Notes under the pieces: model-generated
Told to the model about the DNA's origin: nothing
Seen by the model: only the letters and a program-made list of their open reading frames with translations
Databases searched by the model: none
Source of the DNA: a virus
Taxonomy: Duplodnaviria > Caudoviricetes
IMG/VR virus record: IMGVR_UViG_3300042934_001339
Location: 1 to 57,118 of that record
Length of the DNA: 57,118 nucleotides
Reading direction: 5' to 3' (one strand)
Program-made: the position numbers and the translations under genes
In this document: in pieces, positions 1-57,118 of the stretch
Position numbering within the stretch: the first letter of the stretch is position 1
How the letters are laid out: each line of letters starts with the position of its first letter

Positions 1-663
1 ATGTGCAGCCACTACCAGACGCTGAAAGACGCCGACCTGCTGCTCAAGAAATTTGGCGTGACCAAGCCCGGCATGCTCGGCAAGCACGACATGTGGCCGC
101 GATACCAGGGCGTCTTCGTGCGCAGGCCCCAGGAGCATGACGCTGGCGATGAAGCGGTACCGGCCCGCGAGGCTCCATTGGGCCGCTGGGGCCTGATCAG
201 TGCCATGACGAAGACCGACGGCCTGAACAAGGCCGGCAAGCTTTCCACCTTCAACGCCCGTAGCGAGACGGCGGCCAAGTCATTCACCTTCAGCAACGCT
301 TGGCGCCGCGCGCAGCACTGCATAATTCCAGCCGATGCCATCTTCGAGCCGGACTGGCGGTCAGGTAAGGCGGTGGCCACCCGCTTCACGCGGGCCGACG
401 GCGGGCCGCTGGGCATCGCCGGCTTATGGGATCGCTATCGAGACGCCGCCGGACAGTGGCAAGAGAGCTACACCATGCTGACAATCAACGCGGATGAGGA
501 TCCTCTGTTTCGCGACTACCATCAGGCGGGCAAAGAGAAGCGAATGGTGGTCATCCTGCCGGAGGGCGCCTACGGCGACTGGCTCACGGCCAGCGCCGAT
601 CAAAGCCGCGACTTCCTCGTGCCCTTCCCTTCCGACAAGCTGGCCGCCACTCCGATGACCTGA
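1..663 (+). CDS. SOS response-associated peptidase (SRAP/YedK/HMCES family), abasic-site processing protein
   Basis: N-terminal Met-Cys2; motifs WGLI, TFNARSET, CIIPADAIFEP, IAGLW, YTMLTINA, H..RMVVIL typical of SRAP. Confidence 0.92.
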   Translation: MCSHYQTLKDADLLLKKFGVTKPGMLGKHDMWPRYQGVFVRRPQEHDAGDEAVPAREAPLGRWGLISAMTKTDGLNKAGKLSTFNARSETAAKSFTFSNAWRRAQHCIIPADAIFEPDWRSGKAVATRFTRADGGPLGIAGLWDRYRDAAGQWQESYTMLTINADEDPLFRDYHQAGKEKRMVVILPEGAYGDWLTASADQSRDFLVPFPSDKLAATPMT

Positions 664-682
664 CCCCGATTCTGTTGCCATA

Positions 683-702
683 TACTGTATACCCATACAG
701 TA
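683..702 (+). promoter_or_regulatory. LexA (SOS) box
   Basis: TACTGT-ATACCCAT-ACAGTA matches the CTGT-N8-ACAG consensus, 16 nt upstream of ORF 719. Confidence 0.88.
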
Positions 703-718
703 ACACCACAGCAGGATC

Positions 719-1030
719 ATGCTTTGCTCTGTCGTCCGCACCCACTATCTCGGCCAGAAGCGCCGGGACAATGACCCCGCGCCAGCCGTCACCGGCACCG
801 TTCGGATGTACTCAATCACGCGCGAGGACATGCGCCGTCAGGTGCGCGTCATGACTATGGATGGCCTGGCGAAGTTTGGCGCGACAGCGAAGGGGCCGAT
901 CCCTGACCTGCTCGAACCAGAGCTGCTCACCTTTTGTTCGGACCGCGGGATGATGGTGTGTGGGTTTGAAGAGATCGACGGGCGGCGATACTACCAGGGC
1001 TGGTGGATGCAGTGGCAGACGGCGTCCTGA
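719..1030 (+). CDS. Small SOS-regulated hypothetical protein (candidate antirepressor)
   Basis: 103-aa ORF with AGGA RBS directly behind the LexA box. Confidence 0.75.
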   Translation: MLCSVVRTHYLGQKRRDNDPAPAVTGTVRMYSITREDMRRQVRVMTMDGLAKFGATAKGPIPDLLEPELLTFCSDRGMMVCGFEEIDGRRYYQGWWMQWQTAS

Positions 1031-1054
1031 CATTCAGCGAGACTCCGATACAAT
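1027..1054 (+). promoter_or_regulatory. Putative sigma70 promoter for the 1096-2641 cassette
   Basis: CTGACA-N16-TACAAT upstream of a GGAGG RBS. Confidence 0.4.
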
Positions 1055-1095
1055 CAGACAAACTAGACCATTTGCACGACGGAGGCGATTAAGCG

Positions 1096-2115
1096 GTGAC
1101 GAAAACAACTTCCACAAAGAAGGCGTACTACCGCCGCGCGCGGATCCAGCCTGATTCTCCACAGTCGCTGCAACAGTTGATCGCGGCCGCCCTGGCTGAC
1201 CGAACCAAGGTCAAGGAACGTTTGGAAGCCGTCGACGCAGGGGCGACGGCCTTCCGGCTGATCGCCGGCCATAAAGAAGTCGATGGGGTGCAATGCGGCA
1301 CGATGGTCACGTTCGAGCGCGGAAGCTACCAGTTGGTGGTGGACGACGACCCCGAGGCGACCTCCCTGCTCATGGCCGCTATCGAACCGCCGAAGAACGG
1401 TGAAAAGCAGCAACAGTTCGTGCCCGGGGCCCTGCTGTTCGCTGTGTTTGAAAACCACGTCGCAGTGGTCCAGTCTGCGGCATTGCGTTCCTCTGCCTTT
1501 GAGCAGCACTTGGCTTGGCTATTGCGGGATCAGACACAGCTCCTTGGCAAGGACCAAGGATTGGCGCTCGTGGATGAGCCGAAGCGCGCGACGGTCGACA
1601 AGATTCGTAAGTCTCATGTGAAAGCATTGTCCGTGGGCCGGCCTTTCATGGGATCCGTCGACTCGAAGGAATTTGGCAACGAGGACAATGCTCTGTCCCT
1701 GGCACCGAAGAAATCAAAAAGGGACGTATCAAAGTACAAGCCCGAGCCTTCCGTGTTGGAGTTCATAAAGAGCTTTCTTCCGGACGACAAATTTTCTAAA
1801 CTCAACCTAGAATCTGCGGTCTTTGATGGAGACTTAGAGGTGTGGCTCGAGATCAAGTATCCCTCTCGCGCTCGTTCCCAACCCGAGGACACTGCGAAGC
1901 TGATCGACGATATTGCATTGGCGTTACGTGACCAAGACGAAGGCTCCGTGGAATTGAAGCTTTTGGACGGGACAACCGTGCGGGGATCTGACTTAAAAAT
2001 CAGCAAGCCCCTGACCATGACGCTGTCTGCTGGCGTCCCCGATATCGAAGACTTCTACTCCGAGCTGGCGACATGGCTGACGGGCCTTCTGCAGAACGGA
2101 GTTGTGTCTACTTGA
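1096..2115 (+). CDS. Hypothetical soluble protein, RexA/RdgC-fold-like candidate
   Basis: 339-aa ORF, GTG start with GGAGG RBS, GC falls toward the 3' end; hydrophobic pattern resembles lambda RexA-like proteins by eye. Confidence 0.6.
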   Translation: MTKTTSTKKAYYRRARIQPDSPQSLQQLIAAALADRTKVKERLEAVDAGATAFRLIAGHKEVDGVQCGTMVTFERGSYQLVVDDDPEATSLLMAAIEPPKNGEKQQQFVPGALLFAVFENHVAVVQSAALRSSAFEQHLAWLLRDQTQLLGKDQGLALVDEPKRATVDKIRKSHVKALSVGRPFMGSVDSKEFGNEDNALSLAPKKSKRDVSKYKPEPSVLEFIKSFLPDDKFSKLNLESAVFDGDLEVWLEIKYPSRARSQPEDTAKLIDDIALALRDQDEGSVELKLLDGTTVRGSDLKISKPLTMTLSAGVPDIEDFYSELATWLTGLLQNGVVST

Positions 2116-2116
2116 A

Positions 2117-2641
2117 ATGAAAAAATATTCCCGCGCACTAATAGTTGTCCTCGTCACCTCCCTGTTCTGGGCGGCGGGCGAGTGGACGAGCTTCGCGTGG
2201 GGCGCGGGCGTAGTTAAGGGCTTGGCCGGAATTTTTGCCATCGTGTCGGCACTCTTGCTTTTCTTCTTCCGGCTCATGAATACAACAACCGGCGTGGGCA
2301 CGCTGAGCGGCCGGGAGATGGAACGGTACACGACCAAGCGAAAGGACATTCGGCGGCGCTTCTGGATAGTTCTAGGGGTGTCTGCATCTTGCAGCGGCGC
2401 CTTATGGATTCTGGGCCAATATGCAGAGAACCACCCTGTATTGCCCTTGGGTGCCGGCCTTGTCGGATTTTTGTTTGCCGTCAACGTGGCCAATGTCCTC
2501 TCAGTAGCCAAATGGATTGACGAAATTTCGGCGTTTGCCGACACGCTCAGATCGCGAGAGCAGCGAGTCAAAGAGAACGAGGCTTTAATGAAGCGTCTCG
2601 CCGAAGCGAAGAAGCGTTCCTCGCCTTCGTCTGTGCAATAG
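2117..2641 (+). CDS. 4-TM membrane protein with C-terminal coiled coil (RexB-like architecture)
   Basis: ATG 1 nt after the upstream stop; four hydrophobic segments then a charged helical tail. Confidence 0.7.
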   Translation: MKKYSRALIVVLVTSLFWAAGEWTSFAWGAGVVKGLAGIFAIVSALLLFFFRLMNTTTGVGTLSGREMERYTTKRKDIRRRFWIVLGVSASCSGALWILGQYAENHPVLPLGAGLVGFLFAVNVANVLSVAKWIDEISAFADTLRSREQRVKENEALMKRLAEAKKRSSPSSVQ

Positions 2642-2645
2642 AGGC

Positions 2646-2670
2646 GCGCCCCACTTTGGCATCGGGGCGC
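2646..2670. terminator. Hairpin between convergent genes
   Basis: GCGCCCC...GGGGCGC stem, no clear U tract. Confidence 0.3.
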
Positions 2671-2699
2671 TCAAGCCGTAGTTGGCGCTTTGCCGATTC

Positions 2700-3245
2700 T
2701 CAGGGGACCTTCGCCCTCACGTCGTCATATGTGCGTTCACAGGTCAGTCCGGCGACGCGGGCTCGGTCCGCAATTTCTGCAATCTCTCCAGCTCGCTCGC
2801 TAACCCGGCCGAGCATGTAGGCGAGCAGATCGACGGCGTCGGCCCCTGCCGGGCTTCCGTCGGTAAGGGCGGGATCGCGACCTGCTGCGGAGCTAGCCAG
2901 CGCGTCGACGCGCTCGAGCAACCCGCGGCGCTCAGCACGAGCACGAGCAGCATCCCCCGCCGCAGCAGCGGCCATTTTCTGTGCGTCATTTCGCTGTTTC
3001 TCCACGGCTTGGGTGCGCCGTCTTTCTTCGGTTCTTGCCGCTTCAATAGCGACGACGGTGGCCTGGGCTTGATCGTCCCTTGCTTTTGCATAGTCTCGTT
3101 CGATGTCGGCAATTTCAGCGCGATACCGCCAGCCTTGCGCGGTCCACGCCGCGCCGCCGACCAGCAATGCGCCAGCTGCCGCGGCGGCCGCATACCCGCG
3201 CCAGTCGGCCATCAGGCTGACGAGCTTCTTGCCGGCGGCCATCAT
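2700..3245 (-). CDS. i-spanin (Rz-like, DUF2514-type lysis protein)
   Basis: N-terminal TM (AAAGALLVGGAAWTAQGWRY), Ala-rich coiled coil, C-terminal AGLTCERTYD; ATG overlaps the endolysin stop. Confidence 0.85.
   Translation of the reverse strand: MMAAGKKLVSLMADWRGYAAAAAAGALLVGGAAWTAQGWRYRAEIADIERDYAKARDDQAQATVVAIEAARTEERRRTQAVEKQRNDAQKMAAAAAGDAARARAERRGLLERVDALASSAAGRDPALTDGSPAGADAVDLLAYMLGRVSERAGEIAEIADRARVAGLTCERTYDDVRAKVP
2744..2989 (-). CDS. o-spanin (Rz1-like lipoprotein) nested in the Rz gene
   Basis: MTHRKWPLLRRGMLLVLVLSAAGC lipobox, Pro-rich body, extra Cys residues, alternative frame inside Rz. Confidence 0.75.
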   Translation of the reverse strand: MTHRKWPLLRRGMLLVLVLSAAGCSSASTRWLAPQQVAIPPLPTEARQGPTPSICSPTCSAGLASELERLQKLRTEPASPD

Positions 3246-3652
3246 GCTGCTGCCTGCCAGCCGCGGGGCAGTTGGAAATGTGGTCCGTCCTTGAACGACT
3301 TCCAGTCCCCGCCCCACTCCACCGGCACGCCCAGATCCGCGGCGCAGGCCTTCACCACGTCGGCCAACTCTTTGAACCTGGCCCATTCGTTCCACGGAAT
3401 GACGCCCCCGACAAGCGGCGCCAGATCGACGGCATGGCCGTAGCCGTCGGCCTGCCGAAGGTGCAGACCATTCATGGTCTGGCTCTTGCCTGCGGCCACC
3501 AGCTCGCGCTGCCGTTCGGGCGTCCGCAGACCTTCCACCACAGTGAAATCCTCCGCCGTTCTTTCAATCGCCAGTTTGACGATCTCAACAAGCTGGGGGT
3601 GCACCCCCTCAAGGCGCTGTAGACTGCGCGCCGACAAGGCAAATCCAGACAT
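3242..3652 (-). CDS. Endolysin, M15 family L-Ala-D-Glu peptidase
   Basis: LEGVHPQL, EGLRT.ERQ, H...GHAVDL, WGGDW, DGPHFQL motifs. Confidence 0.92.
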   Translation of the reverse strand: MSGFALSARSLQRLEGVHPQLVEIVKLAIERTAEDFTVVEGLRTPERQRELVAAGKSQTMNGLHLRQADGYGHAVDLAPLVGGVIPWNEWARFKELADVVKACAADLGVPVEWGGDWKSFKDGPHFQLPRGWQAAA

Positions 3653-3661
3653 AGTTGCTCC

Positions 3662-3684
3662 AAAAAAACGCGCCCGAAGGCGCG
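3662..3684 (-). terminator. Intrinsic terminator between the giant virion gene and the endolysin
   Basis: minus strand CGCGCC-TTCG-GGCGCG-TTTTTTT. Confidence 0.85.
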
Positions 3685-3710
3685 GTGTTGCTCAGAAATA
3701 GCGGTTTCCA

Positions 3711-6700
3711 TCAGGGGCGCGCGGCCCGCGCGCGCTCGTCCGCAAGCATGGCCAGCCGGTTGCGCGCGCGGTACAACAGATCCAGCTGAGCGCGCTTCTC
3801 CTCCGGCTGCAGGTCGGCGCGCTCCAGTGCTTTGATCCTGGTGTTCACGTCCCGCAGTTGGCTATCCGCAGCCTTGAACAGAGCGCGCACGCGCAGTTGG
3901 TCATCGCCAGCCAGCTCGCGCGCGCGCTCCAGGTCGCCCAGCTCGCGGGCCTGCGAATACGCCGCATAGACCTGGTTCACTTCCCGCTGCTCGTCGTAGA
4001 AGCGCTGGATGTACTTGCTGCTTCGTGGGTCGGCCTCCTTCACGAAATCGCCCACCACGAACCAGTTGTCTACGCGGCCAAGGTCGCGGCGGGGGTTCTC
4101 CGGCAAGCCCGACAGCGGCCGTGCCAGATAGTCCGATACGTTCAGCGCCTGGGTGCCCAGCCAGCCGAAGTACCCGCGCGCCAGGTGCTCGACCCGCTGT
4201 GGCGAGACACCCAGCGCCCGGCCCAGCGCCACCGCGCCGGCGGAAGTTGATGCCGTGAAGCGATCGCCAGCTGGCAGGCGCTGCTGGCCCACGCTGTCGA
4301 TGTCGCGCTCGCGGAAGGAGTCATAGTTGAACGCCGCTTCCATGGCGGGCTTCACCAGTTGGGGCACGGGGTTCATGGATAGCTGCTCCGTCAGGATGGC
4401 GCCCACAGTGCGCCCAAAATCCCGCAGGCGGAAATCGTCGCCGCCAAACGCCAGCTCGGTGCCGCGTTCGACCACGCTGCCCAGGGCACCAATTTCGAAC
4501 GGCTTGGGGATGTAGACGAACTGGTTGGTGCCAGGCAGCTTGGTGATCCAGAACGAGTTGCGCGCCCAGTCCGGCAACTGCTTGTAGTCGTCGTCGTCCT
4601 TCATGCCCAGGTAGAGCAGCGCCGACGCCATCGCGACCGCGCCCGTCACGGCGGCAAAGCGCGCAGGATCTGCGGCTGCGCCGCGCCCCAGCTTGTACAT
4701 GCCCTGCAGGCGAGCGTTGAAGAACGGCACGACCTGGGACAACAGGCGGATTGCCGAGAACGTGCCGCCGGCGGTGAAGTCCATCAAATCCCGCGCGGCG
4801 TAGCTGGCCTCCAGGTGGCTGCGCCCGGCTTTTCGCGCCTGCTGGTAGATCGCCGCGCGGTTGATCGTCTCCGCCCTATCGCCGGTTTCCTGGTACCAGT
4901 CAAAGGCCTTGCGCAACGCCCGCCCCATACCCGCGGGCGAAGTGATGACGTCGTCGGGGTGGGCACCCAGCTCGTCCACCAGACGCTTCACGTTGCGGGC
5001 GTTGCCGTCGTTGAAGGATCCGAACCGGACTGCGCCGCCGCCCGCCATCAGCCGGCGCCAGGTGTCGCTTTCGGACCCCGTCGCCTTCCAGCCTTCGGCC
5101 AAGTTGCGCAGCGGGTTGACGGACAGATTGCTGTCGATCGACATGGCCTGGATGGTGTCGCGCAGCAGGTTGCGCACGCGGAACGTCGGACTGATCGTCA
5201 CGCCCACCGTCAGCGCCTGCTTGAACTTGCGGGCCGCCTTGGTGAATGGGTCATTGGACCCCACGTAGTGCAGGGCCGTGAGCGCGTTCATCACCAGCGG
5301 ATCGTCCACTAGGTAGTGCCGCTCCTGACCGTTGAACATGGCCCGCACGCTCCCGCGCTCGGCTTGGCGCGCGCGCGTGGCAATGCCAAGCTTTTCCGCC
5401 TCTTGCAGGGCGCCCTGCGCGGCCAGGTTCTTCATGCTGGCCGAAAGCAGGTGGGACCAGTTCGACACCGTGTTGGCGACCAAGTCGCCCAGCTTGTCGG
5501 TGCCGCCCTTCAACCGCTTGTAGGCGTGCTGGCCGACTAGGCCGCCGATTTGGCCAGGCCCCATCGTGCCGGTGGCATCGTCCTCCATAACACGGTAGAA
5601 CGGGACGTAAAACTCGCTCTCCCACAGCTGGCGGGCGCTGGGATCGACCAGGCCAGCCTCCTGCGCCACGTCCAGCACAGAGCGCTGCAGGGCATTGAAC
5701 TCGGCTAGCGCCTCACGGTAAACCGCCGCGCGGTCGCGGCCATCGGCCATCTTGCCGGCGGCGAGCCGTTTGCCAGCCGCGATATCCTCGGGAGTGAACA
5801 GGCGTTCGCGCGACGCAGCTTCCGCCTTGGCGCCCGGCCACTTCGCCGCTTCTGCACGCGCCGCGGCTTCGTTGGCAAAGCGCTCGGTCACGCCATTGTC
5901 GAATCGCACCTGCCATTCCGCGGCCAGGCGCTCGGCTCGGTTGGCTGCAATCCAGGCCATGAAATGATCGTGCTCGCCATTCAGGCCGGCCAGGATCTCG
6001 GCCAAGCCCTTCCCGCCGGCGGTGTCCAGCGCGCCGTCCTGCAACTTGACGGCACCATGGCGTACCAAATACTCCGCTGCGCCGTCTGCACCCTTGGACA
6101 GGCGCGCCTGCATGTAGGCGGTTGCGCTGATGCCCTTGAGCGGCGCGAACTGGTCGAAGATGCCCTGCACCAGCTTGGCCTGCCACCGGTCGGACACTTT
6201 GACCAAGCGCTCCTTGATTGGGTCTTGCTCAGCCCATGCGCCGATCTTGCCCAGGAACTTGTTGCGCTGGCGGCGCTCGATGTCTGAAAGCGATTCGCCG
6301 GTTCGCGCGACCTTAGCGCCGCGCTTGGGCTCGCGTGGGGCGCGCGGTGCCATCGGCGGCACGGCCGCCGTGCCGGATGCGGCGCGCGACTCCATCGGCC
6401 CAGAAGTAGAAAGCCCCGCACTGGGCGGGGCTTCTTCGTTGGGGTCGCGGCTTAATGGGTTCGCGGCTTCTTCAGCAGCTCTCCTGCCAGCTCCGCCGAT
6501 TCGCGCATGTCTTTCAGCAGCAATTCGACCTCGGACGGCGTCAGGCGCGTCATGCTTGGCGAGGTAGCGACCTTCAGATTCTGTGAGCGCGTCGAAGCCG
6601 CGGCCAGTGGCTTCGCGGAAAGCTTGTTCGACATCGCCATAGCGGGCTCGCAGTTCTGACAGGGTTTCGGGGGACAGCCGCAAGGTAGCACTGTAGAGTT

Positions 6701-9700
6701 TGCCCGTCAACGCGAAGGACCCAACCACCCGGCCCCCATTCTGTTCGATGTGCGACGCCAGCGCGGCGAGGGTGCCGCCTTGCGTCAGGGTGTCATCGAC
6801 CAGGAAATACGGCTTGCCGGGCTGCACCGCCCCGTCGAACTCGGGCTGTTGGAAGATCCGCCCCAGGCCATCGAGCGCAGTGCGCTTCGCCTTGACGGAC
6901 TGATAGATGCCCACCTCCAGAGGCAGGCCAAGCCGCTCGGCCAAGGCGGTAGCCGTGACGACGGGAATCTTGTTGTGGCCAGCGGCTTCAATTGCCAAGA
7001 CCGGCACGACTGAGGGCTGTTCACCCCCGATCGCTTCCCGGACCTGCGCGACGGCGTCGTCAGACAGCACGTCCTGCACCAGACGCACGGCGGCCGCAGT
7101 GTCGCCGGCCTTGGCCGCAGGATGGTCCGGATGCTTGCCGGCCGTTCCCAGCCGTTGCCCGATGACCACGGACGGAAGTGAGACAGGGTCGGCGCCGCGG
7201 CGGGACTCTGCTGCCAGCGAGGCAGCTGCCTCTTGCATGCCGGCGCTCGCGCGCGCTGCGGGCGCGCGCTTCAAGAACCGGCCCGCATCGATCACCATCT
7301 GCTTGATGTCGATGTTGGTCAGCTTGAGATTCAGACCGAGCCGTCGCAGCGCAGCCCGGATCTTGCCGTAGAGCCGTTCCAGGAAGATGGGGCGGCTGCC
7401 CTGCTCCGCCATACGGGCCAGGACTTCGCGGGCCCGGTTCTCGGCGGAATAGTCGGGATAGCGCAGCGTCACCGCTTCGAACGTGGCGTAATGAGGATGA
7501 TCCGGCCCAGCGTTGCGCGGGATGTGCGCGCCGTCAGGCGCCCGCGCCAGGCGGCGCACGTCCGCCAGAACCTCGCCGAAGCGATCACCCAGCAGCGCCT
7601 CCACGCCGAAATGTCCCACCACCTCGTGCGTCAGGACCTGGTGCAGACGCTCAGCCGTCGGTAGGTTCTCGGCCACCAGGTAGATGCGTCCGCCGTCATT
7701 GGCGGGGTAATAGGCGCCCTCGGCGAGAGTAGACGGCTTGGCCCCTTCCGGGATCTGGTCCACGCTTTCCACGACCGACACACGAAGGTTGGCTGCGCCG
7801 GGCAGATTGCCCATGAACTCGGCCGCCTGGCGGCGCGCTTCCGCCACCTCCAGGCCGGGCCCACCTTCGCCGCGACTCTCCAGGCCAATCCGCCCATCCT
7901 CGCCGGGCACCTGCTCCACGGTTTGGAAAAAGCGATCGAACGCAGCGCGCACCGGCGCGATTTCGGCGGCAGTCGGATAGGGATAGCTGGCCTCGTCGCC
8001 GAATGCCTTTTCATTGACCACGTTCGCCAGATAGTCGTTGGCTGCGCCCTGGTCGACCAGCTTGGCGATCAGGTAGCTTTCAAACGCCCGCGCCGACAGC
8101 TCGCGGCCCGTGGACCAATAATCCTTTGCCCGGCGCTCGTCCAGTTTGCTGGACCGCTCCCGCATGCCAATCAGACCAATAGTCTGCTTCAGATTACCGA
8201 AGGCCTCAGCCATGGCCGGCCGGATTCCGTCGGTTCGGTTGCCAGTCTCCGAGGCGTAGCCCGCCAGCGCTCCGCCCCGACGCGAGAAATAATTGTCCAG
8301 CCCGTGCCACCATTCATGGCCCAGCGAGCCAGCGCCGCGACCCTTCGTCAGGTTGATCACCACCTGGCCCGGCTCGTAGTGGGCCACAGCTGCATCCACG
8401 CCGCCCCGGCCGCGTGCGCCGAACGCCAGCCCCAATTCCCCGTTCAGGGACAACGCACGTGCCGGCAGGCCAAGCACGCCGGCCATATCCATGAGTGCGT
8501 CGTATGCCTCGTTCAGGTCGGCTTGGCGGCGACCCCCTTCGACGTAATTGCCGAACTGCACGCCGCGGAACCCAAATGCCTCTGTGAACCGCTCCGGCGA
8601 GACGTCGGCGCCGTCACGATGGTCCACGCCCACGCGCGGCGAATTCGAACCGCGGCGATGAGCCGGCACCTCCTTAAGCTTCTCCAGCTTTTCGGCCAGG
8701 CGGTCCTTGTTCTCTGCCAAATACGCCCGCGCTGCCTTGATATCAGTGAAGTGCTCCAGGTCGACATGCACACGCCCGACCTTCTTGCCGATGTAGAACC
8801 CGGGCATACGCGGACGCGAGTAAATATCGAATCGCACCTCGCGCTCGGGCGCCGCTCGCTCATCCTGCTGCGCGGCAAAGCGCTGGAACTCAGCGATCGC
8901 CGCCTCAGCAGTATCGCCGTGGCCCAGCATACGCGGCCAGTTACCCAGGCTTGAAGACGCACCGCGTTGCACACTCCAGATCGTCCGCGGCGGGTCGTGG
9001 CGCACGCCCGCGAACACGCTGTACTGGCCAGATTCCAGCGTGACGCCCCGCAGGGACTGTCCGTGCCCCAAGGCTTCATAGAGCCGCGCACGTCCGTATA
9101 CCTTGCGAAGTTCGGGGGGCTTCTCCAGCCCGGCGCGAATGTCGCCGCTCGAGACCTTTCCGCTTAGGAGCGTGCCGGAAAACTCGCGCAGCCGTTGGAC
9201 TTGATCCGTCCATCCACGCAGCTTCCAGCTGCTGCGCGGCTTGGCCGGCACTTCATCGCGGGCCGCACGCGCCAATGCCACCAGGAATGGATCGGCGCCA
9301 TCCTCGAGCAGCTTGGCATAGTTGGGTTCGGGCCAGGATTCGGCGAGGGTATGGTTGGCGATTGGCAGCGTTTCGGCCAGGCGCATGCGTTCGGCGTATT
9401 GCTGCGCGTAATGCTTGCGGGCACCCCGCAGCGTTTCGCCGAAATCTTCGATCTTGCCGTCGGCATTGGACGACGGCCGCTCCGCGGACGTCTTTGGGGC
9501 TGCTTCCTGGGTGGGCGCGTTGACCGAGGCCAGTTCCTGCTGGCCTCTCGCCGCGGCCTGGTCTGGGGCGCGGTCGCTACCTGTCAGGACGAAGTCGTCT
9601 CGAGAGGAATCTGCGACAGCGCGCTGCTCCGCCTCGCGCTCACGCGCAGCGGTCTTTCGGTCGACCTCGGCCTGCTCCTGGGCCGCATTGCGCAGACCCT

Positions 9701-12700
9701 GGGGCGTCGGCTGCTCAAGAGTCAGCTCTTGCGCGCTGCCTTGCGGATCACTTCCTGAGCCATCTCCAGAGTTTCCGGCGACTGCGCTCTGTCCACTGCG
9801 TCTAGGATCGACGTCACGCCGTCCACCATACGCTGCTGCTGCGGACTTAAGTGCGTCGGCAAAGGCGGCGGGGGACTCTTCGGTTTGAATTGCCGCGCGT
9901 TCGATGAGGGCTTCTCGGGCTTTTGCATTCGTGATTCCTTGTTCGTGGAGATAGGCCGCGGCATCAAACTGCGCAGCCAAATCGTCCATCGTCGTGTCTG
10001 CAGGCATCTTACCAATGACCCCGAAGAGATCATTGGCCAGCTTTTCCTTGTCGACCTTGTCAAACCGCTCGGCTTCGCGCTCAGCATAGGCGCGGCGAGC
10101 CGCTTCGTCCATTTGCTCCAGCGTGTAGACCGCCTCACCTTCCAGGGCTTCGCGTACGCGGTCCATAGCGGTGCCCGACAGATCGACGGTGTCGCCGTCC
10201 ATCGGCAGATATCCCGCCTGCTGCATGGCCTCCACCAGCATGTCGGCATCCATGCCGCCCCTGCGGAACAACCCGGGCGCACGGCGATTGGCCAGGTGCG
10301 CGCGATCGCCGTAGATATCGGCTGCCAGCTCCGGCCGGATACCGCCTGCTTGCCGCACCATCTGGAGAAAGCCGCGCCGGGCATCACGCCCGAAATCCGC
10401 GGCGGTGGACCCGGGCTCTGCGGCGGGCGCTTGCCCGGTGCGCGGCCGGGCGACGAATCCCCCCTCGACTGGCACCGGCTCCGCGTTTCCATGCGCGGTG
10501 GCGGCGCGCTGTGCAGCGCCTCGCGTGAGAAACGGCCGGCCATTTTTGGCGGTGATATCGGGCTCATACACCAGCGTGCCAAGCCCGGATTCTGCCGCGG
10601 GCCGCGTGGTGTCGCTATCGGCCAGCCAGCGCTTGAACGTGGGCATGTCCATCTGCGTGACCCTGCCCATACCCCGCCAGTCCGGCGTATAGCTGTCGCG
10701 ATATGCGCGTTCAGCGTCCTCCCGGCTGTCGTAGCCCAACATCACCTTGGATTCATCGAACCCGCGGTGCCCAGGGTCCACCTGGTCGATCACGAACACC
10801 GGGCCGCTGAAGTTGGGCGACGTGCCCGGCCGCACGAATACGTCGACCTGGTCACCGTCTGCGCCTTCCGTGCGGCGGATGTAGCCGTAGTGGCCCGCCA
10901 TCCGGTTCACCCATGCGGTACCGTCCGGCGCGGTGCCGCGACGCTCTGACCCCTCCGGATTCTCGATCGACAACTCCAGGCCAGCCACGCGCGTGCGCCC
11001 GACCTTGTAGTTGCCGGCCTCCTTCTGAGCTTCCGACGGCTCTGGCCGGCCATTCGTGGGAGAGGTCGCTGCCTCGTTCGCAGCTGTGTCGATCGCCGCG
11101 CCTGGATGCCGCTCGCCGGCGGCGGCCACATCGGGCGTCAGGCCCATGGCCGCCTGGCGTTCCAGCTCGGCGCCACGCTGGCCGGCGGTCGCGGCAACGC
11201 CGGCCGCATCCACCTGGTACACGGGCGCCGGCAACGCGCCCCGCGCAGGAGCACCGGCGAGGGCCGCGCCGACACCCTCGGCGAGCTGCTCGGCCGTGTA
11301 AGGCTGCATGCCGTTTTCGTGACGGATTATGGCCGTCGTCAGGCGTTCCAGCGTGCTGGGGTCGCTCAGGTCCAGCCGCTCGCCAGCGTCAACGCCCAGT
11401 GCTCGCGCGACCTCCTGGACATAGGCGTTCGTGTCATTCTCCGACGGAGGCGCCCAGCGATTCACGATGTCCTGCACGGTGTCCAGGCCATGCTGGCGTT
11501 GATAAGTCAGCAGGTTGCGTGCGGTCGCCCGAATACCCGCCTCCGGCGACTCGAAGGTGGCAAACCGAGAATCGTTGCCCTCGACTTCTCCGGCAAAGCC
11601 GACACCCTTCTGGATATTGCCCGGGTTGTTGTTGCGGATCCCGCGCGGCGCGTTGGTCGGCATGCGCCAAGACTCGCGGGCCGTGAAGCCATCGCCGGCG
11701 GCATAGCCATTCGGAGCTGGCAGCACATCACGTCGCGCCGGCCTATCCGTCGGCTGACGCGGCGCATCATTGGGCAGCGCAGGCGTTGGAGGCAGCGGGT
11801 CTGAGGCCAACTCCGATAGGCGAACGAAATACCCACGACCATCGCCCGTCCGGATCCGCGCCAAAGGCTCCCCGCCTGGCCGCGCAGTGGCAGCGTTCCG
11901 CTCCAAGCCCAGAAACTCGACCGGCAGTTCCTGACCATTCTGACGCAGATAAATCTGCTGTCCCCGCGTGAATGAGTCGCCCGCCTTGGTCTGGCCAGGC
12001 GTTGCCGCCTGCGCCTGTGCGGCCGACCGTTGCGCCTTGGCCAGCTCGACCGCAGGCACGTACGACTCCCGCAGGTTCACGCGCACCCTGGCATATTGTT
12101 GCCCGTCGGCCCCTGCCTCCGGCTCCATGCGTATGAACTCCACCGGAACGCCGTTCCAAAAGACCTGCTCGCCTCGTTCATACATCGGCGTGGTCTGTGT
12201 CTGCTCGGCAGCCCCATCCGCGTGGACAGGCGCTTCCCTTCCTCGGCCCGGACGCACGATGAAGCCATTATCGTGGCGCATGACCTGGGCATCGCCACCC
12301 AGCTCCGCCGCACGCTGGCGCGCCGCGCTGGCCGTGACAAATGGCATGCCGCTGGCGTGCATCACGTCGCCCGCCTCCAGGGAAGGCGCCACCTGCACCC
12401 CACGGCTGCGCACGCCATCGGCCGCGCCGTGCACGGCGCCTGGCCCCATGCCGGCGACAAACCCCAGAGCGGCGTTGCCGAACGATCCCTCCAGCGGGTC
12501 GAGGTTCATGCCCGCGCCCGCGTTGATGCCCGTCTGCGTCGCCACGCCTTCGCCGACTTCCTGGATGGCTTCCTCGGATCCGGCCAGGCCGGCGCGCCCC
12601 ACAGTCTGCGCGACCGCACCGCGGCCACCGAGCACGCGCCCAGCCGGCGACAGAATCCTGCCCGTCGCGGCGCCGCCCGCAGCGGATACCGGGACCGTAC

Positions 12701-13499
12701 GTGCAAACGCCGCGTCCTCGGCCTCGGTCCTCACGCGCGCCCGCGCCTGTGCGGCGGTGTAGCCCTGTGCCAACAGGTCCCGGAAGCTGGACGAAGCCGC
12801 GGCCAGTTGCTCGTCGTCCATCCCGTCGATAGTCTCGCGCGCTTGTTCGATGGCGTTACCGCCGCCCATCGCGCCGCCGGCGCCCGCTCCGGCCGCCATC
12901 CGCGCGCCGATCCCGGCAGGGCCAGCGATCGCTGAAGCCGCAATAGGGACCGCGCTGCTGCCCAGGGCGTTAAGGCCCTGCAGGGCCAGGCCCGACGCCG
13001 ATGGATTGCGCCCGAAGGTCCAGGTGTCGGGCTTGTCCAGATCGCCGCCGGGTTGCGAATCGGCCTCGCGCTGCTTGGCCTCGGGAGTGCGCGAATCGAG
13101 GATGCGCTGGCCCAGCCCATGGGTAGCGTCTGCCGCGTCTTCAAGGGGATTAGCGGGGACGTCCAGGCCAGCGTCAAAGGCTTGATTTAGCGCCGTCACG
13201 CCGACCCGGCCGAGACCTTCGGCTACCTTGCCGACCCCACGGACGGCGCTGCCCGCGCCCTTGATTGCGCCGCCGGCGAAGGTCTTGGGATAGTCGACGA
13301 ACTCGATGCCGCTGGCGTCCTGCTGCGGCTTCTGGAAGTCGGCAACACGGAACGTAAACGGGACGGTCATCGGAGCGGCGCCGGCGGGCGCCTTGGCGTC
13401 CGAGAATCGGACCTTCAGGTCCTCGCGGATGCCCTGATGGCGCGCGTCCACGTTGTCTTTGAACTCGATCCCCTCGTCGGGGCTTTCAAAGTTGTCCAT
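3711..13499 (-). CDS. Giant polyvalent virion/ejection protein (lysozyme-like, inorganic PPase-like, LPD5/LPD1-like, zincin HExxH, PRTase, LPD38-like domains)
   Basis: 3262 aa; motifs PRGIRNNNPGNI...HENG, EAQKEAGNYK...GADGDQVDVF, KIEDFGETLRGARK, GHEWWHGLD...ELSARAFE, HEVVGH, LVDDTLTQGGT, DDDYKQLPDW...IPKPFE. Confidence 0.88.
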   Translation of the reverse strand: MDNFESPDEGIEFKDNVDARHQGIREDLKVRFSDAKAPAGAAPMTVPFTFRVADFQKPQQDASGIEFVDYPKTFAGGAIKGAGSAVRGVGKVAEGLGRVGVTALNQAFDAGLDVPANPLEDAADATHGLGQRILDSRTPEAKQREADSQPGGDLDKPDTWTFGRNPSASGLALQGLNALGSSAVPIAASAIAGPAGIGARMAAGAGAGGAMGGGNAIEQARETIDGMDDEQLAAASSSFRDLLAQGYTAAQARARVRTEAEDAAFARTVPVSAAGGAATGRILSPAGRVLGGRGAVAQTVGRAGLAGSEEAIQEVGEGVATQTGINAGAGMNLDPLEGSFGNAALGFVAGMGPGAVHGAADGVRSRGVQVAPSLEAGDVMHASGMPFVTASAARQRAAELGGDAQVMRHDNGFIVRPGRGREAPVHADGAAEQTQTTPMYERGEQVFWNGVPVEFIRMEPEAGADGQQYARVRVNLRESYVPAVELAKAQRSAAQAQAATPGQTKAGDSFTRGQQIYLRQNGQELPVEFLGLERNAATARPGGEPLARIRTGDGRGYFVRLSELASDPLPPTPALPNDAPRQPTDRPARRDVLPAPNGYAAGDGFTARESWRMPTNAPRGIRNNNPGNIQKGVGFAGEVEGNDSRFATFESPEAGIRATARNLLTYQRQHGLDTVQDIVNRWAPPSENDTNAYVQEVARALGVDAGERLDLSDPSTLERLTTAIIRHENGMQPYTAEQLAEGVGAALAGAPARGALPAPVYQVDAAGVAATAGQRGAELERQAAMGLTPDVAAAGERHPGAAIDTAANEAATSPTNGRPEPSEAQKEAGNYKVGRTRVAGLELSIENPEGSERRGTAPDGTAWVNRMAGHYGYIRRTEGADGDQVDVFVRPGTSPNFSGPVFVIDQVDPGHRGFDESKVMLGYDSREDAERAYRDSYTPDWRGMGRVTQMDMPTFKRWLADSDTTRPAAESGLGTLVYEPDITAKNGRPFLTRGAAQRAATAHGNAEPVPVEGGFVARPRTGQAPAAEPGSTAADFGRDARRGFLQMVRQAGGIRPELAADIYGDRAHLANRRAPGLFRRGGMDADMLVEAMQQAGYLPMDGDTVDLSGTAMDRVREALEGEAVYTLEQMDEAARRAYAEREAERFDKVDKEKLANDLFGVIGKMPADTTMDDLAAQFDAAAYLHEQGITNAKAREALIERAAIQTEESPAAFADALKSAAAAYGGRRDVDPRRSGQSAVAGNSGDGSGSDPQGSAQELTLEQPTPQGLRNAAQEQAEVDRKTAAREREAEQRAVADSSRDDFVLTGSDRAPDQAAARGQQELASVNAPTQEAAPKTSAERPSSNADGKIEDFGETLRGARKHYAQQYAERMRLAETLPIANHTLAESWPEPNYAKLLEDGADPFLVALARAARDEVPAKPRSSWKLRGWTDQVQRLREFSGTLLSGKVSSGDIRAGLEKPPELRKVYGRARLYEALGHGQSLRGVTLESGQYSVFAGVRHDPPRTIWSVQRGASSSLGNWPRMLGHGDTAEAAIAEFQRFAAQQDERAAPEREVRFDIYSRPRMPGFYIGKKVGRVHVDLEHFTDIKAARAYLAENKDRLAEKLEKLKEVPAHRRGSNSPRVGVDHRDGADVSPERFTEAFGFRGVQFGNYVEGGRRQADLNEAYDALMDMAGVLGLPARALSLNGELGLAFGARGRGGVDAAVAHYEPGQVVINLTKGRGAGSLGHEWWHGLDNYFSRRGGALAGYASETGNRTDGIRPAMAEAFGNLKQTIGLIGMRERSSKLDERRAKDYWSTGRELSARAFESYLIAKLVDQGAANDYLANVVNEKAFGDEASYPYPTAAEIAPVRAAFDRFFQTVEQVPGEDGRIGLESRGEGGPGLEVAEARRQAAEFMGNLPGAANLRVSVVESVDQIPEGAKPSTLAEGAYYPANDGGRIYLVAENLPTAERLHQVLTHEVVGHFGVEALLGDRFGEVLADVRRLARAPDGAHIPRNAGPDHPHYATFEAVTLRYPDYSAENRAREVLARMAEQGSRPIFLERLYGKIRAALRRLGLNLKLTNIDIKQMVIDAGRFLKRAPAARASAGMQEAAASLAAESRRGADPVSLPSVVIGQRLGTAGKHPDHPAAKAGDTAAAVRLVQDVLSDDAVAQVREAIGGEQPSVVPVLAIEAAGHNKIPVVTATALAERLGLPLEVGIYQSVKAKRTALDGLGRIFQQPEFDGAVQPGKPYFLVDDTLTQGGTLAALASHIEQNGGRVVGSFALTGKLYSATLRLSPETLSELRARYGDVEQAFREATGRGFDALTESEGRYLAKHDAPDAVRGRIAAERHARIGGAGRRAAEEAANPLSRDPNEEAPPSAGLSTSGPMESRAASGTAAVPPMAPRAPREPKRGAKVARTGESLSDIERRQRNKFLGKIGAWAEQDPIKERLVKVSDRWQAKLVQGIFDQFAPLKGISATAYMQARLSKGADGAAEYLVRHGAVKLQDGALDTAGGKGLAEILAGLNGEHDHFMAWIAANRAERLAAEWQVRFDNGVTERFANEAAARAEAAKWPGAKAEAASRERLFTPEDIAAGKRLAAGKMADGRDRAAVYREALAEFNALQRSVLDVAQEAGLVDPSARQLWESEFYVPFYRVMEDDATGTMGPGQIGGLVGQHAYKRLKGGTDKLGDLVANTVSNWSHLLSASMKNLAAQGALQEAEKLGIATRARQAERGSVRAMFNGQERHYLVDDPLVMNALTALHYVGSNDPFTKAARKFKQALTVGVTISPTFRVRNLLRDTIQAMSIDSNLSVNPLRNLAEGWKATGSESDTWRRLMAGGGAVRFGSFNDGNARNVKRLVDELGAHPDDVITSPAGMGRALRKAFDWYQETGDRAETINRAAIYQQARKAGRSHLEASYAARDLMDFTAGGTFSAIRLLSQVVPFFNARLQGMYKLGRGAAADPARFAAVTGAVAMASALLYLGMKDDDDYKQLPDWARNSFWITKLPGTNQFVYIPKPFEIGALGSVVERGTELAFGGDDFRLRDFGRTVGAILTEQLSMNPVPQLVKPAMEAAFNYDSFRERDIDSVGQQRLPAGDRFTASTSAGAVALGRALGVSPQRVEHLARGYFGWLGTQALNVSDYLARPLSGLPENPRRDLGRVDNWFVVGDFVKEADPRSSKYIQRFYDEQREVNQVYAAYSQARELGDLERARELAGDDQLRVRALFKAADSQLRDVNTRIKALERADLQPEEKRAQLDLLYRARNRLAMLADERARAARP
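6401..6433 (-). terminator. Intragenic terminator-like hairpin inside the giant gene
   Basis: 9-bp stem AAGCCCCGC/GCGGGGCTT, 5-nt loop, followed on the minus strand by a T-rich tail (TTTCTACTTCT). Confidence 0.65.
6452..6640 (-). CDS. Candidate nested (overprinted) small protein after the PRTase domain; start may be 6640, 6634 or 6553
   Basis: Alternative frame ending MTRLTPSEVELLLKDMRESAELAGELLKKPRTH (amphipathic helix), flanked by a promoter and a terminator. Confidence 0.55.
   Translation of the reverse strand: MAMSNKLSAKPLAAASTRSQNLKVATSPSMTRLTPSEVELLLKDMRESAELAGELLKKPRTH
6682..6710 (-). promoter_or_regulatory. Intragenic sigma70 promoter
   Basis: TTGACG-N17-TACCTT with extended -10 TG. 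Confidence 0.55.
9722..9928 (-). CDS. Candidate nested (overprinted) 68-aa protein
   Basis: AAGGA RBS 7 nt before ATG; helical C-terminus LSPQQQRMVDGVTSILDAVDRAQSPETLEMAQEVIRKAARKS; extended -10 TGGTAAGAT at 10014-10006. Confidence 0.5.
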   Translation of the reverse strand: MQKPEKPSSNARQFKPKSPPPPLPTHLSPQQQRMVDGVTSILDAVDRAQSPETLEMAQEVIRKAARKS

Positions 13500-15312
13500 C
13501 TACACCTTCTCCGTTGGTGCGCCCCATGGCGGCGCGCGTGATTTCGGACCCTTCCGTGGCCCGTGCCCAACTGTCTGCGGCTGCCCGCTCCGCGGCCCGC
13601 GCCAGTTCGACGTCGTTCTCTGCCTGTTGCAGGAGGGCAGCGTGCCTGGCCCGTGCCTCGGGGCCGGCCTTCAGGCCCGGCGGCTTTGTCCGCAGCTGCC
13701 GCACAACCGCTTCCGCCTGACGCAACTGCGCCCGGGCGGAATCCAGTTGCACGCCTTCGGGCCGGTCAGCGTCCTGGCCAGAGGTCGAACCGCCTGATGC
13801 TGGCGCGCTGGCCAGGCCTGCGCCGACCGTCGTGCCTGCCGCGAGAGCGGCCCCTGCAGGACCTGCGGCCGCAGTCGCCGCCGACGGCGCGGCCTGTGAG
13901 GTGCCTGCGCTCGGCTGCTCCCCTGGTGCGGACGCCGGTGTGGCTGAAAGCCGCGCGCGAATCTTTTCCTGCACCTCTTTGGGCACGACAGAAACAGGCA
14001 GGCGGATAACCTGGCCCTCGTGCTCAACACCGAACCCAAACTGACGGTCGCCCAGGCGGATCGGCACGATGTCCGCCGTCCCAGCCTGGACCTGCTGGGC
14101 AAGGGAAGCCAGGTTTCCGGCGGTGAGTACTTCCCCTTCCGGTGTGCCGGCGTTCAAGCGGTTGATGTTCTCGCCGGTGGCGATGATTCCGCTGACCTGC
14201 TTGCGCTGGTCGTCGCCCAGGCCTTCCAGGCTGTCGACCTTAAAGATCCGCATGACGTGGTTCGCGAAGTCCTTGTTGGACGTGACCATCTTGGGCTTGC
14301 CGGCTTCGCTTCCCTCTGCCCCTACGCGCATGCCCCCTTTGCCATCGGGCACATACAGCGTCTGATCCTTGCCTAGGACACGCGGCTTTCGCAGCTCCTC
14401 ATCGCTGCGCAGTTGGCTATCCAGCAACTTGTCGCGGCGCTTTTGCTCCGCTTCCCACAGCAATTTCGCTTGTTGCGCGACCATCGCCTGCTGCGCCTTG
14501 GGGTCGCTCACGCTGCGCACGAAGTTCTGCAGCATGAACTCGCTGATGGGCTGCTGGACCGGCTTGCCAGTAGCGGTGTCCACGCCGACGAAGTCGTAAA
14601 CAGGCGCGCCGCCGGCCTGCTCGGCACGCTTGTTGATGGCGGTCACCTCGATGCCGCCGGGCATGAATCGGTTCACGAACGGCACATAGGAATTGGGGTC
14701 GCCCGTCAACTGATAGCGGCTCTGCGCGGCGTTGAAAGCCTGTTCCCGATGCTGGCCGACAAACTTTTCGCGGTCGGCCAGCAGTTGCATGGCGCGCCCG
14801 GGCTCGCCCAGCTCAAGTGCCTTCCGGTAGCCCCGCGTCAATCCGTCCGCGATCTGGCCGAATTCGCCGCCGCCGAGATAGTCAGCGGGTTGCGGACTTT
14901 TTTTTTCAGCCGATCCCGCCATTGCTGGGGCGACCGGCTGGCGCAGCCCGGTCCCCCCGAATGCACCTGGCGCCGAATCCGCCAAGCCCACGGCGCTGGC
15001 ATCCGGCGCCCGCGCCGTATCCATCGCCGCAGGCGCACCGACCGCCACGGGTTGCAACCCCCACGTGTCGCCCACGGCCGAACCATTCGGGACAGACTGC
15101 GAGGCCTGCACGGGTTCCAGGCCGGCCGGGGCATTTTTCTGGGCCGCACCGCCAAGCAGTTGGGCTGCGATCTCTTGGTCGACCTTCTTGCGTTTCTCGG
15201 CATCCGCTCTGGCGATCTTCCTGTCCTCGGCCACATCGAACGCCCGCGCGATGTCCATTCCATTGCGCAGCCCGTCGGCTAGGCCGCCGGCAAAACTTCC
15301 GTAATTCGCCAT
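13486..15312 (-). CDS. Putative internal virion/DNA ejection protein
   Basis: 608 aa, N-terminal GSFAGGLADGL, Ala/Gln-rich, lies between two other ejection genes. Confidence 0.6.
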   Translation of the reverse strand: MANYGSFAGGLADGLRNGMDIARAFDVAEDRKIARADAEKRKKVDQEIAAQLLGGAAQKNAPAGLEPVQASQSVPNGSAVGDTWGLQPVAVGAPAAMDTARAPDASAVGLADSAPGAFGGTGLRQPVAPAMAGSAEKKSPQPADYLGGGEFGQIADGLTRGYRKALELGEPGRAMQLLADREKFVGQHREQAFNAAQSRYQLTGDPNSYVPFVNRFMPGGIEVTAINKRAEQAGGAPVYDFVGVDTATGKPVQQPISEFMLQNFVRSVSDPKAQQAMVAQQAKLLWEAEQKRRDKLLDSQLRSDEELRKPRVLGKDQTLYVPDGKGGMRVGAEGSEAGKPKMVTSNKDFANHVMRIFKVDSLEGLGDDQRKQVSGIIATGENINRLNAGTPEGEVLTAGNLASLAQQVQAGTADIVPIRLGDRQFGFGVEHEGQVIRLPVSVVPKEVQEKIRARLSATPASAPGEQPSAGTSQAAPSAATAAAGPAGAALAAGTTVGAGLASAPASGGSTSGQDADRPEGVQLDSARAQLRQAEAVVRQLRTKPPGLKAGPEARARHAALLQQAENDVELARAAERAAADSWARATEGSEITRAAMGRTNGEGVDGQL

Positions 15313-15313
15313 G

Positions 15314-16495
15314 TCAGATGCTCTCCAATCCGATCAAACCGCCGGAGAGATCCCCGGCGAGCGAGGGCACGAGATCAGCCAGGCCGACCCCGTCCTCCTT
15401 GTTCACGCGCTTGTTCTCGCGCTGCTGCTCCAGCCGCTCCACCTTCTTAGCCAGCGCCCGGATCGCGGCGTGGTGCTTGCCGCTGACGCTGATCATGTCC
15501 AGACCGACACCGCCAGGGGCCACTTCGTCGCCGAACGCAGCTTGCATGTCTTCGGCGTAGGGACCGACATGACGACCGCCGTCGGCCACGCCTTCCTGGT
15601 ACTTCCAGCTTTCGACGGGCACGCTGGTCAAGCCCGCCAGGGCTTCTTCGTCGTCGACAGGCGCGCCTTCCTCTTTAAGCTCCTTCGACGACGAATACAT
15701 CATGGCTCCCGCCATGATTCCGGTGCCGATCAACGACCCTAGGCCGGCCTGGCTGGCGGAGTTGGCTTGCTGCTGCATCTGCATCTGGCTCAGCCCCAGG
15801 TTGCCCATGGCGCCGTATGCTCCGCTGGCGGTTCCCAGCAGCCCCTGCGCAGTGCCCGCCGCGTTGCCTTGGGCGGACTGCGCGCCCATGACGCCCGTGG
15901 CAGAGTTCCCCGCTTGCAGCGCCGCCTGCGAGGCGGCGATCCCAGTCCCCGTCTGGTTTCGGCCAAAGCGCGCGGCGTTCTCACGCAGGCTCATGCCCAG
16001 CAGCTTGGTGTCGTTGCGTTCCTTCGTCACCGCCCCTGCCGTCGCTAAGGCCCGGGCGTTTGCCTGGTCGGTCATCGCCGTGTTACCCAAGCTGCTGGTG
16101 GGCGACACGCCCATGCGCGCCATCTCGCGCGACGTCTGCTCCTGAGCGTTGTCGAACTGCCGCCCGACGGTGGCCGCGGCCAAACCTTCTCGGCGCGCCA
16201 CCTCCTCCGGGCTGTCATAGTTCATGGCCTCTTCGGCCATCTTGTTCTCGATGGGCTGGAAGATGTCCTTGTATTGCTGCCACTGATCGTCGCCGCGCTG
16301 AGCATTCTTCGTGGCCTCGCCCAGCGCGTTGTTCATCAGGCCCTGGTAGATGGGCGCAAACTGGTCCGTCAGGTCCTTGTTCCATTCGAAGTTGCGCTCC
16401 GCCAGGTCCTGCGCGCGCATGCCAATCTGCGCGCTCGCCTCCTGCGCCCGACCCACGGCCGGGTCCTGCTTCACTTCCGTCGACATGCAACCCAT
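15314..16495 (-). CDS. Putative ejection (pilot) protein with C-terminal peptidase S74-like intramolecular chaperone domain
   Basis: GGGGAG RBS; Q/A/G-rich helical body, hydrophobic segment, then SSKELK...WKY...HVGPYAED...coiled coil. Confidence 0.72.
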   Translation of the reverse strand: MGCMSTEVKQDPAVGRAQEASAQIGMRAQDLAERNFEWNKDLTDQFAPIYQGLMNNALGEATKNAQRGDDQWQQYKDIFQPIENKMAEEAMNYDSPEEVARREGLAAATVGRQFDNAQEQTSREMARMGVSPTSSLGNTAMTDQANARALATAGAVTKERNDTKLLGMSLRENAARFGRNQTGTGIAASQAALQAGNSATGVMGAQSAQGNAAGTAQGLLGTASGAYGAMGNLGLSQMQMQQQANSASQAGLGSLIGTGIMAGAMMYSSSKELKEEGAPVDDEEALAGLTSVPVESWKYQEGVADGGRHVGPYAEDMQAAFGDEVAPGGVGLDMISVSGKHHAAIRALAKKVERLEQQRENKRVNKEDGVGLADLVPSLAGDLSGGLIGLESI

Positions 16496-16496
16496 G

Positions 16497-16970
16497 TCAG
16501 TCTCCCCGCGCGGCCCGCTCGGCCTCAAGGTTGGTCAAGTACTCGCCCCAGGGCTCGGTCAATTGCCGCAGCTCCACACCCACGTCCCGCGCCCACGTGG
16601 GCCCGCCCAGCAGCAGCGCGCTGTGCGTGACCAAATCCACGTACGCGCCGCGCATTACGTAGGCGATCCTCTTGGGTGCAGTGCCCTCGGCACGCTCCAG
16701 CTCGGTCGCAATGCGCCAGTTGGTGCTGGCGTTCGCCAGAATCGAATTGAGCGTGTCGAAGTTGGCCCGGTAGAAGGGGTTGCGCGGCAACAGCACCAGC
16801 GCGATGAACATGCCTTCGTGGATCGCGTCGTCAGCCAGCACCCGGTCGCGGTCTATCAGGTCGTCCCACAGGTGCGCCACCTGGAAAGCCAGCCGCAGGA
16901 AGTCGACGGCGGCTTGGTTGCCGCGCATCCAGCGCAGGGCCAGCGCCGGGTCAAAAAAAGGCGCGCTCAT
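16497..16970 (-). CDS. Hypothetical helical protein with DDxxD motif
   Basis: 157 aa, HLWDDLIDRD; coupled to neighbouring genes. Confidence 0.7.
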   Translation of the reverse strand: MSAPFFDPALALRWMRGNQAAVDFLRLAFQVAHLWDDLIDRDRVLADDAIHEGMFIALVLLPRNPFYRANFDTLNSILANASTNWRIATELERAEGTAPKRIAYVMRGAYVDLVTHSALLLGGPTWARDVGVELRQLTEPWGEYLTNLEAERAARGD

Positions 16971-17263
16971 TGGCGCGCCTTCCTGGTCTTGGTGCTTGCC
17001 CCGAACCTGGGCCGGGCGGCCGTCTTTCGCACGGGCCGAGCCGGCGCGGGATCGCGCTGGTAGGCAGGGTCGACGTTAGCGGCCGGTGTGATCTGGCCAA
17101 CTCCCGGCGCCGGTTCTCCGGGTGGCGGTGAGGCAGCGACGACGGCGTCGTTAATCGCCTTCTGCGTCACCTGCACCAACGACATGACCAGGCCGATAGC
17201 CAGTTCCTGCGTGAGGCGATTGCCCACATTCGAGAAAATGAGGCTCTCAATCTGCTGTTGCAT
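16967..17263 (-). CDS. Hypothetical protein (tail chaperone-like position)
   Basis: 98-aa ORF, ATGA overlap with the next gene. Confidence 0.6.
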   Translation of the reverse strand: MQQQIESLIFSNVGNRLTQELAIGLVMSLVQVTQKAINDAVVAASPPPGEPAPGVGQITPAANVDPAYQRDPAPARPVRKTAARPRFGASTKTRKARQ

Positions 17264-17285
17264 TCTTTTCCTTGGGAAGGGTCGG

Positions 17286-17939
17286 TCAGAGGATGCCCGC
17301 GACGTCGATGATCGACACCGGGCACGGAGGACAATTGCTCAGAAAGCCATAGGAGGTGGCAAGCGGCCGCCAGCCAAAAAGCGTGAGGCAAAAGCGAGAG
17401 AAGCTGATAAAGAAGCCGTTGGGCCTTGATCGAAACGATTCCTGCCAGATGTTCGTCGTATAGCCACCGCCCGGCGCGCCCTGCCACTGCATGCCGTCAC
17501 GGATGTAGGATTGGTTGTAGGCGTACTTCCCAGATTGCAGGCCTGCGTATTCCCAGCCGGCACTCCACCCGCCGGTGCTTCCCTCGAAGTAGTTCGGCAC
17601 AGTCACGCTGCCAATGATGTTCAGGGGCCTTTGGGCCGCCGTGAATATCTGGACGCCTTGCTCATTCCAAGCGTCGAGCGCGCTGGCGGAAACCGGGCGG
17701 TCAAAAACGTAGTACTCGCAAGCACCGCCCCAGATGCCGACCGTTGCACTGCCGTTCGCAGCGGCGAGAAGCCCGCCGCCAGCACCATCGATGAGCGGCC
17801 TCACGAATACCACGGGGTCTTGCGCTGGAACCACGATGTTGCTGCTCGCGACACCGAAATGCCTCAGGAACATTTTGATGTTGGTGGAGTCGATCAGAAT
17901 CTCTCCAATCCCACTACCCACCTGGAAACCCGCACTCAT
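17286..17939 (-). CDS. Tail tip-associated protein
   Basis: MSAGFQV... start overlapping the upstream stop; LDAWNEQGVQIF motif typical of tail tip accessory proteins. Confidence 0.6.
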   Translation of the reverse strand: MSAGFQVGSGIGEILIDSTNIKMFLRHFGVASSNIVVPAQDPVVFVRPLIDGAGGGLLAAANGSATVGIWGGACEYYVFDRPVSASALDAWNEQGVQIFTAAQRPLNIIGSVTVPNYFEGSTGGWSAGWEYAGLQSGKYAYNQSYIRDGMQWQGAPGGGYTTNIWQESFRSRPNGFFISFSRFCLTLFGWRPLATSYGFLSNCPPCPVSIIDVAGIL

Positions 17940-18235
17940 CGCCTCACCCCATAAAGAATCTTTGTCGGAATGGGCGTACCTGGCCGGCCTTCCGGGTAGG
18001 ACCACACAATTGTTGTTCCGACCACCGACACTGCGCACGTGAGCTGATTGAGCACGCCGATCTGCGCGCTCGGTGCCGTGGCAATCCAGGGTGCGCCTGT
18101 GGCCAGCTCCGGCACGTTCAAGCTACCGCCAACGCCGCCCGTCCAAATTGATCCAAGTTGCGGGTTGATGCGAGCGGTATAGGAAATCAGGACGCTGCCC
18201 TGAGCGTCAAAGGCTTCGATTCCCGCTGGCATCAC
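17936..18235 (-). CDS. Small tail tip-associated protein
   Basis: MPAGIEAFDAQG...KILYGV pattern, directly after the tip fibre gene. Confidence 0.65.
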   Translation of the reverse strand: MMPAGIEAFDAQGSVLISYTARINPQLGSIWTGGVGGSLNVPELATGAPWIATAPSAQIGVLNQLTCAVSVVGTTIVWSYPEGRPGTPIPTKILYGVRR

Positions 18236-19401
18236 CAGATCCCAAGGCGAACCGCGAGCACGCCGTTCGGGTGATAAACGCGCACTCCGTTGGCATCGAA
18301 CTCCGTGCGCTGGCCGCTGACCGCCGTGCGCAGCAAACCAATATTTGCCGTGATCGCGGACAGCGCGGCCACGTTGAGCTTGTCCGCAGTGATCGAACTG
18401 GCCCCGATTCGGGCCGCGTTCAGCACGCCGGCCGTGATCTTTTCGGCACTCAGATCGGCGATCTTCGCGTTCGTGATCGCCGCATCCTGGATGTTGGCCG
18501 TTTTGACATACGCGTCGGTGATGACGGCCAGGCGCGCCGACAGCGACGCCACCGTCAGCCGGTCGGCATTCAAGCTGTTGACCGCGATACGATCGCCGCT
18601 CATTTCACCGAATGTCACCTTGGCCGCGGACAGGGAGGCCACCTTGGCGTCCGTGATGGCGGCGTTGCCGAGCTGAAGGGTGCTGATCGAGCCGTTGGCG
18701 ACGTACAAACTCTTGACGTAAATTCCCGGGGGCACCGGCACGCCATTGATTACCGTAGGCTCCTTGATTTCGTAGAGCAGCGCGTTAGGATCGCCCTCGG
18801 CCGCGAGCACGTCGATCAGGTATGCGGGGTCCAGCGAAACCGCGCCGGCAGTCCCGCCCACGGCATTGAACGGCCCAACCTTGCCGCCCACCGAGACAAA
18901 CCGGACCCAATAGAAATAGGTGACCGTGGCGTCCCCGCCTACCGGATCGGCATAAACCCACCCCGTAGTCTGGCCCACGCTCAACGCCTGCGCCTGGTTG
19001 TTGGTCGTGCCCCGGAAGATCTCTGCGTAACCGAAGTAGGCGAAGTTTGGCTTGTCCCACTCCAGCACCACTGAGCCCAGCGCCGGGGTGACCGTAAAGC
19101 CCGTAGGCGCTGGCGGGATGCCATCGACTACCGGAGGAGTACTCGGCTGAAAAGCGCCGCCAGGATTCTGGATCAGGATGGGTTTTCCATCGGCGCCGCG
19201 CATCGAAACGATGCCGTTCTCCACCAGATCGCCCCAGGTAACGGCCCGGTCGACGGCCTGCCCGCCCTTGCCAAAGCGCGTCGCCAGCGTCATGCGCATC
19301 TGCTCTAGCGCGCGCGTGGCCGCGGGGTTTCCTGGCAGTTGAGCAGCCTCGATCGCCGGCAGGTCGGCATAGCGCAGGCCGGAACGTTGAGAAGTTGCCA
19401 T
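18232..19401 (-). CDS. Tail tip fibre/spike protein (FN3-like domain plus beta-helix repeats)
   Basis: PPAPTGF...YFYWVRFVS...GPFN; I.DAKIADLSA.KI repeats; C-terminal VRLGIW. Confidence 0.75.
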   Translation of the reverse strand: MATSQRSGLRYADLPAIEAAQLPGNPAATRALEQMRMTLATRFGKGGQAVDRAVTWGDLVENGIVSMRGADGKPILIQNPGGAFQPSTPPVVDGIPPAPTGFTVTPALGSVVLEWDKPNFAYFGYAEIFRGTTNNQAQALSVGQTTGWVYADPVGGDATVTYFYWVRFVSVGGKVGPFNAVGGTAGAVSLDPAYLIDVLAAEGDPNALLYEIKEPTVINGVPVPPGIYVKSLYVANGSISTLQLGNAAITDAKVASLSAAKVTFGEMSGDRIAVNSLNADRLTVASLSARLAVITDAYVKTANIQDAAITNAKIADLSAEKITAGVLNAARIGASSITADKLNVAALSAITANIGLLRTAVSGQRTEFDANGVRVYHPNGVLAVRLGIW

Positions 19402-19403
19402 GC

Positions 19404-21059
19404 TCAGACCGCCGTGACGTTGCCCAGAGTCGAGGCCACCGTCACCTCCATAATTGCCGCCGTCGCTTCGACCGTGAATTCGTAGCTGCGCGCGCGGTAG
19501 TTGCCCCGAAGCCGGAATGGCCGGCCGCTTTGCACGACATGCTCGACAAGCACCTCGCGCGCGCCGCCGATCGCCTCTATCACGGCGCGAAGCCGGAATG
19601 TCACGGGATATGCCGCCGCCACGACCTGCGCAGCGCCGATGTTCTGCGCGCGCTCGAGCAGGTACTTCTTGCTCACGCAGCGCATAGCAAGGGGGAGCGC
19701 GCCACCGTTCCACTTGTGGACGTCACCATCCGGCAGGGCCAGGAACAGCTCGTCCCGGCGACCGTCGGAAAAGGACGCTGTCGCATAGACGTCCGTCCGG
19801 GTCATGGACATGGCCCCGCGCGTCAAATCGAAGATCAGCCCGCCCCGGCTGGTGCCGTTGTCGAACCAGCAGAACAGCCGGCTATCGTGGACGTTGGCGT
19901 GCATGGATTCCGGTCGGTACGCTTGCCACTGGTCGCGCGTCAGCAGCTCCTCGGTAACCAGCGCGATGCCGCCCGTCTGGTCGACCATGACCAGGCCGTC
20001 AGGCGATGCATAGACGACGCCGCCCCTGAACGCCCGGATCGTCCGCTTGGCGACGCATGGCTGGTTGCCGTCCAGCCGCACGGGCGTCAGCGTGATCGGA
20101 TCCGCCTGAGTCGCCAGGTAGGTGTCGCCTTTGGTGCACACCACCGTCGCCTGGCCCATGATGGCGCCGCCCACAATCTCATCCGCCACGGGCGAGTAGT
20201 AAGGCCAGCCGAAGGGCTTGAACACTTCCGAGCGGTACACCCGTTTGCCCGCAAAGCCGATCATGAAGCCCGCTGGGTGGTCCATCAGGCCGAACAGGTC
20301 CGCTGGTGGCGGGACCAGCGCACGTTCTGGCAGGGCCTCGCCCAGCATCGTGAAATCCACCGCATCGGTGAACGCGGGCATGCCGACCGGAATCTCCCTC
20401 CAAAATCTCAGGATGGCCGTGCCGGTCGCGTCAGTGGTGGACAGGTAAAGGCGCTTGAGCGTGATGTTGTATTCACCCGCCGGTGGCCCCTCCATATTGA
20501 TGACGTTCAGCGAATCGCCGGTAGCGGCATCAAACGGCTCGCTGACCTCGTTCGGCGGACCTTCCTCGCCCCAGGCGGACACAAACGTGTAGGCAAGCAA
20601 ACACGACTGCCGTTCTACCCCCTGCGGTAAGTTCGGCTTCGGGGTAACGGTCACTGTGGCGCGCGACGTCGGCGCCGGGATGCCAAGACGGTACCAGGCG
20701 CTCGGCATCAAATTGTCTGTGGTGGCCATGGTGGAATCGGTCACCCGCGGCGGCCGGCCAGCCTCAGTGAAATACGTCCGCTCCTGCGCGTCGTCCGGGA
20801 TCGCCCCGCGCGCTACGTCCGTGTCGTTGAGCCAATGGAACCAATGCCGAGCATCATCATCGATGGATCGTCCGAAGCGATAGATGGCCAGTTTCGTGCC
20901 GACCTTGGCTAGGTCGGCCACCTTGACCGGTTCTTTGAATGGGACAAGCGAACCACGCTGCAGGTCGGCGTTCAGCGCATCCTGGCTGGCGCCGGCCGGC
21001 AACAAGTGCGGCTCGACGCGCGGCAGCATACCGGTGAACGCCTTGATCGCCTCTCTCAT
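19404..21059 (-). CDS. Podovirus tail nozzle/stabilisation protein
   Basis: 551-aa beta-rich protein, YTFVSAWGEEGPP, YASPDGLV, position among tail genes. Confidence 0.65.
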   Translation of the reverse strand: MREAIKAFTGMLPRVEPHLLPAGASQDALNADLQRGSLVPFKEPVKVADLAKVGTKLAIYRFGRSIDDDARHWFHWLNDTDVARGAIPDDAQERTYFTEAGRPPRVTDSTMATTDNLMPSAWYRLGIPAPTSRATVTVTPKPNLPQGVERQSCLLAYTFVSAWGEEGPPNEVSEPFDAATGDSLNVINMEGPPAGEYNITLKRLYLSTTDATGTAILRFWREIPVGMPAFTDAVDFTMLGEALPERALVPPPADLFGLMDHPAGFMIGFAGKRVYRSEVFKPFGWPYYSPVADEIVGGAIMGQATVVCTKGDTYLATQADPITLTPVRLDGNQPCVAKRTIRAFRGGVVYASPDGLVMVDQTGGIALVTEELLTRDQWQAYRPESMHANVHDSRLFCWFDNGTSRGGLIFDLTRGAMSMTRTDVYATASFSDGRRDELFLALPDGDVHKWNGGALPLAMRCVSKKYLLERAQNIGAAQVVAAAYPVTFRLRAVIEAIGGAREVLVEHVVQSGRPFRLRGNYRARSYEFTVEATAAIMEVTVASTLGNVTAV

Positions 21060-21391
21060 CGCAGTTGCGCCCGCGCAGGCTTACCGATGGCGGCAACATT
21101 GCCGCGGGCGCGGAACACCAGGATTGCCAGCAGCACCGCAATTCCGAGTTGCCAGAGCGAGACGCCGCCGGCCCACGGGCCATATTGGCCCTGGCGAATG
21201 AGCACGTCTAGCCCCTGCCCGCCCGTGAAGACCGCCAGCAAGTAGGCGATCGCAGACATGCCCGGGCGATACCGCGCGCCTTTTCGCCGGTAGCAGATCA
21301 GCCTGCCAGCCGTCCCAAGATTCACCACAACAAAAAGAAAGGCCACCAGATGGTGGCCCCCCATGCTGAACGCGATCGCTGAGCTGTGCAT
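21056..21391 (-). CDS. Phage holin family protein (DUF754-like)
   Basis: 3 hydrophobic segments, YRRKGARYRPG, RARGNVA motifs. Confidence 0.75.
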   Translation of the reverse strand: MHSSAIAFSMGGHHLVAFLFVVVNLGTAGRLICYRRKGARYRPGMSAIAYLLAVFTGGQGLDVLIRQGQYGPWAGGVSLWQLGIAVLLAILVFRARGNVAAIGKPARAQLR

Positions 21392-21392
21392 A

Positions 21393-21743
21393 TCAGCCTC
21401 CCCGTTTCCAAAGCACCGAGATGTCGAACGTCTTGATGCGTTCGATGGCCGTGACGGCAATGGTCACCGCGACCGCCGCAGCAACAAAGCCGGTAATCAC
21501 GGTTTCGTTCACCCCCGAGACGCGGCTGAGTTCGCCGGCGCCGAAGTAGCCAAGGAGCCACGAAACCATTCCGTACACTAGGCGGCGCACCACGCCCAGC
21601 TCGCGGCTGTGCATCATGAATACCGCAGCACCAGCAAAGGCACCGATGAGCGCCCCACTGTCAATGCCGGGCAGCAGCGCCGCGAATAGGACGCCTGACG
21701 CCGTCGCTACCGCTGCGCCGACAGTGCTCGTTGGTTCCGCCAT
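21393..21743 (-). CDS. Putative holin
   Basis: MAEP..., PGID.GALIGAFAGA, 3-4 TM segments. Confidence 0.75.
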   Translation of the reverse strand: MAEPTSTVGAAVATASGVLFAALLPGIDSGALIGAFAGAAVFMMHSRELGVVRRLVYGMVSWLLGYFGAGELSRVSGVNETVITGFVAAAVAVTIAVTAIERIKTFDISVLWKRGG

Positions 21744-21793
21744 TATTTCTCCTGTGTGTTTGGGCCTCCCCGGCCCGATAGCGTGCGGTGCGT

Positions 21794-22237
21794 CTACGCC
21801 CTTAACGTGCCGGCGAAGCGAAACAAGGTGTCCAATGCGTCCTCCGTCAGGCTCAGCGTCTGCGCGATAGCCTCAAGCGTCGGGCTGTCACGGTGGAACT
21901 CCTGCATCTCGTCCCAGGCCGTGCGGTAGTAGGCCGGAGTTTCCGGCATCCGCACCAACGCCTCGACCGCGTCAAACAGCGACACGCCATCCTGCTCGTT
22001 CCCGGAATGGACCGTCAGGCGCATAGCCTCGCGCCCTTGCCAGCGAGAGACGATCGTGGGGACATAGGCGAACGGGTCGCGCGGCGGGATCGCCTCTACC
22101 GGCTCCAGCGTGAGCGGCGCCTTCATTTGCTCGCCCCATTGGTTATGGAAGACACGCCCCTCGGGCGTGACCGTAACCACCACATCGTCTTCGTAGACGT
22201 AGTATTCGCCCGTCGCGGTGTCTTTAAAATTCTGCAT
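21794..22237 (-). CDS. Tail fibre assembly/chaperone-like protein
   Basis: Follows the fibre gene; VSRWQGR.A...W....EF.R.SP...LD.LF motif. Confidence 0.6.
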   Translation of the reverse strand: MQNFKDTATGEYYVYEDDVVVTVTPEGRVFHNQWGEQMKAPLTLEPVEAIPPRDPFAYVPTIVSRWQGREAMRLTVHSGNEQDGVSLFDAVEALVRMPETPAYYRTAWDEMQEFHRDSPTLEAIAQTLSLTEDALDTLFRFAGTLRA

Positions 22238-23725
22238 TTATCGGTACTCCCACCACGACGAAATACTGGCCGCCACGGGCACTACCCGCCCCACTGATCC
22301 AGCCGGCACAACCACCATCCCGCCGACAGTGGCGGAGGAAGAAGGGTTGAAGGAGTCTTGAGAGACCCGGTTGTCGACATAGCAAATGCAGCGGCCGTTT
22401 GGCCCGGTGAGGGAAGCTGTGACAGAAATGAGGATTGGGCGGCCCGTGGAGTTCGTGTAGTTGATATCGGGCGCGCGACTTGCGCCCACGTTCTGCCAGG
22501 ACTGACCGGCACCGAACGTCTGCGCCAGCTGCGAGGTGATCGGCGCAAGAAGCGCAGACACATCTGACAGCAGCGCCATTTCTTGCCAAGCTGACCATCC
22601 TGCCGTGCTGAATCGAACGCGCTTGAACGTGCGCCCATTCCGCGTGGTGTACGTCTGCGTGGCCTGCCCATTCCCTAAATTCGTCACCTCCACAATCATC
22701 GTTCCGGCCAGGAGTACCGGCCAGTTCAGGGCCGTTGTGGCGTTGGCATCTGACTGAATGACGTACAGGCCCGGCAGAATCACATCGTTTGCATCCGTGC
22801 CGCCAAAAATGATTTCTGCATAGCCTATCTGCTGGAGGATGCGGGAATTTTCGTCTAGGGACGCCACCCCCCCACCTACGCCTTTCTGAGACATGGGAAT
22901 GGCGGCCACGGCATTGGGCAGCTGCGCGGGCGTCACCTTTCCGTCTGCGCCCAGCGTGGCCAGCCCATTGGCCGCGCCAACGAGAGAGGAGCGGACCACC
23001 TCCTCCCAGGCAGACCAAACGCCGCCCACCAGAGAGCGGAAAAACTGGCGGTTTGCGTTGCTGCCGATGTAAATCTGATTGACGTTCGTACCTGCCGCAG
23101 CGCCGGCGGCTGCCTCGCAATACACCATCAACCAACCAGAGTTCGCGACCGGAAAGTTCGTCCCGCCTGAGGCCACAGACGAGGCGGCGACCGCCCACAT
23201 GCCTCGGTTGGCGTAGTTGTTCAAGTCCGCGCCGGCCTCTACCCGGCCCAGGTAGGGAAGAGAGTTCCCGGCGGTGTGGACCTCTTGCCACGCCGACCAC
23301 GACGCATTGACGGCGAAGCGCCAATACTGGCGCGTCCCGCTGGTTGGCGAAACGCTGCCGGTGGAGGCCACTGTGTAGCGCTGAACCGTCTGGCCCGGCG
23401 AGCCCGTGCCGCAAACCTCCAAAAGTCCCCCCGCAGCCTGCGGGTAATTGGTGCCCGCCTGCGCGCCAGCTGTGGACGCTTGGCGATACATTCCGGGCAA
23501 TTGATAAGTGTTCAGATCGTGCGCCGTGGCGGGCAGCGCCTGAACCGCAGGAATCTGACCTGGCGAGAGGCGGCCGTCCGCGCCGAGCGTCGCAAGGCCA
23601 CTGGCTGCCCCCTTCTCGTCCAGCACACCCTGAATGGCATCGCGAAGAGCGACGAAGTTGTCATCAACTTCTGCGTCGAAGAGGAGACGCGAAAGGTCCC
23701 TGCGAAGCGTGAGGTCAATGGCCAT
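22238..23725 (-). CDS. Tail fibre with three pyocin-knob-like repeats
   Basis: DLNTYQLPGMY / DLNNYANRGMW / DANDVILPGLY...WSAWQE repeats; C-terminal YTNSTGRPI domain. Confidence 0.85.
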   Translation of the reverse strand: MAIDLTLRRDLSRLLFDAEVDDNFVALRDAIQGVLDEKGAASGLATLGADGRLSPGQIPAVQALPATAHDLNTYQLPGMYRQASTAGAQAGTNYPQAAGGLLEVCGTGSPGQTVQRYTVASTGSVSPTSGTRQYWRFAVNASWSAWQEVHTAGNSLPYLGRVEAGADLNNYANRGMWAVAASSVASGGTNFPVANSGWLMVYCEAAAGAAAGTNVNQIYIGSNANRQFFRSLVGGVWSAWEEVVRSSLVGAANGLATLGADGKVTPAQLPNAVAAIPMSQKGVGGGVASLDENSRILQQIGYAEIIFGGTDANDVILPGLYVIQSDANATTALNWPVLLAGTMIVEVTNLGNGQATQTYTTRNGRTFKRVRFSTAGWSAWQEMALLSDVSALLAPITSQLAQTFGAGQSWQNVGASRAPDINYTNSTGRPILISVTASLTGPNGRCICYVDNRVSQDSFNPSSSATVGGMVVVPAGSVGRVVPVAASISSWWEYR

Positions 23726-23726
23726 G

Positions 23727-24191
23727 TCAGCCTCGCTGGTGCCGCAGGGTCCAGTTGACCGTGAATACGTCTTCCGGATCCTTCGTCTTGAGTCCGAACA
23801 CCGTGCGATTCGTCATAAGCCCGGCAGCGGCAGCATTGAAAAGTCCTGCCTCGCGCCAATCGCCTGTCGCAACACCGGAGGGAAAGACCGACGAGTACAC
23901 TCGCTCCGCGCCATTTCCGGCGACCGTAACCGGACGCCTGGCGCCGGCGAACTCCGCGCCGAGCGCGGTATCGGTGCCGGCCGCAGGCGTGGGCGAGGTG
24001 CCGGCGGACATATGCGAAATCGGGTTCACGGCCTCTCCCGCGCAGCGCGCCGCGATATAGCCCAAGCCGCCGTCCACCCAGATGTTGTCCACCACAAAGC
24101 GGTCGACCTTCCCAGTCTTGCCGCGGTACGCGATGATCTCCAGACGGCCGGAGGCTCCAGCCGCACTTTTCAAAGGCGCCTGATCTTTCAT
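23727..24191 (-). CDS. Virion structural protein (fibre-attachment-like)
   Basis: 154 aa, DTAL..E, WREAGLFNA, FTVNWTL motifs. Confidence 0.65.
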   Translation of the reverse strand: MKDQAPLKSAAGASGRLEIIAYRGKTGKVDRFVVDNIWVDGGLGYIAARCAGEAVNPISHMSAGTSPTPAAGTDTALGAEFAGARRPVTVAGNGAERVYSSVFPSGVATGDWREAGLFNAAAAGLMTNRTVFGLKTKDPEDVFTVNWTLRHQRG

Positions 24192-24203
24192 AGTGCTTGA
24201 ATC

Positions 24204-24629
24204 CTAAAACGAGGTGAGTTCTTCGCCGACGTACGTGTTTTCGACGTAGTTGGTTGCGTAGCTCTGCTTGAAAATCGAGCCGCCATCGGCGTTCGCACTG
24301 GCGTCACGAAGTGGCTGCGAAGCGCGCCAGGTAAGCGCATCACCAGCCAGAGAGAGATCACGCAGCGCGAGCTGGGTCAGCGTAGCGATGAGGTCGGAAG
24401 CCGTGGCCATGTCCGAAACCTGACTGGTCCGAATGAGGGCAAACGCGTCCAGCGCAGAAGCGACGTCTGAATAGAAGGGATTCAAGCCTCGAGAATCCAG
24501 AATCGCCTGGACCTGGACCATGACCCATTGCGGAAGCGCCGCGATGCTCGCCGCCTCAGCGCGCGCGGTCGGCTGCACGATCTCCTGCTCGGTGCGCACA
24601 CCGCCGGACTTGGTGCTAGAACTGCTCAC
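24204..24629 (-). CDS. Hypothetical virion protein
   Basis: 141-aa ORF in the structural operon. Confidence 0.55.
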   Translation of the reverse strand: MSSSSTKSGGVRTEQEIVQPTARAEAASIAALPQWVMVQVQAILDSRGLNPFYSDVASALDAFALIRTSQVSDMATASDLIATLTQLALRDLSLAGDALTWRASQPLRDASANADGGSIFKQSYATNYVENTYVGEELTSF

Positions 24630-25005
24630 GGACCTGGAACTTCAGAATGCCGAAGGCCGTCTGGATGCGCCCGTCTTGAAAGGTCGTTTCCACCTCGGCT
24701 TCGAACTCGCCAGCCGTATCCAGCGCTGTCTCGTCCCACTGCATGACCACGCGCCCGCCCCGGCCAGGCAGATCGTAGGGCGGCGTGAAGTCGATTTCCT
24801 TCGTCTCCGGGTCTTGATAGCCCGCAATGGGACGGGCCGACATTGTGGCCTTGATCGCGTCGCCGCCCACCTCCCGGAAGAAGACGCGGACGGTAGTGCC
24901 GGCGTCGGCGACGTTGATAGGAAGACCGGTGCGCTCGTCCGTGAGCGACAAAATCAAGTCGGGCGCGGTGTCGCCCTGCACCAGGCGGATTTTGGTCGTG
25001 GCCAT
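24616..25005 (-). CDS. Virion structural protein (BppU N-terminal-like)
   Basis: LVQGDTAP...G.FEAEVE.TF.DG.IQT motif. Confidence 0.65.
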   Translation of the reverse strand: MATTKIRLVQGDTAPDLILSLTDERTGLPINVADAGTTVRVFFREVGGDAIKATMSARPIAGYQDPETKEIDFTPPYDLPGRGGRVVMQWDETALDTAGEFEAEVETTFQDGRIQTAFGILKFQVREQF

Positions 25006-25008
25006 GCG

Positions 25009-25650
25009 CTATTTCTGCTCGTTGGGGCTGGTCATCGCCTTGGCGGTGACGTCGCCGGTTAGGGTGGAGTGGCACGCGGCCAAGTGCTGCGCCGCGCGCT
25101 GGTGGAACGCGGGGACGGTGTCGGCCTCCTTCAGGAAGGCCCGATACAGGACGTAATCCAGGAGGGCCGGCGCGTATTCGCCCTCCGGCGCAAGATCCTG
25201 ATCGCCCATGTCTTGGCTAACCGCGTCGGGCAGCTTGGCGTACGACAGTTCGATGACCACGCCGGCGCGTGCGGGCGGATAGACCTCAAACTGGCCGGGG
25301 CTGCGTTCGTCGTATAGGAAGTGCCGGATCTCCTGGGCCGGTGCCAGGCTGCGCCAGCTGGGCCGCACGCGGCCAAGCGCGCCGGCGTCTGCCACAGTCA
25401 CCGCGCGCTGCCGCTTGGCGGAAATGTTGCGCGGCACATCGAACAGCAGCCGAGCGCCGCCCGGCAACTTCTGCCGTGAACCCTCGGTGCAGGTGAAGTC
25501 CTCCGACGCCTCAAAGATATCGGGGCGCAGCCTGTACGCCTCCAAGCGCGCATCGCTCAGCCACTTCGGCAGCTCGTCGACCTCCCAATACACGGCGTCC
25601 GCGTCCTGCAGGATCGTCCGCGCGCGGTCCAGCAAATCAGCCACTTTCAT
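25009..25650 (-). CDS. Head-tail adaptor protein
   Basis: MKVADLLDRARTILQD...W...EL..WL, FEVYPP, LLDYVLYRAF. Confidence 0.72.
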   Translation of the reverse strand: MKVADLLDRARTILQDADAVYWEVDELPKWLSDARLEAYRLRPDIFEASEDFTCTEGSRQKLPGGARLLFDVPRNISAKRQRAVTVADAGALGRVRPSWRSLAPAQEIRHFLYDERSPGQFEVYPPARAGVVIELSYAKLPDAVSQDMGDQDLAPEGEYAPALLDYVLYRAFLKEADTVPAFHQRAAQHLAACHSTLTGDVTAKAMTSPNEQK

Positions 25651-26297
25651 CGGAATTCGTCTCCACCCGTGCGCATGCGCCGCTTGGCAAACCCTCGGGC
25701 TCCCTCGTCCGCCAGCGCGCTGCATGCTTGGTCAAAGGCGGTCATGTAAGCCGCCGCCCGGCCGGGATCTGCATAGCCGGCCTTGTGCTGGTGCAGGCGC
25801 GCCAGCGCGCCGTTGGCCAGCTGCTCGGCGTAGCGATTCAGCAGCACGTCGTGCAGCTCGCGCGCGGCCCTCGTCGGCGCGTAGGCCACCTCCAGGCGCA
25901 GCGCTCGAGGCGCCTTGACCGTGACCGCTGGTACGAGCTGCACGAATCCCGGCAGCCGGCAGTAGAAGCGCCGCACCTCGGCGGTCGTGCCCACCTGGCG
26001 CCATGCCCAACCGTCGGGGAACAGCTCCTCCAGCTCGGGCCGGGTGGCCGGATCCAGCGGCCCTTCCGGAAGCCAGGCCGCGGTCACGTCGACGATCTGG
26101 CTGTCCGCCTCGGGCGGGTCCAGCTCGTATTCGGTCGTGCCCGGCACCAGCGTCAGAGGGTCCAGGAACGTGCGCAGCAGGCGCGTGCGGGTGCAGAATT
26201 CGACGGCCGCATCAAGAATGGCGTCCTCGATCGCCGGCGCCGGCGCGCCCTCCACCAGCGGCAGCACGAACCGTTCGAAATCTGCGAGGGCCGCCAT
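25647..26297 (-). CDS. Second adaptor-like virion protein
   Basis: 216 aa, AAVEFCTRT, GALARL motifs; coupled. Confidence 0.65.
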   Translation of the reverse strand: MAALADFERFVLPLVEGAPAPAIEDAILDAAVEFCTRTRLLRTFLDPLTLVPGTTEYELDPPEADSQIVDVTAAWLPEGPLDPATRPELEELFPDGWAWRQVGTTAEVRRFYCRLPGFVQLVPAVTVKAPRALRLEVAYAPTRAARELHDVLLNRYAEQLANGALARLHQHKAGYADPGRAAAYMTAFDQACSALADEGARGFAKRRMRTGGDEFR

Positions 26298-26722
26298 CAG
26301 GTGGGCTCACCAGCCGCGCGCGAGTTCGCCAGGCTGACGATCTGCTGGATCATTTCATCCTTCTTCAGGGCGCCATCCAACTGATGGTTGAACTGCCCCA
26401 GGGCGAACGTCTGGAGGTCTTCCTTCTTCATGCCCTGCAGGTTCGGCATGTTGAAAGGCGGCACCTGGCTTTGCTCGGCCGACCGCGGGGTGCCGGCGTG
26501 TTGCTGGGTCGTGAGCACCAGGCCGACGCTGGCCGGGTTGTCTTCCGCCTCGTCCCAGGCTTCGCGCCAGACGTCCTTGTAGGGCGTCAGCTTGATGGCG
26601 ATCAGCGGCGGCACAAAGTGAATCTGCCCGCGCTCCCACACCAGACCGGTGCCCGCCACCGTGTCCTTTTTCTGAGCCTTCGACCCGATGTACTTGATCG
26701 GGATCGGATTGTCCTGTTCCAT
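26297..26722 (-). CDS. Hypothetical protein with short C-terminal helical (Rho-N-like) domain
   Basis: MKKEDLQTFA...LKKDEMIQQI; follows capsid genes. Confidence 0.6.
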   Translation of the reverse strand: MEQDNPIPIKYIGSKAQKKDTVAGTGLVWERGQIHFVPPLIAIKLTPYKDVWREAWDEAEDNPASVGLVLTTQQHAGTPRSAEQSQVPPFNMPNLQGMKKEDLQTFALGQFNHQLDGALKKDEMIQQIVSLANSRAAGEPT

Positions 26723-26808
26723 GGGGAACTCCATAAAGGTGGGGCCAGACGGTCGCCCGCCCGGCCCCAAATGCCGCTCGATGCGGCGAGACAGCCCCGA
26801 AGATGGGC

Positions 26809-27228
26809 TTACGCGACGCCCACCATCTGCCCGCTGACCACGGCCGTCAGCTGAGGCGTGCCGGTGAATGCCGCGCCACTGATCGTCGCCACCAGCTTGA
26901 CCGGGCGCTTGAACAGGATGGGGTGGGCCGTGGAATCCACATTGCCCGCCGCGGCGATATCGGCGCCTGCGAGCCAGGCATCCAGATCGGCGAGCGGGCC
27001 GTCCGAGGCGTCGTAGGGCTCGAAGCCCAGATCAACCTTGACGCCGGCGCCGGCGGCGTCCGTGACCAGGCGCAGCGCGGTTACAACGACGCCAGCGGGG
27101 ATGATGCCCAGGTAAACCTTGTCGCCCACAGCTGCGGCGTTGCGATAGCCGTAGGTTTCCACCCAGGCATTGCCGAAGGCCTGCGTATGCAAAGGCTTCG
27201 CGTTGTAGTCGGGAGAGTAGCGATCCAT
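26809..27228 (-). CDS. Capsid decoration/cement protein
   Basis: GGAG RBS, 139-aa beta-rich ORF immediately after the major capsid gene. Confidence 0.6.
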   Translation of the reverse strand: MDRYSPDYNAKPLHTQAFGNAWVETYGYRNAAAVGDKVYLGIIPAGVVVTALRLVTDAAGAGVKVDLGFEPYDASDGPLADLDAWLAGADIAAAGNVDSTAHPILFKRPVKLVATISGAAFTGTPQLTAVVSGQMVGVA

Positions 27229-27281
27229 GAATTTCTCCAGTTCCACCGGAGCAGGCGGCCTTCCCGGCCGCCCGCCACCGA

Positions 27282-28580
27282 TCAGGTGTTGAGGTTGACG
27301 ACGGTGTCGAGCACCATCACGCCGTGGTCCGTCGGGATCTTGTTGCCGCGCGCGTCGGGAACGGAGAAGCGTAGCTTGGCCTTGCCGCACATGACTTCAC
27401 CCGCCACTTCGAGGTTGCGCTCGAAGTTGTAGCGGTTCTCCATCCAGTTGGCGTAGGTGTCGGAACCCTGGTTCTTGCCGTAGACGTGGGCAAGCGCCTG
27501 CGCGCCCAGCAACATGCCGCGATCGACGCTGTAGCCCGGCTGGAGGGCCGGGATCGTGACGGAGGCCTCGGCGGCCGTGGCCTGGCCGGCCTGAGTGCAG
27601 TACTGAACCGAATCGCCCGGGTTCAAGCGAATGGCACGGTCCATCTTGCGCACCAGGATGTTGTGCCAGATGCCGGCCTCGCCCGTGAACAGGGGGTGCT
27701 TCTTGGGGCCGGTGAACGACGACGCGCGGTTCCAGGCGTTCTGCAGGAACGTGCGCCATTGCAGGCTATTGGCCGCGGTGTTGGTCAGGATGCTCTGCCA
27801 CATGCGGTTCGTGACCAGCAACAGGTACAGCGGCTCGTCGTCGGCAGCTGCGTCGCCCGCGATCTTGATCGGCTGGAGCTTGAACTCCATGTCGTCAATG
27901 ATCGCGCCCAGATGGTCCAGGTGCTCCAGCTTGAACGTGTCCGTGGTGTCGATCGAGCCCAGACCCTGGCCGCCCTGCACTAGCGACGTGCCGTCGGCCA
28001 CCCAGTGGCGGTTGTAGGTCGGCGCCTTGACGGGGTTGATCATGATTTCGCCGAAATCGGGATCGTTCGCCATGGGCACCACCCAGTCCGTGCCCACTTG
28101 CGAACCGCGCGTGCCCGCCAGGTGCACGATCGTGGACTGGTCGTTGAAGCGGCGGAACCAGCCCTGCAGGTTCGCCATCGCCAGGCCGCGCAGGTTGTGC
28201 ACCGTGCGCTGTTGGGTCATCTTGCCGCCGGCGTCGACCACCTTCGTGGCCAGGTCGATGCGGATGTCCATGCTGGACATATCCAGGCGCTCGCCTTTGC
28301 CCTCGGCCTGCTTGTCCCCCATGATCGGCTTGCCGCCGGTCTGGTTGATGAGGTCGACGCTCACCTGGTCGCCCTGCGACTTCGTCAGGTCGGTCACGCG
28401 GACCAAGGGCATATCCGGGCTGGTCTGGCCTTTCAGCTTCGCCTCGGCCGCCGACTGCTTCGGCGCCGCGCCCGTCAGGTTGTTCATCAACGAAGGCTGA
28501 CGTTGGGTATTGGCGAACAGCGCCGCGCCGAAAACTTTGCGCGCGAGCGGCGAGCCAACGGGAACAGTAGTTTGGGACAT
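27282..28580 (-). CDS. Major capsid protein, N4-gp56 family (DUF4043)
   Basis: 432 aa; DLTKSQGDQV, EGKGERL, HPLFTG, LLGAQAL, DHGV motifs. Confidence 0.88.
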   Translation of the reverse strand: MSQTTVPVGSPLARKVFGAALFANTQRQPSLMNNLTGAAPKQSAAEAKLKGQTSPDMPLVRVTDLTKSQGDQVSVDLINQTGGKPIMGDKQAEGKGERLDMSSMDIRIDLATKVVDAGGKMTQQRTVHNLRGLAMANLQGWFRRFNDQSTIVHLAGTRGSQVGTDWVVPMANDPDFGEIMINPVKAPTYNRHWVADGTSLVQGGQGLGSIDTTDTFKLEHLDHLGAIIDDMEFKLQPIKIAGDAAADDEPLYLLLVTNRMWQSILTNTAANSLQWRTFLQNAWNRASSFTGPKKHPLFTGEAGIWHNILVRKMDRAIRLNPGDSVQYCTQAGQATAAEASVTIPALQPGYSVDRGMLLGAQALAHVYGKNQGSDTYANWMENRYNFERNLEVAGEVMCGKAKLRFSVPDARGNKIPTDHGVMVLDTVVNLNT

Positions 28581-28601
28581 ATTGCCTCCAGTTCGTGGGA
28601 T

Positions 28602-29651
28602 TTACGAAGAGAGGCGCGCCAGCTGCGCTTCGATTTCGTCCGGCGACAGATTCATGAAATGGTCCGTCAGGGCGCTGCCCGACAGGGCCGTCATGGCGTC
28701 GGTCGCGGACGCGGCGGCCGGCTGGCCACCAGGGATATCGGAAAGCGTGGAAGGCCCCGATGCTTCGGCGGTCGCTTTCGCGACGGCGCTCGCAACGCGT
28801 GCGGCTTGATCGGCTGGCTGCTGCGCCGGGGCCGCCTTGGCCTGGCCGGGCAGCTCGATCGCGCCGTTCTCGGCTTCGTACATACGGAGCGCCGCATCGA
28901 ACCGCTCGGAGAGCGGCTTGTCCTTCCATGCCGGCTTGGCGCGCAGCATGGTGTCGATGGCGGCGACTTCGTTGAACTCGGCCGGGGCGGTGGCACGGAG
29001 ATGGGCAAGCTTGGGAATGGACTGGATGGTGTCCTCGACGGACACCAGCGCTTGCACCTGCTGTTCGCGCCGCGTGGTTTCGGCTTCCTCGGCGGCGGGC
29101 CGGCCGGCGTCCACCTGATCGCTCAGGCGCTTGGCCAGGGCGATCAGGTTGTCCATCCGGCTAGCGACGTCGGGAGCTTCTTCGCGCAACTGTTCCAGCA
29201 GCTGCTCGTCGACGATCTCGTTCAGATCAAGCGACTTGGTCGCCTTGCCCTGTTGGGCGGCGGCCTGGTCCAGTTCCAGCTTCGCGGTCAGATCTCGCAC
29301 CATCTGCTCAGCGCGGATAGCGCGCTCGCGCTCCTGCTGCAGCACCTGGTACGGAATGACGTGCTTGCCGTCCTTCGCCTGCACAACGGCGTCGCCCTGC
29401 TCTGTAGCAGCGGTGGCTTCCTGTTGCTTCACCCCCTCACCGGTGCCGGGCGCAGCACCGCTGGTATCGCCCTGGGGTTTGGCGCCGCCGGCGTTGGCCG
29501 CGGCGTCATCGGCACCCGATTCCTGGCCGCCGGCGGTGGCGTCTTGCCCACCGACCAGTGCCGCCAGGTCGTCGTCCGTCATGCTGAGGGGGTCGCGCAA
29601 GACCGCATCGAGGTTGTCGATGGGGTTGTCCGTCGTGTTTTCCGTGCTCAT
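28602..29651 (-). CDS. Capsid scaffolding protein
   Basis: Acidic Ala-rich coiled coil, KDGKHVIPY motif, between portal and capsid. Confidence 0.72.
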   Translation of the reverse strand: MSTENTTDNPIDNLDAVLRDPLSMTDDDLAALVGGQDATAGGQESGADDAAANAGGAKPQGDTSGAAPGTGEGVKQQEATAATEQGDAVVQAKDGKHVIPYQVLQQERERAIRAEQMVRDLTAKLELDQAAAQQGKATKSLDLNEIVDEQLLEQLREEAPDVASRMDNLIALAKRLSDQVDAGRPAAEEAETTRREQQVQALVSVEDTIQSIPKLAHLRATAPAEFNEVAAIDTMLRAKPAWKDKPLSERFDAALRMYEAENGAIELPGQAKAAPAQQPADQAARVASAVAKATAEASGPSTLSDIPGGQPAAASATDAMTALSGSALTDHFMNLSPDEIEAQLARLSS

Positions 29652-29695
29652 GTCTTCCTGCTCCTAGTTCTCGGATAGGTCCGTGGGTTGAAACG

Positions 29696-29726
29696 AAAAA
29701 GCCCCCAACGATTTCTCGGCGGGGGC
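29696..29726 (-). terminator. Intrinsic terminator after the portal gene
   Basis: GCCCCC...GGGGGC stem followed by a T run on the minus strand. Confidence 0.7.
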
Positions 29727-29772
29727 CTGTGGAGTGCCCGTGTCCCTGGGCGGGGAAATTCGTGTCGGCGCG

Positions 29773-32049
29773 CTAAGCGGCTCGGGGCTGGCGCGTGCCC
29801 AAGCGCTCGAGCACCTGGTCCACCTCATCCGTCAGCTGCTGGAACCGCTCCTGCATCTGTGCGCCGCCCGTCTGGGCCTCGGCGCGGATGCGGGCGCGCT
29901 CCGTTTCGGCTTCTTCGTGCATGGCGGTCTGCTGCAGGCGGGTCTGCCATTCGGACGTGCGATCGGCCAGCTGCTGTCGCAGCGCCTGCATTTCGCTTTC
30001 ATAGCGCGCCAGCGCGCCGTCCACCTGGCCCACCGTGTCGGCGTCGCCGGCGGCGCCCGCTTCCCGGCGAATGCGCTCGGCCTCGGCCAGCAGCTTTTCG
30101 GCGCGGGCCTGCCGCTCGGCGATCTTGGATTGCGCGTCCTGCATCGCGGCCTGGGCCTGAGCGTTCGCGGCTTCATCTGCCTGCTTCTTGGCCGCCTGCG
30201 CCTCTGGCGAGTTCGGGTCGGCCTGGATGCCCAGCTGCGCGCGAAGGAATGCCGCCATTTCCTTACGCTTGCCGAAGTCGGACATTTCAAGTGCGAAAGG
30301 AATCAGCAGCGCCTGCATGTTCGGCGGCATGGATTTCAGGATCTCCGAGAACGCGGCGAACTGCTGAGCGCGGTACGTGGGCGTGCTCGGCACGTCGGAC
30401 AGCGCCACCTTGACCGGCGCCGTCTGCACGTCGTTCTCCTTGTAGGGCTCCCCGGTGACGGGATCCTTGCGAGGAATGTTCACCACCACCTTACGTTTGA
30501 CCGTCCCGTTGTCCACCAGGATTTCGGCCTGGCTGGTCATGTCCTCTTTGATGAGGTCCAGCAACGCGTTACCCACGCCGCGCCGAGCCACCCGGTAGTT
30601 GTCGTTGATCTTGGCCAGCGTGGTGACGCCCTGCTCTACCAGCGACTGGATGGCCAGGCCGGAACTGGCGTTCGACTGCTGGCCCATCATGGCCGCGTAC
30701 ACGCCCGCGGCTTCCTGGATCGCCTGCTTGCGCTCCTGCATGATCTGGAACTGCTGCTGCGACAGCTCGAAGTTGCTTTCGACCTTGATGTTGCCCTTGG
30801 CCGCCCTGGGATTCGTGACGATAAAGGCGTCCGCCCGGCCTAGCTCGCGATTGGCGTCGCTCATCGTGTTGTACTTCTCGTCCAGAGCGTCCGAGTCGAT
30901 GAACGTACGGCGGCTGTTGAGCAGCCACATCATGCGAGCGGCGCGGGCGTTGACCTCGTCCTGGGGCGACAGCATGGCGCGGATGATCCCGTAGGGCACG
31001 CCCGTCAGGTCCTCGCGGTATCCGAAGAACGGGACGTACGGGAACCTGCGACGGTTGGAGCCCCTGTCCAGCACGCGGATCGGGCCGATGTGGAAGGCGC
31101 AGCGAATCTTGTCGTAGACCGCCAGCTTGGGCTGCACAGCGCCGGACGCGACCAGCGCGCGATGAACCTGGTTCTGCTCGTTGAACTCCAGCGTCCGGCC
31201 GCCGGGCAGCGCCAGCACCAGGCCGCGCACCCAGACCCGGTACCAGACCTCAAAGCACGTCACCACGCGGCGCTCAACGTCGCGCCAGTCCAGGTCATCC
31301 CAGGTCGTGCGCGTGCCCTGCCCGAGGGAATTGAAGAAGTCCGCGGACATGCGGGCTTCGTTCGTCAGGTGATCCGTCCAGTCCCGCCAGTTGGAGGCGG
31401 CCAGGATCATTTCCCGGTGCTCAGGAAAGAACGCGGCGATGTGGTCGGCGTCGTACCGCTTCTTGCGCACCACGTACCGCGCGTCGCTCCAATCCAGAGC
31501 TCGGCTGCGCCAGTCCCAGTAAATCTCCGACCGCGGCACGCTCGTCACGCGGTACGGGTAGTTGAACGGGTTGCTATTGCGGGAGACCTCGACGACGCCG
31601 AACCCAGCCTTGATCTGGCTGGCGTATGCGTCGGACGTGGCCGTATCCGCCTGGGCTTCGCGTTCCGTCTCGTGCATCTTGGCCGAAAGCGCCTCGGCGA
31701 CGTCCTGGTACCGGTCATCGTCGGCGCCCACGCGCCAGTCGGTCCTGGTCTTGGCTTCCATGCCGAGCACGGCATTCACCGTCGGCTGGATGAGATTGGT
31801 GACCAACGGCCCCAAGCCCTTCTCGTCCAGGCGCGCCAGCGTCTCCGCGTCCAGCTGGTTGCCGTCGTAGTAGTCGCAGGCCTTGTCCGCCTCGCGGCGC
31901 CAGCTGGGCTGATCGCGGATCTCGTCCAGCCAGCGTTCGAGCTGGGACACGGACAGCGCGCCGGGCTCGGCCGGCGCCTGATCGCGGGCGTGCGCAGTCG
32001 CGCCGTCGCTGCCATCGAGGAGGCGAAAGCCGGTAACGGAAGTGTTCAT
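29773..32049 (-). CDS. Portal protein, P22-like
   Basis: 758 aa; YYDGNQ, N.IQP.VN.VLG.E, FPYVPF, PYG.IR.M.SPQDEVN, SG.AI; C-terminal helical barrel. Confidence 0.9.
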   Translation of the reverse strand: MNTSVTGFRLLDGSDGATAHARDQAPAEPGALSVSQLERWLDEIRDQPSWRREADKACDYYDGNQLDAETLARLDEKGLGPLVTNLIQPTVNAVLGMEAKTRTDWRVGADDDRYQDVAEALSAKMHETEREAQADTATSDAYASQIKAGFGVVEVSRNSNPFNYPYRVTSVPRSEIYWDWRSRALDWSDARYVVRKKRYDADHIAAFFPEHREMILAASNWRDWTDHLTNEARMSADFFNSLGQGTRTTWDDLDWRDVERRVVTCFEVWYRVWVRGLVLALPGGRTLEFNEQNQVHRALVASGAVQPKLAVYDKIRCAFHIGPIRVLDRGSNRRRFPYVPFFGYREDLTGVPYGIIRAMLSPQDEVNARAARMMWLLNSRRTFIDSDALDEKYNTMSDANRELGRADAFIVTNPRAAKGNIKVESNFELSQQQFQIMQERKQAIQEAAGVYAAMMGQQSNASSGLAIQSLVEQGVTTLAKINDNYRVARRGVGNALLDLIKEDMTSQAEILVDNGTVKRKVVVNIPRKDPVTGEPYKENDVQTAPVKVALSDVPSTPTYRAQQFAAFSEILKSMPPNMQALLIPFALEMSDFGKRKEMAAFLRAQLGIQADPNSPEAQAAKKQADEAANAQAQAAMQDAQSKIAERQARAEKLLAEAERIRREAGAAGDADTVGQVDGALARYESEMQALRQQLADRTSEWQTRLQQTAMHEEAETERARIRAEAQTGGAQMQERFQQLTDEVDQVLERLGTRQPRAA

Positions 32050-33452
32050 GCGCGCCAGGATTCCCGGTGTCGTTTGAAGTTTGAGGGCACGTTGTTGACT
32101 GCGAAGCGGAGGGACATCACGGCGTAGCGCGATGCGGATATGACGTCGTCGTCAATCTTGACGATGGCGCCGTCCTTGCGGTGATAGGTGCGGTACTCGG
32201 AAAGCCACAGCTCCAGGTGCGAAAACACCTTGAACCGGCCGGTCATCATTCGGTCCAGCATGATCTGGATGCCTGCTTCCACGCCGTTCGACCCGTCCTC
32301 AAACTGTGCGCGCTCGGGCAGCATCGCTACTTCCTGTGCCAGGTAGGCATCCCGCATCGGAATGCCAGTGTCCTTCTGCGCCTGCAGGGCATCATGCGGC
32401 CATGCAACCGGGATCCACTTGCCGCGCGCCTTGATGGCGCTGGCGTGCACGGACACCGGCTGCTTTCTCTCAGCGTAGACGTCGTAGACGTAGACGATAT
32501 CGGCGTCCAGGTTGTGCGCCAGCCAGGCGCCGGCCGTCGGGTGGTCCCAGCCAAGATCCAGGCCGCAGATGCGCGGCCAGCTATCCGGGATGTTGAACGG
32601 CGGCACCACGATGCTGGATTCCGGCACCGGGAACACCGCGCCAGAGCCCAGGACCGGCTTGCCGTAGGCGCGCGCCTCGCGCTCGTGGTCCGGATAGCTG
32701 GCCAGAATCGCGTCGGCCTGCTCGCGGGTGTAGTGCTCGGCATCGTAGATGCCCATGAACACCACGACCGTGCCGGTGTGCTTGTCGATCAGGAACCGCT
32801 TGACGGTCGCCGACATGCCCATCAGGGGCGTGAAAGTCATGTACACCGGGCCCAACGTCGTGTTGGTACGGGTGATGGCCTCCATGTAGATGTCGTGCGG
32901 CGGTTCCTCGTCCAGCCATACGAAATCGAGCGTTTCCGCCTGGAACTTCGCCCGGCCCTGCTCGTAGTTCCGAAAGCCCAGCACGCTCTCACCGGCCTGC
33001 ACGTCGCCGCCGCCACCGTGGCGCACCACGATCATGGACACCGCGCCCGGCACACCCGCAAGCGGCGCCACTTCCTTGATGGCATCGGCCGGTATGGCGC
33101 CGGTGCCGCGATCGCTCTCGACACCAGGACGGCCCAGCAACAGGCGCTGCATACCGTCTCGAGTCAGCGCCGCAGACACCGACGCCGCCCAGCCCGCCGT
33201 GGGCTTCTGGAAAACCTTGCCTTCCCACCAGTCCGGGTAGCGCCCGGTCAGGTGCATGGCCGTCTCGTACGCGCCCGAGTACGTCTTGCCCAGCTGGTTG
33301 CCGGCAGAAAAAAGGCGCTCGCGGTATGCGGCGCCCTGGGCGTGGAACTCCCTCTGTTTCGCGTAAGGCCGGTAGTACTTGAGCCGGTTGCGCTTGGCGC
33401 GCCAGGCACGCTCCTGCAGTGCCCGGGCCAACATCACGCGCGGATTGGACAT
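32046..33452 (-). CDS. terL: Terminase large subunit
   Basis: Walker A AGNQLGKT, Walker B WLDEEPP, TFTP, GLDLGWDHP, DDVISASRY. Confidence 0.95.
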   Translation of the reverse strand: MSNPRVMLARALQERAWRAKRNRLKYYRPYAKQREFHAQGAAYRERLFSAGNQLGKTYSGAYETAMHLTGRYPDWWEGKVFQKPTAGWAASVSAALTRDGMQRLLLGRPGVESDRGTGAIPADAIKEVAPLAGVPGAVSMIVVRHGGGGDVQAGESVLGFRNYEQGRAKFQAETLDFVWLDEEPPHDIYMEAITRTNTTLGPVYMTFTPLMGMSATVKRFLIDKHTGTVVVFMGIYDAEHYTREQADAILASYPDHEREARAYGKPVLGSGAVFPVPESSIVVPPFNIPDSWPRICGLDLGWDHPTAGAWLAHNLDADIVYVYDVYAERKQPVSVHASAIKARGKWIPVAWPHDALQAQKDTGIPMRDAYLAQEVAMLPERAQFEDGSNGVEAGIQIMLDRMMTGRFKVFSHLELWLSEYRTYHRKDGAIVKIDDDVISASRYAVMSLRFAVNNVPSNFKRHRESWRA

Positions 33453-34168
33453 CAGTGCATCGTGGGTCCCGAGCCGGCCGCGCGCAGCTGGGCGAGAACC
33501 TTTTCCACCGGAACGCCTTCGGCCTGGGCGATTTCCTGGGCAGCTTGCGCGATCGCGGCATCCAGCTCGGCGTCAGACTTCTTGTCCAAGTCGCCCACCC
33601 GCAGTTCCTTGCGCTCGACGAACATGCCCAGGTGACGCCCGATCAGCTCCAGGTTGGGCGTCTTGGGTGCCAGCTTGAGCGTGAAGTTGCCGTTGCGGTC
33701 CCAGGACCAGCCAACTACACAGCGCCGCACCTGCTCCGGCAGCAGCTTCAAGTCACGCGGGCTGGTGATGTCGCGCACCTCGCCGGAGACGGGATCGGTG
33801 ACCACCAGGTCGGCGGGATCGTAGAAGCCCATCGCCACCCATTCCTCGAGCACGCGCTTGGCGGTGACCTCCAGCTGCGCCGAAAGCTTGTCGCGCATGG
33901 CCTGCACCGCAGCGGCGACATTAGCCTGGGCTAGCAGGCGGGAAGCGCCGCTGACGGCTGCCGCGCCGCGCGCCGCGTAAACGGCCTCATACGCCTTTGT
34001 CTGGTTCGTGAAGCCGCCAGCGGCGAACTCCTCCAGGAAGCGCCGCTGCTGCGGCGACAACGGGCTATCCGCAGACACCACGCGACGTGCGGCGGTCGAC
34101 AGCGCGCGTTTCGAGCGCGCAGGTTTCTTCCGCGCCGGCTTCGACACAGTGGGATTGGACGGGGACAT
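33452..34168 (-). CDS. terS: Terminase small subunit
   Basis: QQRRFLEEF..N.TKAY...ASRLL..NV, LELIGRHLGMF. Confidence 0.9.
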   Translation of the reverse strand: MSPSNPTVSKPARKKPARSKRALSTAARRVVSADSPLSPQQRRFLEEFAAGGFTNQTKAYEAVYAARGAAAVSGASRLLAQANVAAAVQAMRDKLSAQLEVTAKRVLEEWVAMGFYDPADLVVTDPVSGEVRDITSPRDLKLLPEQVRRCVVGWSWDRNGNFTLKLAPKTPNLELIGRHLGMFVERKELRVGDLDKKSDAELDAAIAQAAQEIAQAEGVPVEKVLAQLRAAGSGPTMH

Positions 34169-34245
34169 GGAGATTGGCGCGTAACAGGTTGAAATACAAT
34201 CGCGTGCATTGCGCGTGGCCGCAGATCAACACTCAGGGGAAGGAG

Positions 34246-34956
34246 ATGGAGTTGGACGACGTTGCTGAAAAGGCCCGGCGAAACCTAATGATGGTGTCGA
34301 CGGGCATCCTCGCCGTGTGGGCGCTGGGCATACCGCTTGACGGAAAACTGGTCGGCGCCGTGAATCTCGCCACTGTCGCGCCATGGCGGGCATGGCTCTG
34401 CGTGACAATAGTTTTGGCCTACTTTGCAACTCGTTACTACTATGCTCCGGAGATCGAAAAGGCATGGAAGCCTTGGGCATCGCGTAGAAGAGCACACTTG
34501 GAAAATGCAATGAGCGGCGCCTTGAACTATCAAACCAGCGCAGAGTTCTTCCGCAAGCCGCCCCGTTTTGTCACGATCGATTGGCCCAAGCGCCCCGGCG
34601 AAGCGGCTTATCCTGTGGTCTCCAGCCACCCGCCTCTGCGTCGTCGGCGGAGCCAGTTCGAGTTCTACTGGGACGTGCCTGAGATGTATAAATCTCTTTC
34701 GAGTGATCATCCCGATCTGGTCGATACAAGCAATTACCCCAGCCCCGATCAAACTGCAAAGTTTCGCTTCCACTGGCGCTTCTATGCAAACACTCAATGG
34801 CAAGCATTCCGGCACGCATACAAGCTTTCCTGGGAGCTTTTGGAACTCAGTGTTCCATGGGGTGTAGCCTGTGCTGCCGCAATCGTCTGCCTCTGCAAAC
34901 TTGCCGTGAGCATCTACTACAGTTGGCCATTTGCCCGGGAGCTACTTTCCTCATGA
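34246..34956 (+). CDS. Membrane moron protein (3 TM), antisense within the late leader
   Basis: AGGAG RBS, TACAAT -10 at 34195-34200, lower GC, hydrophobic segments at both ends. Confidence 0.75.
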   Translation: MELDDVAEKARRNLMMVSTGILAVWALGIPLDGKLVGAVNLATVAPWRAWLCVTIVLAYFATRYYYAPEIEKAWKPWASRRRAHLENAMSGALNYQTSAEFFRKPPRFVTIDWPKRPGEAAYPVVSSHPPLRRRRSQFEFYWDVPEMYKSLSSDHPDLVDTSNYPSPDQTAKFRFHWRFYANTQWQAFRHAYKLSWELLELSVPWGVACAAAIVCLCKLAVSIYYSWPFARELLSS

Positions 34957-34988
34957 AAAAACCCCGCTCGGCATGCCGGCGGGGTCTT
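34956..34988 (-). terminator. tR'-like terminator
   Basis: ACCCCGC...GCGGGGT stem followed by a T run on the minus strand, just downstream of the late promoter. Confidence 0.8.
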
Positions 34989-35022
34989 AAGCGCACTGAT
35001 GACCAGTGACAGAATGAAGCGG

Positions 35023-35051
35023 ATTTTGCGGATGCAATCCGCAATTGTCAA
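35023..35051 (-). promoter_or_regulatory. pR'-like late promoter with palindromic spacer element
   Basis: TTGACA-N17-CAAAAT overlapping the Q-like stop; TTGCGGAT-GCA-ATCCGCAA at 35026-35044. Confidence 0.75.
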
Positions 35052-35677
35052 GCCGCGACCGCCAACTCGCCCACGATTTCGGCTTCGCGCAGCACGGCTT
35101 CGACCTGCTCCATGGCCTTGGCCTCCTCGCCCCTCTTCCCCTCGTCGAACTCGCCCCGCCCTTTCCGCACCAGGCGCGCGCCACGCAGCCAAAGCGTAAT
35201 TTTTCCGTTCTGGTCGGTGACGGTGCGCTCGCTGATGCCGGCCTTGCTCGCTAAATCCGCGAGCACGATTCGCGACCGGTTCGCCTTGGTGGCGAAATAC
35301 CGCATCACAAGGCCGTCACGGACTACGCGGTGCACGACGTGTCCCGCCAGCACCCCGGCACCCATGGCGGCGTCAGACACAACGCGGACGGCTTGCAACC
35401 ACTCAGCATTCCAGACTGCGCTGCGGCAGCAAGGGCACGGCGTGGTTTGAGGCAAGAATGCCGCCTCGAGGATTCGCTGATGCAGCGGCGACAGCACCTG
35501 CAGCTCGCGCAGGATAAAGCCCGCCTGTGCCGCGCCATCGACGCCGGCCAGGCCGCGGCCGGTGCGCGGCGAGCGATCGGCCATCTTCACCATGGCCGGC
35601 CTGTCCAACGTGCCGCTGGAGTAGTTGAAGGCGTACGTGAGCGCCTGGTGGGCACCCTTGAAAAGCGGTTCGGACAC
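35048..35677 (-). CDS. Putative late antiterminator (Q-like) DNA-binding protein
   Basis: AGGAG RBS with GTG start; CPCC motif, C-terminal HTH (LADLASKAGISERTV); last gene before the late promoter. Confidence 0.7.
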   Translation of the reverse strand: MSEPLFKGAHQALTYAFNYSSGTLDRPAMVKMADRSPRTGRGLAGVDGAAQAGFILRELQVLSPLHQRILEAAFLPQTTPCPCCRSAVWNAEWLQAVRVVSDAAMGAGVLAGHVVHRVVRDGLVMRYFATKANRSRIVLADLASKAGISERTVTDQNGKITLWLRGARLVRKGRGEFDEGKRGEEAKAMEQVEAVLREAEIVGELAVAA

Positions 35678-35732
35678 TGTGCGCTCCTGGCAATCGAGAA
35701 AAATTCGTGCGCCGGCCTGCCGGGCCAGCTGG

Positions 35733-36362
35733 TCATTCCTGGTCATGAAACCCGCCATTGCGAGGGCTTCGCGCGCCTGCCAGGCTCTGCACCGGCGGCT
35801 GGGCTTCGCCGACTCGCTCGAAGTTGAGGCCAAGGCGCGACGCGAAGGAAAGCGGCTTGCGGACGACCGCACCGGGCAGCACCTGCACCTGGCTGGCGTG
35901 CACGGGCGTGAGCGCCGGGACGTCGGGCGCCGGCGCGGGCGTGCTGCTGGCGCAGCTGCTACTGGCGCTGCTGGTGCTGGTGCTGGTGTTGCTGGTGTTG
36001 ATGCCGGCGCCGGCGGACGGCGTCTCGGCTGCGGCGGTGGACCCCGTGCTCAGCCACCGGGCATACGCCTCCGGCTTCGTCGCGCCTACGCCTATGCGCA
36101 TGGCGCTGACGCACTCCCACCATTCCGATCCCGCCGGGCGATCAGCCCACAAGCGCAACCGCGGGCGGATGACCCCAGGCGCTGCCGTCGGCGCGCTCCG
36201 GCTGCGCTTCTTCGACGACTCACCGCGCTGTCGGCGCTGCTCGGCCTGCACGATCTGCCAGACTCGCTCCGGGGTAATGCCAAACTCCAGGCCCAGGTCC
36301 GAAGGCCGCTCTCCAGCCAGCCGTCGGCGCGTAATTTCGGCGTTGCGTGCTGCAGTGCTCAT
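35733..36362 (-). CDS. HTH-containing hypothetical protein with Ser/Thr-rich linker
   Basis: DLGLEFGITPERVWQIV HTH; (GCTGGT)n repeat. Confidence 0.6.
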   Translation of the reverse strand: MSTAARNAEITRRRLAGERPSDLGLEFGITPERVWQIVQAEQRRQRGESSKKRSRSAPTAAPGVIRPRLRLWADRPAGSEWWECVSAMRIGVGATKPEAYARWLSTGSTAAAETPSAGAGINTSNTSTSTSSASSSCASSTPAPAPDVPALTPVHASQVQVLPGAVVRKPLSFASRLGLNFERVGEAQPPVQSLAGARSPRNGGFHDQE

Positions 36363-36817
36363 GCGCGCGCCTCCAGCCCCAGCGAGCTCTGGCCGGCATC
36401 AGCGCACACGCGGGAGATTTCCATCGCAACGCCGGGAATGGCCGCGTATCGCTTGCGCACGACCATATCCACGACTTGCGTGTCGTCATGCCAAACGACG
36501 CCGTTCAGCGCGTCGAAGATCGCCTTGATGACATTGTCCGCATCGGGCTTCTTGGTCGGATATTCCGTGCCAGCCAGCGCTGCCAACTGCTTGCGTTTCG
36601 GCCAGGATTGCGGGATAGGCAGCCTGATCTCCATGACCGTCAGCACCGGCCCCTCGAGCAGCAATCTGCCTGCCATGGCCTGGCGCGCTGTCAGCGCTAT
36701 GACGCCCTCGTAGCTGGCAGTTTTCTCGGGCGTGTACAGCTGGATGTGTTTGCCCCGGGCCGCAGCGCGCGGACGGCCTTTGCCCACAGGCACGCCGGGA
36801 ATGTCGAATTTCAGCAT
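36359..36817 (-). CDS. rusA: RusA family Holliday junction resolvase
   Basis: GKGRPR, KKPDADNVIKAIFDALNGVVWHDDTQV. Confidence 0.92.
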   Translation of the reverse strand: MLKFDIPGVPVGKGRPRAAARGKHIQLYTPEKTASYEGVIALTARQAMAGRLLLEGPVLTVMEIRLPIPQSWPKRKQLAALAGTEYPTKKPDADNVIKAIFDALNGVVWHDDTQVVDMVVRKRYAAIPGVAMEISRVCADAGQSSLGLEARA

Positions 36818-37041
36818 GTGGCTCCCTCGCTGCGCAGCTCGCGCAGCCATTCGATGCGCGCCGCCGTCTTCTCCGCCGGCGCAGGTTGATGGGTCCGGCA
36901 TTGCCGGGGAAATTCCGGGCTGACGAACGTGCCCGGTCGGTCGGTCATGTCGAGGCACCGGCCCAGGCCTTGCGCGGCCATGCCGGCGTGGTGGCGCAGC
37001 GTGAAGCGCTCGCAGGCAACGCATTGAACGGCGGCCGTCAT
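36811..37041 (-). CDS. Small Cys-containing hypothetical protein
   Basis: MTAAVQCVAC...GRC...QC; coupled on both sides. Confidence 0.6.
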   Translation of the reverse strand: MTAAVQCVACERFTLRHHAGMAAQGLGRCLDMTDRPGTFVSPEFPRQCRTHQPAPAEKTAARIEWLRELRSEGATC

Positions 37042-38204
37042 GCGCGCACCCCGTAATCGGCCAGCAGTCGGGCGCGGTCGGCGTCGGTCAGGCCTGCAGC
37101 TGCATGCACTCGCGCTTTGAACGCGGGGAAGATTTCGCCCGGATCCTGCGCGATGCCCAGCTCCTCGCCCTTGGCTGTGATCCCAGACGCGGTCGTGGCC
37201 CAGGCCAGCGGATCCGACGCCGCGGCCTGCCGTGGCTTGCCGTTCACGACGCTCTCGCCCTTGGGCGGGTTCAGCACCTTGCCGACGAAGACGTCCAGGA
37301 AGCCGGGCGTGATGGGTCCGGCGTCGCCTGTGGCCTCGCGGTCCAGCACGGCCAGGTCGTAGGCCTCGGCCAGCTGCAGGCCGGTGGCGCCGGCCTCGAG
37401 CCAGGCCGCAATGCGCGGGTCGCTGCCGTTCGTGCCGCGTGGCTGCTTCCCTCGGGCCTGCTCTTTGCGCCGCAACCAGATCGCCACAGCCATCGTCAGT
37501 TCCTGCGCTGTCTTGCCCTCGCCAAGCGGCGGCAGCGTGCGGTCCGCCTCGCGTGCAGGCGCCTGCGCGAGAGACGCCGCCGCTGCTTCTTTTTCTTTTA
37601 AATACTGTCCCTGTCCCTCTCCCTGTCCCTTGGAGTGCGTTTCCCGAGGGACAGCCGGGGGTTGTCCTGATGGACCGTTGGGCTTTTCCGTGGGGACATC
37701 GGCGCTTGTCCCTCGGACAGACAGGGGTTGTCCCTGGGGACAACCGAGAGACAGCCATTCATCTAGGTCCGGGACAGGATGGCTGGTTTCATGCCGCTGG
37801 TTGTGCTTTTTGATCCGAGCGCATTCGGTCTTCCAGCGCTGGACCATCTTGGCGCGCCAGGCCTCGACTGCCTTCTCAGCGACGACGGGGTGATACAGGC
37901 GACCATCCGCGCATTTCACCCAGCCGCGCAGCGCGCCTTCACGATGACGCAACCACTCCTTCGTCACGCGCCCAAAGCCAGCCAGCTGCGCCAGAACTTC
38001 ATCGTCATCGGGCAGACTTGCCGCCGGCACCTGGTGCCACGAGGCGCACCATAGGAGCACGGCGCACCGGAAGGCCTCACCGTCCGCCTTTACTGCCAAG
38101 TCGCTATCCCGTAGCCGTAGGACGTCTAGAGGCATAAACGCGAAATCACGGAGGTCGCACTCTTTGGGAGTGAGAGGCGTGGGAACCTGTAGGATATTTG
38201 TCAT
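37038..38204 (-). CDS. Replication initiator, DUF1376/YdaU-like
   Basis: FMPLDV.RLRDS, LWCASWHQVPAASLPDDD, DGRLYHPV; carries an internal iteron array. Confidence 0.82.
   Translation of the reverse strand: MTNILQVPTPLTPKECDLRDFAFMPLDVLRLRDSDLAVKADGEAFRCAVLLWCASWHQVPAASLPDDDEVLAQLAGFGRVTKEWLRHREGALRGWVKCADGRLYHPVVAEKAVEAWRAKMVQRWKTECARIKKHNQRHETSHPVPDLDEWLSLGCPQGQPLSVRGTSADVPTEKPNGPSGQPPAVPRETHSKGQGEGQGQYLKEKEAAAASLAQAPAREADRTLPPLGEGKTAQELTMAVAIWLRRKEQARGKQPRGTNGSDPRIAAWLEAGATGLQLAEAYDLAVLDREATGDAGPITPGFLDVFVGKVLNPPKGESVVNGKPRQAAASDPLAWATTASGITAKGEELGIAQDPGEIFPAFKARVHAAAGLTDADRARLLADYGVRA
37587..37742. repeat. Replication origin: five palindromic iterons plus an AT-rich tract
   Basis: Consensus TGTCCCNNGGGACA at 37640, 37663, 37685, 37707, 37729 (22-23 bp period); AT-rich 37587-37604. 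Confidence 0.75.
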
Positions 38205-38301
38205 TCTGCGTCCTCCGCCGTTCGGGTTTCGAGAGGCCAGTTCATGCTGACACGCCCCTCATGACCGAGTACGATTCATCGTCGACCCTGACGGAGCTAG
38301 C

Positions 38302-39081
38302 ATGGCTAAACTTGGCCGTCCTGAAGTTCTTGTCGTTGGAATGGCTATTGCTTGCGCAGTGGCGAGCATTGCGGTGGCCTATTGGAAGAATTGGCCCCCC
38401 GCAGCTGAGTTCGGCACCAAAGGGGAATGGGTCGGGGCGCTTGCGAGCTTCGCCGCCGCCCTGACTGCAATCGCCATTGCGTTCTGGTCCCATCGCCGTA
38501 CCAAAATCGAGTCGATGACCGAGGGAGCGTTTGAGATCGTCGCCGCCGACCATGTGATTCGGCAGGTCACGGCGCGAACTGAATTGTTCAAAGTTGAGCG
38601 CACAAGCTACGCAGAGCTCGCGGCCGATTTGGACGGCCGATTTTCGCGGTTCGAACAGCAACTGGAGGCTGCGCAAATGGACGCCGATCGTCCAGACGAA
38701 CTCATCTATAGCTTGAATACTCAATTTGGGTTGCTGTCGGACAAACAAATGGCTGAGTCGGCCAAAGCGATATCGGATTTCTCTGGCCACATGGAATACC
38801 TTCAAAGCCAGATGGCTACGCTTTCTCACGTGAAGATGGCAGCATTTGACGCAGAAGTTGGGCTCGCAGTGGTCAAAATAAAGGCGCTCCTGCTGCGCAA
38901 TAAAGGCCTCGCGGATAGATATAGCGAAGACTTTATGTCTAACGAAGACATCGCAAGGATGGCAGCCACCAGCCCAGCTCTTCGAGAGTGTCTGGACGAA
39001 ATCCTCGAACATCTCGGAATTATTGAGGCAGCGGTTCCAGCCGCGGAGAGACATATCAAACGAATAGCCGACGGCCATTGA
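38302..39081 (+). CDS. Antisense moron, N-terminal 2-TM protein
   Basis: CTGACA-N17-TACGAT promoter at 38247-38275, GGAG RBS, lower GC. Confidence 0.75.
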   Translation: MAKLGRPEVLVVGMAIACAVASIAVAYWKNWPPAAEFGTKGEWVGALASFAAALTAIAIAFWSHRRTKIESMTEGAFEIVAADHVIRQVTARTELFKVERTSYAELAADLDGRFSRFEQQLEAAQMDADRPDELIYSLNTQFGLLSDKQMAESAKAISDFSGHMEYLQSQMATLSHVKMAAFDAEVGLAVVKIKALLLRNKGLADRYSEDFMSNEDIARMAATSPALRECLDEILEHLGIIEAAVPAAERHIKRIADGH

Positions 39082-39128
39082 GCACGCCTCTACCAACGCG
39101 GATCCGAAGCGGCCATACCGAAAGAAAC

Positions 39129-39704
39129 TCATCCCGCCTCCTCTTCTTCGAGGCGCGCAAAGGCATCCCACATGCGCAGGCTTGCCAGGCGCGCGATGTC
39201 CACAGCAGCGCCCGGACTGATGACTTTCGCATCTCGGTTGGGGGTGGCCGCACGTCGAACGCGGGCCTTTACCTGACCGCCTTCATTCGTCAGCAACAGC
39301 ACGCCAGAGGCAGGAGATCCAAGGGAATCCAGCAATGCGTCCGTCCAAATCTCAGCAGGCAGCGCGTAATAGTGCTTCCAGACTTGGCGGGGCCACTCTC
39401 TCAGTTCGAACTGCTGCGCGTACACGCGGCGGCGGCTCTGGAGCCGGCCACCCTGGTCCAACTTCTCAACTGTGCGAGGGCTGCCGACATACTGGCGGTG
39501 CCACCACTTGTCCTTCTTGGCGTCGGCCTTCAGGTCAGCCCGGCTGATCTTGATCTCGACGTCGATGATGCGCAGGTTTTCCGTAACGACCAGCAGGTCG
39601 CATTCGTAACCGGTCCAGTTGCAGTTTGGCACGACGACCAGGTACTTCCGGTTGAACGTCTGCTGCGCCAAAGCGCGGGCGATGGAAGTCTCGGACCAGG
39701 TCAT
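39129..39704 (-). CDS. PD-(D/E)xK nuclease-like protein (MmcB-like)
   Basis: ECDLLVV...VEIKISRADLKAD, HYYALP motifs. Confidence 0.7.
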   Translation of the reverse strand: MTWSETSIARALAQQTFNRKYLVVVPNCNWTGYECDLLVVTENLRIIDVEIKISRADLKADAKKDKWWHRQYVGSPRTVEKLDQGGRLQSRRRVYAQQFELREWPRQVWKHYYALPAEIWTDALLDSLGSPASGVLLLTNEGGQVKARVRRAATPNRDAKVISPGAAVDIARLASLRMWDAFARLEEEEAG

Positions 39705-40048
39705 GCCGCTCCCCTTTCGACGTCGAGGAGATCCAGCACGACCTCGCCCGATTCCACGAAATACCAGTCGGAGTCGGTCAGGTTGTTGATGAGCATGCGC
39801 GCGAAGGCCTCGTCGCCCATCTGCCGCATGATTCGGCACGTCTTGTGCGACGGACCGCGCCAAGTGGGACCGACCTGGGCCATCTTGGCGGCCGCGAGGT
39901 TGTGGTGACCGTCAAGCAGGATCAGGTACCGCCTCCCGCGCAGCTCGACTTCGACGGTGCGGACAACGAACCGCTTGAAGGTCATCGCCTTGTGGCGCAC
40001 CTTGCCGCTGTCCAGGTGGCGCTGACTACTGATGAGCGGTGCGCTCAT
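39701..40048 (-). CDS. ParB/Srx-like small protein
   Basis: ILLDGHHNLAAA motif. Confidence 0.6.
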   Translation of the reverse strand: MSAPLISSQRHLDSGKVRHKAMTFKRFVVRTVEVELRGRRYLILLDGHHNLAAAKMAQVGPTWRGPSHKTCRIMRQMGDEAFARMLINNLTDSDWYFVESGEVVLDLLDVERGAA

Positions 40049-40123
40049 GCCGCCTCCAGTACAAATTCAGGCCCCTGAGCCGTGCTAAAACTCCACCATC
40101 CGCGGCTTCCAGACTCCGGTTTT

Positions 40124-40438
40124 ATGAACTTCGATACCGACGAAGAAATCAACCAATGGATTTCCGACCACAGCCTTGAGGACTTTCGGCACCATACTGA
40201 GCACGGTGTGTTCGCCGGTCGCCGCCTAGGGAATGCGCGTGCGTTCCTGCGCAGACTCGACGCGCGAGAGGCCAGCGCCCGCGAACAGCGCCTGTTTGAA
40301 CTGGCGGAAGACGCGACCGAGGCCTCCATGCAACAAGCCAAGACGGCAAAGGACACTCTACGAGTCGCGAAAATTGCACTGTGGATTTCGGTGGGCGCAG
40401 TCGTTGTAACCGTGGTTGGATGGTTTATCAGTAAGTGA
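40124..40438 (+). CDS. Antisense moron with coiled coil and C-terminal TM
   Basis: MNFDTDEE...ALWISVGAVVVTVVGWFISK. Confidence 0.6.
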   Translation: MNFDTDEEINQWISDHSLEDFRHHTEHGVFAGRRLGNARAFLRRLDAREASAREQRLFELAEDATEASMQQAKTAKDTLRVAKIALWISVGAVVVTVVGWFISK

Positions 40439-40439
40439 T

Positions 40440-42260
40440 TCATGCTCCCTCCCCTCCGCGCACCGCCAGCGCAGTTGCTATCGGTCGCACCCAGATCGGG
40501 GTGGACGACAGCTGGAAGGCTTCTCCAGTGCGCGACAGCAGGATGGCGCGGCCGATTTCCTCGGCCATGGCGCGGGCGGCCTTCTTCGGCACGGCGTTGC
40601 CGATGCGCTCGCGGTGGGCACTGTCCGAATTGCCATCCATGAGGAAGTGAGCGCCCTCCGCCTCGGCTTCGGCGTAATCGTCAGGGTCGTACAAGCTCTG
40701 CAGGGCGGCGAGCTCGAGCGTAGTGAACGGTCGATGCCAGGTGCCGTCCTCGGCCAAGATCCGGCACACCAGCTTGTCATTCGCAGCAGGCAAGGAGCGC
40801 GGATCAGCCACGGACCATGATCCGTTGTCGTGACAAGCTGATGCCGACACGGCGCCGATGTGCTTGTTCCAGGCGGCCACGCCGTAATGTCCAGCGGTCA
40901 GATAGTGATCGCCGCGCTCGCGCGCCAGCCCCGAGCGCGGATCGGCCACGGAATAGGCGCCGTTCGCATTGCCGGCGATGACCGCGTGCGAGTGCTCGCT
41001 CCAGCGCGCAGTGTGATACTTGCCGTGCAGCTTGCTCGCGTCAGGTCCGCCGCGAGGGTCCGCGACGCACTGACCGGTGCCATGTGCACCCGTGACGGCG
41101 CGCGCTGCGGCGTCATAGCGCACGATGCGGAATTCGTTGCTGTGCTTGGCGGGCCCGTGGTGGCGCGGGTCCGCGACGGTATAGGCGCCCTGCCCGGGAC
41201 CTTGCTGGCCCGCGATCGCCCCAGTCGACGCGTCCCAGCGTCGAACGCCATAGGCTTGGCCGTCTTTCCACGCGGCCGAAGGATCAAAGCGAGGATCCGC
41301 CACAGAGAAGGCGCCGGTGACCGGCCGGGCATTGCCCGTGACCGTGCCGCACGGATCCGACCAGTTGCGCACGCCCATCACACCGGCATGCATTTCCGGC
41401 ACCAGCAGGTAATCCTGCAGGTAGCCGTCCTGGACTGTCAGGCGGTTCAAGCTTCGCCAGTCGCTCCCCGCCTCGACGAACGCCAGGCGCACCCACGTTT
41501 TCCAGCTCAGATTCGGGATACGGTGCATGGGCCCGGCCGCGAGGTCGCCCGGCAGGCGCATGCGGCCCAGGATCTCGCCTACCGCGCGCAGCGGGCGCTT
41601 CGGCGGCTCGTAGATGAATGCCGGCACCTTGTCGGCGTGGCGCGCGACCATCAGGAAGCGTTTGCGGCTCTGCGCCAGGCCGCCCAGCTCGCCGCAGTCA
41701 TGGGTCGTCTCGCGAACCACGTAGCCGTAATGGCGCAGCAGTTGGACGATCTGATCCAGGAAATGACGCCCGCGCGAGGCGATGCGCGGCACATTCTCGA
41801 ACAGGATCACCTCGACGGGGTCGTCCTTCCATGCCTCCAGCGCCAGCCAGATGCCGCGCAGCGTCAGTTCGTTGAGCGCCTGGTACTTGGCGGTCAGGCT
41901 GCGGGAATGCGACAACAGGCCGGAGAAGCCCTTGCAAGGCGCCGACAGGAAAAGGATGTGCGGACGGCGGCCGCCTGCAGCTGCCCGGATATCCTCCGGC
42001 ATGGTCTCGGCCCAACCGTCCGGGGGCTGCTGCCCATGGAATGCGGTGTACTGCTGGCGGCTGAAGAGGTCGCGCACCGTGCAACGCACGCCCGTGAAGC
42101 GCAGAAAGTCGGCGGCGCCGGCCGGGTCCACGTCGATCCCGCCCAGGCACACCATACGCCCGGTGAGGCCCGGTATCTCCGGCCGCGCGTCTTGCATGCC
42201 GGCCGCGCCGACGCCTGCTCCGGAGAACAGGTGGAAATGGTTGATTTCAGAGAGGGTCAT
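40440..42260 (-). CDS. DNA cytosine-5 methyltransferase with internal repeats
   Basis: LFSGAG, APCKGFS, ENVP, QSRKR, IGNAVP motifs; five VADPR repeats. Confidence 0.92.
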   Translation of the reverse strand: MTLSEINHFHLFSGAGVGAAGMQDARPEIPGLTGRMVCLGGIDVDPAGAADFLRFTGVRCTVRDLFSRQQYTAFHGQQPPDGWAETMPEDIRAAAGGRRPHILFLSAPCKGFSGLLSHSRSLTAKYQALNELTLRGIWLALEAWKDDPVEVILFENVPRIASRGRHFLDQIVQLLRHYGYVVRETTHDCGELGGLAQSRKRFLMVARHADKVPAFIYEPPKRPLRAVGEILGRMRLPGDLAAGPMHRIPNLSWKTWVRLAFVEAGSDWRSLNRLTVQDGYLQDYLLVPEMHAGVMGVRNWSDPCGTVTGNARPVTGAFSVADPRFDPSAAWKDGQAYGVRRWDASTGAIAGQQGPGQGAYTVADPRHHGPAKHSNEFRIVRYDAAARAVTGAHGTGQCVADPRGGPDASKLHGKYHTARWSEHSHAVIAGNANGAYSVADPRSGLARERGDHYLTAGHYGVAAWNKHIGAVSASACHDNGSWSVADPRSLPAANDKLVCRILAEDGTWHRPFTTLELAALQSLYDPDDYAEAEAEGAHFLMDGNSDSAHRERIGNAVPKKAARAMAEEIGRAILLSRTGEAFQLSSTPIWVRPIATALAVRGGEGA

Positions 42261-42264
42261 AGCG

Positions 42265-42495
42265 TCACGCCACCGGATTGGCGCGTGCGCGCACGTAGCC
42301 CAGCGCGCCGAACGCGTGCTGCTCCAGGACGGCGCGCGCGTATTCGGCCTTGCTCTTGCCGCTCATCGTGGCTAGCGCGGCGATCGCGTCGTAAAGATCA
42401 CTGGTGCATGGAATGTCCAGGCGCTCGGTGCACTTGCCAGCGGTGGACGTTTCGGACGGGCGGGATTCGAGGGAGTGCAGGACGGGGTTGCTCAT
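42265..42495 (-). CDS. Ribbon-helix-helix (CopG-like) regulator at the cII-like position
   Basis: TERLDIPCTSDLYDAIAALATMSGKSKAEYARAVL; AGGA RBS. Confidence 0.7.
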   Translation of the reverse strand: MSNPVLHSLESRPSETSTAGKCTERLDIPCTSDLYDAIAALATMSGKSKAEYARAVLEQHAFGALGYVRARANPVA

Positions 42496-42662
42496 GGGAT
42501 TCCTATCGGAAGTTTCTCGGCTGGGCCAACAGCGGTCCGACCGGCACACTGCTGGCATGCAAAATTGGCGAGATTCCCTACCTGCGGCTACGATCGGCGG
42601 TGCCCGGAACATCCGGGCGTGGCGACCAACCACAACCAACCTTCATCGCAGGAGGGAATCTC

Positions 42663-42953
42663 ATGACGTACAACTTGTTCGTTGCTTACGACCTGAACAA
42701 AGAACTCGATTCTTCGGGGTACAAGACTCTTTTTGCTGCAATCGAGAACCTCGGAGTCGCCGCAAAGATTCAAAAATCTCTCTGGTTTGTCAGCTCGAAA
42801 TACCCCGCAGACAACGCCAGGGACTACCTGAAACAGTTCATCGATCCGAACGACTACCTAATCGTTGTCGAGGCCAGCTTTGCGGCGTGGACCAAGCTCG
42901 AAGGAAAGTCGGGCGACACTGTCAAAGCGAACTGGACTCAGAAGACGCGCTAG
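42663..42953 (+). CDS. Standalone Cas2/VapD-like ferredoxin-fold protein (antisense moron)
   Basis: GGAGG RBS; LFVAYDL...Y..L...I..LG...KIQKSLW...D.ND.LIV. Confidence 0.7.
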   Translation: MTYNLFVAYDLNKELDSSGYKTLFAAIENLGVAAKIQKSLWFVSSKYPADNARDYLKQFIDPNDYLIVVEASFAAWTKLEGKSGDTVKANWTQKTR

Positions 42954-43587
42954 GCGTTTCCCCGGGCCCGCTGCTGGCAGCTTGGTTTTTGCGGAACATG
43001 CGGCGCGATCCAAACGGCATAGCGTCGACCTTCACCAGCACGCCAAACAGCTTGGCGACAACGTGGACGGGCCAAAGACGCCAAGCTGGGTACTGCGTCA
43101 ATTTCTGGTTGATCACGAAGTTCTCCGAGTCAGATTGGGGGCATGGAATAACTGGCAACTGGCGGCGATCCACGGCAAGGCCTCCGGTGAACCGACCGAT
43201 CGACTCCGATCTAGGTGCCGCGCACTCCCGGGCGGCCTTGAGAGCTGCTCGGCACATTGCTGCCGCAGTCAGCACAGTCAGAACTGCGAAGTGGGACCGG
43301 TCGCCAGGCGGCAACCATTGGTCAAGTTCGTCGGCGAGCGCTTGTTGCAGTCGCGTCGGGCCGCCCGGCAACGTGTGCACGCGCGTCAGGACCAGGCTGG
43401 CGGCATGCCGGTCAGTGGAGAAGCGCGGCAACTGGAAAGGCCAGGTATTGAGCGATTCGGCAGGGATTCCGAAGACCACTTCCGCAACCATGCGATCGAG
43501 CGCCAGCGTGGAGTCGTTTGGCCCAAGCTGGACCGGTCCATCCGGACGTGCGTATTCCAATGGTGAGTGCGGCGGCAAATCAGCCAT
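42922..43587 (-). CDS. Phage ABA-sandwich domain-like protein
   Basis: LDRMVAEVVFG...PRFSTD..AA...AMCRAALKA; GGAG RBS. Confidence 0.6.
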   Translation of the reverse strand: MADLPPHSPLEYARPDGPVQLGPNDSTLALDRMVAEVVFGIPAESLNTWPFQLPRFSTDRHAASLVLTRVHTLPGGPTRLQQALADELDQWLPPGDRSHFAVLTVLTAAAMCRAALKAARECAAPRSESIGRFTGGLAVDRRQLPVIPCPQSDSENFVINQKLTQYPAWRLWPVHVVAKLFGVLVKVDAMPFGSRRMFRKNQAASSGPGETPSASSESSSL

Positions 43588-43669
43588 GCTCCCCTCCCCG
43601 TTCGGAGTTCCCTCGCAACGTAGAATCGGAGGCTCCTACACCGCCCTTTTCTACGTTGGGGGAACCCTG

Positions 43670-44167
43670 ATGGACATCATGACCGCGCTGAACGCCGCTG
43701 GTCAGGCTGTGGGCCTGATCCGGGCAGCGACACAAACGCTCGATGAGGCGAAGATCGTTTCGGCCACCAATGAACTGAACATTCAGCTGATGCAGCTTGG
43801 GGCTGAGGTGATCGCTATGCAGAAGGATGGCGTTCAAGCCACCGAGCGCGAGCGTGCGCATCTGGCTCGCATGCACGAGCTTGAAGACTTGGTTAGAAAG
43901 CTTGAAAAGCGAATTGCAGAACGTGAGCGTTACGAACTGGTTGAGGAATATCCCGGAACGTTCACCCTTCGCCTGAAAGAAGCGAGCCAAAACGGCGAGC
44001 CCATGCACCACCTTTGTCCCAGGTGCATGGACAACGATTCGGTGAAATCGATACTCCAGTTTTATGGAAGTGCAAAGCGTCTTTCCGAGTGCACGACGTG
44101 CAAGACTCGATACCGATTTGCGGACGATCCGCCGCTGGTGCGAAGGAGGAACGGGTGGATCGCTTAG
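43670..44167 (+). CDS. Antisense moron: coiled coil plus Zn-ribbon protein
   Basis: TAGAAT -10 at 43621; HLCPRC...CTTC. Confidence 0.72.
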   Translation: MDIMTALNAAGQAVGLIRAATQTLDEAKIVSATNELNIQLMQLGAEVIAMQKDGVQATERERAHLARMHELEDLVRKLEKRIAERERYELVEEYPGTFTLRLKEASQNGEPMHHLCPRCMDNDSVKSILQFYGSAKRLSECTTCKTRYRFADDPPLVRRRNGWIA

Positions 44168-44219
44168 GCCCTGCGTGGCTAGGTTTACTCGTTTACACAT
44201 GCCCCGCCCTCCCCTCGAG

Positions 44220-44468
44220 CTAGACATGCTCCACCTCACTCGGCTTGTGCCCCGTGGTGGTCGCCGTCAGAGCATTGGGAGTGCTATCCCGCAAAAGGCG
44301 AATCACATCCGGATATCGTTGCCGGAAATATGCGGCAATGACCCGATCTTCCAGGCGCGATGGCAGATCATCGGGCCATTGCGAATAGGCTTGTGACGAA
44401 ATGCCCATAGCCTTCGCGGCGGCAGTAGGAGAATCACCAAGGATGAAGGTGGCATAGGCTTTTTTCAT
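44220..44468 (-). CDS. cro: Cro-like repressor
   Basis: PTAAAKAMGISSQAYSQWP HTH, divergent from the cI-like gene. Confidence 0.82.
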   Translation of the reverse strand: MKKAYATFILGDSPTAAAKAMGISSQAYSQWPDDLPSRLEDRVIAAYFRQRYPDVIRLLRDSTPNALTATTTGHKPSEVEHV

Positions 44469-44473
44469 CCCAG

Positions 44474-44534
44474 AATTAAAGCATTCTTTAATTTATCAAG
44501 CAACCATGCTTTACAGCCATGTAAGTATTCTTAC
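44474..44534. promoter_or_regulatory. OR operators and divergent promoters
   Basis: AATTAAAGCATTCTTTAATT, AACCATGCTTTA, GTAAGTATTCTTAC; minus-strand TTGCTT-N17-TTTAAT. Confidence 0.8.
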
Positions 44535-44538
44535 GCCC

Positions 44539-44937
44539 ATGGAAAAGACCTACGGTGCGCGCCTGGAACACGCCCTTCGCCTGTCCGGGCGGGAGCGGCA
44601 GCAACTTGCTGACGCCATTCAAATTAGTGTCCAAGCCATCGCTCAAGTCATTGCGGGAAAGACGAAAGCTCTCACTGCTGAAAACAGCATGCGCGCTGCA
44701 CAGTTTCTGCAGGTAAATCCCTACTGGCTCGCCACGGGAGAGGGCGACCCATCGCCTGCCGACGTTCAACCAGCGCAAGCTGAGAATTGGCCTTTCAAAC
44801 GAATAGACATTCGGCGTGTCCTCAATCTCACGCAGGACGAGCTTGCATTCGTGGAAGGGAAGTTAGATTCGGCCCTTGAGGCCGCTGAAAGTCGCTCTCA
44901 GGCGTCGAAAAGCCACTCTTCGAAGCAAGTCGCGTAG
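44539..44937 (+). CDS. CI-like Xre HTH repressor lacking an S24 peptidase domain
   Basis: YGARLEHAL...QQLADAIQISVQAIAQV...VNPYWLATGEG; only about 132 aa. Confidence 0.85.
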   Translation: MEKTYGARLEHALRLSGRERQQLADAIQISVQAIAQVIAGKTKALTAENSMRAAQFLQVNPYWLATGEGDPSPADVQPAQAENWPFKRIDIRRVLNLTQDELAFVEGKLDSALEAAESRSQASKSHSSKQVA

Positions 44938-45066
44938 GGGCGGTGGCTCATTGCCCCGATGTCTACGGCTAGCGGATTTAAAACGTTCCCCCGACGGCGT
45001 TGTGACCGACGTTCCACGCGAGTACTGGCTTTTTTTTCGCAGCCAGGAAACAGAAATTTCCTAGAC

Positions 45067-45447
45067 ATGACAAATCGTCTCGCCAAGATTGCTTCGTCCG
45101 CGGCGCTGGCTCTCGGGAGCTGTTTCATTAGCCCCATAGGCATGGCAATGCCTGACCAAGTCGTACCCCGACCGGGAGTCCAATTCTGTGACTTAGTCGC
45201 GCAGCTGGCAGATGAATTGGAAACGCTGTACATGACCGGAATGGCGCAAGAGACAGCAATCACCACTCTGCGTGCCGAATCTAACCTTTCCACGGCCACC
45301 AAAGATTGGACAGAGCGCTATATCCGGTACCGCTGGGCCATACCGAAGAACGTAGTACTAAACCGCGCCGAAGTGGTATCGGCCGTTCGAGATGGCTGCG
45401 TAACGAGCCCAAATTGGCGAACGTTGCCGGAAGACCTACAGCCGTAG
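45067..45447 (+). CDS. Putative exported protein downstream of cI
   Basis: Signal-peptide-like N-terminus, two Cys in the mature part, lower GC. Confidence 0.6.
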   Translation: MTNRLAKIASSAALALGSCFISPIGMAMPDQVVPRPGVQFCDLVAQLADELETLYMTGMAQETAITTLRAESNLSTATKDWTERYIRYRWAIPKNVVLNRAEVVSAVRDGCVTSPNWRTLPEDLQP

Positions 45448-45455
45448 CCAAGACG

Positions 45456-45482
45456 GCCGCCTCACCAGGCGGCATTTTTTTT
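45456..45482 (+). terminator. Intrinsic terminator of the immunity operon
   Basis: GCCGCCT-CACC-AGGCGGC followed by ATTTTTTTT. Confidence 0.85.
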
Positions 45483-45488
45483 GCCATA

Positions 45489-45531
45489 AATTAAAGTATG
45501 CTTGATTGTTAAATTTAAGCATGCTTTAATT
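45489..45531 (+). promoter_or_regulatory. OL operators and PL-like promoter
   Basis: TTAAAGTATGCTTGAT and TTTAAGCATGCTTTAA match the OR consensus; TTGATT-N17-TTTAAT with TG extension. Confidence 0.8.
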
Positions 45532-45563
45532 CCGGAAATTGTCGTTAGACACCAGGAGATGGC

Positions 45564-45905
45564 ATGCACAGCGAAGTTCACGATCAAGTTGTCCGCTCCA
45601 GCGAGGATGCCGACAGCCTCCAAGCAGTCCATCTGCACCCGGCAGAGCTGTGCGACCCCGACATCCTCAGCGTTCTCTGCGACCTATTCGCATGCCGGAC
45701 CGCCACCGCATTCGGCGAAGAGCTGGACTGGTGGCTCGAAACCCTGCAGTGCGACCTGAGCCCGAAGGCCGCGGCCGGCGTCGCGCTGTCGGTCATCAGC
45801 AAATGGCACTTCGACCAGCGCGATGGCGCCGATGGCGTTCAGCAATTCAAGGACGAGCTGGTCCTGCGTGCGCGCCAGATCCTGAACAAGGGTGGAAAGC
45901 GGTGA
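45564..45905 (+). CDS. Hypothetical early protein
   Basis: AGGAG RBS, first gene after PL. Confidence 0.65.
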   Translation: MHSEVHDQVVRSSEDADSLQAVHLHPAELCDPDILSVLCDLFACRTATAFGEELDWWLETLQCDLSPKAAAGVALSVISKWHFDQRDGADGVQQFKDELVLRARQILNKGGKR

Positions 45906-46009
45906 TCAACGCCGCCCTCTTCTTCGTCCCGCTCGCCTTCGTCATGGCCCGCGTCATCGACTTGTTCGCGGCGCATCGCCGCCGCACTGATCCGTGGGGA
46001 CGCGCATGA
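45902..46009 (+). CDS. Small hydrophobic protein
   Basis: GTGA/ATGA overlaps on both sides, one TM. Confidence 0.45.
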   Translation: MINAALFFVPLAFVMARVIDLFAAHRRRTDPWGRA

Positions 46010-46215
46010 CCGCCGCCACCCTCTGGGTCTTGCTGGCCTTCCTGCCCGCCGATTACGACCGCCCGCCCGTCGTGGTGATCGAGCGCTTCGCCACGCAGGC
46101 CGAATGCCTCGACGTCCTGGATATCTTTCCGCCCACCACCCGCGTCGCCTTCGAGTGCCTGCCGAGCCGGCAGATCGGCCCCGGCGCGGCCATCCTGGAG
46201 AACCGCTCGCTATGA
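46006..46215 (+). CDS. Hypothetical protein
   Basis: Coupled ORF, F.TQAEC...FECLP motif. Confidence 0.55.
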   Translation: MTAATLWVLLAFLPADYDRPPVVVIERFATQAECLDVLDIFPPTTRVAFECLPSRQIGPGAAILENRSL

Positions 46216-46568
46216 ACACCCACGACCTCCAGCGCGACGCGCTGGATCACATCATGCGCACGGCACGCGCTAGTTCGTCGCAAACGCGGCGCCTGCGCTG
46301 GATCGCCAGCCGCGCCGAGGCTGCGATCGCGGGTCGGCCCTACGTCGCGGCTGAGCACGACCAGCCCAAGATGGTGACCGAGGCCACCATGCAATCGAAG
46401 AACTCCGCGCTGCAGTCGAAAAACCTTGAATTGCGCCTGGCCAACGCCCGCTTGCGCTCCACGCTGGCGCAGATTGCCGGTGGCTCTACCGGCATCCTTG
46501 ATCGCGATCTCGAGCTGGCTCAGATGGCACAGGCCGCGCTCGACGCTGAACAAGGGGGCCGCGAATGA
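46212..46568 (+). CDS. Hypothetical coiled-coil protein
   Basis: ATGA-coupled, GGAG RBS. Confidence 0.6.
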   Translation: MNTHDLQRDALDHIMRTARASSSQTRRLRWIASRAEAAIAGRPYVAAEHDQPKMVTEATMQSKNSALQSKNLELRLANARLRSTLAQIAGGSTGILDRDLELAQMAQAALDAEQGGRE

Positions 46569-46849
46569 AGCCCATCCGCAAACTGATCCGCGCCGACGGC
46601 GCCGAAACGATCCTGCACGGGCCCCACGCTATCCAGGACGTCTGCCAGATGATCGGCGCCGACGCCCTGGACACGGTTAGCCTCGCCGACCGCGTGCACG
46701 TCATGCTGGTCGACGACGACGGAATCCAAAAGAACTTGCCCGTCAACCCGGCCGCGACGCGCCTCTACCAGGACGCCCGCGGCATTCCCCATCAGATCCG
46801 CGGCGACGTTGTGATCGTGCCCGACTCTGACTATGCGAGGCACGCATGA
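46565..46849 (+). CDS. DUF3846-like protein
   Basis: MLVDDDG...LPVNP.AT.LY...I.GDVVI. Confidence 0.65.
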   Translation: MKPIRKLIRADGAETILHGPHAIQDVCQMIGADALDTVSLADRVHVMLVDDDGIQKNLPVNPAATRLYQDARGIPHQIRGDVVIVPDSDYARHA

Positions 46850-47031
46850 ACGGCCGGCGCATTGTCATTCTCTGGCGCCGCGCGCGCCGCGCAGGCCGCG
46901 ATCTGGATCTGGCCGGTTACGCAGCGTTCGCTGTCGGCGCGCTGATGCTGGCCGCCACCGGCGTAGTGGGTCCGACCCTGGACGCCCAGCCGGAACAGCA
47001 GGCGGGCGCAGTCCACCACGCCGCTCGCTGA
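46846..47031 (+). CDS. Small membrane protein
   Basis: Coupled ORF with one TM. Confidence 0.5.
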   Translation: MNGRRIVILWRRARRAGRDLDLAGYAAFAVGALMLAATGVVGPTLDAQPEQQAGAVHHAAR

Positions 47032-47042
47032 TGGGGACCACC

Positions 47043-47846
47043 ATGCAACCCAACATCTTCACCGTGCGCGCCTCAAGCTGGGGCCGCCTGTTCGACTGCG
47101 CGCACGCCTGGGAAGGCACGCACATCCTGGGCATGAAGAAGCCCGCGGGTATGCGCGCGTTGCTGGGCACCGCCGTCCACGCCGGCACCGCCGCCTATGA
47201 CCTGGCCCGCCTGGAGGGCAAGCCGTGCACGCCCGACGAAGCCGCCGACGTTCTTGTCGACGAACTGCGTAACCCCGCCTATGAGGTCGATCACGCGCAA
47301 GACAGCCTGCCGCTGGCGAAAGCCGAGCAGATCGCCCTGACCATCCTGGTCAAGTACTGCGCGGACGTAGCCCCGAAGTTCACCTACATCGACGTCGAGA
47401 CGAAGCTGGACCCGTTGGACATCGACTGCGGCAACGGCATGACCGTACGACTCACCGGCACGATGGACCGGGCGCGCGTGGCGGAAACCGAGGGCGGCAT
47501 TGTCGTACCCGACGTGAAGACAGGCGCGCGCGTCGTACAGGACGGCAAGGCCGTCACGCAAGGCCGAGCCGCGCAGACCGGCACCTATCAGCTCATGTAC
47601 GAGCACACCAAGAAGGTGCGCACGGTCGGCTCCCAAATCATCGCCCTATCCACCAGCGGCAGCGCGGCCACGGCCGTGAGCCCCGTTTTCGACGCCCGCC
47701 GCGTCATGGTCGGCGAGCCTGACCGGCCCGGCCTACTCGAGCACGCGGCCGCAATGTTCCGCACCGGCCTTTTCCCTCCGAACCCCTCCAGCGTCCTTTG
47801 CAGCCAGAAGTACTGCGCGCGCTGGTCCTCCTGCCTTTTCCGATAA
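47043..47846 (+). CDS. PD-(D/E)xK RecB/Cas4-like exonuclease
   Basis: GTAVH, LTGTMD, DVKTG, Q...Y, 1+3 Cys pattern (C...CSQKYCARWSSC). Confidence 0.85.
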   Translation: MQPNIFTVRASSWGRLFDCAHAWEGTHILGMKKPAGMRALLGTAVHAGTAAYDLARLEGKPCTPDEAADVLVDELRNPAYEVDHAQDSLPLAKAEQIALTILVKYCADVAPKFTYIDVETKLDPLDIDCGNGMTVRLTGTMDRARVAETEGGIVVPDVKTGARVVQDGKAVTQGRAAQTGTYQLMYEHTKKVRTVGSQIIALSTSGSAATAVSPVFDARRVMVGEPDRPGLLEHAAAMFRTGLFPPNPSSVLCSQKYCARWSSCLFR

Positions 47847-47861
47847 CCAGAGGAGCCCCGC

Positions 47862-48083
47862 ATGTCCCTCCACCCAGTCAGCCGCGACGTTTTCGTCCGG
47901 CGCACCGACAAGGCCGGCAAATCGGTCGTTACCCAGCACCTGGCCTGGGACCCCGCTGAATTTCTGGTCAGCCAGGTCAAGCAGTACGACAAGGAGGCCA
48001 AGCCCGACGAACGCCAGACCGTCGCAATGGCCACGGCCACCGAGTACCACGCCTATCGAGCCCAACAGAAGAAAGGAAGCTGA
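47862..48083 (+). CDS. Hypothetical protein
   Basis: GAGGAG RBS, 73 aa. Confidence 0.65.
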   Translation: MSLHPVSRDVFVRRTDKAGKSVVTQHLAWDPAEFLVSQVKQYDKEAKPDERQTVAMATATEYHAYRAQQKKGS

Positions 48084-48085
48084 CC

Positions 48086-49285
48086 ATGAACCAGAACACA
48101 ACCGTCCAGAGCCTGCGCGCGGCGCCGGAATCGCAAATGCCGATGGTGGCGCCCGGCTTCGGCAGCCTGCAAGGCTTCGAACTCATGCAGCGCGCGGCGC
48201 GCCTGCTGTCGAGCAGCACGCTGGTCCCCGTCGCCTACCGCCAGACGATCGAGAAGCTGGACCGCTATGGCAACGTCAAAGAATCGCGCGAGAACCCCAA
48301 CGCGCTGGCGAATTCCGTCGTCGCGCTCAACATGGCGCAGCGCATGGGCGCCGACCCGCTGATGGTCATGCAGAACCTCTACATCGTGGAGGGGCGGCCG
48401 TCGTGGTCGTCGCAGTGGATCATCGCCGCGATCAACGGCTGCGGCCGGTTCTCGCCCTTGCGCTTCGACATCCAGGACCTAGGCGACAAGGAGGTCGCCT
48501 ACACGACTACCAGTTGGAACAACGGCCAACGCGAAACCAGCAGCCGCACGGTGAAGATCCGGGACAAGGTGTGCGTGGCGTGGGCCATCGAGAAGGAGAC
48601 GGGAGAGCGCCTGGAGTCTCCCAAGGTCACCATCGAAATGGCCGTCAAGGAAGGCTGGTACACGAAGTCGGGCAGCAAGTGGCAGACCATGGAAGAAGTC
48701 ATGCTGCGCTACCGCACCGCGAGCTTCTTCGGCAAGCTGTACGCGCCCGAGCTGCTGATGGGCCTCCAATCCGTCGAGGAGGCCCAGGACATTATTGAAG
48801 CGACCACGGGGCCTGACGGCACCATCAGTGTCAATGTGGACGAGCTGCGCGCAACCGCCCAGCCAACCCAGCGCCAGCCCGCGACCGCACAGGCAGGCGC
48901 TGTCGACATCGAAGCGCGCGAGCCCGCCGACCAACCTGACACCTCCGCAGCGAAAGCGCAAGCCGCAGCCGGTAAGCCGGCGCAGGACGCGGCAATAGCC
49001 GCCACTGTCGCGCAGGAGGAGGCGACTGGTGACCAACAGCCCGAACTTGCCGACGCTGGTGACGCGGATCCGGGCCTGGATCCGGCAGCGGTGGAACACC
49101 AGATCGCCAACGCAAAATCCCTGGACGTCCTGGACCTGGCCAGCGATTCGATCGAGGGGGTGAACGACCTGGCCGAGCGCGCGCGGCTTCACAAGCTGTA
49201 TCAATCGCGTCGAGTCTCCATGACCGCAGAGCAGCAGCGCGCGCCGGCTACAACGTCGCGCCGTCGCATGGCCGCACCCGAGTAA
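48086..49285 (+). CDS. RecT/Redbeta-like single-strand annealing protein
   Basis: PLMVMQNLYIVEGRPSWSS, SKWQTM..VMLRYR, PELLMGL; near the exonuclease gene. Confidence 0.7.
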   Translation: MNQNTTVQSLRAAPESQMPMVAPGFGSLQGFELMQRAARLLSSSTLVPVAYRQTIEKLDRYGNVKESRENPNALANSVVALNMAQRMGADPLMVMQNLYIVEGRPSWSSQWIIAAINGCGRFSPLRFDIQDLGDKEVAYTTTSWNNGQRETSSRTVKIRDKVCVAWAIEKETGERLESPKVTIEMAVKEGWYTKSGSKWQTMEEVMLRYRTASFFGKLYAPELLMGLQSVEEAQDIIEATTGPDGTISVNVDELRATAQPTQRQPATAQAGAVDIEAREPADQPDTSAAKAQAAAGKPAQDAAIAATVAQEEATGDQQPELADAGDADPGLDPAAVEHQIANAKSLDVLDLASDSIEGVNDLAERARLHKLYQSRRVSMTAEQQRAPATTSRRRMAAPE

Positions 49286-49300
49286 CGGCCGGGGACCGAC

Positions 49301-50458
49301 ATGGCGTTTTTCCGCAACCTCTCGGTCTACTCCCTGCCCGCTGGGTGGGTGGTGACCCTTGAGCAGCTGACAAGCATGCTCGAGCGCTTTCTGTTCGTAC
49401 CCACGACGGATCTGCAGGCCGAGTCTACCGGCTGGGCCCCCGTCCATGAGGGCTTCGGCGTGGTGCATGCCGTGCAGGGCCACCTGTTGCTGCGCATGCG
49501 CACGGAATCGCGCGTGATGCCCGCCAAGGCGATCGAACTGCAGCTGCAGGAACTCGCTGAAAAGGTGGAAAAGTCCCAGGGCTTCAAACCAGGAAAGAAG
49601 CAGCGCAAGGAGATCCGCGAGCAGGTCATTACGCAGATGCTGCCCGCGGCATTCCGGCAGCAGGATGACGTCCTGATATGGATCGACACGCACGCTGGCC
49701 GCCTTGGCATCGACAGCGCTGCGAGTGGTCCGCGGGATAGCGCCATCGGTCTGCTGTGCAAGAGCATCGACAACTTCGTACTGGAGCGCCTGAGCGTCAA
49801 GACCGCTGCGGCTGGTGCGATGACGGGCTGGCTCGCCGAAGACGAGGCGCCGGAAGGCTTCACCATCGACACGACGGCGGACCTGCGCGCCACCGGTCAG
49901 GGCGCGGGCGCGGTGCAGTACGTAAACCGTCCGCTGGAGGCCGACGAGATTCGCCGTCACCTGCAGAACGGCATGCAATGCACGCGCCTGGGCCTTACCT
50001 GGAACGACAAGGTGTCGTTTCTGCTGGACGACGAGCTGGTGCTGAAACGCGTCCTGCCCTGCGAGGCCCTGCACAAGGATGTGGAGCGCGTTGCCAAGAA
50101 CGACGCGGACACGTTTGAGGCGGATATTTACTTGATGGCCAGCACTCTACGCCCGCTGATCGCCGACCTGGTGGACGTGTTGGGTGGCGAATGTGTTGAC
50201 GACCGCCAGGGCGATATGTTCCGGACGGCAACCGGGCCGGCGCTCGTTAGCGGCGACGACCAGCCCAATGTCGACCCGCTTCTGGCTCAAGCGCGCCACG
50301 TCATCGTCCAACACGGCCGCGCCTCAATTTCCCTTGTTCAACGCCATCTGCGCATCGGATACAACCGCGCCGCGTCGCTCCTGGAAGCCCTGGAGCAATT
50401 CGGCGTGGTTACGGCGATGCGCCCAGATGGCTCTCGCGAAGTGGTTTTCCCAATCTGA
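49301..50458 (+). CDS. rdgC: RdgC recombination-associated protein fused to an FtsK gamma domain
   Basis: FFRNLSVY, LPAAF, RLGLTW.DKVSF.L; C-terminal ASISLVQRHLRIGYNRAA. Confidence 0.9.
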   Translation: MAFFRNLSVYSLPAGWVVTLEQLTSMLERFLFVPTTDLQAESTGWAPVHEGFGVVHAVQGHLLLRMRTESRVMPAKAIELQLQELAEKVEKSQGFKPGKKQRKEIREQVITQMLPAAFRQQDDVLIWIDTHAGRLGIDSAASGPRDSAIGLLCKSIDNFVLERLSVKTAAAGAMTGWLAEDEAPEGFTIDTTADLRATGQGAGAVQYVNRPLEADEIRRHLQNGMQCTRLGLTWNDKVSFLLDDELVLKRVLPCEALHKDVERVAKNDADTFEADIYLMASTLRPLIADLVDVLGGECVDDRQGDMFRTATGPALVSGDDQPNVDPLLAQARHVIVQHGRASISLVQRHLRIGYNRAASLLEALEQFGVVTAMRPDGSREVVFPI

Positions 50459-50467
50459 GGAGCAATC

Positions 50468-52252
50468 ATGCGAATCAACCGTATCACCATTGAAAACTTC
50501 CAAGGCGCTCGCGCCGTTGATCTTGAGCTGCGCACACCCGTTGCCTTGATCGCCGGCCCCAACGGCGCCGGCAAATCCAGCATAGCCGAAGCCGTGCGCC
50601 TGGCAATGCTCGGCAGCCCGGAGCGCGTCGGCCTGAAGAAGGAGTTTCCCGCGCTCGTCACCGATGGCGCGAAGCTTGGCGCCGTCACCCTGGACCTGGA
50701 CGAAGGCGCCATCGGCATCGGTTTGCCCAAAGGCACGCAGTCGGGCGAGGCATTGGTGCCGCAATCCCCGGCCCTTCCCTTCGTCCTGGCGCCCGAGCGC
50801 TTCGCCGCCGCCAAGCCGGACGACCGCCGTACGCTGCTGTTCACGCTCATGGGCACGAAGATCAAGCCGGATGACATCGAGCGCCGCCTGGTGGAGCGCG
50901 GGTGCGCCGCAAACCTGGTGACGCAGATCAAGCCCATCCTGCGCAGCGGCTTTGCCGCCGGCGCCGAGCACGCTAAGCAGGAAGCGACGCAGGCCAAGGG
51001 CGCCTGGAAGGCCGCGACCGGCGAACAGTGGGGAAGCCAGAAGGCAGAAGGATGGGCCGCCGAGATTCCGCCGTTCGACCAGGCCGCGCTGGTAGGCGAG
51101 CGCGCGACGCTGGCCGGCGTGGACGCGAAGCTGGAACAGCACACCAAGGCCCTGGGAGCCCTGGAACAGAAGGCCCACGCCTACGCCGCGGCGCGCGATC
51201 AGATTGCCGCCCGACAAACGCAGGCGGCCAAGTTACCGGAGCTGCGCAAGAAGCTCGCCTTCGACGAGGGCGAGCACGCGAAACAGGCGGCGCAGGTCAA
51301 AGCGCTGGAGGCCCGTGCTGGCACAGGGCCGCGCGAGGGCTTGGTGCACACCCTGGCCCGCTGCCTGGACGACGTCTACAACATCGAAGAAATCAGTTTC
51401 AAGCTGCCCGCCGACTTGGACGGGCGGATGCTCAAGGCGTTCAAGGCATACGAGGAGCAATACGGAAGTCTGGACGCCACAGGCGACGCTGAAGCGTCCG
51501 CCGCGTTGCCGAAAGCAATTGAGGCCCGCGACCTGATGGCGCGCAGCGTCGAGAACGACCGGCGCGACATCGCCGCGGCAGAGGCCGCCGAAGCACAGCT
51601 GAAGGATGCGGCCGCGCCGGAGGCGATCCAGCCCGCCGACGTGGAGGCCGCACGGGCCAAGGTGACCGCGGTGCATGCCGAACGCAAGGCGATTAACGAT
51701 CGCGTGCAGGCGCTGTTGAACGCCAAACAGGCCGCCGCCAGCGCTGCGGAGCGCACCGAAAACGCTACGCGCTACCACGGCGAGGTGCTGGCTTGGCTGG
51801 CCATCGGCGACGCGCTTTCGCCTGATGGCATCCCCGGCGAGATTCTGGCCGAGGCGTTGCAACCCTTCAACGACAAGCTGGCCGAGCTGGCCGATATCGC
51901 TGGCTGGCGCGTGCCCGCCGTCGGCGCCGACATGGGCATCACCTGGGAGGGTCGGCAGTACCGCCTGCTGTCCGAGTCCGAACGCTGGCGCGTTGACGCT
52001 CTCGTCGGTGCCGCTCTGGCCGTGGTCTCCGGCCTGCGCTGCCTGATCCTGGACCGCTTCGACTGCCTGGACCTGCCGGGCCGCGCCGACGCGCTGGCCC
52101 TGGTCGACGCGTTGGGTGCCGACGGCCACCTGGACACCGTCCTGGTGCTGGGCACGCTCAAGGCAGCCCCTGCCGCCCCTTCGGACACCTTCACCACCTT
52201 CTGGATTGAAAACGGTGCGACCGAGCAGCCCAAGCTGCGCGCGGCCGCCTGA
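50468..52252 (+). CDS. SMC/Rad50-like AAA ATPase
   Basis: IENFQG, GPNGAGKSS, long coiled coil, LSESE signature, LILDRFD Walker B. Confidence 0.85.
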   Translation: MRINRITIENFQGARAVDLELRTPVALIAGPNGAGKSSIAEAVRLAMLGSPERVGLKKEFPALVTDGAKLGAVTLDLDEGAIGIGLPKGTQSGEALVPQSPALPFVLAPERFAAAKPDDRRTLLFTLMGTKIKPDDIERRLVERGCAANLVTQIKPILRSGFAAGAEHAKQEATQAKGAWKAATGEQWGSQKAEGWAAEIPPFDQAALVGERATLAGVDAKLEQHTKALGALEQKAHAYAAARDQIAARQTQAAKLPELRKKLAFDEGEHAKQAAQVKALEARAGTGPREGLVHTLARCLDDVYNIEEISFKLPADLDGRMLKAFKAYEEQYGSLDATGDAEASAALPKAIEARDLMARSVENDRRDIAAAEAAEAQLKDAAAPEAIQPADVEAARAKVTAVHAERKAINDRVQALLNAKQAAASAAERTENATRYHGEVLAWLAIGDALSPDGIPGEILAEALQPFNDKLAELADIAGWRVPAVGADMGITWEGRQYRLLSESERWRVDALVGAALAVVSGLRCLILDRFDCLDLPGRADALALVDALGADGHLDTVLVLGTLKAAPAAPSDTFTTFWIENGATEQPKLRAAA

Positions 52253-52267
52253 CACAAGGACTACGAC

Positions 52268-52882
52268 ATGCAAAACCTCGGATTCTTCTACGACACTGAA
52301 ACGACCGGCCTGCCCCTGTTCAACCAGCCGTCCGAGCACCCCGGCCAGCCCCACCTCGTGCAGCTCGCCGCTGCACTGGTCGACCTGGACACGCGCGAGA
52401 CGGTTGCCAGCCTGGACGTCGTCGTCCGCCCGGACGGGTGGACCATCCCCGATGAGGTAGCGGCCGTGCATGGCATCACCACGGCGCACGCGGCGGCAGT
52501 CGGGGTTCCGGAGTCTCTGGCCCTCTCGTTGTTCCTCGAGCTTTGGGGCCGCCGCACCCGGATCGCGCACAACGAGCAGTTCGATGCGCGCATCATCCGC
52601 ATCGCCCAGCACCGCGCCGGCGAGCTCGAACCCGAGCTGGTCGCCTGGAAGACTGGCGCGGCCGAGTGCACGGCGCGCAAGGCGACGCCCCTTGTCAAAT
52701 GCCCGCCGACCGCAAAGATGATCGCGGCTGGCCGCAACCACTACAAGACGGCCAATCTGGGCGAGGCCGTGCAGTTCTTCACGGGCAAACCCCTGGTGAA
52801 CGCCCACAGCGCGATGGCAGACGTCAAGGGCTGCATGGACGTCTATTTCGCAATCCAGGACATGCAACGCGCGGAGGCCTGA
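52268..52882 (+). CDS. DEDDh 3'-5' exonuclease
   Basis: YDTETTG, AHN..FD, AHSAMADV. Confidence 0.9.
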   Translation: MQNLGFFYDTETTGLPLFNQPSEHPGQPHLVQLAAALVDLDTRETVASLDVVVRPDGWTIPDEVAAVHGITTAHAAAVGVPESLALSLFLELWGRRTRIAHNEQFDARIIRIAQHRAGELEPELVAWKTGAAECTARKATPLVKCPPTAKMIAAGRNHYKTANLGEAVQFFTGKPLVNAHSAMADVKGCMDVYFAIQDMQRAEA

Positions 52883-52884
52883 CC

Positions 52885-53379
52885 ATGCACCCCTACATGA
52901 ACCGAAAGGATCGCCGGCTGGTACAGCGCATAGAAAGCCGTCGCCGTATCCGTACGCGCCGCGAGGAGCGGCCCAAGGCCGCGCCCATGTTGGTCGGCGC
53001 GGAGATCGTCATGCGCCCGCTCGAGCAGCTGTTCGACGAGCTGGACCGCACGGGCACGCTGTCCGTCAACGCGCGTGGCTACCCCGATTTCCTCGCGTGC
53101 GACGGCTACCGGTACGACGCCGCGCCCGCGGTCGAGGGCCTGATATGGCATTTCGAAATGTGGGAGACGCGGCACGGAAAGAAATTGCCCTTGCAGCCTC
53201 TGCGCGACCTTCACGTGGCCCTTCACTACATCGTTCCCGTGCAGGAACGAACTGTCGAAGCGCTCCGCCACGCCTTGCCCATTCTGCGCCGTGTCATGGC
53301 GAAGGGCACCCCCGAAGATCAGGGGGACTTGCTCATGCAAACACGCATCAAGTCATTGATGGAGGGCCCGCGCGTATGA
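52885..53379 (+). CDS. Hypothetical phage protein
   Basis: GGAGG RBS, 164 aa. Confidence 0.65.
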   Translation: MHPYMNRKDRRLVQRIESRRRIRTRREERPKAAPMLVGAEIVMRPLEQLFDELDRTGTLSVNARGYPDFLACDGYRYDAAPAVEGLIWHFEMWETRHGKKLPLQPLRDLHVALHYIVPVQERTVEALRHALPILRRVMAKGTPEDQGDLLMQTRIKSLMEGPRV

Positions 53380-53546
53380 CGACGACGACATGGCGCCTTG
53401 TGCTGGCCGAACCCGACCAGGCCTGGACCGATGCGTTCGCCGCGCGCGGCCCCCACCTCGGCAGTTTGGCGCGGCAGCCCACGCGGAGTGGGACTAAGAG
53501 GCCGGCGCAGACGAGCGGGACGGCAATTCGCGCGTGCGGGTCGTGA
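53376..53546 (+). pseudogene. Short, possibly truncated ORF
   Basis: ATGA-coupled start (WRLVLAEP...), then low-information sequence. Confidence 0.3.
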
Positions 53547-53585
53547 GATTCCGCGTCTTATGTACACGAATAGTGAGGAGCACTA

Positions 53586-53831
53586 ATGGCATTTGAAACC
53601 CAACGCAAAGCGCTGTCCTTAGAGCCGAAGGGGGACCGCTTCGTCTCGCACAATGATATTGCTGAGCGCCTGCGGCTGAATCCAGCGCACGTTCGGGATC
53701 GTTTAACGAAGCGATCGGATTTCCCCCGCCCATTCCTTTTTGGCGGTGCCCGCCGGTGGAAAGAGGAAGAAGTGCTCGACTGGATCGAAAGCAGCAGGCT
53801 GCCTCCCGACGGCAGGAGACACCGACGGTGA
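53586..53831 (+). CDS. AlpA-like excisionase/recombination directionality factor
   Basis: DIAERLRL...RDRLTKRSDFPRP...RRWKEEEV.DW. Confidence 0.82.
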   Translation: MAFETQRKALSLEPKGDRFVSHNDIAERLRLNPAHVRDRLTKRSDFPRPFLFGGARRWKEEEVLDWIESSRLPPDGRRHRR

Positions 53832-54365
53832 CGGTTGAAGTTCCTTAATCACCACTTCGATCTTCGATGCGTTCGTCGAATTAAGCGCAGCCACGGCCGC
53901 TAGTACGGACCCTAAGCTACCTAGCAGCCCAAAACAAAGTGCGGCGCGAAAGGTATACCTATCCCGCCGCAGCTTCTCACCTTCTCGAATTGCCCTTCGA
54001 ACCAGTCTCTTGCCCTCCGCTTTCAGATACAGGGGGGGATTAGGGACATCCTCCGGATCAACATGAAAGTACTGGCCGTAGAGCTCTCCCAGAGCAAGGG
54101 GGGGCAAATCGACATCGAGTTTCCGTGCGCGTTCGTGGAGCCGTTCCGTCTCCAGGACCTCAAGCCAATCCTGCGCTTCGATCGCCATTGAAACCGCGCC
54201 CTGCCAATCTGGATCATCGACGTCACGACCCTGTCTTTCAAGGTCTGCCACATCGCCCCAAAGTTCGGAAACACGCCGCCGTTGCGCCGACTCGTCTGAG
54301 GCAAAGATGCGACATGTGTTGCGTAACCTCCGCGACCACGTCAATGGTGCGTGCTTAACATTCAT
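53703..54365 (-). CDS. Cargo protein with near-C-terminal TM
   Basis: GAGG RBS, lower GC, 3' end overlaps the excisionase convergently. Confidence 0.65.
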   Translation of the reverse strand: MNVKHAPLTWSRRLRNTCRIFASDESAQRRRVSELWGDVADLERQGRDVDDPDWQGAVSMAIEAQDWLEVLETERLHERARKLDVDLPPLALGELYGQYFHVDPEDVPNPPLYLKAEGKRLVRRAIREGEKLRRDRYTFRAALCFGLLGSLGSVLAAVAALNSTNASKIEVVIKELQPSPSVSPAVGRQPAAFDPVEHFFLFPPAGTAKKEWAGEIRSLR

Positions 54366-54639
54366 AGACCTAGCCTCGCTCTCTCACAGCCAATACTGCT
54401 GTATTTTGATAGTTAATCTTCAACGACCATTGGGCAGATTCCGGTGCCCGATTTTCCTCCGGCGCAGGAGGTGAGAACTTCGAACTGGGCTGTTCCGCGA
54501 CAATGATGGCCTACCACTCGAGAAGTTATGCTCGGTGGCAAGCATATAGGGTGGCTGACGTCTACAAGTGCTGTGATTGGACGTGACCCACAATAGATAT
54601 GGAACGAAAAGCCGCTTCGCAGGCGTCTATCCGTTTTGC

Positions 54640-55275
54640 TTAATCGGGGATTGAAAAACGCTCCCACTCGTTAACTCGGTCCCGAATTACTTCGATTGCA
54701 TGGCTCGCAGATTCTTCAATTGCTTGGGCATTTTCAATTGCTTCGTGACCGAAATCCTGCCGATCCAACCCAATGTCCTCCACCAAGACGTAGTTCACTT
54801 CGTTGAAGCCCGCCTCCAAAAGTTTGCCAACTGCAGCATGTATTTCCTCGGGGCAAAAAGGGCGAACTTCGTCCCGAAGCACTTTTAGGCGATTGATTGC
54901 AGATTGAAGCTCCCGGGCTCGTTCTTTCCGGCGATCTTTGGCCCGATCGCTGGGCTTAGGCAACGGCGGATACTTCGCAAAAAATTCCGCTCCGTTTTTA
55001 ACCTCCACCAGAAGTTTTCCGAGCTTTCGCAGAATTTCATACTCCCGTTGATAGCGGTATGTGTACAAAGACGATCGCGCCGCCCAAGTCACTTTCGCGG
55101 CCTCCAGCGATCTTGCATGTTCCGTCTTGACTTCTTCGATCTTGGCGGTGATCACGCCGATGTCTTGCTTTGTCGCTAAATTTTTGCCCTTTTCACTGAA
55201 ATAACTACGCCACGCGAGGCCTAATCCCGTAACAATGGCGGCGCCCAGGAAGCTTCCGACAATTGATCCCCACAT
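54640..55275 (-). CDS. Cargo protein, N-terminal TM plus helical domain
   Basis: GGAGG RBS; Y..EKGKNLATKQDI..IT.KIEEVK motif; low GC. Confidence 0.78.
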   Translation of the reverse strand: MWGSIVGSFLGAAIVTGLGLAWRSYFSEKGKNLATKQDIGVITAKIEEVKTEHARSLEAAKVTWAARSSLYTYRYQREYEILRKLGKLLVEVKNGAEFFAKYPPLPKPSDRAKDRRKERARELQSAINRLKVLRDEVRPFCPEEIHAAVGKLLEAGFNEVNYVLVEDIGLDRQDFGHEAIENAQAIEESASHAIEVIRDRVNEWERFSIPD

Positions 55276-55521
55276 TTCTGACCTCCAAATTCAATTTCTC
55301 AACCCTGTCCAAAGCGTCCCGGCGCAGGCCGATCATGAGGAGAAGGGGTTTCGGTGTCGGACTATGCCGACCAGTTCTAGACTGCTCGATTTGGTATGCC
55401 TCAGTTCATAGCGGCTGCCCTGTCCTGCGACCTATCAATTGAACGGAGTGCGCTCTGAAAACGGCCGATCACGCGGACGATCGATAGAATCCAAAAGGCA
55501 GGCGCCCCATGGGCGACGCTG

Positions 55522-56154
55522 TCAGGTGGCAAACTCAATGTCCGAAGTGGATCCGCGCCTGACGCAAAAATCAAGTTGGCTGTTTAGCAAGTTGGTCCGT
55601 ACTGTCGCAAGCGTGTGGTGTACCTCCCAAGATATCGACTCTTGGCTGACTTCCATCAATTTCTCAAGTTCAACTACCCACTCTGTCGCGAGATCGAGCG
55701 CCCAATTCAAACGAAAAGAAACTCCCACAGCCAAAAGCGATACATGAGCAGAGCCATTGCGGATTGATGCCGTCGATTTCCGCACTGTTTCGATTTGCCT
55801 GAGAAGACTCGCGTCGTCTACGCTCGCAGTTCGGTCGGCAGAATTCTTGAGTATTTTTTGAACTTGTTCCACGGAGATATGAAAGCGTGCCACGTCAGAC
55901 GATATAGCCGACCACGCAATTCGCGATTTCGCGCGGGCATCGCGAATTCGCCATCGTCTATCTCTCCGCAAGGTGTATGCCATTGCCGCCAGCGCGCCGG
56001 TAGTACCAACAGCCGTCGCGACCTCATGCAAATCGGCTTGCAAAAACGTCGGACTTAAAAAATTCGCGCCCAGCCAAAATCCGCCGAAGGCTAGGGCGGC
56101 GCCGAATAGCATCCCAACTACAAAACTGTTAATCAAGCTTCGCAGCGATTTCAC
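55522..56154 (-). CDS. Cargo protein, N-terminal 2-TM
   Basis: GTG start overlapping the integrase 3' end; low GC. Confidence 0.65.
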   Translation of the reverse strand: MKSLRSLINSFVVGMLFGAALAFGGFWLGANFLSPTFLQADLHEVATAVGTTGALAAMAYTLRRDRRWRIRDARAKSRIAWSAISSDVARFHISVEQVQKILKNSADRTASVDDASLLRQIETVRKSTASIRNGSAHVSLLAVGVSFRLNWALDLATEWVVELEKLMEVSQESISWEVHHTLATVRTNLLNSQLDFCVRRGSTSDIEFAT

Positions 56155-57118
56155 TCGCGCTCTCCCGGTAATAAATCATCAAACTGCGTGGGTCCCGATG
56201 ACCGACCATACGTGCAAGCTCCAAGATGCTCAATTTCTTGGCCAGCCGCGTCAACGCCGTGGCCCTCGCATCATGGAACGTAGCGCCCTCCACCTCGGCC
56301 AACGTCTTGGCATGCCGGAAGTACACGTCGCGCAGCGCGCCAGTCAGCGTGAACATGCGCACCTTGTCGACATCTTTGAGGGCCTTGAACAGAGACACCG
56401 CCCGCTTAGACAGCGGCACGGCGCGCCGGTCGCCGTTCTTGGTCTGGTCCAGCTGAGCCACCTGCTTTTTCAGATCGACCTGCGTGCGCTCCAGAGACAG
56501 CAGCTCGCCCGAGCGCATGGCCGTCTCAAGGGACAGCAGGAACGCCACGGCAGTCTGGTGGCGCTTGTCCTCGACGGGCTTGCCCTCTTCCCACCCCAGC
56601 GCCAGCACGATGCGGTCGATCTCGTCCTGGGTGTAGATCCGCTCGCGATGGCGGCCCTTGGACGGCATGGTCAGCGCAAGCCAGGCGTCATCCTTGACGT
56701 TGTGCCATTCCTTCCTGGCGTAACCCCATGCGGCGCGCAGCAAAGCGATGTCGCGCCGGCACGAGGTTGGCTGCACCTGCGTCAGCCGCTTGTCCCGCCA
56801 GGCCGCCAGGTCGACCGTCGTGACGGTGTGGATGGGCTTGGCGCACAGGGTCGGCTCTTCCTTCAGGAAACGATCGATCCGGACCCGTTCCCACCGGTGG
56901 CCCTTGTTCTTGGGCGACACCTCATCGCGAAACCGCTCCAGCACCTGGGCCAGCGTCTTGACGACGATGCCGCCCACGGCCGTGGTCGCGAGCTCTGTTT
57001 CCCGGCTGGCCGCCCATTCCTGCGCCTCGCGCTTGGTGGCAAAAGTTTTGCTCTCGCGGGCGCCGCCCTTGCTCACCTCTGCGCGCCATGTGTCTCCGCG
57101 CTTGCGAAACGTACCCAT
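56129..57118 (-). CDS. int: Tyrosine recombinase (prophage integrase)
   Basis: ETAMRSGEL, TKNG..R.VPLS, FHDAR, VGH, YY catalytic motifs. Confidence 0.95.
   Translation of the reverse strand: MGTFRKRGDTWRAEVSKGGARESKTFATKREAQEWAASRETELATTAVGGIVVKTLAQVLERFRDEVSPKNKGHRWERVRIDRFLKEEPTLCAKPIHTVTTVDLAAWRDKRLTQVQPTSCRRDIALLRAAWGYARKEWHNVKDDAWLALTMPSKGRHRERIYTQDEIDRIVLALGWEEGKPVEDKRHQTAVAFLLSLETAMRSGELLSLERTQVDLKKQVAQLDQTKNGDRRAVPLSKRAVSLFKALKDVDKVRMFTLTGALRDVYFRHAKTLAEVEGATFHDARATALTRLAKKLSILELARMVGHRDPRSLMIYYRESASEIAAKLD

Follow-up and report, generated by a model that had tools for sequence, protein, structure and literature searches.

Organization of the locus

The DNA analysed here (the window; 57,118 nucleotides) comes from a provirus that carries a giant virion ORF of 3262 codons. 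Near the 3' end of the part that encodes a PRTase module, a promoter-like site, a second ORF in the +1 frame and a hairpin follow one another on the minus strand (Table 1). All three lie where a preliminary description of this DNA had placed them, and the main frame stays open across the whole nested unit.

Table 1. Features of the giant virion gene and of the unit nested within it
Feature	Position	Strand	Remarks
Giant polyvalent virion protein ORF	3711..13499	-	3262 aa; InPase, LPD5, LPD1, PRTase, LPD38
PRTase module, main frame	6498..7202	-	aa 2100-2334; phrog_22413 match; boundaries from cassette comparison
-35-like TTGACG	6705..6710	-	main-frame Leu(TTG)-Thr(ACG)
TG-c-TACCTT, weak extended -10-like	6682..6690	-	spacer of 17 nt after -35; TG at 6690-6689, TACCTT at 6687-6682
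+1-frame ORF, long form	6452..6640	-	62 aa + stop; ATG 6640-6638
+1-frame ORF, short form	6452..6553	-	33 aa + stop; ATG 6553-6551, TAA 6454-6452
Hidden-peptide core LTPSEVELLLKD	6509..6544	-	overlaps main-frame PDAVRGRIAAER
Conserved stem-loop	6410..6434	-	10 pairs including terminal G-U; 5-nt loop CCAGT; arms AAGCCCCGC (6433-6425) and GCGGGGCTT (6419-6411)
T-rich tail TCTACTTCTG	6401..6409	-	T-ending codons ACT, TCT
Main-frame junction motif EAPPSAGLSTSGPMESR	6384..6434	-	opens conserved C-terminal module

The PRTase module is matched by phrog_22413 (E 7.5e-63 to 1.7e-64, the match extending to amino acid 2331), while Pfam PF00156 reaches 21.1 bits and stays under its gathering cut-off of 26.3. 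The AF2 model of the module has a pLDDT of 91.8 and finds OPRT and APRT folds with a probability of 1.0, and both aspartates of the PRPP-loop DD motif (D132 and D133) are invariant. Judged from this model, the module is a type I PRTase fold with a PRPP-loop DD motif and belongs to the mobile-element (KfrC/ComFC-like) clade. It behaves as a swappable cassette: Achromobacter phage CF418P1 has another cassette in its place, and nucleotide homology to that phage picks up again at about position 6439. The main-frame peptide in this region had been described as linker-like, which holds only for the variable stretch between the last PRTase helix and the junction motif. Under the first approximately 20 codons of the short ORF the main frame encodes that last helix (216-230 in the AF2 model), which is conserved, and over the hairpin it encodes the likewise conserved EAPPSAGLSTSGPMESR.

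The short form of the +1-frame ORF translates into MTRLTPSEVELLLKDMRESAELAGELLKKPRTH. The long form begins at the ATG that comes first after the putative transcription start, in a frame that is open from position 6691, and a 62-aa version was predicted by a gene caller in a relative (P0003). Neither ATG of this phage is preceded by a convincing Shine-Dalgarno sequence. All 54 distinct ORFs compared have an upstream ATG, GTG or TTG in the +1 frame, at positions that vary from -1 to -42; an ATG at -1 to -3 occurs in part of the lineages only, and in the largest phage group the sole +1 start is an ATG or GTG approximately 32 codons upstream. The preliminary description had called the ribosome binding site weak and the start codon uncertain; translation may begin at either ATG. 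RNA runs yielded solely long contigs, of 10-34 kb, from a relative.

Conservation of the +1-frame peptide

The core of the hidden peptide reads L-T-x-S-E-[IV]-E-S-L and is followed by an amphipathic helix; L4, S7, E8 and L12 are invariant among 34 aligned peptides. A regular expression found the motif in the +1 frame of 92 of 103 phage locus entries, corresponding to 64 of 66 distinct segments. When the 11 missed loci were read by eye, nine proved to contain the motif, the anchor expression having failed there, and two to be variants, one with F for the last L (L051) and one a divergent duplicated form (L080). Among eight plasmid loci with 35-44% identity, the motif is present in seven, IncP KfrC and an RA3-like KfrC among them, and the eighth (L124) has kept the distal helix alone. 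The motif is also present in lineages of low GC content (39-41%). Where the host gene ends early, as in the Mcat8-type versions and in L092, L096, L099 and L120, the +1 ORF continues beyond the host stop, and in this extension two Moraxella-phage lineages differ by synonymous and conservative changes. By these comparisons a conserved +1 coding sequence accompanies this PRTase clade in phages and plasmids alike, far beyond chance, as expected if, as had been proposed, a small gene is overprinted here and linked to the clade. The peptide matches no family in Pfam, PHROGs, PADLOC or NCBIfam.

Synonymous-site constraint in the main frame had been named as a check on this proposal, and it is present. 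We counted Fitch changes per site by host codon position and compared a core of 12 codons with the rest of the PRTase domain by the Mann-Whitney test. Over the domain, host positions 1, 2 and 3 show 4.80, 3.31 and 11.14 changes per site, whereas position 3 of the core shows 3.75 (p=5.7e-7), the lowest value for any 12-codon window outside the core being 5.58. The ratio of position 3 to position 1 is 0.67 in the core, as compared to a domain median of 2.28 and a minimum of 1.37. Host synonymous sites thus vary about three times less in the core than elsewhere in the domain, and the changes that do occur are synonymous in the +1 frame: in the five +1 codons that are invariant or nearly so (L4, S7, E8, S11 and L12), 36 changes fall on the residue-keeping positions 1 and 3 and a single one on the residue-altering position 2.

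The same bias is visible in the choice of individual host codons. The Arg codon is CGA in 30 of 32 lineages and AGA in the other two, whereas CGA makes up 15.6% of Arg codons elsewhere; the Val codon is GTC in 20 of 20; and at column 206 all 32 lineages use a Leu codon that creates no +1 stop. The host codon that precedes the motif is N-[CT]-T throughout; the host residue at this place may be A, P, V, I, L, T or S while the +1 Leu is constant, and both Trp and Leu are constant in the +1 frame at places where the host residues differ. For the distal helix the coding signal is modest (Wilcoxon p=0.045; BLOSUM 0.72 vs 0.41).

The flanking promoter-like site and hairpin

A promoter had been described as TTGACG-N17-TACCTT with a TG extension, and its two halves fared differently. 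The -35-like element is under synonymous-site constraint, its Leu codon being TTG in 31 of 32 lineages as compared to 12.3% of the other Leu codons of the domain. The -10 hexamer is not conserved: only A2 and T6 are kept, both at non-synonymous positions, and the TG is seen in the 20 of 32 lineages that use AGT for the Ser. A consensus scanner did not call the promoter, its -10 having three of six consensus matches. The 57-kb window contains a single TTGAC-N18-TANNNT (0.30 expected), and since at least one match also arises in 27 of 100 shuffles, the site on its own is not significant. TTGAC is not found in the plasmid or Mcat8-type versions.

Both arms of the hairpin are present in all 24 Achromobacter-type loci, one of which (L014) lacks one C. 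In 20 distinct rows the pairing is kept in 198 of 200 pair cells, two pairs are changed on both sides, and compensatory changes occur in L018, L019 and L021; the covariation score of 0.125 (0.061 in shuffles) was attained by none of 500 shuffles. From this pattern the element is a G+C-rich stem-loop kept by selection. The minus strand of the window has two strict hairpin-plus-T sites, and this is the sole one within the 9.8-kb gene. The stem is not followed by the direct T run of an intrinsic terminator, and the consensus scanner did not call it as one, the T run being too poor for its rule of 5 T in 8; under a looser rule there are 5 T in 10. Rfam gave no match, which is still compatible with an undescribed RNA.

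The hairpin is equally conserved in 11 loci where the giant gene has another cassette and no such ORF, and it is missing from groups B, C and D and from the largest phage group. Because it also stands beside a different cassette, we take it as a mark of the boundary with the C-terminal module rather than a feature specific to the PRTase, which contradicts its assignment to a PRTase-specific unit.

Predicted binding of the peptide to the PRTase module

Co-folding, another check that had been proposed, favours the pairing of the peptide with its PRTase. The module and the 33-aa peptide scored ipSAE values of 0.80, 0.82 and 0.80, as compared to 0.02 for the best of three controls; at least 97% of contacts agree between runs, and the partner pLDDT is 86. 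Of 80 solved complexes 58 attain this ipSAE mark, as do 2 of 110 mismatched pairs; the calibration is only rough because the alignments were custom-made. The invariant residues L4, E8 and L12 of the peptide lie within the predicted interface, which is formed by helices 31-41 and 75-87 of the module together with the loops next to them. The model favours a complex between the peptide and the PRTase module; inhibition is not evident from it, since the PRPP loop (residues 131-140) lies outside the predicted interface.

Discussion

The PRTase module of this phage corresponds in domain family and architecture to the polyvalent-protein PRTase domain defined by Iyer et al. 2017, who noted MuF fusions and association with InPase and LPD1/5/38 and called its role "enigmatic"; the available part of that article describes no overlapping gene or frameshift at this domain (PMC5512222). 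The same PRTase clade includes KfrC of the plasmids RA3 and RK2 (in tblastn about 95% of the module aligns, at 39-44% identity), and the IncU/IncP-1 kfrC genes have the same +1-frame ORF. KfrC differs from the phage protein in that it is linked to plasmid maintenance and conjugation, has a coiled-coil tail and is not a virion protein (PMC8124265), and its loci, unlike this phage, lack the TTGAC and hairpin flanks. A second reading frame is not mentioned in the available portion of PMC8124265, nor a small ORF in that of PMC7414963.

A close parallel in layout is provided by the MuF toxins of temperate phages, virion-associated multidomain proteins with a variable enzymatic domain, where a small ORF thought to protect the producer lies downstream of 89.4% of 191 muf toxin genes (Jamet et al. 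2017, PMC5576092). Here too a small ORF is attached directly to the variable enzymatic domain of a virion protein, but in the +1 frame it overlies the toxin-like domain itself and in this phage lies wholly inside a 3262-aa ORF instead of following the gene, and a PRTase is not among the MuF domains of the main text of PMC5576092. The two arrangements meet in Moraxella phage Mcat8, where the PRTase forms the C-terminus of a MuF-type protein whose end the hidden ORF overlaps.

We found no published account of a gene in a second frame of a PRTase of the KfrC type. Out-of-frame nested genes as such are familiar, as comS within srfA-B of Bacillus subtilis and Rz1 within Rz of phage lambda, the latter acting jointly with the product of its host gene. 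Both likewise encode a short protein out of frame in a larger gene; they have no sequence relation to the peptide and, unlike it, are not tied to an enzyme domain cassette that moves between phages and plasmids. In the defence systems ShosTA and PsyrTA a toxic effector of type I PRTase fold is restrained by a partner. The likeness of our module to these effectors is marginal and confined to the PRTase core (profile matches of E 9.8e-5 to PsyrT and E 2.2e-3 to ShosT; ShosT structure 8zvc at rank 50 among the fold matches), and their partner is encoded by a gene apart, without overlap. The morons of lambdoid prophages are small genes that stand with a promoter and a terminator in a late operon and can be expressed from the prophage. 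Morons sit between genes, whereas the hidden ORF lies inside one, and the candidate "terminator" here belongs to the adjacent conserved module.

What, then, would the peptide do? Overproduction of RA3 KfrC slows growth, and exchange of DDT141-143 for AAA in its PRT domain abolishes this effect; moreover, kfrC1-249 could not be cloned (PMC8124265). This toxicity of the KfrC PRTase domain makes a role of the peptide as an immunity or regulator protein plausible by analogy. Full-length kfrC, in which the +1 ORF is intact, is still growth-inhibitory on overexpression (PMC8124265), so that in this setting the peptide does not act as a full antidote. As in toxin-antitoxin layouts, the putative small partner gene overlaps the end of the PRTase region, and the co-fold model indicates that the hidden gene probably encodes a small enzyme-binding partner protein. 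We put the probability at about one half that the 3' end of the PRTase region is dual-coding and yields a partner peptide that binds and restrains or regulates the PRTase, possibly from a short transcript of its own.

The full-length kfrC result is also what one would expect if the peptide were translated but not an inhibitor, being instead an activating or stabilising subunit, a helper in assembly or packaging, or an unrelated passenger of the cassette. The predicted interface off the PRPP loop fits such roles, as does the lack of a functional family match, yet the peptide is strictly linked to a domain whose homologue is toxic and its layout resembles that of the small ORFs after MuF toxins (PMC5576092); on balance we consider a non-inhibitory role somewhat unlikely.

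Programmed +1 frameshifting from the giant ORF, which would give a shorter isoform that stops behind the PRTase domain and has an alternative C-terminal helix, could account for the many lineages that have no start codon beside the motif, and the +1 stop just ahead of the next module, in some lineages ahead of a hairpin, would suit such a product. It appears improbable to us, as the stretch of 6-9 codons ahead of the motif is constant in neither sequence nor length, and no conserved shift-prone site was found there by eye. Moreover, the open +1 frame offers an upstream start codon in every distinct ORF, and the ATGs beside the motif recur although they are built from different host residues (H, Y, D). 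Less credible again is the view that there is no second protein, the constraint reflecting a nucleic-acid element (RNA structure, or a regulatory or recombination site) and the open frame being a by-product of composition. In high-GC linkers with many G, A, R and E residues +1 stops do seldom arise, a real structured element lies close by in the hairpin, and an undescribed RNA would agree with the empty Rfam result. However, the changes track the phase of the +1 codons, +1 Trp and Leu stay constant while the host residues vary, and the motif survives both at low GC and past the host stop.

We return to the peptide as a binding partner of the PRTase. The product of the dual-coding 3' end would be 33 or 62 residues long, depending on the ATG used, with the L-T-x-S-E-[IV]-E-S-L segment and the amphipathic helix as its functional part. 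It would be the obligate companion of mobile-element PRTases, whether in phage polyvalent proteins, MuF-PRTase fusions or plasmid KfrC, and would most likely bind the PRTase domain and then restrain or regulate it, like an immunity protein or antitoxin inside the gene of its toxin. The flanking -35-like TTGACG and the hairpin could permit a separate short transcript in the provirus, with the hairpin possibly serving in termination, and late transcription would read through the hairpin. Of the toxin-immunity module in one ORF that had been envisaged, the overprinted ORF, its PRTase linkage and, in the model, its binding stand, as does the constraint on the -35; the hairpin is not part of a PRTase-specific unit, and the -10 hexamer is not conserved.

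Tentatively, and with less confidence than we have for this phage, the reading may be extended to every PRTase of the mobile-element clade, in polyvalent proteins, MuF-PRTase fusions, solo plasmid PRTases and IncP-1/IncU KfrC, each of which would bear a +1-frame antidote or regulator across its last helix and the linker. If this is true, the hidden ORF would have escaped annotation since nested ORFs are dropped by gene callers, the toxin and its keeper would share one stretch of DNA and be passed on as a single cassette, and the arrangement would be ancient, older than the split of the PRTase family between phages and plasmids.

A second reading frame over the PRTase module

The small open reading frame in the +1 frame over the 3' end of the PRTase module of the giant virion gene (the hidden ORF) very probably encodes a protein, a reading to which we assign a probability of 0.85-0.9 on comparative sequence evidence. 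In a constraint test on 32 lineages less than 93% identical, in which Fitch changes were counted on the domain tree, the PRTase domain has accumulated 4.80, 3.31 and 11.14 changes per site at positions 1, 2 and 3 of the codons of the giant gene (host frame), as compared to 5.58, 4.08 and 3.75 in the 12-codon core of the hidden ORF. This reduction at the third host position (p=5.7e-7) is peculiar to the core, as the lowest value in any other 12-codon window is 5.58 and none comes down to 3.75; the ratio of position 3 to position 1 is 0.67 in the core versus a domain median of 2.28 and a minimum of 1.37. Within the core the most constrained site is the one that is synonymous in the host frame but non-synonymous in the +1 frame, and the freest is the +1 third base. 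The overprinted gene envisaged by the preliminary description, which named synonymous-site constraint in the main frame as a check, is thus borne out by coding constraint and conservation, and with a far wider spread than a single sequence could show.

Codon choice in the host frame follows the same pattern. The Arg codon that gives a +1 Glu is CGA in 30 of the 32 lineages and AGA in 2, CGA making up 15.6% of Arg codons elsewhere, and the Val upstream of this Arg is encoded by GTC in 20/20. Ahead of the motif the host codon takes the form N-[CT]-T throughout; the residue it specifies shifts among A, P, V, I, L, T and S, whereas the +1 Leu is invariant. Five +1 codons are invariant or nearly so; in these, +1 positions 1 and 3, where a change leaves the residue intact, have taken 36 changes, and position 2, where it alters the residue, one. 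The distal helix of the peptide shows the same trend as the core, though less strongly: variation peaks at the +1 third base (Wilcoxon p=0.045), and the mean pairwise BLOSUM62 score is 0.72 in the +1 frame, 0.41 in the host frame and -0.15 in the third. Finally, the host gene ends early in Mcat8-type phages and in L092, L096, L099 and L120, where the +1 ORF extends beyond the host stop, and two Moraxella-phage lineages compared over the part past this stop differ by synonymous and conservative changes.

Relatives of the PRTase module were gathered from viral contigs, genome contigs, named phages and plasmids. All 13 close loci read M-[TE]-R-L-[TS]-x-S-E-x-E-S-L in the +1 frame, with the +1 stop 13-21 nt upstream of the hairpin window. 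The proposed linkage of the ORF to this PRTase clade holds as well, a regular expression for the motif matching the +1 frame of 92/103 phage locus entries (64/66 distinct segments). Inspected by eye, nine of the 11 negative entries contain the motif and were missed through the anchor only; in L051 the last motif L is replaced by F, and L080 has a divergent, duplicated form. In the latter locus (L080:1501-2300) the +1 frame is open for more than 90 codons with the motif repeated (TLSELKSLQQD, LTPAEIEDLRRD, LTPSEIESLQQD), and the main frame repeats GPDxxRxxILAAG. Among plasmids, 7/8 loci carry the motif at 35-44% identity, including IncP KfrC, an RA3-like KfrC and a solo PRTase (237 aa) of Acinetobacter plasmids; L124, the remaining locus, has kept the distal helix alone, its Trp included. 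KfrC of IncP-1/IncU plasmids (L118 and L121, IncP; L119 and L125, RA3-like) falls within this PRTase clade and has the same +1 ORF, and the kfrC copies of L119 and L125 are truncated beside IS26/Tn3-type elements.

An alignment of 34 peptides is gap-free over the first ~28 residues, with L4, S7, E8 and L12 invariant. Neither the 79-aa nor the 62-aa form of the peptide matches Pfam, PHROGs, PADLOC or NCBIfam. Near matches of the peptide profile in protein databases number 13 and are not independent, each being one of these +1 ORFs as predicted on a short contig; a search for longer proteins gave one match, again the same +1 ORF, and no in-frame relative within known proteins was found by the profile search. 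In two metagenomic phages (L057, L059) the main frame has a stop in the linker (..KRED*), ~34 codons past LTESEARYL, with the +1 ORF intact, the giant gene being split exactly over the hidden ORF.

Coordinates of features in the window (PRTase, promoter-like and junction features in order along the minus strand)
Feature	Position	Strand	Remark
Integrase	56156-56569	-	provirus setting
Second strict terminator-like site	~16958-16981	-	AAGGCGCGCC-AATGA-GCGCGCCTT, then TTTTTT
Giant ORF	3711-13499	-	9789 nt, 3262 aa
Stretches replaced in soil relative	~11708-12247; ~10913-11295		within the giant gene
PRTase core	6498-7202	-	XopC/Rsp1239 match
Candidate -35	6705-6710	-	TTGACG
Candidate -10	6682-6687	-	TACCTT
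Upstream candidate ATG of hidden ORF	6640-6638	-	62-aa product
Near-motif candidate ATG of hidden ORF	6553	-	33-aa product
Renewed homology to CF418P1	~6439
Hairpin	6410-6434	-
Junction motif, main frame	6384-6434	-	hairpin-encoded

Translation start and promoter-like flank

An ATG lies one to three codons ahead of the motif Leu in the Achromobacter-type group, L033, L053, L072, L084, L088-L094, L091, L092, L096, L099 and Mcat8, built from differing host residues (H, Y, D). The largest phage group is without it, its sole candidate being an ATG or GTG ~32 codons upstream; a start at -32 was rejected as a universal rule, since it is missing in several lineages. In this phage the upstream ATG is the first downstream of the putative transcription start and comes from CAT/TAT codons. 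Between it and the motif lies a Leu-Thr pair whose Leu is CTC or CTT in 32/32 lineages; any other Leu codon would create a +1 stop there, and these two account for 39% of Leu codons elsewhere. The bias hints at frequent initiation upstream, which would give the 62-aa product in this phage. No clear Shine-Dalgarno sequence precedes either ATG. Alternatively, ribosomes might reach the +1 frame by frameshifting out of the host frame; however, no conserved shift-prone site was seen by eye ahead of the motif, and we therefore consider frameshifting a minor rival to initiation within the hidden ORF.

All elements of the mini transcription unit suggested by the preliminary description, i.e. promoter, ORF and hairpin, are present where it had placed them. 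Judged on this sequence alone the evidence for the promoter is weak: the -10 fits the consensus at 3/6 positions, a consensus scanner called neither promoter nor hairpin, and the window has a single match to the relaxed pattern TTGAC-N18-TANNNT versus 0.30 expected, with one or more in 27/100 shuffles. Across lineages the two halves of the candidate promoter fare differently. The Leu codon that makes the -35 is TTG in 31/32 lineages versus 12.3% elsewhere, and the Ser codon giving the extended -10 TG is AGT in 20/32 versus 10.9% elsewhere, but the -10 hexamer itself is not conserved, reducing to N-A-N-N-N-T as fixed by non-synonymous positions. TTGAC is not present in the Mcat8-type and plasmid versions.

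The hairpin and the cassette junction

The hairpin is clearly under selection, judging from its comparative record. Both arms are found in 24/24 Achromobacter-type loci, the wobble bases of the stem are invariant whereas those of the loop and downstream are variable, and compensatory double changes that also alter the protein have occurred (CCG..GCG to CCT..GAG in L018 and L019; A-T to C-G in L021). Pairing holds in 198 of the 200 pair cells, and the covariation score of 0.125 versus 0.061 in shuffles is reached by 0/500 of these. It is the sole strict hairpin-plus-T site of the giant gene; one other strict terminator-like site was found on the minus strand. An Rfam scan of 6200-6900 returned isrJ alone, at an E-value of 0.68, which is noise. 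While conservation with covariation upholds the hairpin as an element, its assignment to a PRTase unit does not stand, because 11/24 hairpin loci carry another cassette and no hidden ORF; by this comparison it is part of the junction leading into the C-terminal module. In L086 and L097 the +1 stop is likewise followed by an in-ORF hairpin, and in Mcat8-type phages by a canonical terminator; as a general rule a hairpin after the +1 stop fails, there being none in phage groups B, C and D.

The main-frame motif EAPPxAGL[SR]xSGPMESR (L001-L023) opens the conserved C-terminal module irrespective of the cassette ahead of it, and related motifs (LSFSRS, PLFSRS, TGFSVSG) occupy the same place in distant lineages; it may mark a site of processing or the edge of a recombining segment. 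At L014:3004-3048 the hairpin C-run is one C shorter and the upstream frame differs, the giant gene there being broken or split, unless the assembly is in error.

The record classes the window as a complete provirus. Pfam detects InPase (aa 823-959), LPD5, LPD1, LPD38 and a sub-threshold Pribosyltran domain on the giant protein. The PRTase region (aa 2100-2331) is covered by PHROG 22413, a ~242-aa family without assigned function. Its AlphaFold model (aa 2104-2334) is confident (pLDDT 91.8) and matches orotate and adenine phosphoribosyltransferases, with ShosT, a defence toxin, at rank 50. In NCBIfam the PRTase core has a weak, sub-threshold match, the XopC/Rsp1239 type III effector model (E 4e-4, 18.7 bits, cut-off 1000), probably reflecting a shared PRTase-like fold and nothing more. 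The InPase/LPD5/LPD1/LPD38 set is the hallmark of 'polyvalent proteins', and the role of the PRTase family in phages and plasmids was termed 'enigmatic' at first description (available text of Iyer et al. 2017, PMC5512222).

The closest deposited phage, Achromobacter phage CF418P1, has in common with the provirus the first 1360 aa of the giant protein, a block in its middle and its C-terminal 913 aa (92% identical). It lacks the LPD5/LPD1 block (aa ~1360-1882; giant ORF compared with L001:4579-12633) and carries at the PRTase position a 180-aa cassette of another kind, which replaces aa ~2120-2350. Because a different cassette thus lies between shared blocks, the PRTase module is an exchangeable cassette. 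A counterpart small ORF in the CF418P1 cassette was sought and rejected, the +1 frame there being stop-rich and then reading through the hairpin. A ~95% identical relative of the provirus is present on 10-34 kb contigs (Logan) from soil metatranscriptome libraries, in runs containing about 0.3 of the words; these contigs span the whole giant gene, two stretches of which are replaced by other sequence.

Possible function of the hidden peptide

The binding of peptide to PRTase implied by the preliminary description is predicted by co-folding, a model score that supports it and is no measurement. With custom-made alignments of 32 rows for the module and 34 rows for the 33-aa peptide, the predicted complex scored 0.80, 0.82 and 0.80, as compared to 0.02 for the best of three controls; the mark used is attained by 58/80 solved complexes and 2/110 mismatched pairs. 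The runs share at least 97% of contacts, with a partner pLDDT of 86. The predicted interface comprises L4, E8, L12 and the helix face of the peptide and, on the enzyme, helices 31-41 and 75-87 plus loops next to invariant residues, with the PRPP loop outside.

Would such a binder be an antidote? RA3 KfrC, one member of the family, is toxic: its overproduction retards growth, an effect abolished by a DDT-to-AAA change, and an isolated N-terminal fragment (kfrC1-249) proved unclonable (PMC8124265, as far as its text was available). We rejected the explanation that this fragment is unclonable for want of its antidote: an RA3-like copy cut at 249 loses just ~10 codons at the 3' end of the hidden ORF, and the result is therefore not discriminating. 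Full-length kfrC is still growth-inhibitory (same text of PMC8124265), which speaks against a complete antidote. [quoted passage not shown] We put forward the immunity role of the hidden ORF as a hypothesis, and likewise the idea that the 'mini transcription unit' is autonomous; of the preliminary interpretation it is the overprinted gene that is supported.

Implications

No description of a second frame over the PRTase was found in full-text literature searches covering main texts. The words 'overlapping' and 'frameshift' do not occur in the available text of PMC5512222, nor 'overlapping' and 'reading frame' in that of PMC8124265, nor 'small ORF' in PMC7414963.

The proposed hidden gene is directly testable in standard laboratory strains. 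A hidden partner peptide, if true, would alter the reading of kfrC deletion, truncation and overexpression experiments, because cutting or mutating that region also changes a second gene, and a 30-aa binder would offer a concrete handle on PRTase activity. To our knowledge, few genes overprinted on the same strand have strong comparative support in bacteria and their mobile elements. If the reading is true, cassettes shuffled among giant polyvalent proteins can carry their own regulator.

Follow-up and report, generated by a model that had tools for sequence, protein, structure and literature searches.

Evidence for an overprinted gene nested within the giant polyvalent virion protein gene of an Achromobacter phage

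Introduction

Within the giant virion protein gene of an Achromobacter phage lies a short reading frame, on the same strand and with what resembles a ribosome-binding site, and the locus raises the question of whether this frame is a gene in its own right and, if it is, what its product might do. The window studied here (the whole stretch of DNA that was analysed, 57 118 nt) carries all of the letters singled out in a preliminary description, namely TGGTAAGAT, AAGGA, seven intervening nucleotides and ATG, each on the minus strand and where it had been placed, and the ORF does run for 68 codons, in a frame shifted by +1 from that of the giant gene (Table 1). The local dip in G+C content reported with it is also present (0.54 at positions 9925–10074, versus 0.64–0.78 farther away). 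We refer to this ORF as nested gene 1.

Table 1. Positions in the window of the giant gene, its nested reading frames and associated features
Feature	Position	Strand	Description
Host gene	3711..13499	−	3262-aa polyvalent virion protein, Achromobacter phage
Nested gene 2	6452..6640	−	+1 frame, 62 aa, no clear Shine–Dalgarno sequence; overlaps the PRTase-like module at its end, and the linker that follows
Nested gene 1	9722..9928	−	ATG at 9928 to TGA at 9724–9722; +1 frame of the host gene; 68 aa; pI ~10
Nested gene 1, codons 29–68	9725..9844	−	Predicted helical hairpin; over the variable G/S-rich linker of the host frame
Nested gene 1, codons 1–28	9845..9928	−	Basic Pro/Ser/Lys-rich tail, predicted coil; over conserved helices of the host frame (ITNAKAREALIERAAIQ...)
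Preceding uncharacterized domain	9804..10394	−	Mostly helical; host residues 1036–1232; GFLQMVRQAGGIRPE...AGYLP...
Predicted docking surface for nested helix 1 (peptide residues 27–51)	9849..10073	−	Host residues 1143–1217; complex model only
Putative initiation region	9909..9968	−	Unstructured and low in G+C; −40 to +20 around the nested ATG
Shine–Dalgarno sequence AAGGA	9936..9940	−	7 nt upstream of the ATG; host-frame rare codons CAA (Gln) and GGA (Gly)
TGGTAAGAT, reported as an extended −10	10006..10014	−	Present in the window, not conserved; probably no promoter

Results

The host gene and its modules

The host gene is flanked by a virion structural gene on one side and by endolysin and spanin genes on the other. 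Its product contains the Pfam domains InPase (residues 823–959), LPD5 (1497–1641), LPD1 (1786–1863) and LPD38 (2969–3130), all above the cut-offs, together with a weak match to PRTase (2180–2266) and a transglycosylase-like stretch (609–777) recognized with PHROGs. Several LPD or effector domains are thus joined in one giant phage polypeptide, and with InPase, LPD5, LPD1, LPD38 and the PRTase-like module in a single chain the host protein is a member of the polyvalent proteins as described by Iyer, Burroughs, Anand, de Souza & Aravind (2017; PMC5512222). The main text of that paper does not contain the terms overlapping, frameshift, alternative frame or internal start, and it describes no nested genes within polyvalent genes; a search of the literature for similar nested genes found none. 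The sole annotation at this place in the record of Achromobacter phage CF418P1 is the giant gene, as a 'putative portal'.

The domain that precedes nested gene 1 had been described as uncharacterized, which is borne out in that it has no Pfam family, and as an effector, a label that is unproven for a domain belonging to no known family. A possible assignment to DUF494 was rejected as noise (Pfam E-value 0.14), in the ESM Atlas recognition was low and the clusters returned were unnamed, and the AlphaFold2 model is of low confidence (pLDDT 59) and too poor to justify a fold search. Homologues of the domain occur only in other giant phage and prophage proteins, the more distant being P0034, P0036, P0037 and P0038, and the DNA encoding P0034 and P0037 was sought in viral_contigs and not found there. 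Some homologues are at 34–40 % identity. The ORF had been said to follow this domain; the arrangement is less simple, as its first ~27 codons overlap the last conserved helices.

Start signals, frame and stop are conserved

Nested gene 1 lies entirely within 13499..3711 in a different frame and so has the layout of an embedded, same-strand overprinted gene. Openness of the frame is of little use as evidence. In the window genome no stop interrupts the alternative frame for 286 codons, counted from a TTG at 10582, and +1 stretches of 170, 146, 122, 110, 88 and 77 codons remain stop-free in all 10 relatives; since stop-free alternative stretches of at least 68 codons are common in this G+C-rich gene, openness alone is not above chance, and we dropped it as an argument.

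The start and stop are another matter. CAAGGAAT-N5-ATG, an intact frame of 66–68 codons and a stop at the same host-frame leucine codon are found in 22 of 22 loci covering the region (21 related loci and CF418P1, with 18 distinct peptides besides that of the window), all from one Achromobacter phage and prophage group and therefore not independent, with host-gene nucleotide identities of 0.75–0.92 between clades. The one relative from outside this group, L032, is a more distant phage with a domain ~60 % identical, and it too retains the Shine–Dalgarno sequence, ATG, open frame and stop, its product mostly lacking the second helix. The ORF therefore has a start signal of its own, AAGGA-N7-ATG, in all 22 relatives and in L032, and the hypothesis survived the check proposed for it in the preliminary description, which was to look for loss of the ribosome-binding site or ATG, or for in-frame stops, among close relatives.

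The manner in which these signals are kept is informative. The ATG persists while the host residues beneath it vary (N or D, then A, V, G or E). The GGA codon of the Shine–Dalgarno sequence is the sole invariant GGA among 206 invariant glycine columns of the host gene, and its CAA codon is one of two invariant CAA codons among 60 invariant glutamine columns. The stop is maintained by compensating codon changes (CTG-A giving TGA, CTA-A giving TAA and CTA-G giving TAG), CTA accounting for just 3 % of leucine codons, and its loss would lengthen the nested frame by 45–257 codons. When the whole host gene was screened, only nested gene 1 among 33 candidate alternative-frame ORFs was fully conserved (ATG, intact frame and same stop, each in 10 of 10). 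Two database proteins, P0006 and P0007, are frame fusions at the nested-gene site, and indels therefore do happen there. A tblastn search of GenBank phages recovered CF418P1 alone, and, when genomes from the order and from the family of one host genome were searched (401 each), only known prophages were found (in one and two genomes respectively).

The region around the ATG has a minimum free energy of −5.8 kcal/mol, against a gene mean of −20.5 kcal/mol, and is among the weakest 0–2 % of 60-nt windows in 10 of 10 relatives; Shine–Dalgarno sequences of other genes in the same phage are similar. The upstream TGGTAAGAT, which had been read as an extended −10, fared less well. It is not conserved (in six relatives of the first alignment the columns read ATCGACGCC/T in four and ATTGGCAAA/ATCGGCAAA in two), it has no −35, there are no promoter-like sites in 9400–10400, and the motif is not above chance; it is probably not a promoter. 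Parts of the stretch are present in metatranscriptome Logan contigs (19 rows, with shares of 0.29 or less), although contigs cannot show starts, strand or translation.

Signals of probable dual coding in the host frame

Over nested gene 1 the G+C content at host third codon positions (GC3) falls to 0.47, compared with 0.78 gene-wide. The two lowest host-GC3 windows of the gene in the window genome are the two nested ORFs, and in all nine other aligned sequences nested gene 1 ranks lowest or second-lowest. Of 2976 windows, that at 9851–9761 is the only one in which host codon position 1 is more variable than position 3, and the most variable position over the overlap is position 3 of the nested codons, with a weak nested-frame periodicity (0.26/0.30/0.36). 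Identity in the +1 frame exceeds that in the host frame at two places only in 3067 windows, namely nested gene 1 and the ORF near 6.5 kb. The main frame over the 3′ half of the ORF is, as originally described, a poorly conserved linker, rich in glycine, serine and arginine; across nested residues 29–68 there are 12 invariant columns in the nested frame and 6 in the host frame, from the same DNA.

Lower synonymous variation and altered host-frame composition, the marks of an overprinted gene, are thus both seen across the overlap. The conserved Shine–Dalgarno sequence and ATG, the conserved stop, the constraint on synonymous sites and the GC3 dip go beyond chance, unlike openness, and from these sequence patterns we judge that nested gene 1 is very probably translated and under selection.

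The nested product and its predicted binding to the preceding domain

The helical C-terminus attributed to the product is reproduced by AlphaFold2, which models a basic disordered tail followed by a helical hairpin (helices at residues 29–48 and 51–66; mean pLDDT 78, with ~84–91 in the helices). The peptide gave no match in Pfam at E-values up to 10, in PHROGs at a limit of 0.01, or by Foldseek against the PDB at E-values up to 0.001. A 5.8-billion word search returned only four copies of the peptide itself, and an exhaustive profile search of 1.84 billion representatives yielded four copies or fusions and one repeat-protein artefact, with no outside homologue. There are no paralogues within the window, and the two nested ORFs are mutually dissimilar.

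The suggestion that the ORF encodes a partner of the domain before it gains some ground from one in silico binding test. Nested peptide and preceding domain scored 0.83 together, against 0.42 for the best control; the mark applied was passed by 58 of 80 solved complexes and 2 of 110 mismatched pairs, a calibration that holds only roughly here as the test used its own alignments. Runs shared at least 84 % of contacts, the pLDDT of the partner was at least 64, and the best-defined contacts involve the conserved peptide residues 37–48, which include the conserved G37, I41, L42 and A44. The control at 0.42 was one in which the peptide was kept and the domain swapped, so that the helix appears to be somewhat sticky. 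In L038, L040 and L041 host residues ~977–1879 and the nested ORF are both absent, although this joint loss is uninformative because the ORF physically overlaps the 3′ end of the domain. On the strength of the complex model, we tentatively propose binding of the adjacent domain as the function of the product, and put this at somewhat less than an even chance.

A second nested ORF

The same host gene contains a second such ORF (Table 1), which is present wherever the PRTase-like module is, in seven of the 10 aligned sequences (the window among them); the other three carry another module and have stops instead. In the frame-identity and GC3 tests it behaves in the same way as nested gene 1. A third family of nested ORFs, of 64 aa and unrelated, occurs in giant genes on 35 further viral contigs, and sharp dips in host-frame GC3 locate this family as well as both nested ORFs of the window. 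The rule originally suggested, of an effector domain followed by a nested partner gene, is thereby extended by a second instance and by a third, unrelated ORF, while its 'effector' element is unproven.

Alternative explanations

Three alternatives would deny the ORF a start of its own or a coding role altogether. That it is a chance open frame in G+C-rich DNA, conserved only because the host protein is under selection and the relatives share their ancestry, is in keeping with the long stop-free +1 stretches common to all 10 relatives, with the fact that the relatives all belong to one phage group, and with the lack of homologues elsewhere. Selection on the host frame, however, does not explain a Shine–Dalgarno sequence made of rare codons, an ATG across variable host residues or a compensated stop; the GC3 dip coincides exactly with the ORF, only one of the 33 candidates behaves in this way, and in the same DNA conservation is higher in the nested frame than in the host linker; we consider chance very improbable. 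A programmed +1 ribosomal frameshift giving a truncated isoform of ~1250 aa with a helical tail has a precedent in prfB, where an SD-like element lies upstream of the +1 frame; AAGGA would be the equivalent stimulator, the frame is open far upstream in the window and in three relatives, and P0007 is a fusion of this kind in the databases. Yet the ATG, for which a frameshift has no need, is invariant in all 23 sequences, a stop lies just six codons upstream of it in 15 of 21 loci and in CF418P1, and inspection by eye of the stretch from that stop to the ATG revealed no recognizable shift site, whether slippery or at a stop codon. Programmed +1 frameshifting would be expected to need a shift site at a slow or stop codon and to dispense with a start codon, which is not what these observations show; the region is also unstructured, as initiation sites are, and P0007 is best read as a 1-nt deletion in a broken gene copy. 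We regard the frameshift as very unlikely. Reduced synonymous variation is by itself no proof of coding, and might reflect an element acting at the nucleotide level, for example a folded RNA, an internal promoter, or a site for regulation or packaging, TGGTAAGAT being present in the window genome. Against such an element, the RNAalifold consensus fold is weak (267 columns; −25 kcal/mol, covariation term −1.07), there is no promoter-like site, conservation of the −10 is lacking, and the signals follow the nested reading frame (in the ATG, the compensated stop, a GC3 dip exactly over the ORF and the variability of nested position 3); it seems to us extremely unlikely.

The remaining alternative accepts the gene and places the action of its product elsewhere, on a host target or another phage protein, the tolerant linker being simply a cheap site for a new frame. 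Overprinted genes typically arise over a disordered older frame, as reported in two reviews (Pavesi, PMC8227390, PMC6195259), the peptide is an orphan, its helix scored 0.42 with an unrelated protein too, and the ORF, which overlaps the domain physically, is bound to occur together with it. On the other side stand the complex prediction, which passed at 0.41 above the best control with runs agreeing in at least 84 % of contacts, the use of conserved peptide residues 37–48 in the best-defined contacts, and the second nested ORF with the same relation to another module. We hold action elsewhere to be a serious possibility, if not a probable one.

Discussion

Proposed expression and role

In our view nested gene 1 is, in all likelihood, a real and previously unannotated overprinted gene that is translated by internal initiation. 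No conserved promoter of its own was found, and we therefore take the mRNA of the giant gene as the probable template, on which ribosomes would initiate internally at the unstructured, low-G+C patch bearing AAGGA-N7-AUG. The product would be a protein of 66–68 aa in which a disordered tail, basic and rich in proline, precedes an amphipathic helical hairpin. In the layout of the two frames, what is structured in one lies over what is unstructured in the other: the nested tail falls on the final helices of the host domain, and the hairpin on the variable host linker. As its most likely role, the hairpin may bind the C-terminal helical sub-domain of the upstream module (host residues ~1143–1217) and thus serve as a cis-encoded partner, which in the producing cell might be an inhibitor, a chaperone or a factor for assembly. 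By overprinting, the gene for such a partner could adjoin its module while leaving the polyprotein uninterrupted.

Comparison with known systems

In phage lambda, Rz1 is wholly embedded in Rz in the +1 frame, and nested gene 1 is likewise on the same strand and in the +1 frame of its host with a start of its own. The resemblance is limited. Rz1 is a secreted lipoprotein with a lipobox cysteine, whereas the nested peptide has no cysteine and no signal sequence; its host is a 3262-aa polyvalent virion protein rather than an i-spanin; the Rz-like gene of this phage is located elsewhere (2700–3395); and there is no sequence similarity to Rz1. The signal peptide, the lipobox cysteine and the embedding in or adjacency to an i-spanin that mark an Rz1-type outer-membrane spanin are thus all missing. 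What the two have in common is a small gene inside a larger phage gene with two products that are proposed to bind each other (for the spanins, PMC5295617).

Nested gene 1 also shares with overprinted viral genes, as reviewed by Pavesi (PMC8227390, PMC6195259), a second frame within an existing gene and an orphan, partly disordered product restricted to a single lineage. The documented cases are mostly from small RNA and ssDNA viruses under size pressure, whereas nested gene 1 is in a tailed phage of 57 kb. Unlike typical overprinted genes, it appears to be tied to one module, and the same host gene holds a second such ORF. A likeness in layout is also offered by comS, which lies out of frame within srfAB of Bacillus subtilis and encodes a regulator unrelated to the function of the synthetase; there, too, a giant multi-module gene conceals a small functional ORF in another frame, although the nested product, unlike ComS, is predicted by the complex model to bind the neighbouring module. 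Polymorphic toxin immunity genes and type III secretion chaperones are small partners encoded beside the domain that they bind; these are separate downstream genes, however, and nested gene 1 is overprinted. We do not claim membership of this class for it, the domain, which has no family and a fold model too poor for a search, not being known to have a toxic or enzymatic activity.

Wider implications

It may be that giant polyvalent virion genes of tailed phages are compound loci, in which modules carry their own overprinted +1 partners across the module end and linker, so that module and chaperone or antidote move together when modules are swapped; we offer this as a possibility that is at present rather doubtful. 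Were it true, phages that exchange effector domains would have a ready-made means of passing on each module with its partner, and nested peptides would provide handles on the roles of many unnamed modules. A partner that binds, and perhaps silences, a domain would point to an activity needing control in the producing cell. Gene callers do not report genes within genes, and if nested partners are routine in polyvalent virion proteins then phage proteomes are under-counted; the GC3-dip signature offers a cheap screen for nested genes in G+C-rich phages, and one that can be applied to a single genome.

Host gene and its surroundings

The giant gene shows long PHROGs matches to other giant virion and 'DarB-like' proteins, and is flanked by a virion structural gene on one side and by endolysin and Rz-like spanin genes on the other. 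Its domain set and position mark the predicted product as a polyvalent virion protein, as Iyer et al. 2017 (PMC5512222) use the term. The endolysin and spanin ORFs overlap each other (2700-3652, minus strand). Directly upstream of the giant gene, a 608-aa ORF (13486-15312, minus strand) has no PHROG match at E-values up to 1e-5. The giant gene is mosaic among relatives: loci L038, L040 and L041 lack host residues of about 977-1879, and in L009 and L015-L020 another module occupies the site of the PRTase-like one.

Features of the giant gene, its nested ORFs and the lysis genes
Feature	Position	Strand	Remarks
Giant host gene	13499..3711	minus	3262 codons
Transglycosylase-like stretch	host residues 609-777		PHROGs
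InPase	host residues 823-959		Pfam, above cut-off
LPD5	host residues 1497-1641		Pfam, above cut-off
LPD1	host residues 1786-1863		Pfam, above cut-off
LPD38	host residues 2969-3130		Pfam, above cut-off
PRTase match			Pfam, sub-threshold
TGGTAAGAT ('extended -10')	10014-10006	minus	read in sequence
Shine-Dalgarno AAGGA	9940-9936	minus	7 nt before ATG at 9928
Nested gene 1	ATG 9928 to TGA 9724-9722	minus	68 codons, host gene's +1 frame
Nested ORF 2	6640..6452	minus	+1 frame, 62 aa (MAMSNKLSAKPL...LTPSEVELLLKDMRESAELAGELLKKPRTH), no clear Shine-Dalgarno
Endolysin	3242-3652	minus	
Rz-like spanin ORF	2700-3395	minus	

Conservation and proposed expression of nested gene 1

The AAGGA-N7-ATG and 68-aa alternative-frame ORF of the preliminary description are present to the letter in the 57,118 bp virus record, as is the local G+C dip (down to 0.54 at 9925-10074). 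Relatives comprised one GenBank phage (Achromobacter phage CF418P1, whose record annotates the giant gene only as 'putative portal'), IMG/VR contigs, three Achromobacter prophages and metagenome contigs, amounting to one phage group plus the phage at locus L032. A peptide search of 26 loci, several of them the same or near-identical contigs, gave a full-length, Met-led match in 22, the remaining four (L028-L031) not covering the region. The 21 loci besides CF418P1 hold 18 distinct peptides in addition to the window's own, and in all of these loci and in CF418P1 CAAGGAAT-N5-ATG opens a frame of 66-68 codons whose stop falls on one and the same host-frame leucine codon. In the L032 phage, where the domain is about 60 % identical, AAAGGAAT-N5-ATG opens a 56-codon frame that stops at the same leucine codon, with the first helix recognisable and the second largely lost. 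A conserved ribosome-binding site and ATG, and a frame free of stops, thus extend to 22/22 covering loci and L032.

Two side observations concern this locus. The database proteins P0006 and P0007 are frame fusions, one passing from the nested to the host frame near the stop and the other from the host to the nested frame just after the ATG, which implies single-nucleotide indels in copies that are degraded or error-prone. In an IMG/VR contig (L022:9949-11715) the giant frame is just 589 codons from stop to stop and so is either broken or mis-assembled; its nested gene 1 is intact at 68 codons.

The proposed extended -10 fared less well: TGGTAAGAT can be read in the sequence, but it lacks a -35, the corresponding columns hold ATCGACGCC/T or ATTGGCAAA/ATCGGCAAA in the six relatives that were aligned first, and a scan of 9400-10400 found no promoter-like site. 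Since no separate promoter is apparent, we infer that the giant gene's mRNA serves as the template for translation of nested gene 1; comparable Shine-Dalgarno sequences precede other genes of the same phage.

Frame-specific signals

Openness alone would be compatible with a chance ORF. The alternative frame is stop-free for 286 codons in the window genome, and when 10 diverged sequences (window included) are aligned by codon, none has a stop in +1 stretches of 170, 146, 122, 110, 88 and 77 codons; openness of the nested frame is by itself not more than chance. We therefore looked for signals not attributable to selection acting on the host protein; these contradict a chance origin. The nested ATG is kept although the host residues carrying it vary (N or D, then A, V, G or E), and the Shine-Dalgarno sequence is made of the rare host codons CAA (used for 23 % of Gln residues) and GGA (for 8 % of Gly): an invariant codon occurs in 18 of 206 invariant Gly columns, the single GGA among these being the Shine-Dalgarno codon, and invariant CAA in only two of 60 invariant Gln columns. 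The nested stop depends on the host leucine codon and on the first base of the codon after it: before A, CTG yields TGA and CTA yields TAA; before G, leucine is encoded by CTA, a rare codon (3 % of Leu), which yields TAG. The stop is kept by this compensating codon choice, without which the nested frame would extend by 45-257 codons. Among 33 ATG-led, same-strand, alternative-frame ORFs of at least 50 codons in the host gene, nested gene 1 alone has its ATG, an intact frame and the same stop in 10/10 sequences, the second-best elsewhere being nested ORF 2 (7/7/7).

Pairwise variability gene-wide is 0.12, 0.09 and 0.40 at codon positions 1, 2 and 3; position 1, which is nested position 3, is more variable than position 3 in only one of 2976 windows (9851-9761; +0.06, next best -0.08). 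Nested-frame periodicity is weak, which weighs against a coding role, as do the restriction of the relatives to one phage group plus L032, the loss of most of the second helix in L032 and the frame fusions of P0006 and P0007. Amino-acid identity in the +1 frame exceeds that of the host frame in 45 of 3067 windows, all at 9833-9728 or 6521-6416. Nested residues 29-68 have 12 invariant columns and a mean identity of 0.67, against 6 and 0.61 for the host frame on the same DNA, whereas in codons 1-28 neither frame leads (6 vs 6). Host-frame GC3 over nested gene 1 is 0.47, compared with 0.78 gene-wide, and the nested frame has a normal profile (0.61/0.47/0.75); the two lowest host GC3 windows in the window are the two nested ORFs, and nested gene 1 is the lowest or second-lowest in 9/9 other aligned sequences. 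The 60 nt around its start are among the gene's least structured in all 10 aligned sequences (fraction 0.000-0.020; MFE -5.8 vs a mean of -20.5 in the window's gene).

This evidence also contradicts a programmed +1 frameshift, since the ATG is invariant, no shift motif was seen by eye and the context is unstructured; moreover, a stop lies six codons upstream of the ATG in 15/21 loci and in CF418P1, so that in these no start earlier than the ATG is possible. An element acting at the nucleotide level is contradicted in turn by the frame-specificity of the signals and the weakness of the consensus fold; no convincing conserved RNA structure explaining the constraint was found.

The predicted nested product and the adjacent domain

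The predicted 68-aa product has a pI of about 10. AlphaFold2 (19 sequences; mean pLDDT 78, about 84-91 in helices) predicts that residues 1-28 are coil and that two helices follow, 29-48 and 51-66, bearing out the helical C-terminus proposed earlier. Searches yielded no Pfam family, PHROG family or structural match, no database relatives beyond its own copies and no paralogue within the window. The two frames are complementary: the nested disordered tail lies over conserved host helices, which can be discerned even in homologues of 34-39 % identity, and the nested hairpin over a host linker. This linker, called S/G in the preliminary description, is indeed G/S-rich, and is variable and less conserved than the nested frame.

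The preceding domain was rightly called uncharacterised. No known family was found for host residues 1036-1232, whose fold model is poor (pLDDT 59) and mostly helical, and all homologues found belong to other giant proteins of phages or prophages. In one complex prediction, using our own alignments, the nested peptide (alignment of 19) with host residues 1033-1229 (alignment of 9) scored 0.83, against 0.42 for the best control, in which the domain was swapped and the peptide retained; the mark of this test is passed by 58/80 solved complexes and 2/110 mismatched pairs. At least 84 % of contacts agree between runs, partner pLDDT is at least 64, and the predicted interface lies between residues 27-51 of the peptide and residues 1143-1217 of the host protein. 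The best-defined contacts are not a shared-codon artefact, because the codons for the host residues involved lie upstream of the overlap. The prediction supports a putative interaction of the nested peptide with the preceding domain, its weight being limited by the 0.42 of the peptide-retaining control and by the use of our own alignments. Nested gene 1 and this domain are absent together from L038, L040 and L041, which is uninformative because the nested ORF overlaps the domain's end. The alternative is a real nested gene whose role is unrelated to the adjacent domain; that the product would be a partner of this domain is the reading we prefer, tentatively and at slightly less than an even chance.

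Other nested ORFs

The suggested rule, an effector domain followed by a nested partner gene, has a second instance in this gene. Nested ORF 2 overlaps the PRTase-like module at its end, together with the linker of that module, and occurs in 7/10 aligned sequences (window included), exactly those with that module; the 3/10 with another module have stops in its place. It is the sole other site of frame-identity inversion and the second-lowest GC3 dip in the window, and L009, L015 and L019, which lack it, have no comparable second dip there. The partner role is a prediction for nested gene 1, whose preceding domain has no known family. Among 44 distinct giant genes in the loci covered, 38 have GC3 dips with z of -3 or lower and 33 an alternative-frame ORF led by a Shine-Dalgarno sequence under the dip, many of these ORFs being nested gene 1 itself in close relatives. 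A third, unrelated +1 ORF (64 codons, MSQLPQYLQSAV..., GAGGT-led; 28 distinct peptides) is common to 35 other viral contigs. There it lies inside giant virion genes (L047-L108, e.g. L047:567-761), ahead of the part encoding the InPase domain and beneath a dip in GC3, and in 35/35 the surrounding host frame has no stop for 300 nt in either direction.

Relation to known embedded genes

Rz1 is embedded in the +1 frame of Rz. Embedded genes of this kind are known in phages (PMC5295617), and overprinting is well reviewed (PMC8227390, PMC6195259). Literature searches found no description of genes nested in polyvalent virion genes and no mention of CF418P1, and the main text of Iyer et al. (PMC5512222) does not contain the terms overlapping, frameshift, alternative frame or internal start; such nesting is apparently not in print.
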